NCBI GenBank assembly: GCA_030688545.1
Contig: JAUYHT010000006.1
Span: 390,001 to 422,000 of the forward strand
DNA: 32,000 nt
Source of the DNA: Candidatus Iainarchaeum sp.
GTDB lineage: Archaea; Iainarchaeota; Iainarchaeia; Iainarchaeales; VGJJ01
Reading direction: 5' to 3'
In this document: piece after piece, positions 1 through 32,000 of the stretch
Layout: every line of letters starts with the position of its first letter
Numbering within the stretch: position 1 is the stretch's first letter
The notes under the pieces: model-generated
Database searches by the model: none
What the model saw: only the letters and a program-made list of their open reading frames with translations
Told to the model about the DNA's origin: nothing
Made by a program: the position numbers and the translations under genes

Positions 1-2214
1 GTCGGAGATAAGTCCTTTCACTCCTTTCACGGGCTCGGGGATGCGTTCCGAGAGATTTTTAGCGGCCCATTCGAGGTGCTCCCGCACATCCACCGAATGC
101 GCGACCCCAACCTTCGTAGGAGAGCCGCACCGGGAACAAATGGGGGTGAGGGAGAGGGCGCCACATTCTTTATTAGTGCATCCGAGTTGGGCGATGGTGA
201 TTTGGTCACACGGCACGCAATGCTTGGAGGCCATGAGCCGGTGGCAGGTGGGGCATTCGTAGAGGGCGATTTCGGTGAGGACCTTTCCGGTGGATGGGTT
301 AGTTGTGCGTGTCTTACTCATGACGAGTCCGGCCGCCCGGTTGATGCTGCGCGTGTTTCCTCCCGCGATTCCAATAGGAAAGAGGACGTGGGGGTTGCCC
401 TTCATCGTGCGGGGGGTGGCCGCTTCCGGTCGCCCCATGCGTCCTCCGGAGAATACTCCCGCCCGGTCCAAGATGGGAATGCCGGCAGCAGTTGAAAGGA
501 GATCAAGCGTGTTTTGGTCTTCGGCCGGGAGAGGGAGGGGGTGGCGAAGAAATAGGCGCAGGGCCTCTGACACGTCTTCGTCGAACACCAGTTTCTCATT
601 ATTTATCCTATGAGGGATTCCGGCGCGTTCCAATAGTCGTTTCAGAGTAGGAGGAAGGAGAAGAAGACCCATTCCCATCACGTCATCATTCGCCGCGCGG
701 ATGGCCGCCACTATTTCCCGTGTTTCCTCCGGGGTCCAGATGCGGTAAAACCAGGTGTGGTGGGGGTGGAGGGGAATAGTGAGTTGTTCCGATATCGCAA
801 TAGCGTCTTGTATTGAGGGGGTTTGGAATGGATTCTGGAGATAGGGTTGCGTGTCCACCCGTGTTTTTTTTCCCTCGTGTTGCGCGCGTTCAACGAGACC
901 CACCCACCATTCGGGAACAAAGGGGCTGGGGACCAATGGGTGCGCGGCCTTCCTGAAATCCCCGATGGTGATGAGCATGTCTCCCAGGAATAGGATTTTT
1001 TCCACGTGAGGTCGAATGGCTTGGGCATCAGGGAGGGTGTTCACTTGTTTCACTGTGCCGTCCTTGAGGAGCACCGTGGGGCCATCAATGCTTTCCACTG
1101 GAAATATCTGCGCGGCCTTCCCTGGCCGTTCGATGCGCATGTGCGTTCCCACGGCGATGAAATCATCCAGAATATGCATGAGAGCAGGATTGAAGGCTTT
1201 TCCAGCGATTCCGGTGTTTCGGCTTCGGCCATACCGGATGCGGAATCCCCCCCACTCCAAGGGGTAGGCGAGCAGGGGTCTCCCGGCCGCGACCCCTTCT
1301 AGGTATTTCCAGTTGGGTTTCATCTCCACAATCTGATCGGCCTTCTTCTCCACTTTGATGAATTTTTCAAGGAAGCTCCAATCCAACCCCAGGCGCTTGG
1401 CCCACGACATCACTTTCTGGGCCTTCAAACCCAATCCTTCGGTTACCACTAATCCCATGCCCCCTCGGATACGGTTGCTGGGAATACGAAGAAGGTTGCG
1501 GTGCGCAGTGACCTCCATTTCTTCCGTGGGAATGCCATTGATGCAAACCGGGCATCCCGATACGATAATCCTAATTTCATCCAGGGAGAGTTTAATTTGA
1601 CGGGACACGATGTCGGTTTGGTAAGTATTGACTTCCTCCGCGTAGCGTTCCACTTCCTCTGGAGTGGGGGTGTAGGATCCCAGTTTCAATAGTTTTTGGG
1701 CGTAATCCCCCAGGATGAGAGGCAGCACGGCCGCGCTTCCTCCCGCGGCACGGATGGGTCCGGCGAAATAGATGTCCACGTATTTGGTTCCATCAGTATT
1801 GCGCGTGAGCTTCACATAAGGCAACCCGTCCAGGGGGGCGACCACCACCCCTTCCGTCATGATGACCATACAGGTCTTGATTCCCTGCTCCACCCGTTTC
1901 TCGTCATCCGGTTCAATATACCACCCTTCCTCCTGGAGAACGATTTCCTTGAAAATGGCGAACAGGGCGTCCATGCGGTCGTTGTGAATAACCAATAATT
2001 CCCTGAAACGCTTGGCCACTCCCGGGGGACCAGTGAGCTTCTCAGTGCGATCCGCCAAATCCGTCACGGGGATGCATTCCACTTGGGAATCGACATCGTA
2101 TCCCGTAGCGCGGGCCTTAGTAGCTATTTCGAATTGGGTGTTTACCTCCTGGATGAGGCCATTGAAATACGCGCGGGTGCGGGGGTCTGAAGTAATATCC
2201 ACGTGCAGGGTCAT
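1..2214 (-). CDS. polC: DNA polymerase II (PolD) large subunit DP2, N-terminal ~738 codons; the gene continues past the window start
   Basis: Minus-strand frame is open from the ATG at 2214 to the window edge. It is absent from the ORF track only because no stop lies in the window. My translation starts MTLHVDITSDPRTRAYFN and contains VEMKPNWKYLEGVAAGRPLLAYPLEWGGFRIRYGRSRNTGIAG, colinear with the archaeal DP2 GGRPLFAGP...GGFRLRYGRSR region. ATGA start/stop overlap with DP1 at 2211-2214. Confidence 0.9.
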   Translation of the reverse strand, partial: MTLHVDITSDPRTRAYFNGLIQEVNTQFEIATKARATGYDVDSQVECIPVTDLADRTEKLTGPPGVAKRFRELLVIHNDRMDALFAIFKEIVLQEEGWYIEPDDEKRVEQGIKTCMVIMTEGVVVAPLDGLPYVKLTRNTDGTKYVDIYFAGPIRAAGGSAAVLPLILGDYAQKLLKLGSYTPTPEEVERYAEEVNTYQTDIVSRQIKLSLDEIRIIVSGCPVCINGIPTEEMEVTAHRNLLRIPSNRIRGGMGLVVTEGLGLKAQKVMSWAKRLGLDWSFLEKFIKVEKKADQIVEMKPNWKYLEGVAAGRPLLAYPLEWGGFRIRYGRSRNTGIAGKAFNPALMHILDDFIAVGTHMRIERPGKAAQIFPVESIDGPTVLLKDGTVKQVNTLPDAQAIRPHVEKILFLGDMLITIGDFRKAAHPLVPSPFVPEWWVGLVERAQHEGKKTRVDTQPYLQNPFQTPSIQDAIAISEQLTIPLHPHHTWFYRIWTPEETREIVAAIRAANDDVMGMGLLLLPPTLKRLLERAGIPHRINNEKLVFDEDVSEALRLFLRHPLPLPAEDQNTLDLLSTAAGIPILDRAGVFSGGRMGRPEAATPRTMKGNPHVLFPIGIAGGNTRSINRAAGLVMSKTRTTNPSTGKVLTEIALYECPTCHRLMASKHCVPCDQITIAQLGCTNKECGALSLTPICSRCGSPTKVGVAHSVDVREHLEWAAKNLSERIPEPVKGVKGLISD

Positions 2215-3806
2215 GGCATCCCTTCCAGGAGGGGGAGGGGGGCGTCTTTGTCAAAACGGGACTCCCTGAGAGTGGCGTCCTTGAAGAAGAATTGGGGTAC
2301 TCTTCCGGGGGTGTTGATGAATCCCTTGCTCGCCGCGTAGGCGGAGGTGGTTTGCCAGCACCCATTGTTGACGATGGTGGTGCCCCGGTATTGGGAGTAG
2401 GCGTTGTAGTGGTTGTCTCCTCCGATGTAGATGTCGGGGTGTTCGCGCACGAGCATGTAGGCCTTGGGTTCGGGGGCATACGGGTGTTTAGTCCCATACA
2501 CGCTCATCAAATCCCGTTTGATGAGCAATTCCTTGATGGCCTCTTCGGGTTTGGTGGGGGAAATGTTCAAGGCGAACATGGTGCCGATGAGGCCGGAGCC
2601 ATGGTAGATGAGCGTTTTCTGCCCTTCAATCTCCACCCATGCGGGGGAGGGGAGGAAGTGGAAATTTTTCATTCCGTAGAGGCGGGGGAGAAACTCCTTC
2701 ATAACGGGAGGTTGAGGGTCGTGCCAGCGGCAGGGGTCATGATTTCCGGGGGTGATGAATACTTCCAAGTGTTCGGGGAGGGATAATAGGTAATCCTCGA
2801 ATTGGCGGTACTGCTCATAGATGTCCTTTACTTCCAATTCATTTATCTGGCTGGGATATACCCCTATTCCGTCCACACAATCCCCCGCGATTACCAAGTA
2901 TTTGAGTTTTCCCACACGGAGCTGTTCGCTGGGCGAACCTACCTTTCCATTGGTCCATCCCACGAACTTCTCGAACCAATCCCTAAGAAAAAGTTTGCTC
3001 CCGATGTGGATGTCGCTCGTGATCAATAATCCCAGATCCACCTCACTAGTTTTAGGTTTCCTTTGGGGCAGGTCCGGCCAATCGAAGTCAGTGACAATGA
3101 GCAATTCCCCTGATCGGGCGCGCTTGCATTTCATTCCAATCACGTCATCCTGGGTGATGCGCCCGGCTTTGCGGATCAATTCATCTTGGTTAGAGGGAAT
3201 GAGGGCTTTGGCATGCCCATCTAAATCTTCAATGTCCAGGAGGATGTGGCCATTCTTGGTGGGTTTATGTTCGGTGACCATGACGACGAGATCGAATTCC
3301 GCATCCCGGCCGAGGCGGTCTATTTTCCCAAGGGATTTGGGGGAGTAGCCCCGCGCTTTTAGTTCCCCGGAGAGAAAGGTGTATTTGTCCTGGAAGAGCT
3401 GGAGGAAATCCAGGGCTTTCCCTTTGGATTCGGAGGCCCCGTCATAATTGAGGTGGTGCAAAATTTTATAATTGGCCGAATACTCGGTGGCCAGGGGTCT
3501 GGGGTTGGATACGGTTGATTCAAGGGTATTGGAAAGCGTGTCCTCCGCGGGGGAGTGGGACAGTTTCCGTTCCACGTGCACGCGGGAAACAAAAAAAGTG
3601 TGGTCGCGCGCGAGAGCGGCGAGGATGGGGTGAAAGTCCTGTTGCGCTAATAATTCAACCGCATCGGGGTGAAGAATCAACCCATGCGTGTCGGCCGCGG
3701 CAATCAGCTCTTCTTTCCTTCTGGAAATATCTGGCGACGCGGGAGTAGCCTCGCGAGGTGGATTTTCCCGTGAGGGGGTTAGAATGGATGTTTTTTCGGT
3801 TTCCAC
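2211..3806 (-). CDS. polB: DNA polymerase II (PolD) small subunit DP1 (Mre11-like phosphoesterase/exonuclease)
   Basis: 531-aa ORF. Calcineurin-like phosphoesterase motifs: ITSDIHIGS, VIAGDCVDGIGVYPSQ, ITPGNHD, YHGSG, GGDNHY. Stop overlaps the DP2 start (ATGA). Confidence 0.92.
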   Translation of the reverse strand: METEKTSILTPSRENPPREATPASPDISRRKEELIAAADTHGLILHPDAVELLAQQDFHPILAALARDHTFFVSRVHVERKLSHSPAEDTLSNTLESTVSNPRPLATEYSANYKILHHLNYDGASESKGKALDFLQLFQDKYTFLSGELKARGYSPKSLGKIDRLGRDAEFDLVVMVTEHKPTKNGHILLDIEDLDGHAKALIPSNQDELIRKAGRITQDDVIGMKCKRARSGELLIVTDFDWPDLPQRKPKTSEVDLGLLITSDIHIGSKLFLRDWFEKFVGWTNGKVGSPSEQLRVGKLKYLVIAGDCVDGIGVYPSQINELEVKDIYEQYRQFEDYLLSLPEHLEVFITPGNHDPCRWHDPQPPVMKEFLPRLYGMKNFHFLPSPAWVEIEGQKTLIYHGSGLIGTMFALNISPTKPEEAIKELLIKRDLMSVYGTKHPYAPEPKAYMLVREHPDIYIGGDNHYNAYSQYRGTTIVNNGCWQTTSAYAASKGFINTPGRVPQFFFKDATLRESRFDKDAPLPLLEGMP

Positions 3807-3813
3807 GAGACAT

Positions 3814-4260
3814 CTACCCGAGCTTCTCTTTCAATGCCTCGAGCTCGGAGATGATAGTCCATAAATCGGTGCGGGAATGCGCGGGAAGGTTAACGTCATT
3901 GGAAACGTCGTCCAGGGTATAGATGGCCCGGGATAACGCCACATCATCTTGGGCTGAGAGAATGGTTCTCTTGGCGTCTTCCACCGCCCCCCGGATATTG
4001 CGGGGAACCGAATGGTCTTCCAAAACCCCATCCATCAGCTCCGCGATGGCGTCAATGTCATTCTTGTAAGTGGTGATACTCTTGGCCATAAATACCAAAT
4101 TCCTGTCCTTCATTTCCTGCACGTCCTTCCCATAGGTTGTTCCTGGTGACACTCGAATAAGGATCGCCGATGTCAAGGCATCGCACCCAATCAAAGGGTG
4201 CTTGAAGGGAGTGAGGGGCTTAGGCTCTATAAAGGTATGCGCGGGAAAACGCTTATTCAT
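3814..4260 (-). CDS. UPF0147 family protein (uncharacterised small helical protein); start uncertain
   Basis: The C-terminal ~90 aa (HSVPRNIRGAVEDAK...NLPAHSRTDLWTIISELE) matches the UPF0147 signature (VPRNIR ... P.H.RT..W.I.S.LE). Family members are usually ~90 aa, so the internal ATGs at 4113 or 4089 are alternative starts. Lies 7 nt upstream of DP1. Confidence 0.75.
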   Translation of the reverse strand: MNKRFPAHTFIEPKPLTPFKHPLIGCDALTSAILIRVSPGTTYGKDVQEMKDRNLVFMAKSITTYKNDIDAIAELMDGVLEDHSVPRNIRGAVEDAKRTILSAQDDVALSRAIYTLDDVSNDVNLPAHSRTDLWTIISELEALKEKLG

Positions 4261-4288
4261 ATCGCCCCCATAGTTTTAAATAGGTAAA

Positions 4289-4963
4289 ATGGGTGCTCCC
4301 TCCATGGCAAATCTTGCGAGGAGAATAGGGCGCAGTGTCGGTGGTGCTGCTAGTCGGAGCACTCGGGAAAAACACTCAGTCGCTCGCGCGGTGCGTCCGC
4401 CGCGTTTTAGAACACTAAACCAACAATTGAAATGGACTATAGAGATGGATGTAAAACTTAATCAATTTTCTGGATTGGTAGAAGAGAACAGAGAATTATT
4501 GGTTTCTGGAAAGGGATTCAAGCGAGATAAAAATGGAAATGTCATAGGGCCAGATGGGTCAGAATTGGTTGGTGGAAAAGTTTTGATGCGAACTGCCCGG
4601 GTATATATTCCCGCATTAGCGGTAATGGGGAGCATGTTGGGTACATTGGGTCCAAGCCTTGAACCAAAGAGGATTGCTTATGGGGGAGTTCTAGGCGCTT
4701 TTATTGGAGTAAGCACTCTTATTGGAGTAGGCGCCACAGAATTTATAAACTTCCGCCCGTATCAGAAGCCCTTCCTTCAATTGGAAAAAGCGTTAAAAGG
4801 CAAATTATTCATAGCGAGTGAAACAAGAGATTTGACGAAGGAACAATTGCAGCATAATCAGGCCGTCATAAGTTCCATCGTAAAGCGCCTCAGAGAACTC
4901 CAGGAGCATAACGAGAATGTTCGAACATTGCTCATTCAAACTAGAAAGCTTCGATCCGATTGA
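4289..4963 (+). CDS. Hypothetical membrane/coiled-coil protein, orphan; likely start ATG 4304
   Basis: 224-aa ORF. Two predicted TM helices (VYIPALAVMGSMLGTLG, IAYGGVLGAFIGVSTLIGVGA) and a charged helical C-terminus. From ~4440 the DNA is visibly more AT-rich than its neighbours. TTTAAA at 4275-4280 lies 24 nt before the ATG at 4304 and only 9 nt before 4289. Another alternative start is ATG 4445. Confidence 0.6.
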   Translation: MGAPSMANLARRIGRSVGGAASRSTREKHSVARAVRPPRFRTLNQQLKWTIEMDVKLNQFSGLVEENRELLVSGKGFKRDKNGNVIGPDGSELVGGKVLMRTARVYIPALAVMGSMLGTLGPSLEPKRIAYGGVLGAFIGVSTLIGVGATEFINFRPYQKPFLQLEKALKGKLFIASETRDLTKEQLQHNQAVISSIVKRLRELQEHNENVRTLLIQTRKLRSD

Positions 4964-4982
4964 GTTTGTTCGGGGAAAAAGA

Positions 4983-5969
4983 TCATACCCCCAACCCCAG
5001 CACCTTTCCCACGCGCTCCCGGAGGGGGCTTGGGATGCCTTCCCCTTCTTCGATGAGGGTGTCTCCGAAAATATCTTTCGTGGATTTGATGTCCGCGGGA
5101 GCAGCCGCATCCGTTTTGTTGAGGATTAAGAGGAAGGGGAGGGAGAATTGTTTCTGGAGACTCATGAGGAGGGCGTGCTGTTGCGCCAGGGGATATCCCG
5201 AGGTGGGGGTGGGGTCGATGACGAATAGGATGGCGTTGGCCACGTGATGTAAAGCGGCCATGGCCTTCTTTTCGATGGGGTTGCGCTTCTCCGGAGGACG
5301 ATCCAACAATCCAGGCGTGTCGATGACCTGGATGTCATGATATTTCCATTGGAAGTAACCTAATTGTAACGATTTGGTGGTGAATGGGAAAGAGGCGATG
5401 CGCGCCTTGCTCCCGGTGAGCCGCCCCAACAAAGTCGTTTTGCCCGTGTTGGGATATCCTGCCAAAACAATCGTGGGGATATCCGTGCGGATGTCCGGCA
5501 CCTCCTTCATCAATTGATTAGCCTTGTTCATGATGGCCACGCTCTCCCCCAACGAGTCCATGATATTGGCCACGCGCCCAAAGAAGGATTTGCTGGCCTT
5601 ATCCATCTGCTTGAGGGCATCGGGGGAGGTGAGGTGCATCCGTTGACGCCCTTGGACGAGTTGTTTCTTGAGGAGCTTGCGCACCGCCACCATTTGGGAG
5701 ACGGATTGCTTGACCTTCACGATATTCACGGTTTCAGGGAGAAGTTCTTGATAGAAGGGGTGGAGGTCCTTGAAGGTGGGAACGGAAATGATCATGCGGT
5801 GGAGCTGTTTATCCAGGTATTCGATGAAGAGCTCCATCTTCAGGATGACCTTGGCTTTGCGGTTCTGGATCGTGCTCGTGCGTAATCGTTTGCCCGGCAT
5901 CCGCCGGCGGGCATAGGTAAAGGCCTCTTCCACCAGGCGTTCAGGGGTGGGGAGGGAGTAGAAGCGCAT
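4983..5969 (-). CDS. NOG1-family GTP-binding protein (ribosome biogenesis GTPase)
   Basis: 328 aa. G1 GYPNTGKTT, G3 DTPGLLD, G4 NKTD, preceded by a NOG1-type N-terminal helical domain. Confidence 0.85.
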   Translation of the reverse strand: MRFYSLPTPERLVEEAFTYARRRMPGKRLRTSTIQNRKAKVILKMELFIEYLDKQLHRMIISVPTFKDLHPFYQELLPETVNIVKVKQSVSQMVAVRKLLKKQLVQGRQRMHLTSPDALKQMDKASKSFFGRVANIMDSLGESVAIMNKANQLMKEVPDIRTDIPTIVLAGYPNTGKTTLLGRLTGSKARIASFPFTTKSLQLGYFQWKYHDIQVIDTPGLLDRPPEKRNPIEKKAMAALHHVANAILFVIDPTPTSGYPLAQQHALLMSLQKQFSLPFLLILNKTDAAAPADIKSTKDIFGDTLIEEGEGIPSPLRERVGKVLGLGV

Positions 5970-6064
5970 ACCTAAGGATTCCCAAAAACGGTTTTTAAAG
6001 TGGCGGCGCCTTTAAAAAAAAGGGGATTTATAGGGGTTTGGGTGGCTGGGTATGGTGGATTCGG

Positions 6065-7117
6065 ATGGGCTTTACGTTATATGATCACCGGTATAAGCGT
6101 CTCATGCTCCTCCCCCTCATCGTGGGGATCGCCGCGCTGATTATTGTTTTCATCTATCCCGGCGTCACCCTGGGATTGGATTTCGCGGGGGGCACGCGGG
6201 TCGTTGTCAATACGGACCTTCTCCAGGAGCAGCCCGTGAAGGACCTTCTTTCCTCCGAGTTGGGGTTGCCGGAAGTGAAGGTGCAGATCGTGAGTTCTCC
6301 CCTCGGGACGAATGCGCGCATCGAATACGCGGAACCAAGACCCCTGGCGGAAGCGCGGGTGCTGTTGGACCGCGCGGCCCAAGCGCAGGAAGATAATCCC
6401 ACGCAAGCGGAAGGGTTGTTGCGCGAAGCCCTTCTCAAATTGAATAGGACTCCCTCTTCTTCCGGGGTGGATGCTTTGATCGTCGAAACCGCCCAGGCCA
6501 TCAATGAAGAAAGTCAATCCATCGCGGATGCGGTGAGGGAATCCCTTACTTTGCGTTTCGGATTGCCGGCTTCTACCTCCTTCACTGTAGAAGAGGTCAC
6601 CCCCACTTTCGGCGCCAGCTTCTTGGGGAACGCCTTGTTTGTGGGGTTGATTTCCATCATCTTGCTGACCATCGTCATCTTTATTTTTTTCAGGGAATGG
6701 GTGCCCAGCCTCGCGGTGGTGGAGGCAGCGTTGTTTGACATGCTCATCGCCGTGGCGCTCGCCACCCTGTTTGGTTTTTCTTTCACCCTTGCGGCCGTGG
6801 CGGCGTTGCTCATGCTCATCGGGTATTCAGTAGACACCGATATCCTCCTGACTACCCGTATTCTCAAGCGGAAGGACAAGGATGTCTTTGCCCGGGCCAA
6901 TGATACATTAATCACCGGCCTCACCGTCACGGGAACCTTGTTCGGGGCCGCATTGGTGATGTTGATCGTATCCTGGTATGCTCAAATAACCACCATATTC
7001 GAGATCGCCGCCATTGTCTTGTTTGGAATGATTGGGGATCTTATCGCCACCTGGTTCACCAACGCCCCCATCCTCTTGTGGTATTGGGAGAAGAAGCACG
7101 GGAAGGTGAGCGCATGA
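6065..7117 (+). CDS. secF: Protein-export membrane protein SecF
   Basis: N-terminal TM, an extracytoplasmic domain, then a C-terminal bundle of several predicted TM helices containing GYSVDTDILLTTRI. It is the shorter of the SecDF pair and sits upstream, as is usual in archaea. The ORF track starts at a non-ATG codon at 6038; the first ATG is at 6065. Stop overlaps the secD ATG (ATGA at 7114-7117). Confidence 0.85.
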   Translation: MGFTLYDHRYKRLMLLPLIVGIAALIIVFIYPGVTLGLDFAGGTRVVVNTDLLQEQPVKDLLSSELGLPEVKVQIVSSPLGTNARIEYAEPRPLAEARVLLDRAAQAQEDNPTQAEGLLREALLKLNRTPSSSGVDALIVETAQAINEESQSIADAVRESLTLRFGLPASTSFTVEEVTPTFGASFLGNALFVGLISIILLTIVIFIFFREWVPSLAVVEAALFDMLIAVALATLFGFSFTLAAVAALLMLIGYSVDTDILLTTRILKRKDKDVFARANDTLITGLTVTGTLFGAALVMLIVSWYAQITTIFEIAAIVLFGMIGDLIATWFTNAPILLWYWEKKHGKVSA

Positions 7118-8793
7118 CCCAGAATAAATTATGGAGTAATTGGAAGGTGCTCCTGTGGATGGCCTTCGTGCTCATTAGTCTATTCCTCATCATCCGCATT
7201 GATACCTCGGATGGATTTTCATTGACCCACAATCTCAAACTGGGCTCGGAATTCTCGGGGGGCACCCTATTTCAGTTGCAATTGGCGCATCCCGCCACGG
7301 CCGATGAGATGCAGGACATCCGGTTGATTGTGGAGAAGCGGTTGAACCCCACGGGCATTAGGGATGTCACGGTTTCGAGTACCGGCCAATCCATTGTTCT
7401 GGCCCAGGTGGCAGAAACCCAACCGGAAGAGGTGGAGAAACAGCAAGCCCTCCTCCTTCGCCAGGGTCGATTCGAATCCTTCCTCAATGGGAAGCTCATT
7501 TTTGACGGCAGCCAAATCGTTCAAGTCATCGAGAGCGCCCAGCAGGGTTTTGGCGCCCAACCCATTGGGGTGGGCAATCAGTATCAGTGGACCCTCCCCT
7601 TTCTCTTGAATGATAAAGCGGCCAATGATTTCGCCCGGGCGGCCTTTCACCAGTGCACCCAATCAGGGTTTAGTGCGGGACAGCCGCAGTATGATTGTGC
7701 TTTTACCTATTTCTTTATCGACCGCCCCGCGGACGCGGTAATTATTTATCCCCAGGACGTACGCGCGGCGGACAACGCAAAGGTATTCACCTCTACCCAA
7801 GTCCAGCTCCCGGAAGATATTTCCATTTCCCAGATACTGGACAATGCGGATCTTCACGTGATCATGATAGACGCCAATGCGGCAGAGTTGGACGCTAATC
7901 AGATGGCGTTTCTGCAATCCCTCCCGTCCTCCGTGCAGACCGCTATCCTCCCCCCTGGAGTTAGTCAAGATATCCGCGCGCAATTGGAAGCCGATGGATT
8001 AACAGTGGAAACCCGTCCCCTCGATGACCAAAACCCGTGGATCGTGCAGGTGTCCGGCTTGCGGGATGCCATTTCATTGTCCCCGGGGGTTACAGGGTTG
8101 GATCCCTTCATCGACAACATCGATGACGTGACGCCTCAGCAATTCCTGGTCATCCAGGGGGTGGCTCCGGATGCGGCCACGGCCAAACAACGGTTGGATG
8201 ATTTGCGCGTGATCCTCAAGAGCGGAGCGTTACCCATTCCAATTATCTCCATCAACAAGCAAACGGTTTCTCCTGAATTGGGAGAGCAGTTCCTGAGCAG
8301 CGTGTGGATCATGGGATTGTTGGCCTTGGCCGTGGTGGGTCTCATCATATTTTTACGTTATCGTCAATGGAACCTGGTCATCCCCGTGTTGGGAGTGGGT
8401 TTGTCGGAGATCATCATGATCCTGGGTTTCGCCGCCTATGTGCAATGGAACCTGGATTTGGCTTCCATGGCAGGGATTCTGGCCGCCGTTGGGACGGGGG
8501 TTGACTCCGAAGTCATCATGACAGATGAAATATTGCAAGGCGCCCATGAAGAATCCGAGTCCGAGAAAGGGTGGTCGGACCGGGCCAAGCGCGCCTTTTT
8601 CATCGTGGCGGCCGCCGCGAGCACGAGCATCGCCACCATGCTCCCCCTCGTCATCCTGGGATCGGGGATAGGTAAGCTCAGCGGATTCGCTCTTACCACC
8701 ATCGCCGGGGTATTGTTAGGCGTTTTAATCTCCCGCCCCGCCTTCAACGAAGTCATCAAGACCATCCTCACTCCCAAGAAGCATGAGGAATGA
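7114..8793 (+). CDS. secD: Protein-export membrane protein SecD
   Basis: N-terminal TM, a large extracytoplasmic domain, and a C-terminal TM bundle with GTGVDSEVIMTDEI. The track ORF begins at 7078, but ATG 7114 gives an ATGA overlap with the secF stop and a normal N-terminus (MTQNKLWSNWKVLLWMAFVLISLFLII). Confidence 0.85.
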   Translation: MTQNKLWSNWKVLLWMAFVLISLFLIIRIDTSDGFSLTHNLKLGSEFSGGTLFQLQLAHPATADEMQDIRLIVEKRLNPTGIRDVTVSSTGQSIVLAQVAETQPEEVEKQQALLLRQGRFESFLNGKLIFDGSQIVQVIESAQQGFGAQPIGVGNQYQWTLPFLLNDKAANDFARAAFHQCTQSGFSAGQPQYDCAFTYFFIDRPADAVIIYPQDVRAADNAKVFTSTQVQLPEDISISQILDNADLHVIMIDANAAELDANQMAFLQSLPSSVQTAILPPGVSQDIRAQLEADGLTVETRPLDDQNPWIVQVSGLRDAISLSPGVTGLDPFIDNIDDVTPQQFLVIQGVAPDAATAKQRLDDLRVILKSGALPIPIISINKQTVSPELGEQFLSSVWIMGLLALAVVGLIIFLRYRQWNLVIPVLGVGLSEIIMILGFAAYVQWNLDLASMAGILAAVGTGVDSEVIMTDEILQGAHEESESEKGWSDRAKRAFFIVAAAASTSIATMLPLVILGSGIGKLSGFALTTIAGVLLGVLISRPAFNEVIKTILTPKKHEE

Positions 8794-8795
8794 GC

Positions 8796-8990
8796 CTTTT
8801 TTTCTTAAAAAAAAATGTTTTTTGATCGAACAGTTTCCTAAAAAGCGTTCGGTTTTTTGATGAAACTTCATCGTAAACACCATTTTTCCGTCAACGCTTT
8901 TTCCAACGGAAAAAGGGTTATTACGATGCCCGCAAAATATCGTTTTGCTTGGTTTTCTAAAAAGTTTCTTTCCTAAAAAATCCGATTCAT
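8796..8990. repeat. Degenerate array of the ~33-bp AT-rich repeat family (locus A) with an embedded hairpin
   Basis: Two recognisable units: TTTTTTGATCGAACAGTTTCCTAAAAAG (GATC at 8824) and GTTTTTTGATGAAACTTC (GATG at 8859). Remnants TTTTCTAAAAAG and TTTCCTAAAAAA at 8953-8980. Inverted repeats TTTTTCCGT 8883-8891 / ACGGAAAAA 8906-8914, or alternatively CTTTTTCC 8897-8904 / GGAAAAAG 8908-8915. Lies between convergent secD and the archaeosortase gene. Confidence 0.7.
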
Positions 8991-8995
8991 CTTTT

Positions 8996-9505
8996 TCATT
9001 TCACCAAATGGGCCGCCAGATGGGTGACTCCTTTCGTTCCCAGCGCGCGAGAAAGCAGGGCATACCATAACCCCACGGCCACTCCACTCATAAGGAACCA
9101 GCTCACTACGTGGAAAAATTCCGCGGCCACTGCGCCGAAGGCGAATCCCATTCCAACGACTCCCGCGACGCGCAATAGGTTCAATACGAGGAGGGTGACG
9201 ACTCCGAGTAGGCCCCATTCCCATTTTTGGGAGCGCGCGGGGTGACGAAAACCTAAGAGGAGAGCGAGGAATATACCCGCGCTCGTGAATCCCAAGCACT
9301 CAGGAGTTATGGCAAACGCTCCTTCTTGGAATGGGATGAAGATTCCATTCACTTGGATGGCAAAAAGTATGCCTATAAACCGTGAAAGGGTCTCCTGGAA
9401 AAAAGAGAGGGGAACAAACCGCAACCCTAATTGGATGAGGATAAAAACAGCGAGGAAGCGAATCGTGAATTCCCGGATGCGGGGGTGCGAGAGGAAGCGG
9501 GCCAT
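8996..9505 (-). CDS. Exosortase/archaeosortase family protein (minimal ~170-aa form)
   Basis: 169-aa polytopic membrane protein. Family catalytic-triad spacing: Cys in ITPECLGF (CSG-like), Arg in LNLLRV (N..R), His in EFFHVVSWFLMSG. Lies 4 nt downstream of carS. Confidence 0.7.
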   Translation of the reverse strand: MARFLSHPRIREFTIRFLAVFILIQLGLRFVPLSFFQETLSRFIGILFAIQVNGIFIPFQEGAFAITPECLGFTSAGIFLALLLGFRHPARSQKWEWGLLGVVTLLVLNLLRVAGVVGMGFAFGAVAAEFFHVVSWFLMSGVAVGLWYALLSRALGTKGVTHLAAHLVK

Positions 9506-9509
9506 TTCG

Positions 9510-10022
9510 TCACCAGGGAACGCTCTTTATTTTCAACATGAAAGCGAGGCGGTTGAATAGCGAATGGAGGGTGGGGGTGATGAGCAGGAGGATCCCGGCC
9601 TCGAGGGGGGTGGGGACATACAAAAATAATCCGAATACCAATCCCCCGATCACGAAATCCAATTGGTCCAACAGGGGAGCGGGGTGGCCGGATTTTAAAT
9701 TGAGCCGCCGTTTGATGAAGCTTCCGATAGCATCTCCTGCGATGGCCCCGAAGGATAAAAGAAAGGAATAAGTCACGTATTCGGGGGATATTCCGTGGGT
9801 GAATGCCGGAAATAAATAGTGGAGGAGGAACCCAGAGAATGTTCCCACGAGGATGCCCATCCCGGCCCCTTTCCAGGTTTTACCCATTCCAAATATGGGT
9901 CGGCCGTCTCGCCATGTCAGGTGGAAATCAATAGGCGTTTTCCCCCCGAACACCATAGCCGAGGAGTTAGCCAGGTATAATGGAGCGGCCGTCAGGAAAA
10001 GGTACACCCAGAGGGCAGGCAT
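9510..10022 (-). CDS. carS: CDP-archaeol synthase (CDP-2,3-bis-O-geranylgeranyl-sn-glycerol synthase)
   Basis: 170 aa. DUF46/UPF0290 signature GKTWKGAGMG ... GDAIGSFIKRRL ... PLLDQLDFV. Confidence 0.85.
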   Translation of the reverse strand: MPALWVYLFLTAAPLYLANSSAMVFGGKTPIDFHLTWRDGRPIFGMGKTWKGAGMGILVGTFSGFLLHYLFPAFTHGISPEYVTYSFLLSFGAIAGDAIGSFIKRRLNLKSGHPAPLLDQLDFVIGGLVFGLFLYVPTPLEAGILLLITPTLHSLFNRLAFMLKIKSVPW

Positions 10023-10044
10023 GGGGGAGGAATGCCCTTCCCCA

Positions 10045-10059
10045 TTTTAAGGATTTAAG
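10045..10059. promoter_or_regulatory. Back-to-back TATA-like elements for divergent carS (minus) and sppA (plus)
   Basis: TTTTAA at 10045-10050 is 23 nt from the carS ATG (10022). TTTAAG at 10054-10059 is 22 nt from the sppA ATG (10081). This is the same spacing seen at other genes in the window. Confidence 0.45.
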
Positions 10060-10080
10060 TGCGGGTATACTCGATTCCCC

Positions 10081-11091
10081 ATGCGCCGTGCCCCTTCATC
10101 TCCCCAACCTGTTCCGGATGCCAAGATCACCCCCTGGCCGGATGAACGGGAAAATACCCCTCCCCCTTCCATCAGGCGGGGTCGCGGGATGAGGGATTGG
10201 ATCGTGCTGATTGCCGCCGTCATTCTGGGGATTTATGTTTTGGGTTTTCTTCTCTTGCTCTTGGATTCCCCTGGAAGCGGGGGAAACCTTTTTCGAGGCG
10301 GGGGGAGCATCGCTCTCATCCCGGTGGAAGGGGAGATAACGTCTTCACCAGGGAATGGAGTGACATCCTACCAAGAAATTATCCAGTCGCTGGACGAGGC
10401 CTCATCCAATACCAGCGTGCGGGCCGTGTTGCTGGAGATCAACAGCGGTGGGGGGAGTGTCGTGGCCACGCATCAGGTGGTGACCCGTATTCGGGAGATG
10501 GATAAGCCAGTCGTGGCTTGGATTGGGGAGGCAGGAGCCAGCGGGGCCTATTATATCGCGGCCGCCGGAAACCATATCATCGCCGATCCGGACGCCATCA
10601 CGGGAAGCATAGGAGTGATTTCGCGTCAGCCCAAATTCTATGAATTGCTCGAAAAGATCGGGGTTGAATGGGTAACCATCCAAACGGGAGAATTGAAGGA
10701 CATCGGATCCCCTTTCCGGGCGATGACAGAAGAGGAGCGGGAGCTCTTTGAACAGTTGGTGGAGGAATCCTTTTTGGAATTCGTGAAGGATATCCGTTCA
10801 TTCCGTGGAGATAATCTGGTGGAAGAGCGTTTTCTGGAAGTATTGGATGGTCGCATTGTATCAGGACGGCAGGCCGTTCTAGCCGGTTTAATCGATGAAA
10901 CGGGAACGAGGGAATACGCCATTCTGAAAGCCGGGGAGTTGGGGGGCATCGAGGGAAAACCCAATGTCATTGTCATGCGGGAAGAGCGCTTTACTTTAGG
11001 GGATTTGCTTTTCGCCATGGGTCAGCAGTTTGGGAAAGGATTCACTTCGAGCGCGGCCGGGTTGGATACGCCAGCGTTGTCGGCGAGATAA
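10081..11091 (+). CDS. sppA: Signal peptide peptidase SppA, 36K type (S49 family)
   Basis: 336 aa. TM anchor MRDWIVLIAAVILGIYVLGF, then NSGGGSVVA, GEAGASGAYYIAAAG (Ser nucleophile region) and ADPDAITGSIGV. Alternative start ATG 10189 lies just before the TM helix. Confidence 0.85.
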   Translation: MRRAPSSPQPVPDAKITPWPDERENTPPPSIRRGRGMRDWIVLIAAVILGIYVLGFLLLLLDSPGSGGNLFRGGGSIALIPVEGEITSSPGNGVTSYQEIIQSLDEASSNTSVRAVLLEINSGGGSVVATHQVVTRIREMDKPVVAWIGEAGASGAYYIAAAGNHIIADPDAITGSIGVISRQPKFYELLEKIGVEWVTIQTGELKDIGSPFRAMTEEERELFEQLVEESFLEFVKDIRSFRGDNLVEERFLEVLDGRIVSGRQAVLAGLIDETGTREYAILKAGELGGIEGKPNVIVMREERFTLGDLLFAMGQQFGKGFTSSAAGLDTPALSAR

Positions 11092-11145
11092 CCTGTATTC
11101 CTTCTTTGATACGTTGGTATCCCCCGGAATTGGACCCAACACTTC

Positions 11146-11352
11146 CCAAAAAAAGTTCGTTTTTGATCAAACTTTTTTCTAAAAAGAAGTCATTTTTTGA
11201 TCAAACTTTTTTTATAAAAAAGTTTGTTTTGATGAAACTTTTTCCTAAAAAGTACCTTTTTTTGATCGAACTTTTTTCTAAAAAGTTCGTTTGATGAAAC
11301 TTTTTTCCAAAATGTTATTTTTTTGATCAACCTTTTTTTCCAAAAAAGGTTG
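11146..11352. repeat. Six tandem copies of the ~33-bp AT-rich repeat family (locus B)
   Basis: GAT(C/G) cores at 11165, 11199, 11231, 11264, 11293 and 11325 (spacings 34, 32, 33, 29, 32). Each unit reads approximately TTTTTTGATCAAAC TTTTTTCT AAAAAG NNN. Fills the gap between convergent sppA and the DUF92 gene. Confidence 0.9.
11329..11351 (-). terminator. Perfect 10-bp hairpin formed by the last repeat unit, 3 nt past the DUF92 stop
   Basis: AACCTTTTTT (11329-11338) pairs with AAAAAAGGTT (11342-11351), with a 3-nt loop. The stem itself supplies a U6 tract on both strands. Confidence 0.4.
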
Positions 11353-11354
11353 TT

Positions 11355-12029
11355 CTAGAACAACAGCGCAAAAAACACGCCGATGATCAGGGCGGAGAGG
11401 AAGTTGGTGAGGTTGTTGTCGGCATACCCCTCTTTCTGGAGGGTGGCTCCAATGAGGCTGTCGAGAACCGATCCCATGATTCCCGCCAGGGTGAGAGCGG
11501 CCAGCCAGAACACGTCTTGCGTGAGGACATATCCTAAAATCCCGAAAATTATTCCGCCCGCAGCGGCCGCGACCAGGCCTAACACCGTAATTCCTCCATC
11601 CGTCCCAGGTGTGACGGGTTTGAGAGTGGTAATGAGGAGCGGGGGGTCTTTGGACATCCCTCCAATTTCGCTGGAAAGGGTGTCCGCGAACGCGGAGGCG
11701 AGCGAAGCAAAATAGCCCACACTGAAAGGAACGGGATTGATGATCAGCGCCAGTAATGCCGGTCCCACGTTCCCGATGATGTTCACGGTGGATCGAGTGC
11801 CGTGTTCCTTTTGCCTATATTTTCCTCGTACAAATCGAGTGACGCTTTCCCCCACTAGGAAGAAGAGGATGATGGCAAAAAAGGCTCCCAACCCCCCGCG
11901 TTCGGCGACAAATAGGGCGACGATCCCTCCAATAAAAATACCGGGGAGGTCGAGCAAGCGCTTGTGAATCACCAAGGCAATAACAACCAACAACACAGCG
12001 CCCACCACGAGCGCGGTTTCAGGGATCAT
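11355..12029 (-). CDS. DUF92/TMEM19 family integral membrane protein (family of plant phytyl-phosphate kinase VTE6)
   Basis: 224-aa polytopic protein. Family-typical ADTLSSEIG and GTDGGITVLGLVAAAAGG motifs. Confidence 0.75.
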   Translation of the reverse strand: MIPETALVVGAVLLVVIALVIHKRLLDLPGIFIGGIVALFVAERGGLGAFFAIILFFLVGESVTRFVRGKYRQKEHGTRSTVNIIGNVGPALLALIINPVPFSVGYFASLASAFADTLSSEIGGMSKDPPLLITTLKPVTPGTDGGITVLGLVAAAAGGIIFGILGYVLTQDVFWLAALTLAGIMGSVLDSLIGATLQKEGYADNNLTNFLSALIIGVFFALLF

Positions 12030-12043
12030 GATTTTCAGTGGGA

Positions 12044-12640
12044 TTAGATTCGGCGGATCTTGATGACATCCACCCGCTTGAGGGGGGATATCTTGTGCGC
12101 GGCCTGGGAAGTGGCCGTTGTTCCATCCCCTAATACAAGGGAGTGGAGCAATCCCTCGTATTCGCTTTCGAGCGCAAACGCCACCATATTATCGTGCATG
12201 ATCTTGCGAACAGCCGTCTGCTGGGACTGGGACATGCGTCCGGCGGTCAATGCCAGGCTTTTCACGCGCGCCCGCACCCCGTCTTTGGTTACCACATCAT
12301 CCACGCTCTCCACTTTGGAGGAACGTCGGCGCACCAGTCGTTTGAGAGCGCCGGTCTGCACGTGCATCGAGTCGAAAATGGTATTGGCATTGGTGCCTTG
12401 GACATCCAGCACGCGGAAATTGAGCATAACCTGGGTTTTCTTGATGTTTCCCGTGAGATCGCGGGCGCTCACTGAGATAATTCGGCCCACCATCTTCTCC
12501 GATTCTTCCGCGGGGGTTTCCCCAATGAGACGGTGGCTGAAGGACGCAGGAGCAAGAATGTGAAACCATTTTTTATTCTTCCATTTGTCAACGGTCTTCC
12601 GTCTCTTCACGGGGGGTTTGGTGGGTGTTTTTTCAGCCAT
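12044..12640 (-). CDS. rps3ae: 30S ribosomal protein S3Ae (eS1)
   Basis: 198 aa. N-terminus KRRKTVDKWKNKKWFHILAPASF is typical of S3Ae. Confidence 0.9.
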   Translation of the reverse strand: MAEKTPTKPPVKRRKTVDKWKNKKWFHILAPASFSHRLIGETPAEESEKMVGRIISVSARDLTGNIKKTQVMLNFRVLDVQGTNANTIFDSMHVQTGALKRLVRRRSSKVESVDDVVTKDGVRARVKSLALTAGRMSQSQQTAVRKIMHDNMVAFALESEYEGLLHSLVLGDGTTATSQAAHKISPLKRVDVIKIRRI

Positions 12641-12651
12641 AGGAGTTCACT

Positions 12652-13062
12652 TTACTTCATGAGCAGCGCTGCGGATTCGGGGGTGTATCGCCACCCGGCA
12701 GGGAGCTTGTTGGTTTGGATATAGTAGTGCACGCGTCGCCTGATTTTGGAGACGGTGAGCTGGTACCCCCGCTTGGAGGTCATATCCTTCTTATTGGCGA
12801 GCATGTGTTTATGGAGCACCACAGTCTTCCGGATGAGGTTCATCAGGTCTTCCGGGATGTCCCCGGCCAGATTCTTTTCGGTGAGGATTTGAGTAACCCG
12901 TTTTTGGGTGATGGCCTTGACATGAGGAATCCCATACTGGTCCCGCAGAGCCACCCCTATTTGGCTGGCCGACAATCCCTGATTGGCCAATTGGGTGATG
13001 AGCCCTTCTATTTCTTGGGGCGAATAGTCCACATATTGGCCGGTCTTGCTTTGCTCACTCAT
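12652..13062 (-). CDS. rps15: 30S ribosomal protein S15 (uS15/S13e)
   Basis: LSASQIGVALRDQYGIPHVK, IPEDLMNLIRKTVVLHKHM and KDMTSKRGYQLTVSKIRRRVHYY are S15/S13e hallmarks. The track ORF extends to a GTG at 13110. ATG 13062 has AAGAGGT ~10 nt upstream and aligns with the RMH position near homologue N-termini. Confidence 0.85.
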   Translation of the reverse strand: MSEQSKTGQYVDYSPQEIEGLITQLANQGLSASQIGVALRDQYGIPHVKAITQKRVTQILTEKNLAGDIPEDLMNLIRKTVVLHKHMLANKKDMTSKRGYQLTVSKIRRRVHYYIQTNKLPAGWRYTPESAALLMK

Positions 13063-13111
13063 GCGTGGAAAAACCTCTTTTTCTTTCAAAACCGCTTTTT
13101 CGGGCGGCACC

Positions 13112-13157
13112 GGGTATGCCGGATGAGGGCCATACCCAGCTTGGTACCAGAACCAAG
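13112..13157 (-). promoter_or_regulatory. Two adjacent hairpins in the predicted 5' leader of the S15-S3Ae-DUF92 operon
   Basis: GGGTATG 13112-13118 pairs with CATACCC 13131-13137. CTTGGT 13140-13145 pairs with ACCAAG 13152-13157. The only TATA-like element upstream on the minus strand is TATAAAAA (13181-13188), which places the TSS near 13157. Confidence 0.35.
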
Positions 13158-13182
13158 ATAATCAACCCTCCTGGGGAAGGTT

Positions 13183-13188
13183 TTTATA
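13183..13188. promoter_or_regulatory. Shared TATA element (TTTATA / TATAAA) for the divergent hypothetical gene (plus) and the S15 operon (minus)
   Basis: Lies 23 nt upstream of ATG 13211, matching the leaderless geometry. It is the only TATA-like sequence in the 13063-13210 gap. Confidence 0.4.
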
Positions 13189-13210
13189 GGTTAGGCTTCG
13201 ATCGGAAGAT

Positions 13211-13702
13211 ATGAAAAATCTCCTTCATCGGGTGAAGAAAGCCATCCAGGCGCATCGGGTACAACGGCGAGCCCGAAAGCCTATTCCGGCCAAACGGTGG
13301 GGGAAAGAATTGTTTCCATTTATCTTCAATTTTTTGGATGATTTTTCCATTGCCCAGCGGGCCAAAAAAAATCACCAGACGCGCCTGCGATTGGAAGCCG
13401 CCGAAGGGGCGCGCGAGCGTCTGAAGGATCTGAGTGATTTTGGATTTAAAATAGCGGTTTCCCGGGCGTTGACCGCGGCGGGTGTTTTTGACCAAAAAAT
13501 GAGGAATGAAGTAACCCGCATCGTGGTCCGGGTCGGTGTTCATCAGCAGGAAGGGGATGTTAATCAGATGAAAGCGCGCTTAATCAAAATATTGGGAAAG
13601 CGAAAATACAACCGGTTTATTTCCATTATCCGTCGCGAGTCAGTGGTGGGGGGAGACGAATTTGAGAGATTGTTACACCAAATGAGGCGCCGGAAGGGCT
13701 AG
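13211..13702 (+). CDS. Hypothetical basic protein, no recognisable family
   Basis: 163-aa ORF, Arg/Lys rich. ATG lies 23 nt after TTTATA. A competing 119-aa minus-strand ORF (13184-13543) has no such signal. Confidence 0.5.
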   Translation: MKNLLHRVKKAIQAHRVQRRARKPIPAKRWGKELFPFIFNFLDDFSIAQRAKKNHQTRLRLEAAEGARERLKDLSDFGFKIAVSRALTAAGVFDQKMRNEVTRIVVRVGVHQQEGDVNQMKARLIKILGKRKYNRFISIIRRESVVGGDEFERLLHQMRRRKG

Positions 13703-13715
13703 AGACGCCTCCCTT

Positions 13716-14354
13716 TCAGGCGTACCGGATCCTTTTTTCCACGGCTTCCATCTGGTCCAGAACGGCTTTTTTTCCGCCATGGTCGACGTAGGCCTGCTGG
13801 ATGGCCGTCCACCCTTCGGGGAACGTAGAATGAGTCGCGGAAAATGTTTTTTTGAGATTCACCAGGTCCACGGCCAAATCTTCTATCTTGCGCGAGTGAA
13901 ACGCCAGGCCAAAATCAATCATCACCAGATTTCCAGGCTTGGTTTTGGAGGGGAAGGGCACCATCACATTGCTCGTGGTCAAATCCCCGTGGACCATACC
14001 ATGCGTATGGAGTGTGGCGATCATCCGGCCGAATTGGGCGCAATAGGCTGTTTTCTGCGAGGCGGGATGTTTTTTCAAAAGGAAATGCTTCAACCGCTCC
14101 CCCGGGATAAAGGTCATGTAAATGGCACTCTTTCTCACGTCAATGAGATACACGAGAGGGGTGAGCACCCCATGCGTCTTGGCCGCGTGCATGAGGCGCG
14201 CTTCTCGTCCCAGGCGCTCCCCTCGGAGTCGGGCATCTAAATCGGGGTGGCGATATCCTTTAGGGACGCGCGTCTTTCGGATCAGAACAAGCGAGCCAAG
14301 CGTTACTTTTTCAAGTACGGCCTCCGCGCCGATTGAGAGGATGGAAAGTGCCAT
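13716..14354 (-). CDS. bud32: KEOPS complex kinase/ATPase Bud32 (PRPK)
   Basis: 212 aa. GAEA P-loop-like start, KGYRHPDLDARLRGERLGREARLM, catalytic HGDLTTSN, IDFGLA, EDLAVDL. Confidence 0.88.
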   Translation of the reverse strand: MALSILSIGAEAVLEKVTLGSLVLIRKTRVPKGYRHPDLDARLRGERLGREARLMHAAKTHGVLTPLVYLIDVRKSAIYMTFIPGERLKHFLLKKHPASQKTAYCAQFGRMIATLHTHGMVHGDLTTSNVMVPFPSKTKPGNLVMIDFGLAFHSRKIEDLAVDLVNLKKTFSATHSTFPEGWTAIQQAYVDHGGKKAVLDQMEAVEKRIRYA

Positions 14355-14388
14355 TTAGGAATAGGAACGGGCGCCCCCTTATTATGGT

Positions 14389-14934
14389 TTAAGTCACGAT
14401 ACACCCGCGTTGCACCAGTTCAGCCATTTCGGTATGCGTGCGGGCCATTCCCTCCAATGTGGCGAGGGCTTGGAGGAGGTAGTCCGCTCCCAGTTCATTG
14501 GCGATAGTCGTATTCGTTCTAACGGAATCGAATCCAGCGCGGGCCGCGAGGGCGTCGGTGCGGGCCTCCTGGAACAATTGAAGGATGCGTTCCCCGGGTT
14601 GTTCGGGCCCGCAGTCCAAGAGGGACACATCCTGGTTCAACCAAAGAGATAAGGCGGCTTCCGCCTTTTCCACGCTGGATAGGGAGGCAAGAGAGGCCTC
14701 CAGATAGGACGTGAGGGGAGATGATGATAAGGGATTGGTTGAAATTTGGGATTGGTGTTTCACCAATTCATCCCGGTAAGCCATGCGCCCGGTGTCGGTA
14801 GCAGGTATGAGGAGTCCATCCGGGACGAATTGAACCCGAACATCATGTAATTCGCGCGCGAGCGCCGTTTCATTCGGGCCCAGGATGCAGCCGCTGAGCA
14901 GGAGGATGAAAAAGAGTCCCATGAGTCGTTTCAT
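14389..14934 (-). CDS. Hypothetical lipoprotein
   Basis: 181 aa. Signal peptide plus lipobox MKRLMGLFFILLLSGC. No recognisable domain. Confidence 0.6.
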   Translation of the reverse strand: MKRLMGLFFILLLSGCILGPNETALARELHDVRVQFVPDGLLIPATDTGRMAYRDELVKHQSQISTNPLSSSPLTSYLEASLASLSSVEKAEAALSLWLNQDVSLLDCGPEQPGERILQLFQEARTDALAARAGFDSVRTNTTIANELGADYLLQALATLEGMARTHTEMAELVQRGCIVT

Positions 14935-14954
14935 GGGAAGGAAAACCGGTGCGG

Positions 14955-17345
14955 CTATTTAAGGGTTAATGCGAAGGGTTCGCCGAATGCCAACTCTTGA
15001 ATGGCATGCGCCGTCCGGATATCTTTTTCGAGTGCCGCGAAGCGAGCAGGAATGCGCGCGTGAGGAATAGGAGATTTGAGGGACAGCCCATTTTCTTTCT
15101 TGGTTTTCCAGATAAGGGAATTGAGATCCATCAATTCCTGGGTGGAAAATGAAATGTCATACGTGTGTTCGGCCGTGGGATAGGGAAGGGTGTGCACATC
15201 TTCTCCGTGGAGCGTGTGATATACATGGGCGGTGAACAAGGGGAGGATGGGGGCGAATGCCCGGAGGAGGGTGTCGAGGCAATAGTGGAGCGAGTAGAGG
15301 GCCCCATTCTGTTCCGCGGGAGTGAAGGCATTGTTTTCATTGTAAGCACGGTTTTTCACGAGTTCCACGTAGTGCGAGGAGAATGTTTCCCAGAGGAAGT
15401 GGCGCAAGGAAGAGGCGGGAGTGTAATAATCATAGTCCTCGAATCCTTTTTCGCAAGTTTCCACCACCCGACCCATTTCAGTCAGAATCCATTGGTCCAG
15501 GGGCTGCAATTCTTTTCCTTCGTTGAGCGTAGGGAGCCCGGATATGAACCGGGCGATATTTAGGAATTTGGTCAGGGTTTTTCCGGAGGCCTCGATGCGA
15601 CCATAGCTGCAGGACAAATCAGTACGAGAGATATTTCCTTCGGTGGCGATCCAAAGGCGCAGGGGCTCCGCTCCATATTTATCGAGAATATCCTGAGGGT
15701 TGATGACGTTCCCTAAAGACTTGGACATTTTGGTGCCTTTTTCATCGAGGATGTGGTAATTCACCCATACGACTTGGAAGAGTGGGGCGTCGTGCAAGAG
15801 GTAGTGTTTGAGCAGGGAATAATACAACCAGGTCCGAATGATTTCTTTCCCCTGCGGGCGAAGGGTGACTGGCAAATGGGCTTGGAAAAAAGGGTCATTG
15901 CGTCCTTTTCCTAGAATGTAAGCCGCGGAATTGGAGGAGTCGAACCACGTGTCAAGAACCCGGGTTTCTCCCGTGAAGGAAGCATGGCCGCAGGTTTGGC
16001 AGGCCTCGGCGGGACATTTTTCTTTCCAGGGACGGTAATATTTTCCTTTTGTGGGAACATAGGGGGTGCGACAGCTCCCGCAATACCAGAGGGGGATTTC
16101 CGTCCCGTAGTACCGTCGCCGGGATATAGGCCAGTCAATCTTGATGTTCTGGATCCAATCCACCAGGATCTTTCGGGAGGACTCATCATAGAATGTAAGT
16201 CCTTCCGCGATGCGGCGCATGGCCTCTTTCGCATGGGTCTGTTTAACGTAGTATTCGGGCATCGTGATGAATTCAATGATGTCCTTGGAGCGTTCACACA
16301 ATGGAACGGAGTGGGTTATTTTTTCCTGCTTGTCAAGCAAGCCCTTTTCTTTCAATTCAGTGGCAACCCGTATGCGTGCGTCCTTCGTTTTCAATCCGGA
16401 AAGGAATCCCGCGACATTCGTCATTAATCCTTCTTCATTGATGCAGGATTGGGGTTCGATTCCCATTTCGATGAGAAAACGGATAGCATCCGTGTCCCCG
16501 GCCGAGCGAGACATGAAGACGAGGCCAGTTCCAAATGTGGGGTCGGCGGCCGGGTGCGCCACGATGGGAACCTCCAAATCAAATAATGGGACTTTCGCTT
16601 TTTTCCCTTCGAGATGCGTGTACCGCGTGTCGGAAGGATGATAGATAACCATGGCGGCCGTGCACAATAGTTCAGGTCGCGTCGTGGCGATGACCAGTTT
16701 CTCATTTGAATCGGAGGCAGTGAAAATGACATAGGTGAGGAATGTTTCTTTTTCCCCTCGGATAATTTCGCTGTCCGCCAGCGTGGTGCGGCAGCCCGGG
16801 CAATAGTTGTTGAGCCGCGCGTCCTCGTAAATCAATCCCTTATTCCATAGGTCGATGAACGTATCCTGTGTGAGGGTGCGATAGGCCACGCTATCGGTTT
16901 CATACATGTCCCCCACGCGCCCCCCTATTTCCCAGGAGGTGTAGCTGTGACCCAAACGGAAGAAGGTGTCCAGGGAGGCCGTAGAGGCATCATTGAGTAC
17001 TGTTTGACACATTCCCAGGAATTGTTCCCGATCCACCTCATGAAGACGAACATTGAATTTTTTTTCAGCCGCCATCTCGATGGGCAACCCATTTCGGTCC
17101 AACCCAATGGGGAATAGTACCTCATACCCCTTCATGCGCTTGTAGCGCGCGAAAAAATCCATGATAGTGTACGTGGCCGCGTGTCCCATGTGGACTGGAG
17201 TATTTACATAAGGGGGTGGGGTGTCGATGGAGAATACTTTCTTAGAGGTGTTGGCGTCGAAGGCGTAGGCATGGGCTTTCTTCCATTGCTCCAAGAGCGG
17301 CCCCTCTAATGCCTTGTCCCATCGTTTGGCTTCCAGGGCTGGCAT
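14955..17345 (-). CDS. valS: Valine--tRNA ligase
   Basis: 796 aa. Class I motifs IDTPPPYVNTPVHMGHA (HIGH) and KMSKSLGNVI (KMSKS). ATTRPELL and FGTGLV editing-domain blocks are typical of archaeal ValRS. Confidence 0.9.
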   Translation of the reverse strand: MPALEAKRWDKALEGPLLEQWKKAHAYAFDANTSKKVFSIDTPPPYVNTPVHMGHAATYTIMDFFARYKRMKGYEVLFPIGLDRNGLPIEMAAEKKFNVRLHEVDREQFLGMCQTVLNDASTASLDTFFRLGHSYTSWEIGGRVGDMYETDSVAYRTLTQDTFIDLWNKGLIYEDARLNNYCPGCRTTLADSEIIRGEKETFLTYVIFTASDSNEKLVIATTRPELLCTAAMVIYHPSDTRYTHLEGKKAKVPLFDLEVPIVAHPAADPTFGTGLVFMSRSAGDTDAIRFLIEMGIEPQSCINEEGLMTNVAGFLSGLKTKDARIRVATELKEKGLLDKQEKITHSVPLCERSKDIIEFITMPEYYVKQTHAKEAMRRIAEGLTFYDESSRKILVDWIQNIKIDWPISRRRYYGTEIPLWYCGSCRTPYVPTKGKYYRPWKEKCPAEACQTCGHASFTGETRVLDTWFDSSNSAAYILGKGRNDPFFQAHLPVTLRPQGKEIIRTWLYYSLLKHYLLHDAPLFQVVWVNYHILDEKGTKMSKSLGNVINPQDILDKYGAEPLRLWIATEGNISRTDLSCSYGRIEASGKTLTKFLNIARFISGLPTLNEGKELQPLDQWILTEMGRVVETCEKGFEDYDYYTPASSLRHFLWETFSSHYVELVKNRAYNENNAFTPAEQNGALYSLHYCLDTLLRAFAPILPLFTAHVYHTLHGEDVHTLPYPTAEHTYDISFSTQELMDLNSLIWKTKKENGLSLKSPIPHARIPARFAALEKDIRTAHAIQELAFGEPFALTLK

Positions 17346-17368
17346 AACGTGAATGTTTATGAAAGGGG

Positions 17369-17374
17369 TTTAAA
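17369..17374 (-). promoter_or_regulatory. TATA box (TTTAAA) for valS, leaderless geometry
   Basis: 24 nt upstream of the valS ATG at 17345. Confidence 0.45.
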
Positions 17375-17403
17375 GGCCCACTCTCCCGACGGTTAACGTG
17401 ACA

Positions 17404-17409
17404 TTTAAA
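17404..17409 (+). promoter_or_regulatory. TATA box (TTTAAA) for the 17433 gene, leaderless geometry
   Basis: 24 nt upstream of ATG 17433. Confidence 0.45.
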
Positions 17410-17432
17410 GAGGCAAAATTTCTGAATTCAAA

Positions 17433-18119
17433 ATGAATCTTCCTAAACCCAGACTACCAAAACGGACTCTGGAGAAGGCAACCGTCGTAGGAGTACATCA
17501 CACAACCAGAACAAATAGCCGTGTAAATCGAAACGTGGCGCGGGTGATTGAGATTCTTAGAGAACTCAAGAAAAGAGGAGATACTAAAGTTGGAATTGAA
17601 TGTTTGGAAGACACCCCACAAGCTCGGAATAATCCCCCGAGGCGCTATTTTCACGCTTTGTACTTAAGAGCCAAACGTATGGGTATTCAACTGGTGGAAG
17701 TAGAGGATAATAAAGTGTTTCACCTGAAAACCTTGGTTGAAACATTGAGCGCCCCACTCAGGGCCAAAACACACTTGACGGTTGGCGCTAAATATTTCGG
17801 CGAATTCACTCAAAAGGAGCTGCATGAGATTATTAACGCGTTGAACTATTTCAGGTCCATTAGGATGGCTGAAATTGCTAAGGCCGAAAAATTGAACACC
17901 TTCATTGTAGGAGGTAAACACGCTATGCAATTAAACACTCCATCATACCAGGTTGTTTTTCTAGAGAAACATCCAGATATGTACCACGCCAGACCGCATA
18001 CGTTGGAGGATCAACGCGTGAGAGAAAAAAGATACTTTGAAAAGTGGGAGAGGCTAATCCATGAAATGTACCAAGCATCTTCAGTAAAAAGTAACCGAGC
18101 GCGGCGCTCACAACCCTAA
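17433..18119 (+). CDS. Hypothetical protein, low-GC orphan; faint TraB/Tiki/ChaN-superfamily resemblance
   Basis: 228-aa ORF, visibly A/T-richer than its flanks. N-terminal VVGVHHT...VGIECLED and C-terminal FIVGGKHAMQL resemble the GTxH...E...GxxH layout of TraB/Tiki proteins. Not verifiable without an HMM search. The 3' end overlaps the dnaJ 3' end by 12 nt. Confidence 0.55.
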   Translation: MNLPKPRLPKRTLEKATVVGVHHTTRTNSRVNRNVARVIEILRELKKRGDTKVGIECLEDTPQARNNPPRRYFHALYLRAKRMGIQLVEVEDNKVFHLKTLVETLSAPLRAKTHLTVGAKYFGEFTQKELHEIINALNYFRSIRMAEIAKAEKLNTFIVGGKHAMQLNTPSYQVVFLEKHPDMYHARPHTLEDQRVREKRYFEKWERLIHEMYQASSVKSNRARRSQP

Positions 18120-19235
18120 AAATCCTTTTTTCTTTGGGCTTTTCGTGGGGGGGCCTTTCTCTAATCCCCGCAGTTCTTCCAGGAGCTCTTTTTCCCGCTT
18201 AGATATTTTTGAAGGCACCTGCACGCGCACGCGTACGAAGAAGTCGCCGTGGGCATTCCCTTTCAGGTGGGGGATACCTTTCCCTTTCATACGGAAAACC
18301 CTCCCGGGATCGGTGGCGGGGGGAATAGTAAGCGTGGCTTTTCCTTTGAGAATAGGCACTTCAATTTCCCCACCTAAAACGGCATCCGCATAGGAGATGG
18401 GAATTTCGGTGAACACATCATACCCGTCCCGTTGAAATAATTCATGCGGGAGAATACGCACAATAACGTATAGGTCGCCTGTTTTTCCAGTAGAGGAAGC
18501 ATTGCCTTGCCCGGTGAGGCGGATGTGCTGGCCGTGGTCGATTCCCGCGGGAAAGGTGATGTCGATATCTTCCTTTTTGGATTGGATGCCTTTTCCCTTG
18601 CAGGTTTCACACGGGTCTTTCACCATTTCTCCCGTGCCCCGGCACCGGGAGCATGGCATGCTGGTTTGGAACATCCCGAAGGCGGTGCGTTGGGTGTGCA
18701 CCTCCATCCCTCTACCTTTGCACACCGTGCAGGTCTCTTTCTTCCCAGTCTTGGATCCTGTTCCCTGGCAAGTAGGACATGTGACGGAGCGGGTGAGGGT
18801 AATGGTTTTGGTAGTTCCGAAGGCGGCTTCCTCGAAAGTCAATTCTATTTCCCCTCGGAGATTCAGATTTTCACGCGGACGTCCAAACCCCGTGCTTCCC
18901 CCTCCGAAGGCTTGGCGGAGGACGTCTTCAAACCCCCCGAAATCGGTGAAGGCGCTGCTGAAGAAATCCGCGAAGTCCCCATATCCTCCAGAAGAGAATC
19001 CTCCAGGATATCCTTGGGAAAAAGCCTCCGAGCCATATTGGTCATAGCTCTGCCTCTTCTGGGGGTCGGAGAGCACCTGGTAGGCTTCGGCCACTTCCTT
19101 GAATTTTTCAGTGGATTGAGAATCTGGATTCACGTCCGGGTGCCACTGCTTGGCGAGCTTCTTGTAGGCGGATTTGATCTCGCTCTCGGAGGCGGAGCGG
19201 GGAATCCCGAGCACATCATAATAGTCTTTTCCCAT
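18108..19235 (-). CDS. dnaJ: Molecular chaperone DnaJ (type I Hsp40)
   Basis: 375 aa. J domain with HPD (KQWHPDVNP), a G/F region, and four CxxCxGxG zinc motifs (CPTCQGTG, CTVCKGRG, CSRCRGTG, CETCKGKG). Confidence 0.95.
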   Translation of the reverse strand: MGKDYYDVLGIPRSASESEIKSAYKKLAKQWHPDVNPDSQSTEKFKEVAEAYQVLSDPQKRQSYDQYGSEAFSQGYPGGFSSGGYGDFADFFSSAFTDFGGFEDVLRQAFGGGSTGFGRPRENLNLRGEIELTFEEAAFGTTKTITLTRSVTCPTCQGTGSKTGKKETCTVCKGRGMEVHTQRTAFGMFQTSMPCSRCRGTGEMVKDPCETCKGKGIQSKKEDIDITFPAGIDHGQHIRLTGQGNASSTGKTGDLYVIVRILPHELFQRDGYDVFTEIPISYADAVLGGEIEVPILKGKATLTIPPATDPGRVFRMKGKGIPHLKGNAHGDFFVRVRVQVPSKISKREKELLEELRGLEKGPPTKSPKKKGFLGL

Positions 19236-19308
19236 AAGCAGGCCTTCCGAGGAAGAGCAAGGTCACGCGGCATATAAAGGCGCGTTTTGGTGACCATGAG
19301 TCTTCCGT

Positions 19309-21165
19309 CTACTTGGCTTTGGGCTCATCATCGTGGACCTTGAAGGTGGCATCCACGGGTTCGTCTTTGGTTTCATCCTCGTTGGTTCCTCCTTGGGGTG
19401 GGGGCGTGGGGGGGGTTGACTGGTAGATCTCTTTCCCTATTTCCTGGAGATCCTTATTGAAAGATGTCAAGGCGGTCTTTATTTCCCCCACGGGTTTGGG
19501 TTCCTTCCCCAGCAATCCTTTCAGTGCCTCAATCCCCTTCTCCACTTTTTCCTTGGTGGCGGGTTTGATCTTGTCTTTCATGTCGGTGAGCATCTGTTCG
19601 GTACTGTATACCAGGGCATCCGCTTGGTTCACTGTTTCCACCTCTTCCTTGCGCTTCAAATCCTGCTCGGCATAGGATTGGGCTTCCTGGCGCATGCGCT
19701 CCACTTCCTTCTCGTCCAGTTTTTGCGCAGCCACAATCTGGATGCTCTGCTGTTTGCCTGTTCCTTTGTCCACGGCCGTGACGTGCAATATCCCATTGGC
19801 ATCGATGTCGAATGTCACTTCCACTTGAGGCACGCCTCGAGGAGCAGGAAGAATCCCTTGGAGGACGAAGGTGCCTAATAGTTTGTTGTCCACCCCCATG
19901 GGGCGTTCCCCTTGAAACACCTTGATTTCTACCGCGGGCTGGTTGTCGGCGGCCGTGGAGAATATTTGGCTTTTCTTGTGGGGGATAGTGGTGTTGCGTT
20001 CGATGAGCTTGGTCATCACTCCCCCTAAAGTTTCTATTCCCAGACTGAGAGGAGTGACATCCAGGAGAAGCACATCCTTGATCTCCCCGCCCAGCACGCC
20101 AGCTTGGATGGCGGCGCCCATGGCGACACATTCCATGGGATCAACCCCCGTCTCCCCTTTCGTGCCTAAAATGCGTTCAACAAAGCTTCGCACGATGGGC
20201 ATGCGCGTGGGTCCCCCCACCATGATGACCTTAGATATGTCACCTGGGGTATATTTGGCGTCGGCCAAAGCCTGGTTGATGGGCTTTTCACATCGCTGGA
20301 CAATGGGCCGCACCAGTTCTTCCAATTTGGCCCGGTTGAGCTTGAGCACAAGGTGTTTAGGTCCACTTGAGTCGGCGGTGATGTAGGGGAGGTTGATCTC
20401 GGTTTCAAGGGTCGTCGATAGCTCTATTTTGGCGCGCTCGGCTCCTTCCTGCACGCGTTGCATGGCCGTCTTGTCTTTGGACACATCCACTCTTTCGAGG
20501 CGTTGGAATTCCTTCACGAGGTAATTCACGAGCACCGCATCCATGTCCGTGCCCCCGAGTTGGGTGTCTCCAGAAGTGGCTTTCACCTCGAACACTCCAT
20601 CCCCGAATTCCATTACCGTAACGTCCAGTGTTCCCCCACCCAGGTCGAACACCAAAATTTTCTGTTCGCCCGTCTTCTTATCCAATCCATAGGCCAGGGA
20701 GGCGGCCGTGGGTTCGTTGATGATGCGGATGACCTCCAACCCAGCAATGCGGCCGGCATCCTTAGTAGCTTGGCGCTGGTTATCATCAAAATACGCGGGA
20801 ACTGTAATAACCGCTTTCTCCACCTTGTCCCCGAGGAAGGACTCCGCGTCCTTCTTTATCTTTTGGAGGATGAATGCCGAAATCTGGGGGGGCGTGTAAG
20901 TTTTCCCATGCACTGTATAGGTGTGATTGGTTCCCATCTTCCGCTTGGCCGCGGTGATGGTTCCTTCCGGATTGGAAACGGCTTGCCGGCGCGCGGGCTC
21001 CCCGACTAACACCTGGTTGTCTTTGGTGAATGCCACCACGGAAGGAAAGGCCTTTCCATATAGAGTGTTGCCTTCCGCGCTTGGGATGATGCGGGGCTTC
21101 CCCCCTTCTAATACGGCCGCGGCCGAGTTGGATGTCCCCAAGTCGATTCCAATCACTTTACTCAT
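19309..21165 (-). CDS. dnaK: Molecular chaperone DnaK (Hsp70)
   Basis: 618 aa. [26 protein letters not shown] and the rest of the Hsp70 signature throughout. Confidence 0.97.
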
Positions 21166-21769
21166 TGTTTTTCCCCCCTGTGGTGTTATGGATTTCCGGA
21201 TCGGTTGTTTGTGTGTCCGGAGTGAAAGTATTTACATTGACTTTGGCCGTGCGGAGCACGGTATCATTGAATAGGTAGCCTTTCTGGTATTCTTCCAGAA
21301 CGATTCCCTCTTCTTTTTGGGGGTCGTTTCCCTGTTGCAGGCACTCGTGAAAATGGGGATCGAATTTTTTTCCTTTGGCTAAAATAGGGCGGATACCATG
21401 GTGATTCAATATGGCCAGGAATTGCTGACGGAGGGATTCCATTCCTTTCAACAAATCGGGGGAGGCATGCTGGGCCGCGGCGTCTAATGCATCCGCGAAT
21501 GAGAGGAGGTCGCGGAACGCCAATGCCTTTCCCTGCATCTGACTCTCAGCCATTTCCCGCACCATGCGTTTGCGGTAATTCTCAAAATCCGCCTGCACCC
21601 TCTGAAGGGTGGCGAGGAGATCATGTGAGGAGAGAGAGGATTTAGGAGACTCCTGAGAGGAATGAGAGGATTTGGGAGAATCGGGGGGGGTGGGGGATTC
21701 AATGGTCTCCGGAGGAGAAGACGATTTCAGGTTTGCGAGTGGGGGTTTGGGATCGGCCATGAGAGTCAC
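21158..21769 (-). CDS. grpE: Nucleotide exchange factor GrpE
   Basis: 203 aa. DFENYRKR motif and GrpE C-terminal beta domain. Ser/Pro-rich low-complexity N-terminus. 8-nt overlap with dnaK. Confidence 0.9.
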
Positions 21770-21784
21770 CAGATTTCAAAAGTG

Positions 21785-21812
21785 TCCATATTTTTTGGAT
21801 AATAACATGGAT
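21785..21812. promoter_or_regulatory. Imperfect inverted repeat (candidate operator) over the grpE promoter region
   Basis: TCCATAT (21785-21791) and ACATGGA (21806-21812) match 6 of 7 as an inverted repeat. They flank the A/T-rich TATA-like segment 16-43 nt upstream of the grpE ATG. Confidence 0.3.
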
Positions 21813-21828
21813 TTCTAGTCATCCTTCA

Positions 21829-21834
21829 TTTAAA
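21829..21834 (+). promoter_or_regulatory. TATA box (TTTAAA) for the wHTH regulator gene, leaderless geometry
   Basis: 23 nt upstream of ATG 21857. Confidence 0.45.
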
Positions 21835-21856
21835 CCTTCCGGTCCTGAAGAAAAGC

Positions 21857-22294
21857 ATGCCGTCCCTCCGGCAGTCCGGGTTCCGGATTGTCATCCGCCG
21901 GGTGGAACCGCCTTTCGAGCGGGATCCTGAGCAAGAAATGGAGTGGATCTGTCAAAGCCTGGGTTTCCTCCCCCTGAGGGGGGATCGGACGGCCATTGAT
22001 ATTTTCAAGCGGGTAGTGAAGGCCACCGAGGAAGGAAATGGAATTTCTTCCACCCAATTGGCGATCGCCTTGTCGTTGTCCCGGGGAGCGGTTATCAATC
22101 AACTCAACAACCTCCTCCGAAGTGGGTTAGTGGTGAAGGAAGGTCACAAATATTTTGCCCGCTCCCGGAGCATGGTGCGCACCCTCCGGGAGGTGGAGGA
22201 GGATGTCAAGCGCATATTCGACACGATGGAAGCGTATGCGCGGGAGATAGACAAGGAATTCGGCGTCTGGGAGAATGATTTTCCGGGGAGATGA
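21857..22294 (+). CDS. Winged helix-turn-helix transcriptional regulator (ArsR/TrmB-like)
   Basis: 145 aa. ISSTQLAIALSLSRGAVINQLNNLLRSGLVVKEG is a typical wHTH recognition helix plus wing. Divergent from grpE-dnaK-dnaJ. Confidence 0.7.
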   Translation: MPSLRQSGFRIVIRRVEPPFERDPEQEMEWICQSLGFLPLRGDRTAIDIFKRVVKATEEGNGISSTQLAIALSLSRGAVINQLNNLLRSGLVVKEGHKYFARSRSMVRTLREVEEDVKRIFDTMEAYAREIDKEFGVWENDFPGR

Positions 22295-22334
22295 ATAGCC
22301 TCCGATCATTTTAGCGTTGATGAAAAGCATTCTC

Positions 22335-22341
22335 ATTTATT
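22335..22341 (+). promoter_or_regulatory. TATA-like element (ATTTATT) for the HExxH membrane protein gene
   Basis: 23 nt upstream of ATG 22364. Confidence 0.4.
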
Positions 22342-22363
22342 GGTGAGCGTTTCCTAGAATTGT

Positions 22364-22879
22364 ATGACATGGCACGCAGTATTATTTCCAGGCGTGTGGG
22401 TGCATGAGCTTTCCCACGCACTAGGATGCGTGCTCTCGGGGGTGCCGGTGCACCGGATTGAAGTGAAGATGTCCTCCGGAAGGGTGGTGCATGCCCCCCC
22501 TACGTGCCGGGGGAGCGTGCTCATCGGTCTCGCTCCACTCGTTATAGGCACTTTCCTGGCGCTGTTCGCTTTCTCCTGGGGGAAGGCGGAGGGATGGTCT
22601 TCCCCTTTCTTGGCCCTATTTTGGGGATGGTTGGGTTTCGCCATCGCGTTTCATTCCATCCCCAGCTATACGGATATGCGCAACATCCCCGCCACCGCCG
22701 TGCGTCGGATGGGAGAATTGTGGACAAGCAACCATTCCCTGGGGAGGAAATTAGTCTTTTCCCCAGGGTATGGAGGGGCATGGGTGGGGGGATGGATGAT
22801 GGCCATAGGGGGAATGCTGGTCAACACCTCGGTTTTATTCAGGATCCTTTGGGGAATTGGGATATGGGGGGTAGCGTGA
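22364..22879 (+). CDS. Putative membrane zinc metallopeptidase (HExxH, DUF3267-like)
   Basis: 171 aa. HELSH at residues 14-18 (WVHELSHALGCV), followed by several hydrophobic helices. Confidence 0.55.
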   Translation: MTWHAVLFPGVWVHELSHALGCVLSGVPVHRIEVKMSSGRVVHAPPTCRGSVLIGLAPLVIGTFLALFAFSWGKAEGWSSPFLALFWGWLGFAIAFHSIPSYTDMRNIPATAVRRMGELWTSNHSLGRKLVFSPGYGGAWVGGWMMAIGGMLVNTSVLFRILWGIGIWGVA

Positions 22880-22882
22880 TCT

Positions 22883-22888
22883 TTTATA
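22883..22888 (+). promoter_or_regulatory. TATA box (TTTATA) for the Cys-repeat lipoprotein gene
   Basis: 22 nt upstream of ATG 22910. Confidence 0.4.
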
Positions 22889-22909
22889 GCGGGGGGGAGT
22901 GGGGGTGTC

Positions 22910-24736
22910 ATGCGAGCATGGGGCATCTTAGGGATTTTGGGCATCCTCGCCCTGGCGGGATGCATTGATCTCATTTACGCCCCCGACCCGGGGAAGACAC
23001 AGAACCCGGTGGCGTGCGATTTGTTCACCGATTTCACCAGCAAGGACGCGTGCTTCCGTGATAAGGCGGTAGCGGAGAAGGATGGGTCCGCGTGTGAACG
23101 GATTGTGACCCCGGAGATTAAGGATGAGTGTTGGGCGCGCCTCTCCCCTATCCTGAAAGATATTTCCCTCTGCCTGCGAGTAACTTCTCCATCCACCCAG
23201 GCGACGTGTTTTGAATCCCAACCCGGTTTACTCGCGGCCGGGAAAATATGCCCATCCTTTACATTGGCATCCGAAAGGGAAACCTGCTACTATCATGCCG
23301 CCCGCGTGACGAATGATTACATTTTGTGCGAGAAGACGGGGGCGCAGAAGGATGCCTGTTTGAATGCGGTAGCCATCCGGTTGGCATCCGCGAGCGTGTG
23401 CTTAGGTATTTTGAACCTGGATTCCAGGGATACGTGCCTCCATGATACGGCCATCGCTTCCAAGGAAGGGGCGGCTTGCGGGCAAATCCAATCCCTTTCC
23501 ATGAGGGATGACTGCTTTTTGAGCGTGGCCGTGGCCCAAGTGAATAGCAAGCTCTGTGCGTCCATTGCGAGTACGCCATTGAAAGCCTCGTGTTTGGTGC
23601 AGGTGAAGAATGCCGCCACCTCCACATTGGAATGCCAAACCCTCTCTGATTTCGCATTGCGGGATGATTGCTTGGTGCAGTTGGCCTCGTCCAATATCCA
23701 AACCGATATCTGCGGTCTCGTCCTCAACGATGCCAAACGGGTTACTTGTTATGCACAAGTGGCCTTGCGCGTGGGGGATGTGGGAATCTGCGACTACATC
23801 ATCCAAGCGGTTGAAAAGCAGGCGTGCATCCAACGCATCGCGTCCAATAAAGGAACATTAGAGGCCTGCGATTTCTTGAGTGGGGTGCCCCGGGACGAAT
23901 GCATCATCCAGATTGCCGTGAAAGAAGGGAGCATGCAGTATTGCCTCTTCACCCGCACCATAACTTCGAGCGTGGATTACACTGATTTATGTTATGCCAC
24001 CGTAGCTAAACAGACCAACCAGCCCCAACCCTGCTTGCGTATCCAGGAGGCGGGAGAAAAGGATTCGTGCCTGCACGATGTGGGCATCGCCACCCAAAAT
24101 GTCTCGACGTGCGGTTTCATTACTTCAAAATCCATCCTAAGCGCGTGCCTCGCGGCCGTTGGCGCCAGTCAAGGGGATGCCTCGGCCTGCGCCTCCATTC
24201 CAGTGAAAGAAAGCAAGGATGCGTGTTACAAAGATCTGGCTATCCAACAGGATAATGCCGGGTTGTGCGGGAACATATTGAATAATTTCACCCGGGATGC
24301 GTGTTATTCTCGAGTAGGGCGAGACACCTCCGATGTGGGGGTTTGCCTGCTCATCATTTCATCCACGCTGGAGGATGCCTGCGTGAGCGAGGTGGCCATT
24401 GCGCTATCCGATGCCACGTATTGCCAACACATAGGGACGAGTAACATCATCCTGCAGGACGATTGCCTGGAGAAGGTGGCCCTGGCCCGCGCGGAATATT
24501 CCATCTGTGCCGGGCTTTCTAATGATACCAAGCGGGGGGTCTGCACGGGGAAGGTGGCCGTGCTGACGGGGAATGCCAACGCCTGCGGAGCGCTTCCTCT
24601 GGCGCCGGTGAAGGACAAAATTTTCCAATACAAAGCGCGGGACGCCTGCTGGAATCAAGTGGCGACCCAGGGAAAAGTCCCCGAGCTCTGCGCCAACATA
24701 TATGATGATACCCTCCGGAGTGCGTGTGAACCATGA
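22910..24736 (+). CDS. Cysteine-rich tandem-repeat lipoprotein (22 x 26-aa two-Cys repeats)
   Basis: 608 aa. Signal peptide plus lipobox MRAWGILGILGILALAGC. After that, 44 further Cys occur in a nearly invariant alternating C-x11-C-x13 spacing. Consensus: C-x-x-[IL]-x5-[RK]-D-x-C-[YLF]-x-x-[VI]-A-x4-[DN]-x3. Confidence 0.8.
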   Translation: MRAWGILGILGILALAGCIDLIYAPDPGKTQNPVACDLFTDFTSKDACFRDKAVAEKDGSACERIVTPEIKDECWARLSPILKDISLCLRVTSPSTQATCFESQPGLLAAGKICPSFTLASERETCYYHAARVTNDYILCEKTGAQKDACLNAVAIRLASASVCLGILNLDSRDTCLHDTAIASKEGAACGQIQSLSMRDDCFLSVAVAQVNSKLCASIASTPLKASCLVQVKNAATSTLECQTLSDFALRDDCLVQLASSNIQTDICGLVLNDAKRVTCYAQVALRVGDVGICDYIIQAVEKQACIQRIASNKGTLEACDFLSGVPRDECIIQIAVKEGSMQYCLFTRTITSSVDYTDLCYATVAKQTNQPQPCLRIQEAGEKDSCLHDVGIATQNVSTCGFITSKSILSACLAAVGASQGDASACASIPVKESKDACYKDLAIQQDNAGLCGNILNNFTRDACYSRVGRDTSDVGVCLLIISSTLEDACVSEVAIALSDATYCQHIGTSNIILQDDCLEKVALARAEYSICAGLSNDTKRGVCTGKVAVLTGNANACGALPLAPVKDKIFQYKARDACWNQVATQGKVPELCANIYDDTLRSACEP

Positions 24737-25041
24737 GACGAAAAAAGTTGGGAACCAGAAGGACGTGGGGCAATACTTCCATCGCCGAGGTATTAGGATA
24801 TCATGTCAACCGTGTCCGGGGCGATCATCGCATCCTCTTTCTATGGGTGGTTGAAATATTGTTGGCCGTTGGATTGGCCGCGAGCATGGCCATCTACTTG
24901 GACCCGGATATCAATGTGGTCCCTTTTCCATGGAATATTATCGCCTTCCTGATTATGTTGAGTATTGGGATTTGGCTCCACACCTATACGCGGCCCTACC
25001 GGATGGCCCGGCGAGTAATGTATAAGCGTTCCCGCAGCTAA
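24733..25041 (+). CDS. Small 2-TM membrane protein, hypothetical
   Basis: 102 aa. ATGA overlap with the stop of the Cys-repeat gene. Two hydrophobic helices (ILFLWVVEILLAVGLAASMAIY, IIAFLIMLSIGIWL) with basic termini. Confidence 0.6.
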   Translation: MRRKKLGTRRTWGNTSIAEVLGYHVNRVRGDHRILFLWVVEILLAVGLAASMAIYLDPDINVVPFPWNIIAFLIMLSIGIWLHTYTRPYRMARRVMYKRSRS

Positions 25042-25100
25042 ACCATTCCTATCCTCTGATTGAAAAAAAAGAAATTTTGCATCCGTTCTAAAATCACCTA

Positions 25101-25267
25101 TTTAGATCAACCCGAATCCAAAAATAGATACTTTTTTTGATCAAAATTTTTTTCTAGAAAAGAGCACGTTTTTTGATCAAACTTTTTCCTAAAAAAAGTC
25201 CGTTTTTTGATCAAACTTTTTTCTAAAAAAAGTCGTTTTTTGATCAACCTTTTTCCTAAAAAGTTTG
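25101..25267. repeat. Four to five tandem copies of the ~33-bp AT-rich repeat family (locus C)
   Basis: GATC cores at 25105 (degenerate copy), 25139, 25175, 25209 and 25242 (spacings 34, 36, 34, 33). Units 25168-25201 and 25202-25234 are nearly identical (GTTTTTTGATCAAACTTTTT(T/C)CTAAAAAAAGTC). Confidence 0.9.
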
Positions 25268-25280
25268 AAAAAAAGGAAAA

Positions 25281-25296
25281 GGCCGGGTAGCCGGCC
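25281..25296 (-). terminator. Hairpin terminator of the Arg-rich protein gene
   Basis: GGCCGG gtag CCGGCC is a perfect 6-bp GC stem 9 nt past the TAA stop. On the minus strand it is followed by TTTTCCTTTTTTTC. Confidence 0.6.
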
Positions 25297-25305
25297 GTAT
25301 TCCAT

Positions 25306-25491
25306 TTATGCTCGGCGCGCGCGGCGTCGCGCGGGGCGTCGGGCCGCGGGCTTTCGGGCCGTCGTACGGCGTCGCGTAGTGCGGCGTCGGGCGGTGGTCG
25401 TTGTGGCCTTGCGGCGCACTCGGCGTCTTTTTGCCGGTCGGGCGGCGGATGCAGCAGCGCTGCGGCTTCTTGCTCTTCGTCTTACAGCCAT
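25306..25491 (-). CDS. Small extremely basic Arg-rich protein (protamine-like), function unknown
   Basis: 61 aa with 25 Arg, 3 Lys and no Asp/Glu. AGGAGG (complement of 25501-25506) lies 9 nt upstream of the ATG. Hairpin plus T-tract downstream. Confidence 0.65.
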   Translation of the reverse strand: MAVRRRARSRSAAASAARPAKRRRVRRKATTTTARRRTTRRRTTARKPAARRPARRRARRA

Positions 25492-25500
25492 TTGGGTTTA

Positions 25501-25506
25501 CCTCCT
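25501..25506 (-). promoter_or_regulatory. Shine-Dalgarno sequence AGGAGG for the Arg-rich protein gene
   Basis: The minus strand reads TAAGGAGGTAAACCCAAATG. Confidence 0.6.
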
Positions 25507-25546
25507 TATAGGCAACAGTTAATTATGTGCAAGCAACCAATCGCGG

Positions 25547-25554
25547 TATATAAA
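25547..25554. promoter_or_regulatory. TATA box TATATAAA, probably shared by ribL (plus, leaderless) and the Arg-rich gene (minus, ~30-nt leader)
   Basis: 23 nt upstream of the ribL ATG 25577. On the minus strand TTTATATA lies 56 nt upstream of ATG 25491, consistent with a leader carrying the SD. Confidence 0.45.
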
Positions 25555-25576
25555 TGTTTGCCAATTTGTCATCGTA

Positions 25577-26062
25577 ATGCATACAAATACGCGTTTTACA
25601 TCATCAAATGATCGTGCACCGCGCCAATGGGTGCGCGTCGTGGCCGCGGGAACATTTGATTGGGTGCACCCGGGACATGTGCATTTTCTTTCGGCGGCCA
25701 AGGCGCTGGGGGATCATCTCACCGTGATTGTAGCCCGGGATGCCACGGTGCGCCGCATCAAAGGGACTTTCCCTATTACCCCCGAGGAGGGCCGAAAAGC
25801 CGTCATTTCGGCCGTGAGGGGGGTGGATGCAGCCGTTTTAGGGAACGAGGGGGATATTTTCCAAAAAATAGTTGAATTGAACCCGGATATCCTGGCGATG
25901 GGGTATGATCAACAGCCGGAGGATGAGGCATTACGGAAGGCTTTGGCGGAGCGGGGGCTTTCGTGCCAAGTCGTGCGCATCTCCTCCTGGCATCCGGAAT
26001 CCAATAAAACATCGGTGCTCAAAAGGCGGTTGGGTATAGAAACAAATCGCCTCACCACGTGA
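25577..26062 (+). CDS. ribL: FAD synthase RibL (archaeal FMN adenylyltransferase, cytidylyltransferase fold)
   Basis: 161 aa. AAGTFDWVHPGH (nucleotidyltransferase HxGH), LGDHLTVIVARDATV..IKG and VDAAVLG blocks are colinear with Methanocaldococcus RibL. Confidence 0.8.
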   Translation: MHTNTRFTSSNDRAPRQWVRVVAAGTFDWVHPGHVHFLSAAKALGDHLTVIVARDATVRRIKGTFPITPEEGRKAVISAVRGVDAAVLGNEGDIFQKIVELNPDILAMGYDQQPEDEALRKALAERGLSCQVVRISSWHPESNKTSVLKRRLGIETNRLTT

Positions 26063-27029
26063 TGGCCACCTGGTCGGTGCGGTAGCGCTGGTTGACGGTC
26101 GTTTCGTTGATGATTTGTTTCCGTCCAGAGGCGTGTTCGATCCACGCTTGCCAGGCAATCATGGCCCCATTGTCCATCGCATAGGGAGTGGGGACTATGT
26201 GAAGGGCGGCTCCGCGTTCTGCGCAGAGGGTGCGGAGCATATTTCCTAAGGCGCGGGAGGCGGCTACTCCTCCAGTGACGAGCACTTCTTTCTTTTCAGT
26301 ATGCGCGAGCGCCCGTTCGGTGACTTCACTAATCATGGCGAAGGCGGTGTGCATGAATGAATAGCACAAATCATTTTCGTCGGTTTTTCCTATTTTTTTT
26401 TGAGCCTCCGTGAGCAGCCCAGCGAACACCAGATCCATCCCTTTCACCGAATAAGGGAGAGGAATCAGGTTTTTTCCTTTGGTATAGTTTTGGTCAATCA
26501 CCGGCCCCCCCGGGAAACCATATCCCATTTTCCTCCCAAATTGGTCGAGGGCGTTCCCCACCCCCATATCTAATGTTTCCCCCAGGATGCGGTAGCGTCC
26601 ATTTTCTTCCGCGATAATCTGGGTGTTGGCCCCCGAAGCATACACCACTACCGGGTCCCCCGCCCCTGTCTTTTTTTTCCCTATTTCGATGTGGGCGACG
26701 CAGTGGTTAACCCCCAAGAGGGGGATGGCATATTTTTGGGAGAGGAATCGGGAGGCGATAGCCCCCGTGCGGAGGCAGGGACCTAACCCTGGTCCTTGGG
26801 CAAAGCCGAGGAGTGATATATCCTTCATTCCCAATCCGGCGTGTGTAAGTGCGTCCCGGATGATGCGCGGACCGTTTGCGAGATGGTGTTCGGCCGCGAG
26901 GCGGGGATGAATGCCCGCGTCGGAATGGGTGTAGGATGATTTGGTATTGGCGAGCACATCCCCTTTCTCATCCACGATTCCCGCGCCGAAGGTGTGGGCG
27001 GTGCTCTCGAGGCCGAGGGTGTAGGGCAT
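26052..27029 (-). CDS. kae1: tRNA N6-adenosine threonylcarbamoyltransferase Kae1
   Basis: 325 aa. GLESTAHTFG, metal-binding VNHCVAHIE, ASGANTQ and GGVAAS blocks of Kae1/TsaD. Not fused to Bud32. Confidence 0.93.
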   Translation of the reverse strand: MPYTLGLESTAHTFGAGIVDEKGDVLANTKSSYTHSDAGIHPRLAAEHHLANGPRIIRDALTHAGLGMKDISLLGFAQGPGLGPCLRTGAIASRFLSQKYAIPLLGVNHCVAHIEIGKKKTGAGDPVVVYASGANTQIIAEENGRYRILGETLDMGVGNALDQFGRKMGYGFPGGPVIDQNYTKGKNLIPLPYSVKGMDLVFAGLLTEAQKKIGKTDENDLCYSFMHTAFAMISEVTERALAHTEKKEVLVTGGVAASRALGNMLRTLCAERGAALHIVPTPYAMDNGAMIAWQAWIEHASGRKQIINETTVNQRYRTDQVAITW

Positions 27030-27035
27030 AGGGAG

Positions 27036-27566
27036 TTACACCCAAATGAAAATTATAAAGAGATTGAAGGCCACGTGAGCAATGAAACCAGGGAGGATGG
27101 ATTGCCCTTCCTTCCTTGAATAGTTGAGGATGAGGGCGGCGAGGAATGTTCCCAAAACCTCGAGAATTGACCCATACCCCAGATGAAAGGCGGCAAAGAA
27201 GAGGGCGGAGGGAATGTTTCCAAATACGGTGTAGGCGAATCCCCTGAAAAACATCTCTTCGGCGAGCGCGACGAATATCACATAGAGCAGAGTAATGAGG
27301 GGAACCACCGCCAATGTTTGAGCGTAGGCCACCACGCCTTGGGTATCATCCACTCCCCCCAAAGATCCGAGGAGGTGAATCCCCAAGTTGAGGAAAACCA
27401 GGGCGAGAATGGTGATGAGAATAAGGGGAAGGTGTTTGGTGTTTAGTTTTTTCCCGAAGAAATCATACCGCGCGAACAAGGGAATTTTGGATAGGAGGAG
27501 GGAGGCGAGGAAGAAGAAGAGGGGGAGGGCTAGCGGATAAGTTTGGATCAGATGGTCGATTTCCAT
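27036..27566 (-). CDS. CPBP family intramembrane glutamic endopeptidase (CAAX protease/Abi family)
   Basis: 176 aa. The three family motifs are present: EEMFFRG, FFAAFH and HVAFN. Confidence 0.8.
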   Translation of the reverse strand: MEIDHLIQTYPLALPLFFFLASLLLSKIPLFARYDFFGKKLNTKHLPLILITILALVFLNLGIHLLGSLGGVDDTQGVVAYAQTLAVVPLITLLYVIFVALAEEMFFRGFAYTVFGNIPSALFFAAFHLGYGSILEVLGTFLAALILNYSRKEGQSILPGFIAHVAFNLFIIFIWV

Positions 27567-27742
27567 TCGCTATACCCACAGTTCCCGCATGATTCACGAT
27601 TGGTATGCATCGCCAGAAATACTCCAGGCCCGCATTTGGGGCAGAATTTCCCTTTTCGCGCGATGGCATCCGTTTTAGTTTCATACCGCGTGGATTTGCT
27701 CGTCTTTTTGGTTTTGGGGGCGGGTTTTCCTTTGTCGGCCAT
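27548..27742 (-). CDS. rps27ae: 30S ribosomal protein S27ae (eS31)
   Basis: 64 aa. Zinc ribbon CPKCGPGVFLAMHTNRESCGNCGY. Confidence 0.9.
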   Translation of the reverse strand: MADKGKPAPKTKKTSKSTRYETKTDAIARKGKFCPKCGPGVFLAMHTNRESCGNCGYSEWKSTI

Positions 27743-27759
27743 AGGGCTTATTCACCTCG

Positions 27760-28143
27760 TCACTCGGTCTCCGGTTTGGTTTCGGATTTGGTTTCAGCGG
27801 GCGGGGAATCTTTTGTTTCAGTCCCCCCACTGGGTGTATCCTTTGGGGACGTTTCTTTTTCCCCGGTGCTAATTCCATGGCGCTTGCGCGCGTATTCGGG
27901 TTCAATTCTAAGCAGGTCTTCCATCGAATCGTATTTTTTGGCAAACCCCACTACGCGGGAGGTGCCGAAAGTGTGGTCGATGTTCTCGATAATAACTAAC
28001 TGTTCATCCACCCCCAATTGGGCCGCCAGGCGGGTGCGCAATGTTTTCCGGTCGGGAATGGTTTTCACATCCAATAGCTCGAAATTGAGTTCTTCCCGGT
28101 GCAAGAGGGGGTTCTTGTGGCGTCCTTCGATCTCTATTTCCAT
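27760..28143 (-). CDS. rps24e: 30S ribosomal protein S24e, with a Thr/Pro/Glu-rich C-terminal tail
   Basis: 127 aa. NPLLHREELNFEL..KTIPDRKTLRTRLAAQLG and GFAKKYDS are typical of S24e. The last ~35 aa are low complexity. Confidence 0.88.
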   Translation of the reverse strand: MEIEIEGRHKNPLLHREELNFELLDVKTIPDRKTLRTRLAAQLGVDEQLVIIENIDHTFGTSRVVGFAKKYDSMEDLLRIEPEYARKRHGISTGEKETSPKDTPSGGTETKDSPPAETKSETKPETE

Positions 28144-28153
28144 GTTTTCACCC

Positions 28154-28345
28154 TCATCGGCTCAGGCGCAGGGCATATTTGCCCTGGCCCTTGATTCCCA
28201 TCTTCTGGGCGACTTCGCTTTTTTCAGGATTCACGAAATACACGAGGCCCGACCAGAAGGTCGTGGATTCGGTGCTGTGGCAGACCGGGCACTCCTTCTC
28301 ATCCTCGTACAGTTTATTGCAGGAGCGGCACGCCTTCTCTTTCAT
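28154..28345 (-). CDS. spt4: Transcription elongation factor Spt4 (RpoE'')
   Basis: 63 aa. Zinc ribbon CRSC...CPVC followed by W.G (FWSGLVYF). ATGA overlap with the rpoE' stop. Confidence 0.88.
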   Translation of the reverse strand: MKEKACRSCNKLYEDEKECPVCHSTESTTFWSGLVYFVNPEKSEVAQKMGIKGQGKYALRLSR

Positions 28346-28935
28346 GCGACATCCCCTCCCTTGGGGGGCGCTTTGCCCTTGGGTTTAGCGACGCGGGCGG
28401 GTTTGATCTTGGCCCATTCCTTCTTCCCCAACCCGGGTTGGCGCATGGTCAACCCTATTTTTGAATCGGGCACTGAATTCTTCATGCTCACGCTCACGAT
28501 GCGGGCGATGACATTATCCCCCACCTTCAAGGTGCGCTTGCTATCCCGTCCAATGAATCCAGGGAGTTTAGCGTCGAAGCTCACGAAGTCATCGGCAATT
28601 TGGGACACATGAATCAACCCCTCAATGGGGCCGGTGCGGAGGAACGCCCCGAACTCCGTGGCCTCGGAGATGTTTCCTTCCACGACTTCATTCACTTGGG
28701 GTTTGTATGAAATGAATGTGATCTGGGAATCGAAATAGGCCGCGGGGTCTCCGGGAACAATTTTCCCTTCCCCTAACCGTTTGGCGTCCACGATGGCCAC
28801 CACCACCCCCGTATCGGGATCCACGAGCCCCTCCACGTCCTCGCGCACGATTTCTAAAACCGCATGGTCCAGATGGCCCGAGAATTTGGTGGGGGGCACC
28901 CGGATGGTATCACGAATGGTAATGAGCGCGTACAT
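28342..28935 (-). CDS. rpoE: DNA-directed RNA polymerase subunit E' (Rpo7)
   Basis: 197 aa. N-terminal Rpb7 fold (MYALITIRDTIRVPP), then an S1 domain (VVEGNISEATEFGAFLRTGPIEGLIHVSQI). Confidence 0.9.
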   Translation of the reverse strand: MYALITIRDTIRVPPTKFSGHLDHAVLEIVREDVEGLVDPDTGVVVAIVDAKRLGEGKIVPGDPAAYFDSQITFISYKPQVNEVVEGNISEATEFGAFLRTGPIEGLIHVSQIADDFVSFDAKLPGFIGRDSKRTLKVGDNVIARIVSVSMKNSVPDSKIGLTMRQPGLGKKEWAKIKPARVAKPKGKAPPKGGDVA

Positions 28936-28944
28936 GGAAAAACC

Positions 28945-29388
28945 CTATTGCCAATCCAGGTATTTGGACTGGCGCACGACTATAGCCCGCTGGGGAGCGT
29001 TTTTAAGGCTTTGTCTCAGGGCCTTGTCGTTGGTGGCCACGATCATTCCTTTGGTGGCCAATTGGCGTAAGGCGTCATCTCCATTGGCGGCCGTGACCGA
29101 AATGATTTCCACTCCAAAACGGGGAAGCGCATCCAGCGCCACGCGAGCCGCTGTCCCTGTTTTCCCGCGTTCAATGGAGAGGGATTGAAGCTCCTGCTTC
29201 ACCTGGATGGGAATGACAAGCGCACAAGGGCCCACCAAATCCTTAATCTGCGTGAAGATGTCGATCTTCAACCGGGTCATGTCGAGGAGGAGATTAGTAT
29301 CCAGGGCCACGTGCGGGAGGGAAATAGCATCACCTGATACGGGAATAGCGGGGGATGGTTTATATAGAGCGGCCTCCGATTCTGACAT
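28945..29388 (-). CDS. PIN-domain protein of the conserved aIF2gamma-PIN-Rpo7 cluster (Fcf1/Utp24-like)
   Basis: 147 aa. First acidic motif VALDTNLL and a late ATND motif. Position directly upstream of rpoE' as in many archaea. The start is uncertain because the predicted TATA 29359-29366 lies inside the ORF. Confidence 0.75.
   Translation of the reverse strand: MSESEAALYKPSPAIPVSGDAISLPHVALDTNLLLDMTRLKIDIFTQIKDLVGPCALVIPIQVKQELQSLSIERGKTGTAARVALDALPRFGVEIISVTAANGDDALRQLATKGMIVATNDKALRQSLKNAPQRAIVVRQSKYLDWQ
29359..29366. promoter_or_regulatory. TATA box TTTATATA inside the PIN ORF 5' end, likely driving the divergent Yip1-like gene
   Basis: 43 nt upstream of ATG 29409, with AGGAGG at 29394-29399 (9 nt before the ATG) in the implied short leader. 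Confidence 0.4.
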
Positions 29389-29408
29389 AGGATAGGAGGG
29401 GTTAGCTG

Positions 29409-30041
29409 ATGGATATTGTTGGATTTTTTGATGTAATCACTAAGCCGGAGGCAACCCTGACACGTCTACGGAAGAATGCGAATACTGGGGAAGCGGTTAA
29501 ATTGTATGCCATTGCCGGAGGGATTTTTGGTCTGTTGCTCGCACTCATGGTGGTGACAGTGAGCGGTATCATTGGTCTAACGGCACTCACTGGAAACCAG
29601 ACTGGCATGATGGGAATGTTAGGTGGTTTAGGGTTATTGTCGCTCATCGTACTCCCTATTCTGGGAGCACTTTTTTTCATCCTCATTTTTGGTTTCCAAA
29701 GCGGATTGTATTTCCTAGTGGCGTCATTACTTGGGGGAAAAGGGACTTTTGCTCATAACATTTTCCTAAATTCACGATTTTTTTGGCCGGTGTTTGTGGT
29801 GAACATCATCACGGCGGTATTGAGTGTTATTCCCATCCTAGGACTGCTTATCCAGTTGGGTTGGTGGATTTATGCGATTTACTTGACGGTCATTTGGATA
29901 TCCATAGCAAATGGAATCAGCAAGCTGAGAGCGTTCGTCGTATGGTTAATCCCATCCATCGTCATTCTGGGAATCCTGTTCCTTATCTTCGGGGCCGTTC
30001 TACTGGCAACCATCGGGGCGGCGGGGGCAAATCTCGGTTGA
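29409..30041 (+). CDS. Yip1-domain (DUF1282-like) polytopic membrane protein
   Basis: 210 aa. N-terminus FFDVITKPEATLTRL followed by about five hydrophobic helices, as in the Yip1 family. Somewhat lower GC than its neighbours. Confidence 0.6.
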   Translation: MDIVGFFDVITKPEATLTRLRKNANTGEAVKLYAIAGGIFGLLLALMVVTVSGIIGLTALTGNQTGMMGMLGGLGLLSLIVLPILGALFFILIFGFQSGLYFLVASLLGGKGTFAHNIFLNSRFFWPVFVVNIITAVLSVIPILGLLIQLGWWIYAIYLTVIWISIANGISKLRAFVVWLIPSIVILGILFLIFGAVLLATIGAAGANLG

Positions 30042-30066
30042 TTTGAAAATGGGATAGGAATTTTAT

Positions 30067-31368
30067 TTAGTGTACGATTCCCCATCCCCCCAGCCGCCAC
30101 GCGGCTTTGTCGCGGCGGGAGATGGCGATCTTTTGCCCTTCCTCCACGGGCATCTTTCCTTTCAGCTTGAGGTGAAAGGTATTTTTCTTGATTGACACGA
30201 TTTCCCCTACTTGAGTATGGGTGCCGATGGTGAGAACCAACAATTCATGCACATGGGGAAAGGGCAGTTTTTCCCCGAGAAGGCGGGGCAGTTCGTGCCA
30301 CTCCATGGTAAATGTCTCCGTGGGAGCGGGCATCGATCCCGGGGCGGAGAGGATCTGGCCTTTGAACTTGTCCATACTGGTTATCCCCGGGTCTAGGAGC
30401 GTGCCAACCGCAATCAACCCTCCCGGGTGCGCAGTCTTCAGTTCCCCTTCCGCGATGTGGATGGAGTCCACGTGGATACGGAAAGGTTTTCCATCGATGC
30501 CGGGGGTGATTTCCACTTCCTGTCCTTTGGAAAGGAGTCCTTGCACGATGCTTCCTCCTAAAACCCCTCCTTTGATTTGAGAAATTTCCGTTCCCGGACG
30601 ATTCACATCGAATGAGCGGGAGATATACATTCGGAATGGTTTTTTCTCGTCGACCGGGGGCGTTGGAATGTAGGTCTCGATGGCTTCGATCAGCGCATCG
30701 ATGTTGACATTGAATGTCGCCGAGATGGGGATGATTGGCACGTTTTCATAGCCATAGTCTTTCAAGAACTGCACTATTTCGGCGTGACTTTCTTGGGCCC
30801 GCTCGGGGGGCACGAGGTCCACTTTATTTTGTACTACGACGATGTGGGTGATGCCCCCGATCTGGAGGGCCAGGAGGTGTTCCGCGGTCCGGGGTTGGGG
30901 GCATTTTTCATTGGCAGCCACGACGAGCAACGCGCCTTGCATGAGGGCGGCGCCCGAGAGCATCGTAGTCATGAGCGTCTCGTGCCCGGGGGCATCGATG
31001 AAAGAGACCTTGCGCCTGATTTTTCCTTTTACCCCATCCTTCTCGGGGGCGACACCATATTTGGCGACTCCTTCAATGCCCGGGTATTCATAGAAAGTGG
31101 TGTCCGCGTAACCCAGGCGGATGGATATGCCCCGTTTCAGTTCTTCGGAATGGGTGTCGGTCCATTTACCGGACAAGGCCTGTGTTAAACTGGTTTTTCC
31201 ATGGTCCACGTGGCCTATCAATCCGATGTTTATTTCCGCTTGGTGGGGGCCGGGCGCGTTCTTTTCTTTTGAGGTTTTGGTCGTGGGTTTCATGTCATGG
31301 ATTGAAGACTCGGCGGGTTGGATGTCCAGGGCTGCGGCGGCGGATATTTCTTTCTTTTTGCGAGGCAT
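30067..31368 (-). CDS. eif2g: Translation initiation factor aIF2 gamma subunit
   Basis: 433 aa. GHVDHGKT, DAPGHE, NKVD and domains II/III. ~45-aa N-terminal extension. No Cys between GYAD and VSFIDAPGHE. Confidence 0.93.
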   Translation of the reverse strand: MPRKKKEISAAAALDIQPAESSIHDMKPTTKTSKEKNAPGPHQAEINIGLIGHVDHGKTSLTQALSGKWTDTHSEELKRGISIRLGYADTTFYEYPGIEGVAKYGVAPEKDGVKGKIRRKVSFIDAPGHETLMTTMLSGAALMQGALLVVAANEKCPQPRTAEHLLALQIGGITHIVVVQNKVDLVPPERAQESHAEIVQFLKDYGYENVPIIPISATFNVNIDALIEAIETYIPTPPVDEKKPFRMYISRSFDVNRPGTEISQIKGGVLGGSIVQGLLSKGQEVEITPGIDGKPFRIHVDSIHIAEGELKTAHPGGLIAVGTLLDPGITSMDKFKGQILSAPGSMPAPTETFTMEWHELPRLLGEKLPFPHVHELLVLTIGTHTQVGEIVSIKKNTFHLKLKGKMPVEEGQKIAISRRDKAAWRLGGWGIVH

Positions 31369-31399
31369 ATTTGGAAGAGGGTGGGGAACAGGATTTAAG

Positions 31400-31789
31400 C
31401 TATTCCTTCGCCTCCGTTTTTTCCTCTTTCTTGCCCCACAATTCGTCCAATGAAGGTGAACCGGATTGGGTCACCTTGATGTTGACCTGGTGGATATCCT
31501 CCGCGATGGTGTTGCCGCGCAATGGACGTTTGCGCCGTTCGCCTTTCTCGCCTTTCCGAAATCCCACTCCCGGAAATATCAATAATTTTTTTCTTCCAGT
31601 CCCAGGAAATCGGCTAATCATGGGGGTGCCTGTCTTGTCCGAGCCCCCGGTAATGAGCCCTTTATATCCGTCGAGACCGATGGGGGATAAATCCACTTCA
31701 TCCCCTATCTTTTTCCCCACGAAGGGGGTTTGCTCCAATTTCTTGGTGTAGGCTTTCCGTGCCTGCGGGTCTGAGACCACGATATTCAT
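31400..31789 (-). CDS. rps6e: 30S ribosomal protein S6e
   Basis: 129 aa. MNIVVSDPQ...GKKIGDEVD...GYKGLITGGSDKTGTPM...GRKKLL is typical of S6e. GGAGG 7-8 nt upstream. ATGA overlap with the upstream gene's stop. Confidence 0.9.
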   Translation of the reverse strand: MNIVVSDPQARKAYTKKLEQTPFVGKKIGDEVDLSPIGLDGYKGLITGGSDKTGTPMISRFPGTGRKKLLIFPGVGFRKGEKGERRKRPLRGNTIAEDIHQVNIKVTQSGSPSLDELWGKKEEKTEAKE

Positions 31790-32000
31790 TCGTATCCCTC
31801 CTCGGGTGGTGTTTCTGATACGCGTAAACGGTGAATGTCCTTGAGCAATTCTTTCTCTTCCGGAGTTATTTTATCTCCCAGTTTCATGAGTATCGCGTGC
31901 ATGGCTGGAGCAATATATGAATAGAATACGTCATGCGGATTCACATTCTTCCCAATAACCCCTTGGTCGATGGAGATGGCGACATCCTTCCCGGTCTCCG
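31786..32000 (-). CDS. infB: Translation initiation factor aIF5B (IF-2), C-terminal fragment; the gene starts beyond the window end
   Basis: My translation of the open minus frame gives ...GKDVAISIDQGVIGKNVNPHDVFYSYIAPAMHAILMKLGDKITPEEKELLKDIHRLRVSETPPEEGYE*. It is colinear with archaeal aIF5B C-termini (GD.VA..I...V.G..I.EGD.LY.DIP..H...L....L..EE..L...I..IK). The infB-rps6e-eif2g gene order is common in archaea. Confidence 0.7.
   Translation of the reverse strand, partial: ETGKDVAISIDQGVIGKNVNPHDVFYSYIAPAMHAILMKLGDKITPEEKELLKDIHRLRVSETPPEEGYE

Follow-up and report, generated by a model that had tools for sequence, protein, structure and literature searches.

Three gene junctions in the 32,000-nt stretch of Candidatus Iainarchaeum sp. 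DNA analysed here (the window) hold arrays of a short repeat, and the repeat unit proved to be a copy of a 31-bp module, TTTTTGATCAAACTTTTTYCTAAAAAGTTTG, of which identical copies occur across phyla. In the window, the module behaves like a small selfish repeat that was inserted and multiplied between genes. I give about an even chance to the reading that the arrays are a REP-like, non-coding, mobile hairpin module which was tandemly amplified in place and whose T-tracts double as leaky bidirectional terminators. The most interesting parts, namely the cross-phylum identity and the link to tRNA gene boundaries, are not visible from the window alone.

Repeat arrays in the window and in syntenic relatives

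The arrays and their flanking genes are listed in Table 1. Tandem Repeats Finder placed array 1 at 11148-11354, with a period of 32-33 bp, 5.8-6.4 copies and 66-71% matches, and array 2 at 25133-25262, with a period of 34 bp, 3.8 copies and 87% matches. The core TTTTGATCAAACTTTTT, with up to three mismatches allowed, has 13 matches in the window against 0.2 expected from shuffles. All 13 lie inside the three array gaps and 12 are on the + strand; the two in array 3 have three mismatches each. An nhmmer profile was built solely from module copies of other genomes. As MAFFT left the 3′ arms out of register, a padded alignment of my own and a direct complementarity test were used instead. With the profile, all six units of array 1 were recovered, at E from 3e-4 to 1.5e-7. 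Array 2 gave three strong units, with E from 8e-8 to 6e-6, and one weak unit, array 3 gave only weak matches (E 0.13-0.6), and there was no further match in the window outside the three arrays. The unit period in the window is 29-36 bp, and the copies are 66-87% identical to one another. The gap of array 3 has a G+C content of 33%, compared with about 54% for the window. All three arrays have one orientation, on the G-rich strand, although three loci are too few for testing a strand bias. No tRNA or tmRNA gene was found in the window, and no Rfam family matched it at the gathering score; over array 2, Rfam gave only sub-threshold matches at chance level.

Table 1. Repeat units, arrays and flanking genes in the window
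Feature	Coordinates	Strand	Remarks
Array 1	11160..11352	+	Six head-to-tail units
Partial unit, left edge of array 1	11148..11159	+	A-run + GTTCG, the 3′ half of the hairpin; read from the sequence; Tandem Repeats Finder array starts at 11148
Array 1 unit 1	11160..11192	+	TTTTT-GATC-AAAC-T6-CT-A5-G, outer stem broken; exact core match; nhmmer E = 3.2e-6
Array 1 unit 2	11193..11226	+	Perfect hairpin CAAACTTTTTTT/AAAAAAGTTTG; nhmmer E = 4.7e-5
Array 1 unit 3	11227..11256	+	GATG variant, partial stem; core 1 mismatch; nhmmer E = 1.6e-5
Array 1 unit 4	11257..11289	+	Compensated stem CGAAC..GTTCG; nhmmer E = 2.7e-7; DNA fold -6.1 kcal/mol
Array 1 unit 5	11290..11317	+	Degenerate GATG variant; core 2 mismatches; nhmmer E = 3.1e-4
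Array 1 unit 6	11318..11352	+	Compensated 11-bp stem CAACC T6 / A6 GGTTG; nhmmer E = 1.5e-7
Array 2	25101..25267	+	Four to five units
Array 2 leading unit	25101..25131	+	Degenerate; read from the sequence; missed by the nhmmer profile
Array 2, four units	25132-25168, 25169-25202, 25203-25235, 25236-25267	+	Tandem Repeats Finder period 34, 87% matches; core matches
Array 3	8794..8995	+	Decayed units 8818-8851 and 8853-8880, relics to 8990; fills the SecD/EpsH-like convergent gap
sppA (Peptidase_S49), left of array 1	10081..11091	+	Pfam; first T>=5 run 69 nt past the stop
DUF92 gene, right of array 1	11355..12029	-	Pfam; unit 6 hairpin begins 2 nt past the stop; T6 run at 8 nt
SecD-like gene, left of array 3	7078..8793	+	Pfam; T7 run 4 nt past the stop
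Exosortase/EpsH-like gene, right of array 3	8996..9505	-	Gene tables of L062 and L068
102-aa gene, function unassigned, left of array 2	24733..25041	+	
Arg-rich 61-aa ORF (25306-25491) with terminator (25296-25281), right of array 2	25281..25491	-	

The initial annotation had described six units in array 1 with GAT(C/G) cores at 11165, 11199, 11231, 11264, 11293 and 11325, and these positions are exact. Units are indeed present at the two other places it named, 25101-25267 and 8796-8990; the unit at 25101 and the entire array at 8794-8995 are strongly degenerate. All three loci are convergent junctions, as had been claimed, the junction of array 2 only if the Arg-rich ORF on the - strand is a gene; the ORF has a Shine-Dalgarno sequence upstream and a GC hairpin with a T-run past its stop. 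The other convergent junctions of the window are tight or overlapping and none contains a unit, as had been noted.

Are the arrays shared by related genomes? Four syntenic Diapherotrites contigs with the same gene order as the window were compared. The SecD/EpsH junction, which is 202 nt wide in the window, is 2 nt or overlapping in all four relatives, and the SppA/DUF92 junction (263 nt in the window) is 0-2 nt in two of them, while one relative (L069) has an 80-nt gap without an element and another (L070) has an extra gene there. Since the same two junctions are mostly 0-2 nt or overlapping in the relatives, the arrays of the window are lineage-specific insertions. L070 has an insertion of its own, a 35-38-nt element in a divergent gap where four other genomes have nothing. 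Two further elements of L070 lie in a junction that measures 1-6 nt in three relatives; in the window, this junction has 34 nt and no element. Upstream of the same tRNA-Ser gene, two relatives differ in element content and orientation.

The arrays grew in tandem. Six metagenome contigs have arrays with a period of 27, 28 or 35-39, in which the module and a fixed spacer are reiterated together, and this points to growth by local tandem duplication; in Methanobacteriales, array periods are 71-73 bp. The suggestion that the arrays are an expanding minisatellite or a mobile-element relic thus turned out to be the best fit, given the tight junctions in the four relatives, the arrays of module plus fixed spacer and the sharp 31-bp bounds. 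The usual traces of transposition were also sought. There is no target-site duplication: identical flanking 3-mers at natural boundaries number 5 against 1.2 expected, and longer ones are absent. No transposase, HUH/Y1 enzyme or recombinase turned up in the window or its 11 kb of added flank, nor in the roughly 4 kb around the element at 61 other loci; no tnpA or tnpB was found near any of 67 loci. All-against-all clustering of the ORFs at the 61 loci gave no linked gene, only ABC ATPases and other housekeeping families. As no mobilising gene lies near the module, the agent of its mobility is purely hypothetical.

Anatomy of the module

In the module, a T-run is followed by 3 nt (GAT) and then by a hairpin, in which the outer 5 bp enclose an inner stem of a T-run and an A-run; the hairpin is A/T-rich and has 10 bp, and a GATC palindrome is also part of the module. 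Neither coding capacity nor terminal inverted repeats are present. Its boundaries are sharp: in 58 independent contexts, seven positions outside the search pattern are kept in 54-57 of the 58, and the information drops to about zero directly past both ends. The stem of 10-11 bp with a loop of 2-3 nt is weak (-6 to -9.5 kcal/mol), with DNA folding z-scores of -3.4 to -4.4. Unit 6 of array 1 (stem CAACCTTTTTT/AAAAAAGGTTG) has a DNA fold of -9.5 kcal/mol and z = -4.4. Its perfect stem lies at the DUF92 stop codon as initially reported, with 11 bp instead of 10 and its end 2 nt instead of 3 nt from the stop.

The hairpin is real. Among 50 instances with a 5′ arm other than CAAAC, picked blind to the 3′ arm, a fully complementary 5-bp outer stem was found in 17 against 0.8 expected, and these stems comprise 13 different sequences. 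Two units of the window have such compensated stems (CGAAC/GTTCG and CAACC/GGTTG), and sister variants keep the architecture with both hairpin arms altered complementarily. The complementary changes could result from quasi-palindrome correction, not from selection. Across the variants, the tag at the foot of the hairpin is T4-7 followed by GAT, CGC, GGT, GTT, GGG or AGC. A perfect 10-bp palindrome, TTTGATCAAA, which cannot fold as a hairpin, is kept in the main subtype and absent from the sister variants, which retain only the T-run and the hairpin.

Distribution and tRNA gene boundaries

An exact 24-mer of the module was found at 61 loci in 46 species-level genomes, namely 45 archaea of about ten lineages and one real Clostridia MAG. 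The archaeal carriers are DPANN groups, methanogens, ANME-1 and one haloarchaeon, with 23-59% G+C. Contamination of the bins by a single organism is an unlikely source of the cross-phylum copies, because their flanks span that whole G+C range and their tRNA contexts differ. Across genomes, the module shows no preference for the convergent junctions that the initial annotation had emphasised: divergent, tandem and convergent gaps are about equally frequent among the 61 loci. The letter-perfect identity across phyla contrasts with the 66-87% among the copies of the window, and this would require a conserved master copy or selection, neither of which was found. Neither pattern scans of viral contigs nor a blastn search of plasmid and phage collections with array 2 yielded a copy of the module, although a low-complexity filter may hide matches in the latter; thus no vector is known for a horizontal spread. 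Literature searches with the sequence itself and with keywords for such an archaeal repeat found no published description.

In other genomes, copies are found whose hairpin end lies 0-5 nt from tRNA 5′ ends, tRNA 3′ ends or stop codons. The hairpin end of the module is within 5 nt of a gene or tRNA boundary in about 20 of 52 cases, compared with two for the T-run end. At tRNA 5′ ends, the module is forward in nine of nine cases, with 0-3 nt left between it and the mature 5′ end, and in five of the nine its last G is G1 of the tRNA. At tRNA 3′ ends, it is reversed in four of four cases, with the hairpin adjoining the 3′ end. It also occurs in both orientations in the sense strand of tRNA introns (tRNA-Phe of L059, tRNA-Gly of L025, and L027), where the hairpin is 1-2 nt from a splice site, and in tRNA leaders, where a conserved promoter block lies upstream of it. 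Where the module is missing, tRNA genes have a box A at -35 to -25; those with the module have TTTTTGATCAAA at -31 to -20. A conserved canonical promoter still lies 60-105 nt upstream of the module-bearing tRNA-Ser, and in L036 there is no canonical box A between tRNA-Leu and the preceding tRNA, only modules. At four loci (L001, L003, L006 and L028), a start codon follows the module by 12-14 nt, with a G-rich Shine-Dalgarno-like stretch in three of them. A passively tolerated insertion does not predict such strict orientation at boundaries; the boundary bias and the orientation are a hint that the module has a function or that its insertion is guided by structure.

Comparison with known elements and possible origins

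By its architecture, the module resembles the REP elements of bacteria, and it is a member of a widespread family of miniature palindromic repeats. Like REP/BIME (REPIN) sequences, which are mobilised by RAYT transposases, it is an extragenic, imperfect palindrome within the range of 20-40 nt that can fold into a stem-loop, and its hairpin has a short conserved tag at the 5′ foot; both often lie at 3′ ends or between convergent genes, both lack target-site duplications, and roles in termination and mRNA 3′ protection have been proposed. Singletons, dimers and head-to-tail reiterations carrying pieces of the neighbouring DNA are known for REP elements (PMC3733652), and the module occurs in these forms too. 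On the other hand, REP elements are G+C-rich and have no association with tRNA ends and introns, while the module is A/T-rich with a weak stem. Its tag is a T-run with GAT, CGC, GGT and so on, and not the GT[AG]G that REP elements have 0-2 nt 5′ of the hairpin foot. REPs are species-specific (PMC6006769), whereas an identical 24-31-mer of the module is found in 46 species-level genomes. The class 2 TnpA-REP (RAYT, HUH-Y1) proteins have been described as bacterial (PMC6006769), and no RAYT gene was found in 43 kb of the source genome (window plus flank) or in about 4 kb around the 61 other loci.

The IS200/IS605 family is common in archaea (PMC6006769). It moves by single-strand HUH-Y1 transposition, and its ends have a subterminal hairpin beside a short cleavage or target motif and neither inverted terminal repeats nor target duplication. 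The module likewise lacks both and may have such a motif beside its hairpin, but it has a single hairpin in 31 bp and no pair of left and right ends, and no TnpA (Y1) gene was found in the 43 kb of the source genome covered. At the hairpin foot, the main subtype has TTGAT, which serves ISDra2 as its target/TAM pentanucleotide; the sister subtypes lack TTGAT and have other tags. The single orientation of the three arrays of the window, on the G-rich strand, is a further likeness, within the limit of three loci. A DDE-type MITE was rejected for the lack of terminal inverted repeats and target-site duplication and for the length of only 31 bp. Mobile hairpins of organelles (fungal mitochondrial GC clusters, double-hairpin elements) are tiny and non-coding, lie beside tRNA genes, in introns and in intergenic regions, and spread without an obvious enzyme; they differ from the module in domain of life and composition and have no sequence relationship to it. 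The arrays resemble CRISPR in that they belong to an archaeon and are made of direct repeats about 30 bp long whose core is palindromic. However, the 0-5 nt between units, the lack of unique spacers and of a leader, and the single copies all over other genomes reject CRISPR, as the initial annotation had already concluded for the first two of these features; neither the window proteins nor the 11 kb of extra flank include a Cas family. Integron attC sites have the consensus R″(RYYYAAC)...R′(GTTRRRY), span 55-140 bp and lie near IntI; here, ATCAAAC and GTTTGNN break both boxes, the hairpin is 23 bp, and there is no integrase in the window. A Xer/dif-like core site and an ORB origin do not fit by consensus sequence. 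A C/D-box sRNA was dismissed, as the GATG variants are C-box-like but have no D box and the consensus is GATC; triple-helix or switch folds have implausible geometry. The hairpin core was rejected as BRE/TATA too, since the start would fall 13-16 nt inside the abutting tRNAs.

If the module is a mobile REP-like repeat, the following course is proposed. The family would have spread within and between genomes by a trans-acting activity and would persist where its insertion does no harm: past stop codons, between genes, and in the leaders, trailers and introns of tRNAs. In the Diapherotrites genome, it may have entered three convergent junctions that are otherwise tight, and replication slippage or unequal exchange may then have raised the copy number on the spot. 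The copies would now be decaying, with array 2 presumably the youngest and array 3 the oldest.

Termination offers another view of the same arrays. The initial annotation had proposed stacked oligo-T terminators, and T5-T7 runs do lie 4, 16 and 8 nt past the stop codons of the SecD-like, EpsH-like and DUF92 genes, so that the gene-proximal units probably act as oligo-T terminators for three of the six flanking genes; the first T-run comes 69 nt and more than 80 nt past the stop for the two other + strand genes. T-runs of five or more are dense in the three gaps (41 of the 155 in the window, in 2.3% of the bases), and each unit has T5-T7 on both strands. Like archaeal oligo-T terminators, the arrays offer runs of five or more T soon past stop codons on both strands, and they also resemble the terminator model of a Pyrococcus histone gene in having several consecutive T-tracts (PMC2253867). 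Other transcription-unit ends of the window have T5-T7 within 3-31 nt. In eight other genomes, a hairpin with T5 in its first arm begins 1-5 nt past a stop codon, and such a hairpin directly follows the four tRNA 3′ ends; a GC hairpin is often found ahead of the T-run end, which makes a hairpin-plus-T-run terminator. As a side effect, the array is probably a leaky bidirectional terminator. That the arrays are selected bidirectional terminators or insulators, stacked as a fail-safe between convergent genes, is unlikely. RNA polymerase must read through the copies in tRNA introns and leaders, where, as in divergent gaps, termination would be harmful, and the even distribution over gap types shows no confinement to 3′ ends. 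Moreover, the relatives do with junctions of 0-2 nt at most of these sites, one unit would be enough and six stay unexplained, and oligo-T termination needs neither a covarying stem nor a GATC palindrome, nor do its sites consist of sequence-conserved modules. Could the module instead be a functional boundary element of RNA genes, either a portable promoter with the start at its 3′ end or a hairpin that marks or helps RNA processing at mature 5′ and 3′ ends and where exons meet introns, the arrays being amplified by-products? The orientation at tRNA ends, the G shared with G1, the intronic hairpins at splice sites, the position of TTTTTGATCAAA, the start codons past the module and the tRNA-Leu of L036 all speak for it, yet I consider it decidedly improbable. 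As a promoter, TTTTTGAT with its central GATC is a poor TATA box, for which sister variants have T4-CGC or T4-GGG; no BRE is conserved upstream of the module, and the tRNA-Ser with modules keeps its canonical promoter. All copies of the window are antisense into the right-hand genes, and to my knowledge no archaeal nuclease cuts at such hairpin feet.

The remaining two explanations are very improbable. One holds that the arrays are sites for a dimeric DNA-binding protein on TTTGATCAAA, as a centromere-like, nucleoid-organising, regulatory-decoy or origin element, and would account for a perfect palindrome that does not fold, for direct repeats in AT-rich gaps and perhaps for the DNA polymerase D genes 5-7 kb away. 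A phased array, as initially suggested, is contradicted by the spacing (29-36 bp in the window; 27, 28, 35-39 and 71-73 bp elsewhere), and for the same lack of constant spacing and of an initiator or partition gene, an iteron/ORB origin or a centromere array was rejected. No Orc1/Cdc6, Rep, ParA/SegA or similar gene lies in the window or 11 kb of extra flank, and such a role also agrees poorly with three loci within 16 kb, single modules in tRNA introns and flanks, the loss of the palindrome in sister variants and the absence of the arrays from syntenic relatives. The other holds that the arrays are local mutation products without mobility, in which T-run terminators became palindromic by fold-back or template switching and then grew by slippage, the likeness across genomes being convergent. 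Many different outer stems are perfectly complementary, a hairpin arm adjoins the stop codon as if the first arm were the original terminator, tandem growth occurred, and neither target-site duplication nor transposase is found, all of which would suit this course. Convergence, however, cannot give 31 identical bases, loop and GATC included, in 46 genomes, as a chance match to an AT-rich 24-mer is estimated here at about 5e-13 per position. In addition, the same CAAAC arm follows unrelated genes and tRNAs, and fold-back copying leaves the distal tag ATC-AAAAA unexplained.

As a tentative possibility only, the 31-nt module might be an element of a new kind, either mobile or involved in processing, which seeks out the borders of stable-RNA genes, both at tRNA 5′ and 3′ ends and where exons meet introns, always with the hairpin towards the mature RNA; its mechanism might work at the RNA level or be directed by structure. 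In that case, it would have passed horizontally among ten or more archaeal lineages, with DPANN symbionts and their probable methanogen hosts included, and the arrays of the window would be amplified landing sites.

Dispersed small palindromic repeats are well studied in bacteria and barely described in archaea, as far as I could find, and I found none that is known to preserve 31 bases unchanged across phyla. Mobility of the module would point to an unrecognised system of enzyme-in-trans mobilisation common to DPANN archaea and methanogens, and the module could then be used to trace gene flow between the two groups. Should the module act at RNA boundaries, it would be relevant to the start, end and processing of tRNA transcripts in streamlined archaea. 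The oligo-T tracts in tRNA introns and leaders also question how strict T5 termination is in these lineages. Finally, the arrays break short-read assemblies of the carrier genomes, and short-read contigs were found to end inside them.

Tandem units of the window

A 31-bp AT-rich module, composed of a T-run, a GATC palindrome and an A/T-rich hairpin, is reiterated in three arrays of the window (see table). The window has a G+C content of ~54% and carries archaeal genes such as those of CarS, ribosomal protein S3Ae, Kae1 and PolD subunits. The deposited proteins of the window are assigned to 'Candidatus Diapherotrites archaeon', which belongs to the DPANN lineages, and to a contig of 445,965 bp. 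When 3 mismatches are allowed, the core TTTTGATCAAACTTTTT has 13 matches in the window against 0.2 expected; 12 of the 13 lie on the + strand, and all are confined to the three gaps. With a profile derived solely from module copies of other genomes, array 1 yielded six units, array 2 three strong units and one weak unit, and array 3 weak relics, with no further units elsewhere in the window; nor was an additional array found in the adjoining 10 kb on the right and 1.2 kb on the left. The initial annotation, which had placed tandem units in three convergent gaps, is confirmed. These are the only long convergent junctions of the window, the others being no longer than 25 nt or overlapping. Two convergent gene pairs overlap by 11-12 nt, and the T-runs that would terminate each transcript therefore fall within the partner gene.

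Features of the window and of module loci in other genomes
Sequence	Feature	Positions	Strand	Gap holding core matches	Tandem Repeats Finder range (period)
Window	Array 1 (sppA/DUF92)	11148-11354	+	11092-11354	11148-11354 (32-33 bp)
Window	Array 2	25101-25267	+	25042-25305	25133-25262 (34 bp)
Window	Array 3 (SecD/EpsH-like)	8794-8995	+	8794-8995
Window	Overlap of convergent genes	18108-18119
Window	Overlap of convergent genes	26052-26062
Window	Arginine-rich ORF	25281-25491	-
Window	AGCTTGG palindrome	13138-13165
L068	AGCTTGG palindrome	~12880
L069	AGCTTGG palindrome	~12990
L070	AGCTTGG palindrome	~13900
L071	AGCTTGG palindrome	~12860
Window	Low-G+C gene	4289-4963	+
Window	Low-G+C gene	17433-18119	+
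L036	tRNA-Arg/tRNA-Leu region	5603-5940
L046	71-bp repeat array	4931-5130
L075	Two module clusters	1-1652

The junction of array 2 is regarded as convergent because a minus-strand ORF of 61 aa has a Shine-Dalgarno sequence (GGAGGT) 8 nt ahead of it, and its stop codon is followed by a GC hairpin with a T-run. This ORF, uncalled in the Logan gene table, is extremely arginine-rich (MAVRRRARSRSAAASAARPAKRRRVRRK...) and may encode a small basic nucleic-acid-binding protein. In an independent assembly, one short-read contig begins inside array 3 and finishes inside array 1; thus, the arrays act as assembly-breaking repeats. The arrays are of different ages: array 2 has 87% matches and array 1 66-71%, and the sequence of array 3 is near-random.

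The limits of the module were determined from 58 non-redundant contexts around the 24-mer TTTGATCAAACTTTTTYCTAAAAA. The TT preceding it and the GTTTG following it are kept in 54-57 of the 58, and the information content falls to about zero directly beyond both ends. The module is therefore a sharply bounded 31-bp sequence, TTTTTGATCAAACTTTTTYCTAAAAAGTTTG, containing a palindrome TTTGATCAAA, which is unable to fold, and a hairpin CAAACTTTTT-YCT-AAAAAGTTTG of -6 to -7.4 kcal/mol (-9.5 in unit 6 of array 1). Sister variants with an unchanged layout are present at the same loci: T4-7, a 3-nt tag (GAT, CGC, GGT, GTT, GGG or AGC), a 5-bp outer stem around T4-6, a 1-4-nt loop, and A4-6. Among 50 instances chosen blind to the 3′ arm and excluding the main subtype (outer stem CAAAC/GTTTG), the outer stem is fully complementary in 17, compared with 0.8 expected, and 13 different sequences are represented; two window units have the compensated stems CGAAC/GTTCG and CAACC/GGTTG. 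Thus, the hairpin, or a perfect palindrome, is maintained, and quasi-palindrome correction could contribute to this beside selection.

Distribution and placement at gene boundaries

I scanned one genome per species (185,579 species) for the exact 24-mer and found 61 loci in 46 genomes, with flanks of 23-59% G+C. The carriers are Micrarchaeota (7 genomes), Aenigmatarchaeota (4 genomes), Iainarchaeota (2 genomes, 3 loci), Woesearchaeota (2 genomes), Parvarchaeota (1), Altiarchaeota (1), Methanobacteriales (13 loci), Methanosarcinales (7 loci), Methanophagales (2), Methanocellales (1), a haloarchaeon (1), several unclassified archaea, and one Clostridia MAG. The last one, HGM12713, is the sole bacterial carrier, and SLH and TrmK domains indicate that its contigs are truly bacterial. 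Its modules lie at four contig ends (L012, L018, L031 and L061), with a terminator-like hairpin on one side and G+C-rich REP-like hairpin clusters on the other. No copy was found in viral_contigs by pattern scans or in plasmid and phage collections by blastn of array 2, whose low-complexity filter could mask matches, and the module sequence itself is in no paper of the literature library searched.

Nine tRNA genes are preceded by a module, always in the forward orientation (9/9) and ending 0-3 nt ahead of the mature 5′ end; in five of them, the last G of the module is tRNA position 1. Four tRNA 3′ ends are followed by a reversed module (4/4) with the hairpin abutting. Modules also reside in tRNA introns at three loci, L059 (tRNA-Phe), L025 (tRNA-Gly) and L027, in both orientations relative to the tRNA and with 1-2 nt between hairpin and splice site. 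In eight genomes, the hairpin starts 1-5 nt past the stop codon of the gene reading into the module, and the DUF92 stop codon in the window has the same arrangement. Overall, a gene or tRNA boundary is no more than 5 nt away from the hairpin end in ~20 of 52 cases and from the T-run end in 2. Convergent, tandem (both orientations) and divergent junctions occur at about equal frequency.

Box A lies at -35 to -25 in module-free tRNA genes; where a module is present, TATA-like boxes occur at -80 to -96. Upstream of tRNA-Ser, a 27-nt promoter block is common to two related genomes, and the modules in the 60-105 nt between block and tRNA differ in kind and orientation. With promoters upstream of the module and copies in introns, transcription must run through it in leaders and introns, which excludes efficient termination by the module in these lineages.

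At L036, the 79 nt between tRNA-Arg and tRNA-Leu consist solely of family members; inverted modules stand on both flanks of tRNA-Leu, and 14 nt of its 3′ end (TCCTCCCTCCTGCA) are repeated ~80 nt further downstream, in the manner of an integration scar. At L046 (Candidatus Methanoflexus mossambicus), a module-embedding 71-bp repeat array lies directly 3′ of a DUF92 gene; the window has the same adjacency although the organisms are unrelated, which may be a coincidence or a shared preference. Each module cluster of L075 (metagenome contig Ga0209514_10000015, 729,776 bp) is followed by a ~100-nt paralogous, structured-looking segment ending in TGGGGTGTGGTCAG. These segments have no Rfam match and may be unannotated RNA genes.

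Gain, growth and nature of the arrays

Four related Diapherotrites contigs (L068-L071; SppA 50-56% identical) share with the window the order PolD, NOG1, SecDF, EpsH-like, CarS, SppA, DUF92, S3Ae, S15, RIO, aaRS, DnaJ, DnaK, GrpE. The SecD/EpsH-like junction is 2 nt or overlapping in the relatives and 202 nt in the window. The SppA/DUF92 junction, 263 nt in the window, is 0-2 nt in two relatives, 80 nt without a module in one, and has an extra gene in another. L070 has its own family members at other sites: an insertion of 35-38 nt in a divergent gap, the same gap being empty in four other genomes, and two tandem units in a junction of 1-6 nt in three relatives and of 34 nt without the element in the window. 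The filled and empty orthologous sites show lineage-specific gain. In a metagenome scan for two cores 12-24 nt apart, six contigs had arrays with a period of 27, 28 or 35-39, reiterating the module together with a fixed short spacer, and 71-73-bp repeats of Methanoflexus and a Methanobacterium embed the module. Since module and spacer are reiterated as one, the arrays grow by local tandem duplication and not by repeated independent insertion.

The best-supported account of the arrays is a REP-like miniature hairpin element, which would have inserted into three narrow convergent junctions of this genome and then been amplified in place. Like REPs, the module is a small hairpin with a short tag at its foot, is extragenic, makes no target duplication, and is reiterated head-to-tail with bits of flanking DNA (PMC3733652). 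Unlike REPs, it is A/T-rich, lacks the GT[AG]G tag and a known cognate enzyme, and has the same sequence in different phyla, whereas each REP is specific to a species (PMC6006769). The earlier suggestion of an expanding minisatellite or mobile-element relic fits best, given the tandem growth and the lineage-specific gain, but neither the window with its extra flanks nor the surroundings of the module at the 61 loci contain a transposase, integrase or HUH enzyme. In the main subtype, the foot of the hairpin carries TTGAT, the target pentanucleotide of ISDra2; an IS200/IS605-type single-strand enzyme is thus a candidate, as a lead and not a result. The stacked oligo-T terminators of the initial annotation are retained in part: T5-T7 occurs on both strands of every unit and 4-16 nt past three stop codons of array-flanking genes, and some degree of transcription termination by the arrays is therefore probable. 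The intron and leader copies show that such termination is leaky. The proposed phased array of palindromic binding sites finds no support: the units are unevenly spaced, and the neighbourhood lacks initiator and partition genes. A CRISPR array, already dismissed there, is ruled out by the absence of spacers and cas genes, and a DDE-type MITE by the absence of target duplication and terminal inverted repeats. No Rfam family matched the module.

Most of the interest lies in two features that justify a separate reading beyond the REP-like account. Copies are letter-perfect between phyla but diverge by 13-34% within the window, and to account for this, a conserved master copy or selection is needed. 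Where the module touches tRNA ends, splice sites or stop codons, it does so with its hairpin and in a strict orientation, which passive tolerance does not predict; this suggests that insertion is directed by structure or that the module has a role at RNA boundaries. That the module is a mobile or processing element homing to stable-RNA gene boundaries is conceivable but rather unlikely.

Other features of the syntenic region

The divergent gap between S15 and the next gene contains a palindromic motif AGCTTGG-N2-4-AGAACCAAGATAA, with a TATA box following ~25 nt downstream. It is invariant in the orthologous gaps of five Diapherotrites genomes whose proteins are only ~50% identical, and is probably a conserved operator. 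Two low-G+C genes of the window (0.39-0.47) have no Pfam match and are missing from the syntenic contigs of the four relatives; they are likely to be recent acquisitions.

Follow-up and report, generated by a model that had tools for sequence, protein, structure and literature searches.

What kind of protein is an archaeal lipoprotein that carries dozens of regularly spaced cysteines, and what might it do at the cell surface? The gene that raises this question lies on the forward strand of the window, i.e., the 32-kb stretch of DNA (32,000 nucleotides) that was analyzed as a whole. Judged from sequence, the source genome belongs to the Diapherotrites/Iainarchaeum group of DPANN archaea; its aIF2-gamma shares 71-72% identity with named relatives, and the neighboring genes are archaeal.

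A gene for a predicted lipoprotein with a regular cysteine array

The open reading frame at 22910..24736 (forward strand, stop codon included) starts with ATG and encodes a 608-aa Cys-repeat lipoprotein, and public assemblies have a gene call at the same position. The product contains 45 cysteines, namely, C18 in the lipobox and 44 others from C36 to C606, so that its Cys content is 7.4% vs 0.93% in 22 neighboring genes. From C36 to C606, the spacers run 11, 13, 11, 13, 11, 13, 11, 13, 9, 13, 11, 13, 11, 13, 11, 13, 11, 13, 11, 13, 11, 13, 10, 13, 15, 13, 11, 13, 11, 13, 11, 13, 11, 13, 11, 13, 13, 13, 11, 13, 20, 13, and 11. Linkers between pairs are x13 in 21 of 21 cases, while spacers within pairs are 11 residues long in 17 of 22, the other five being odd (9, 10, 15, 13, and 20); the 22nd x13 spacing in the protein is one of these odd within-pair spacers and not a linker. 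On a strict count, the array (23015..24727, forward strand) consists of 21 full 26-residue repeats and a terminal half repeat, that is, 22 C-x11-C pairs joined by 21 x13 linkers. Shuffling the mature sequence 100,000 times gave at most 9 x13 spacers vs the 22 observed (21 linkers and one within-pair spacer; binomial P ~2e-23). The preliminary description of this reading frame, with 44 post-lipobox cysteines in x11/x13 alternation and five or six deviating spacers, agrees with this pattern, the deviations being the five odd spacers inside pairs.

A signal peptide and lipobox (MRAWGILGILGILALAG-C18; 22910..22963, forward strand), already proposed in that description, are borne out by the N-terminal sequence, in which a positively charged M-R precedes a hydrophobic stretch (AWGILGILGILALA; h-region, AWGILGILGILA) and the lipobox L-A-G-C that ends at C18 (LALAGC18). 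The archaeal lipobox has the form [L/V/I]-3 [A/S/T/V/I]-2 [G/A/S]-1 C+1, and lipobox lipoproteins and AliA have been reported from DPANN, the anchor being thioether-linked archaeol (PMC12462473). The positive n-region, hydrophobic h-region, and [LVI][ASTVI][GAS]C motif are all present in the window protein, with C18 as the predicted lipidation site, and the orthologs have V/G-S-A-G-C. This likeness to archaeal lipobox lipoproteins of the AliA/AliB pathway concerns the mode of anchoring only, not the passenger domain.

An ortholog in a fully syntenic locus is likewise 608 aa long, aligns with one gap, and keeps 45 of 45 cysteines and every odd spacer. It shares 31% identity with the window protein vs 34-78% for the flanking genes, so that no other gene in the block has diverged as far as the lipoprotein gene. 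Positive or diversifying selection is not supported as the source of this low identity: two close strains give a dN/dS of 0.07, indicating purifying selection. The odd insertions are also kept among orthologs: the x15 spacer has R-x-ITS...Y-x-D, and the x20 spacer has P-L-A-x-V-x-D. That the reading frame might be non-functional (open by chance, decaying as a pseudogene, or created by misassembly of repeat DNA) has next to no probability, and nothing was found that speaks for it. The DNA of the repeats is alike only in short segments of 15-34 nt at 71-87% identity, which excludes an assembly artifact, and two independent contigs carry an identical protein. The same-length orthologs with all cysteines retained, the dN/dS of 0.07, and a family that numbers thousands of relatives refute the rest of this explanation.

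Relatives of the repeat

The homolog survey suggested in the preliminary description, run as an exhaustive profile search with the repeat, recovered 7,505 protein clusters at E ≤ 1e-3, at least 2,851 at E ≤ 1e-10, and 231 at E ≤ 1e-30. A word-prefiltered homolog search, using the full protein or a three-ortholog alignment, returned 8,000 word-sharing candidates, none of which scored as a hit; the prefilter misses this repeat, given that orthologs were present in the collection searched and yet went unscored. By sequence similarity, the protein belongs to a very large unnamed family that extends across DPANN archaea to at least one CPR bacterium. The named members, seven records only, belong to Ca. 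Diapherotrites, Ca. Altiarchaeota, and Ca. Paceibacterota (CPR), and every one is annotated as "hypothetical". Membership in this family did not feature in the preliminary description.

Across 1,084 canonical units from 152 members, the consensus is C-[ED]-K-I-x-D-x3-[KR]-D-x-C-Y-x2-[VIL]-A-x4-[DN]-x-S-[IL], with both cysteines at 100%, A18 at 74%, and I4 at 60%; the repeat consensus given earlier for the window protein holds there and across these units. The features that define the family are tandem consensus units of ~26 aa, arrays bounded by C-x~11-C, and a membrane anchor at the N-terminus, either a lipobox or a TM helix, which would place the array outside the cell. The window protein has each of them, LALAGC being its anchor motif. 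About half of the best 150 family members carry a lipobox, and many of those that do not have an N-terminal hydrophobic (TM-like) segment. Some family members also contain fn3, TSP3, SdrD-B, or CarboxypepD_reg domains, which point to an extracellular setting. No partner gene is conserved across the wider family.

Searches of Pfam and NCBIfam gave no match for the window protein (no Pfam family at E ≤ 1), and Pfam gave no repeat-family match among 89 relatives (Sel1, 0 of 89 at E ≤ 0.01). PDB sequences were not matched by the single sequence or by the profile, the latter even at E ≤ 10, and tblastn against phage and plasmid collections returned no match. A literature search for prior descriptions of this repeat found nothing relevant, and we know of no experimentally studied archaeal lipoprotein with a C-x11-C-x13 repeat. 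The view that this is not a named family, which came with a proposal for profile searches, has therefore withstood those searches on the window protein and 89 relatives, the empty Pfam, NCBIfam, and PDB sequence results, and the structural comparisons below, where likeness was confined to generic TPR/PPR/HEAT solenoids at E > 1e-3.

Predicted fold and cysteine pairing

AF2 confidently predicts an all-alpha solenoid for the array. A fragment of five repeats, residues 375-505, reached pLDDT 97.8 and pTM 0.89; the full-length model reached pLDDT 85.7 and pTM 0.58, with low confidence at residues 97-118, 290-350, and 560-570 and with an uncertain global shape, as the pTM indicates. Each repeat is modeled as one 15-residue helix, which holds the second Cys, and one helix of 4-6 residues, which holds the first. 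The helical hairpin solenoid put forward in the preliminary description was thus partly right: a helical solenoid with one Cys pair per repeat is supported by AF2, array boundaries, and Cys parity, but the hairpin is not symmetric, combining a helix of ~15 residues with one of 4-6. Both cysteines fall on a conserved, apparently core-facing helix stripe (positions 10/13/14/17/18/21 and 26/1/4).

Foldseek comparisons with the PDB and BFVD retrieved generic solenoids only and no significant analog. For the full-length model, the best hits (E = 1.1e-3 at best, TM 0.1-0.2) were TPR/HAT proteins of pre-mRNA splicing, Ctr9, SKI, and IFT-A; for the fragment (best E 0.74, TM ≤ 0.59), they were the VPS35 HEAT-like solenoid and the PRORP1 PPR domain. 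TPR, PPR, HAT, and HEAT solenoids resemble the window protein in their all-alpha superhelical repeat architecture but, unlike it, have 34-40-aa periods, two equal helices, and no Cys ladder, and are mostly intracellular. The 34-aa degenerate motif and Pfam match that characterize TPRs are absent, and the Foldseek likeness is weak and generic.

Helicobacter cysteine-rich proteins (HcpA/B/C; Sel1-like, PF08238) share with the window protein an exported alpha-solenoid and a conserved Cys pair in each repeat. In the HcpB and HcpC structures, the Cys pair of a repeat forms a disulfide between its two helices. However, the Sel1-like repeat has a period of at least 36 aa vs 26 aa here, a different consensus, and two helices of similar length rather than one long and one very short; the two similar antiparallel helices at ~36-44 aa that define Sel1 contrast with 15 plus 4-6 residues in 26 aa. 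No Hcp structure was among the best 50 PDB Foldseek hits, and Sel1/HCP-like viral proteins appeared at E > 3 only. LRV repeats (PF01816; 1LRV, Azotobacter) have a 24-aa period and form a right-handed solenoid of alternating alpha- and 3-10-helices. Of known architectures, theirs may come closest to a 26-aa unit made of a long helix and a very short one; unlike the window protein, LRV proteins lack a conserved Cys pair and are cytoplasmic, and LRV was neither matched in Pfam nor present in the best 50 Foldseek hits. As modeled, a solenoid of one long and one short helix with a 26-aa period would be a new geometry with no significant PDB match.

How the cysteines pair can be approached from the family arrays. 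These arrays begin with the x~11 spacer at a ratio of 52:1 and end with it at 53:7; 111 of 126 C-termini finish on a C-x~11-C pair, and the Cys count after the lipobox Cys is even in 69 of 75 lipobox members (92%). Because arrays start and end with an x11 pair and 92% of the counts are even, the unit is one Cys pair per repeat. Loss of a single Cys inside an array is almost absent, and the losses are too few to identify disulfide partners by correlation. Pairs per array are even or odd at 69:83, i.e., without parity preference, which argues against four-Cys sites spanning two repeats and rules out metal sites of this kind.

The Cys pair in each repeat is most likely a disulfide staple. A different use of the same residues is conceivable, in which reduced cysteines would serve as thiolate ligands or redox groups and the solenoid would display 22 bidentate Cys sites. 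The protein would then buffer redox state or bind soft metals (Fe, Ni, Cu, Zn, or Cd) or sulfur species at the surface with high capacity. The acidity of the mature protein (pI 4.9) and the complete invariance of both cysteines, next to 74% for A18 and 60% for I4, would fit such a function. Many DPANN and CPR habitats are anoxic, which would disfavor disulfides, and extracellular disulfide formation is uncertain if the organism inhabits such a setting; no Dsb- or VKOR-like gene is visible within the 32-kb window. Yet the core-facing position of the cysteines would give ligands poor access, the lipoprotein has only four His and no CxxC or CxxCH motif, and its shortest Cys spacing is 9. Without an even pair preference, tetrahedral Cys4 sites are not expected, and two thiolates would form weak, non-specific sites. 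We consider thiol or metal chemistry a distinctly unlikely function.

Neighboring genes and a possible surface role

The lipoprotein gene has its own TATA-like box, as had been suggested for it. The box, cTTTTATAg (22882..22890, forward strand), lies 20-28 nt upstream of the ATG, at a position that implies a leaderless or near-leaderless mRNA, and equivalent A/T boxes occur at the same distance before the orthologs in three other Diapherotrites loci (L003, L010, and L004). The proposed translational coupling to a small two-TM gene likewise stands: the ATGA overlap (24733-24736) joins the lipoprotein gene to one encoding a 102-aa protein (24733..25041, forward strand) with two TM segments, basic termini, a conserved outside loop (LDPDINVVPFPW), and no Pfam match. 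Homologs of this gene lie directly 3' of the lipoprotein genes in all four loci (the window, L003, L010, and L004) and are missing from more distant family members.

Upstream, a 171-aa polytopic membrane protein (22364..22879, forward strand) has an HExxH motif (HELSH) and sub-threshold Pfam similarity to DUF3267 ('putative zincin peptidase') and Peptidase_M50B. Its motif is kept as HEAAH in L003 and L010, the gene is absent from L004, and its dN is close to the lipoprotein's; we count it as a possible but weakly associated partner. Farther upstream, a putative winged-helix regulator (MarR/Lrs14-like; 21857..22294, forward strand), recognized by sub-threshold wHTH hits, is a conserved neighbor with homologs in L003, L010, and L004.

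This neighborhood bears on whether the protein is a passive structure. Alpha-solenoids commonly serve as binding platforms, and the array could mainly be a receptor, like those of the TPR/Sel1 type, that binds a particular protein or ligand and acts with the two-TM protein in a membrane complex for sensing, docking, or uptake. The coupled partner retained in four loci with its conserved outside loop, the wHTH regulator conserved nearby, and the conserved odd-length insertions (x15 and x20 spacers), which could be binding loops, are all in keeping with a receptor, whereas the absence of the partner from more distant family members and the fast surface divergence (31% identity between orthologs) weigh against one. 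On balance, a receptor seems unlikely to us.

We favor, with about an even chance of being right, a structural role at the surface of an ultra-small cell that probably lives attached to a host: the protein would be a robust, rigid scaffold anchored by archaeol, or a spacer or adhesion module. This role is suggested by its architecture and by the family, in which a lipid or TM anchor is almost universal and adhesin-type domains are present in some members. The protein would leave the cell by way of its Sec-type signal peptide and be held at the outer face of the membrane by lipidation of Cys18, with an archaeol thioether as the anchor by analogy with Haloferax. Beyond a 17-residue linker, the chain would form a long all-alpha solenoid. 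Each of its 22 units would comprise a short helix of 4-6 residues followed by a 15-residue helix, with an invariant Cys on the core-facing side of each helix and rigid 13-residue connectors linking the units. An intra-repeat disulfide would staple the short helix to the long one, giving a covalently reinforced rod or superhelix, i.e., a fixed scaffold whose surface residues would be free to diverge. In the Diapherotrites/Iainarchaeota lineage, the lipoprotein would be co-expressed with its small two-TM partner.

A bolder extension of the scaffold reading, which we regard as possible but not probable, is that the repeat represents an undescribed and very abundant extracellular fold, a short-period alpha-solenoid with an unbroken cysteine (disulfide) ladder. 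Such a fold would serve ultra-small, host-dependent prokaryotes of both domains, DPANN archaea and CPR bacteria, as a signature surface module, would have spread between them by HGT, and would build rigid stalks or adhesive scaffolds for host attachment. In the Diapherotrites version, the array would then be exceptionally long, locked in length at 22 units, and docked to a dedicated membrane partner, the two-TM protein.

DPANN and CPR make up a large share of microbial diversity, and their host-attaching cell surfaces are mostly unannotated. The repeat marks thousands of membrane-anchored "hypothetical" proteins, which a profile would annotate at once. A 26-aa solenoid predicted at very high confidence without a significant PDB match is for that reason a good target for structure determination and, if disulfide stapled, would offer protein engineering a naturally cross-linked repeat scaffold. 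For the organisms themselves, the repeat opens the question of how anaerobic, genome-reduced cells may make or exploit 22 extracellular Cys pairs in a single protein.

Gene, putative promoter and neighborhood of the predicted lipoprotein

The ORF at 22910-24736 (+) encodes 608 residues with 45 cysteines, of which C18 ends a signal peptide and lipobox of textbook form (MR-AWGILGILGILA-LAGC). The other 44, from C36 to C606, are separated by spacers of alternately 11 and 13 residues. Between C-x11-C pairs, each of the 21 linkers measured exactly 13 residues; 17 of the 22 within-pair spacers measured 11, the five others being 9, 10, 15, 13, and 20. The preliminary description of a lipobox protein with phased two-cysteine repeats and five or six deviating spacers thus held. 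The array opens with C36-x11-C48 and closes with C594-x11-C606-E-P. Cysteine content was 7.4%, versus 0.93% in 22 neighboring genes, and x13 spacers occurred 22 times (21 linkers and one within-pair), versus at most 9 in any of 100,000 shuffles (binomial P ~2e-23). The mature protein (62.8 kDa) is acidic, with a pI of 4.9 and three N-x-S/T sequons. At the DNA level the repeats shared only short 15-34-nt segments (71-87% identity), and double units were 17-30% identical in amino acids. The repeats are old and diverged and do not stem from an artefact of assembly.

Both the upstream TATA and the translational coupling proposed earlier were found: a TATA-like box at 22882-22890, and an ATGA overlap from 24733 (+) with the ORF of a 102-aa two-transmembrane (two-TM) protein (24733-25041). 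Such a box lay ~20-30 nt 5' of the ATG in four of four orthologous loci, consistent with a separate promoter for the gene and a leaderless mRNA. The window also carries archaeal informational genes (aIF2-gamma, aIF5B, Spt4, Rpo7, ribosomal proteins S6e/S24e/S27e, and Kae1) and a DnaK-DnaJ-GrpE cluster. Its aIF2-gamma shares 71-72% identity with proteins assigned by name to Ca. Diapherotrites and Ca. Iainarchaeum, identifying the host as a DPANN archaeon of that lineage.

The gene upstream of that for the lipoprotein, 22364-22879 (+), ends 30 nt before it and encodes a polytopic membrane protein of 171 aa. This protein has an HExxH motif in its N-terminal part, HELSH here and HEAAH in the orthologue, and gave sub-threshold Pfam matches to Peptidase_M50B and DUF3267 ('putative zincin peptidase'). 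This gene is absent from the related Diapherotrites locus L004, and lipoprotein processing by its product would be pure speculation.

Other features of the window were also recorded. Between two convergent genes, an AT-rich unit of 34 nt (TTTTTTGATCAAACTTTTTCCTAAAAAAAGTCG) occurs in 3.8 tandem copies at 25133-25262. Each copy contains the palindrome TTGATCAA, and the copies could be a protein-binding array; the corresponding spacer in the syntenic locus L003 spans only 284 nt (12143-12427). A 61-aa ORF in a GC-rich island (25306-25491, -), which the public assembly leaves uncalled, is preceded by TATAAGGAGGTAAACCCAA-ATG; after it come a GGCCGG-CTAC-CCGGCC hairpin and a T-run. Its product is basic, extremely Arg/Ala/Thr-rich (MAVRRRARSRSAAASAARPAKRRRVRRKATTTTARRRTTRRRTTARKPAARRPARRRARRA), without a Pfam match, and probably a real small nucleic-acid-binding protein. 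The ORFs at 17433-18119 (+; 228 aa) and 27605-28612 (+; 335 aa) matched no Pfam family at E<=1e-5, and no counterpart of the former was found in L003.

Orthologues and a large repeat family

The orthologue P0002 / P0152 (608 aa) aligned end to end with the window protein with a single gap and 31-32% identity, keeping 45 of 45 cysteines and each of the five odd spacers. Full synteny with the window was seen at its locus, L003 (GCA_964480125.1), where the order is wHTH regulator, HExxH membrane protein, lipoprotein, small two-TM protein, RibL-like gene, and Kae1. Neighboring proteins were 34-78% identical (most 45-78%), the lipoprotein being the most diverged of the block at 31%. Between the close strains L003 and L010, dN/dS of the lipoprotein gene was 0.07 (dN 0.027, dS 0.37), indicating a functional gene under purifying selection; dN was ~0.006 for housekeeping genes and 0.026 for the HExxH and two-TM genes. 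Surface positions evolve faster while length and cysteines are locked.

P0006 (721 aa, L004), a positional orthologue that is more distant, lies between GrpE/wHTH and Kae1/Rce1 and is directly followed by a two-TM homologue; this partner was absent beside more remote members of the family in L001, L005, L006, and L008. The P0006 gene also adjoins genes for a 74-aa lipobox protein and for a protein of 953 aa (L004 2005-4866, -) that carries Kazal-type inhibitor domains and is another Cys-rich secreted protein.

Searches of Pfam, NCBIfam, and PDB sequences with the window protein returned nothing, even at permissive thresholds, and no Pfam model covered the repeat in 89 members scanned, bearing out the view that it belongs to no recognized named family. 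The survey of homologues, an exhaustive HMMER search of protein cluster representatives with a profile of ten double repeats taken from the window protein (A2), matched 7,505 representatives at E<=1e-3, 2,851 at E<=1e-10, and 231 at E<=1e-30, so the protein is not an orphan. Each of the top 150 matches has 6-25 C-x11-C-x13 units; about half have a lipobox pattern, and many others start with an N-terminal hydrophobic (TM-like) segment. The longest uninterrupted arrays among 152 members examined, 22 pairs, belonged to the window protein and its orthologues. The consensus of 1,084 canonical units, C-[ED]-K-I-x-D-x3-[KR]-D-x-C-Y-x2-[VIL]-A-x4-[DN]-x-S-[IL], agreed with that first proposed. Available annotations were all "hypothetical protein" or named after an added domain; the domains occasionally present in the 89 members (fn3, bacterial TSP3, SdrD-B, CarboxypepD_reg) are typical of extracellular proteins.

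Named source organisms were Ca. Diapherotrites (twice), Ca. Altiarchaeota (twice), an unclassified archaeon MAG, and Ca. Paceibacterota, a CPR bacterium. Phage and plasmid collections gave no match. Two members stand in tandem in L005. On the Ca. Paceibacterota contig (L008, 3146-8163), several neighboring genes share an N-terminal motif (MPFITQGKTNVKYLAIV...) that also opens some family members, e.g., P0026, and appears to be a common signal for export or anchoring in CPR bacteria.

Predicted fold and cysteine pairing

AF2 models were all-alpha, both for the full-length protein (47-row family alignment; mean pLDDT 85.7, pTM 0.58) and for a five-repeat fragment (residues 375-505; gap-free 37-row alignment; pLDDT 97.8, pTM 0.89). 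The former has long stretches at pLDDT >95 and weaker zones at residues 290-350 and 560-570, coinciding with odd spacers, and at 97-118, in degenerate, Pro/Gly-rich repeats. Each 26-residue unit is modeled as a ~15-residue helix (repeat positions 7-21, with Cys13) and a 4-6-residue helix (24-3, with Cys1), so the suggested helical hairpin solenoid stood as a solenoid but not as an equal hairpin. Conserved positions 10/13/14/17/18/21 and 26/1/4 would each occupy one helical face, placing both cysteines of a unit toward the core.

Evidence on cysteine pairing came from family statistics. The x~11 spacer prevailed at array starts (52:1) and ends (53:7), of 126 proteins whose C-terminus follows shortly after the last cysteine 111 closed on a C-x~11-C pair, 69 of 75 lipobox-bearing members had an even number of cysteines after the lipobox cysteine, and single-cysteine losses within arrays were almost absent. 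The simplest reading is one intra-unit pair per repeat. The main rival holds that the cysteines are reduced and bind metal or sulfur; however, the window protein has no CxxC or CxxCH motif and only four His, and pair number per array showed no even/odd preference (69:83), which argues against metal sites of four cysteines from two repeats. Such a pair most likely forms a disulfide, by which the short helix would be stapled to the long helix after it, and the invariant x13 segment would be a rigid connector.

Alpha-solenoids are a known general class. Foldseek found no PDB match below E=1e-3 for either model: the full-length model weakly resembled TPR/HAT/HEAT solenoids (TM 0.1-0.2), and the best matches of the fragment were VPS35 and the PPR domain of PRORP1 (E>=0.74, TM<=0.59). 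BFVD yielded nothing significant, and the modeled 26-aa geometry thus appears to lack a solved counterpart findable in these searches. The Helicobacter Hcp/Sel1-like family, offered earlier as an analogy, is the nearest described concept: its alpha-solenoids are exported and carry one disulfide in each repeat. Membership did not follow: period, helix lengths, and consensus differ, and every sequence test failed (Pfam scans of the window protein and 89 relatives, and a profile search of PDB sequences). The LRV repeat, 24 aa long with alpha- and 3-10-helices in alternation, is an architectural analogy only. No description of a C-x11-C-x13 repeat was found in the searchable literature, which does not disprove that one exists. 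We rate the repeat as an undescribed, very large family whose short-period Cys-ladder solenoid has a new geometry.

A putative surface module

Lipobox proteins and the lipidation enzyme AliA have been reported for DPANN, and the Haloferax lipoprotein anchor is a thioether-linked archaeol (PMC12462473). In Diapherotrites, the lipoprotein would be co-expressed with its small two-TM partner; a specific receptor function of the two together is possible, and the conserved odd-length insertions R-x-ITS...Y-x-D and P-L-A-x-V-x-D are possible binding loops. A structural surface module, which may serve as a spacer, envelope scaffold, or adhesin, is suggested by the lipid or TM anchor, the extracellular accessory domains of relatives, the rigid, length-locked scaffold with its fast-diverging surface, the acidity of the mature protein, and an occurrence that covers DPANN archaea and extends to at least one CPR bacterium.
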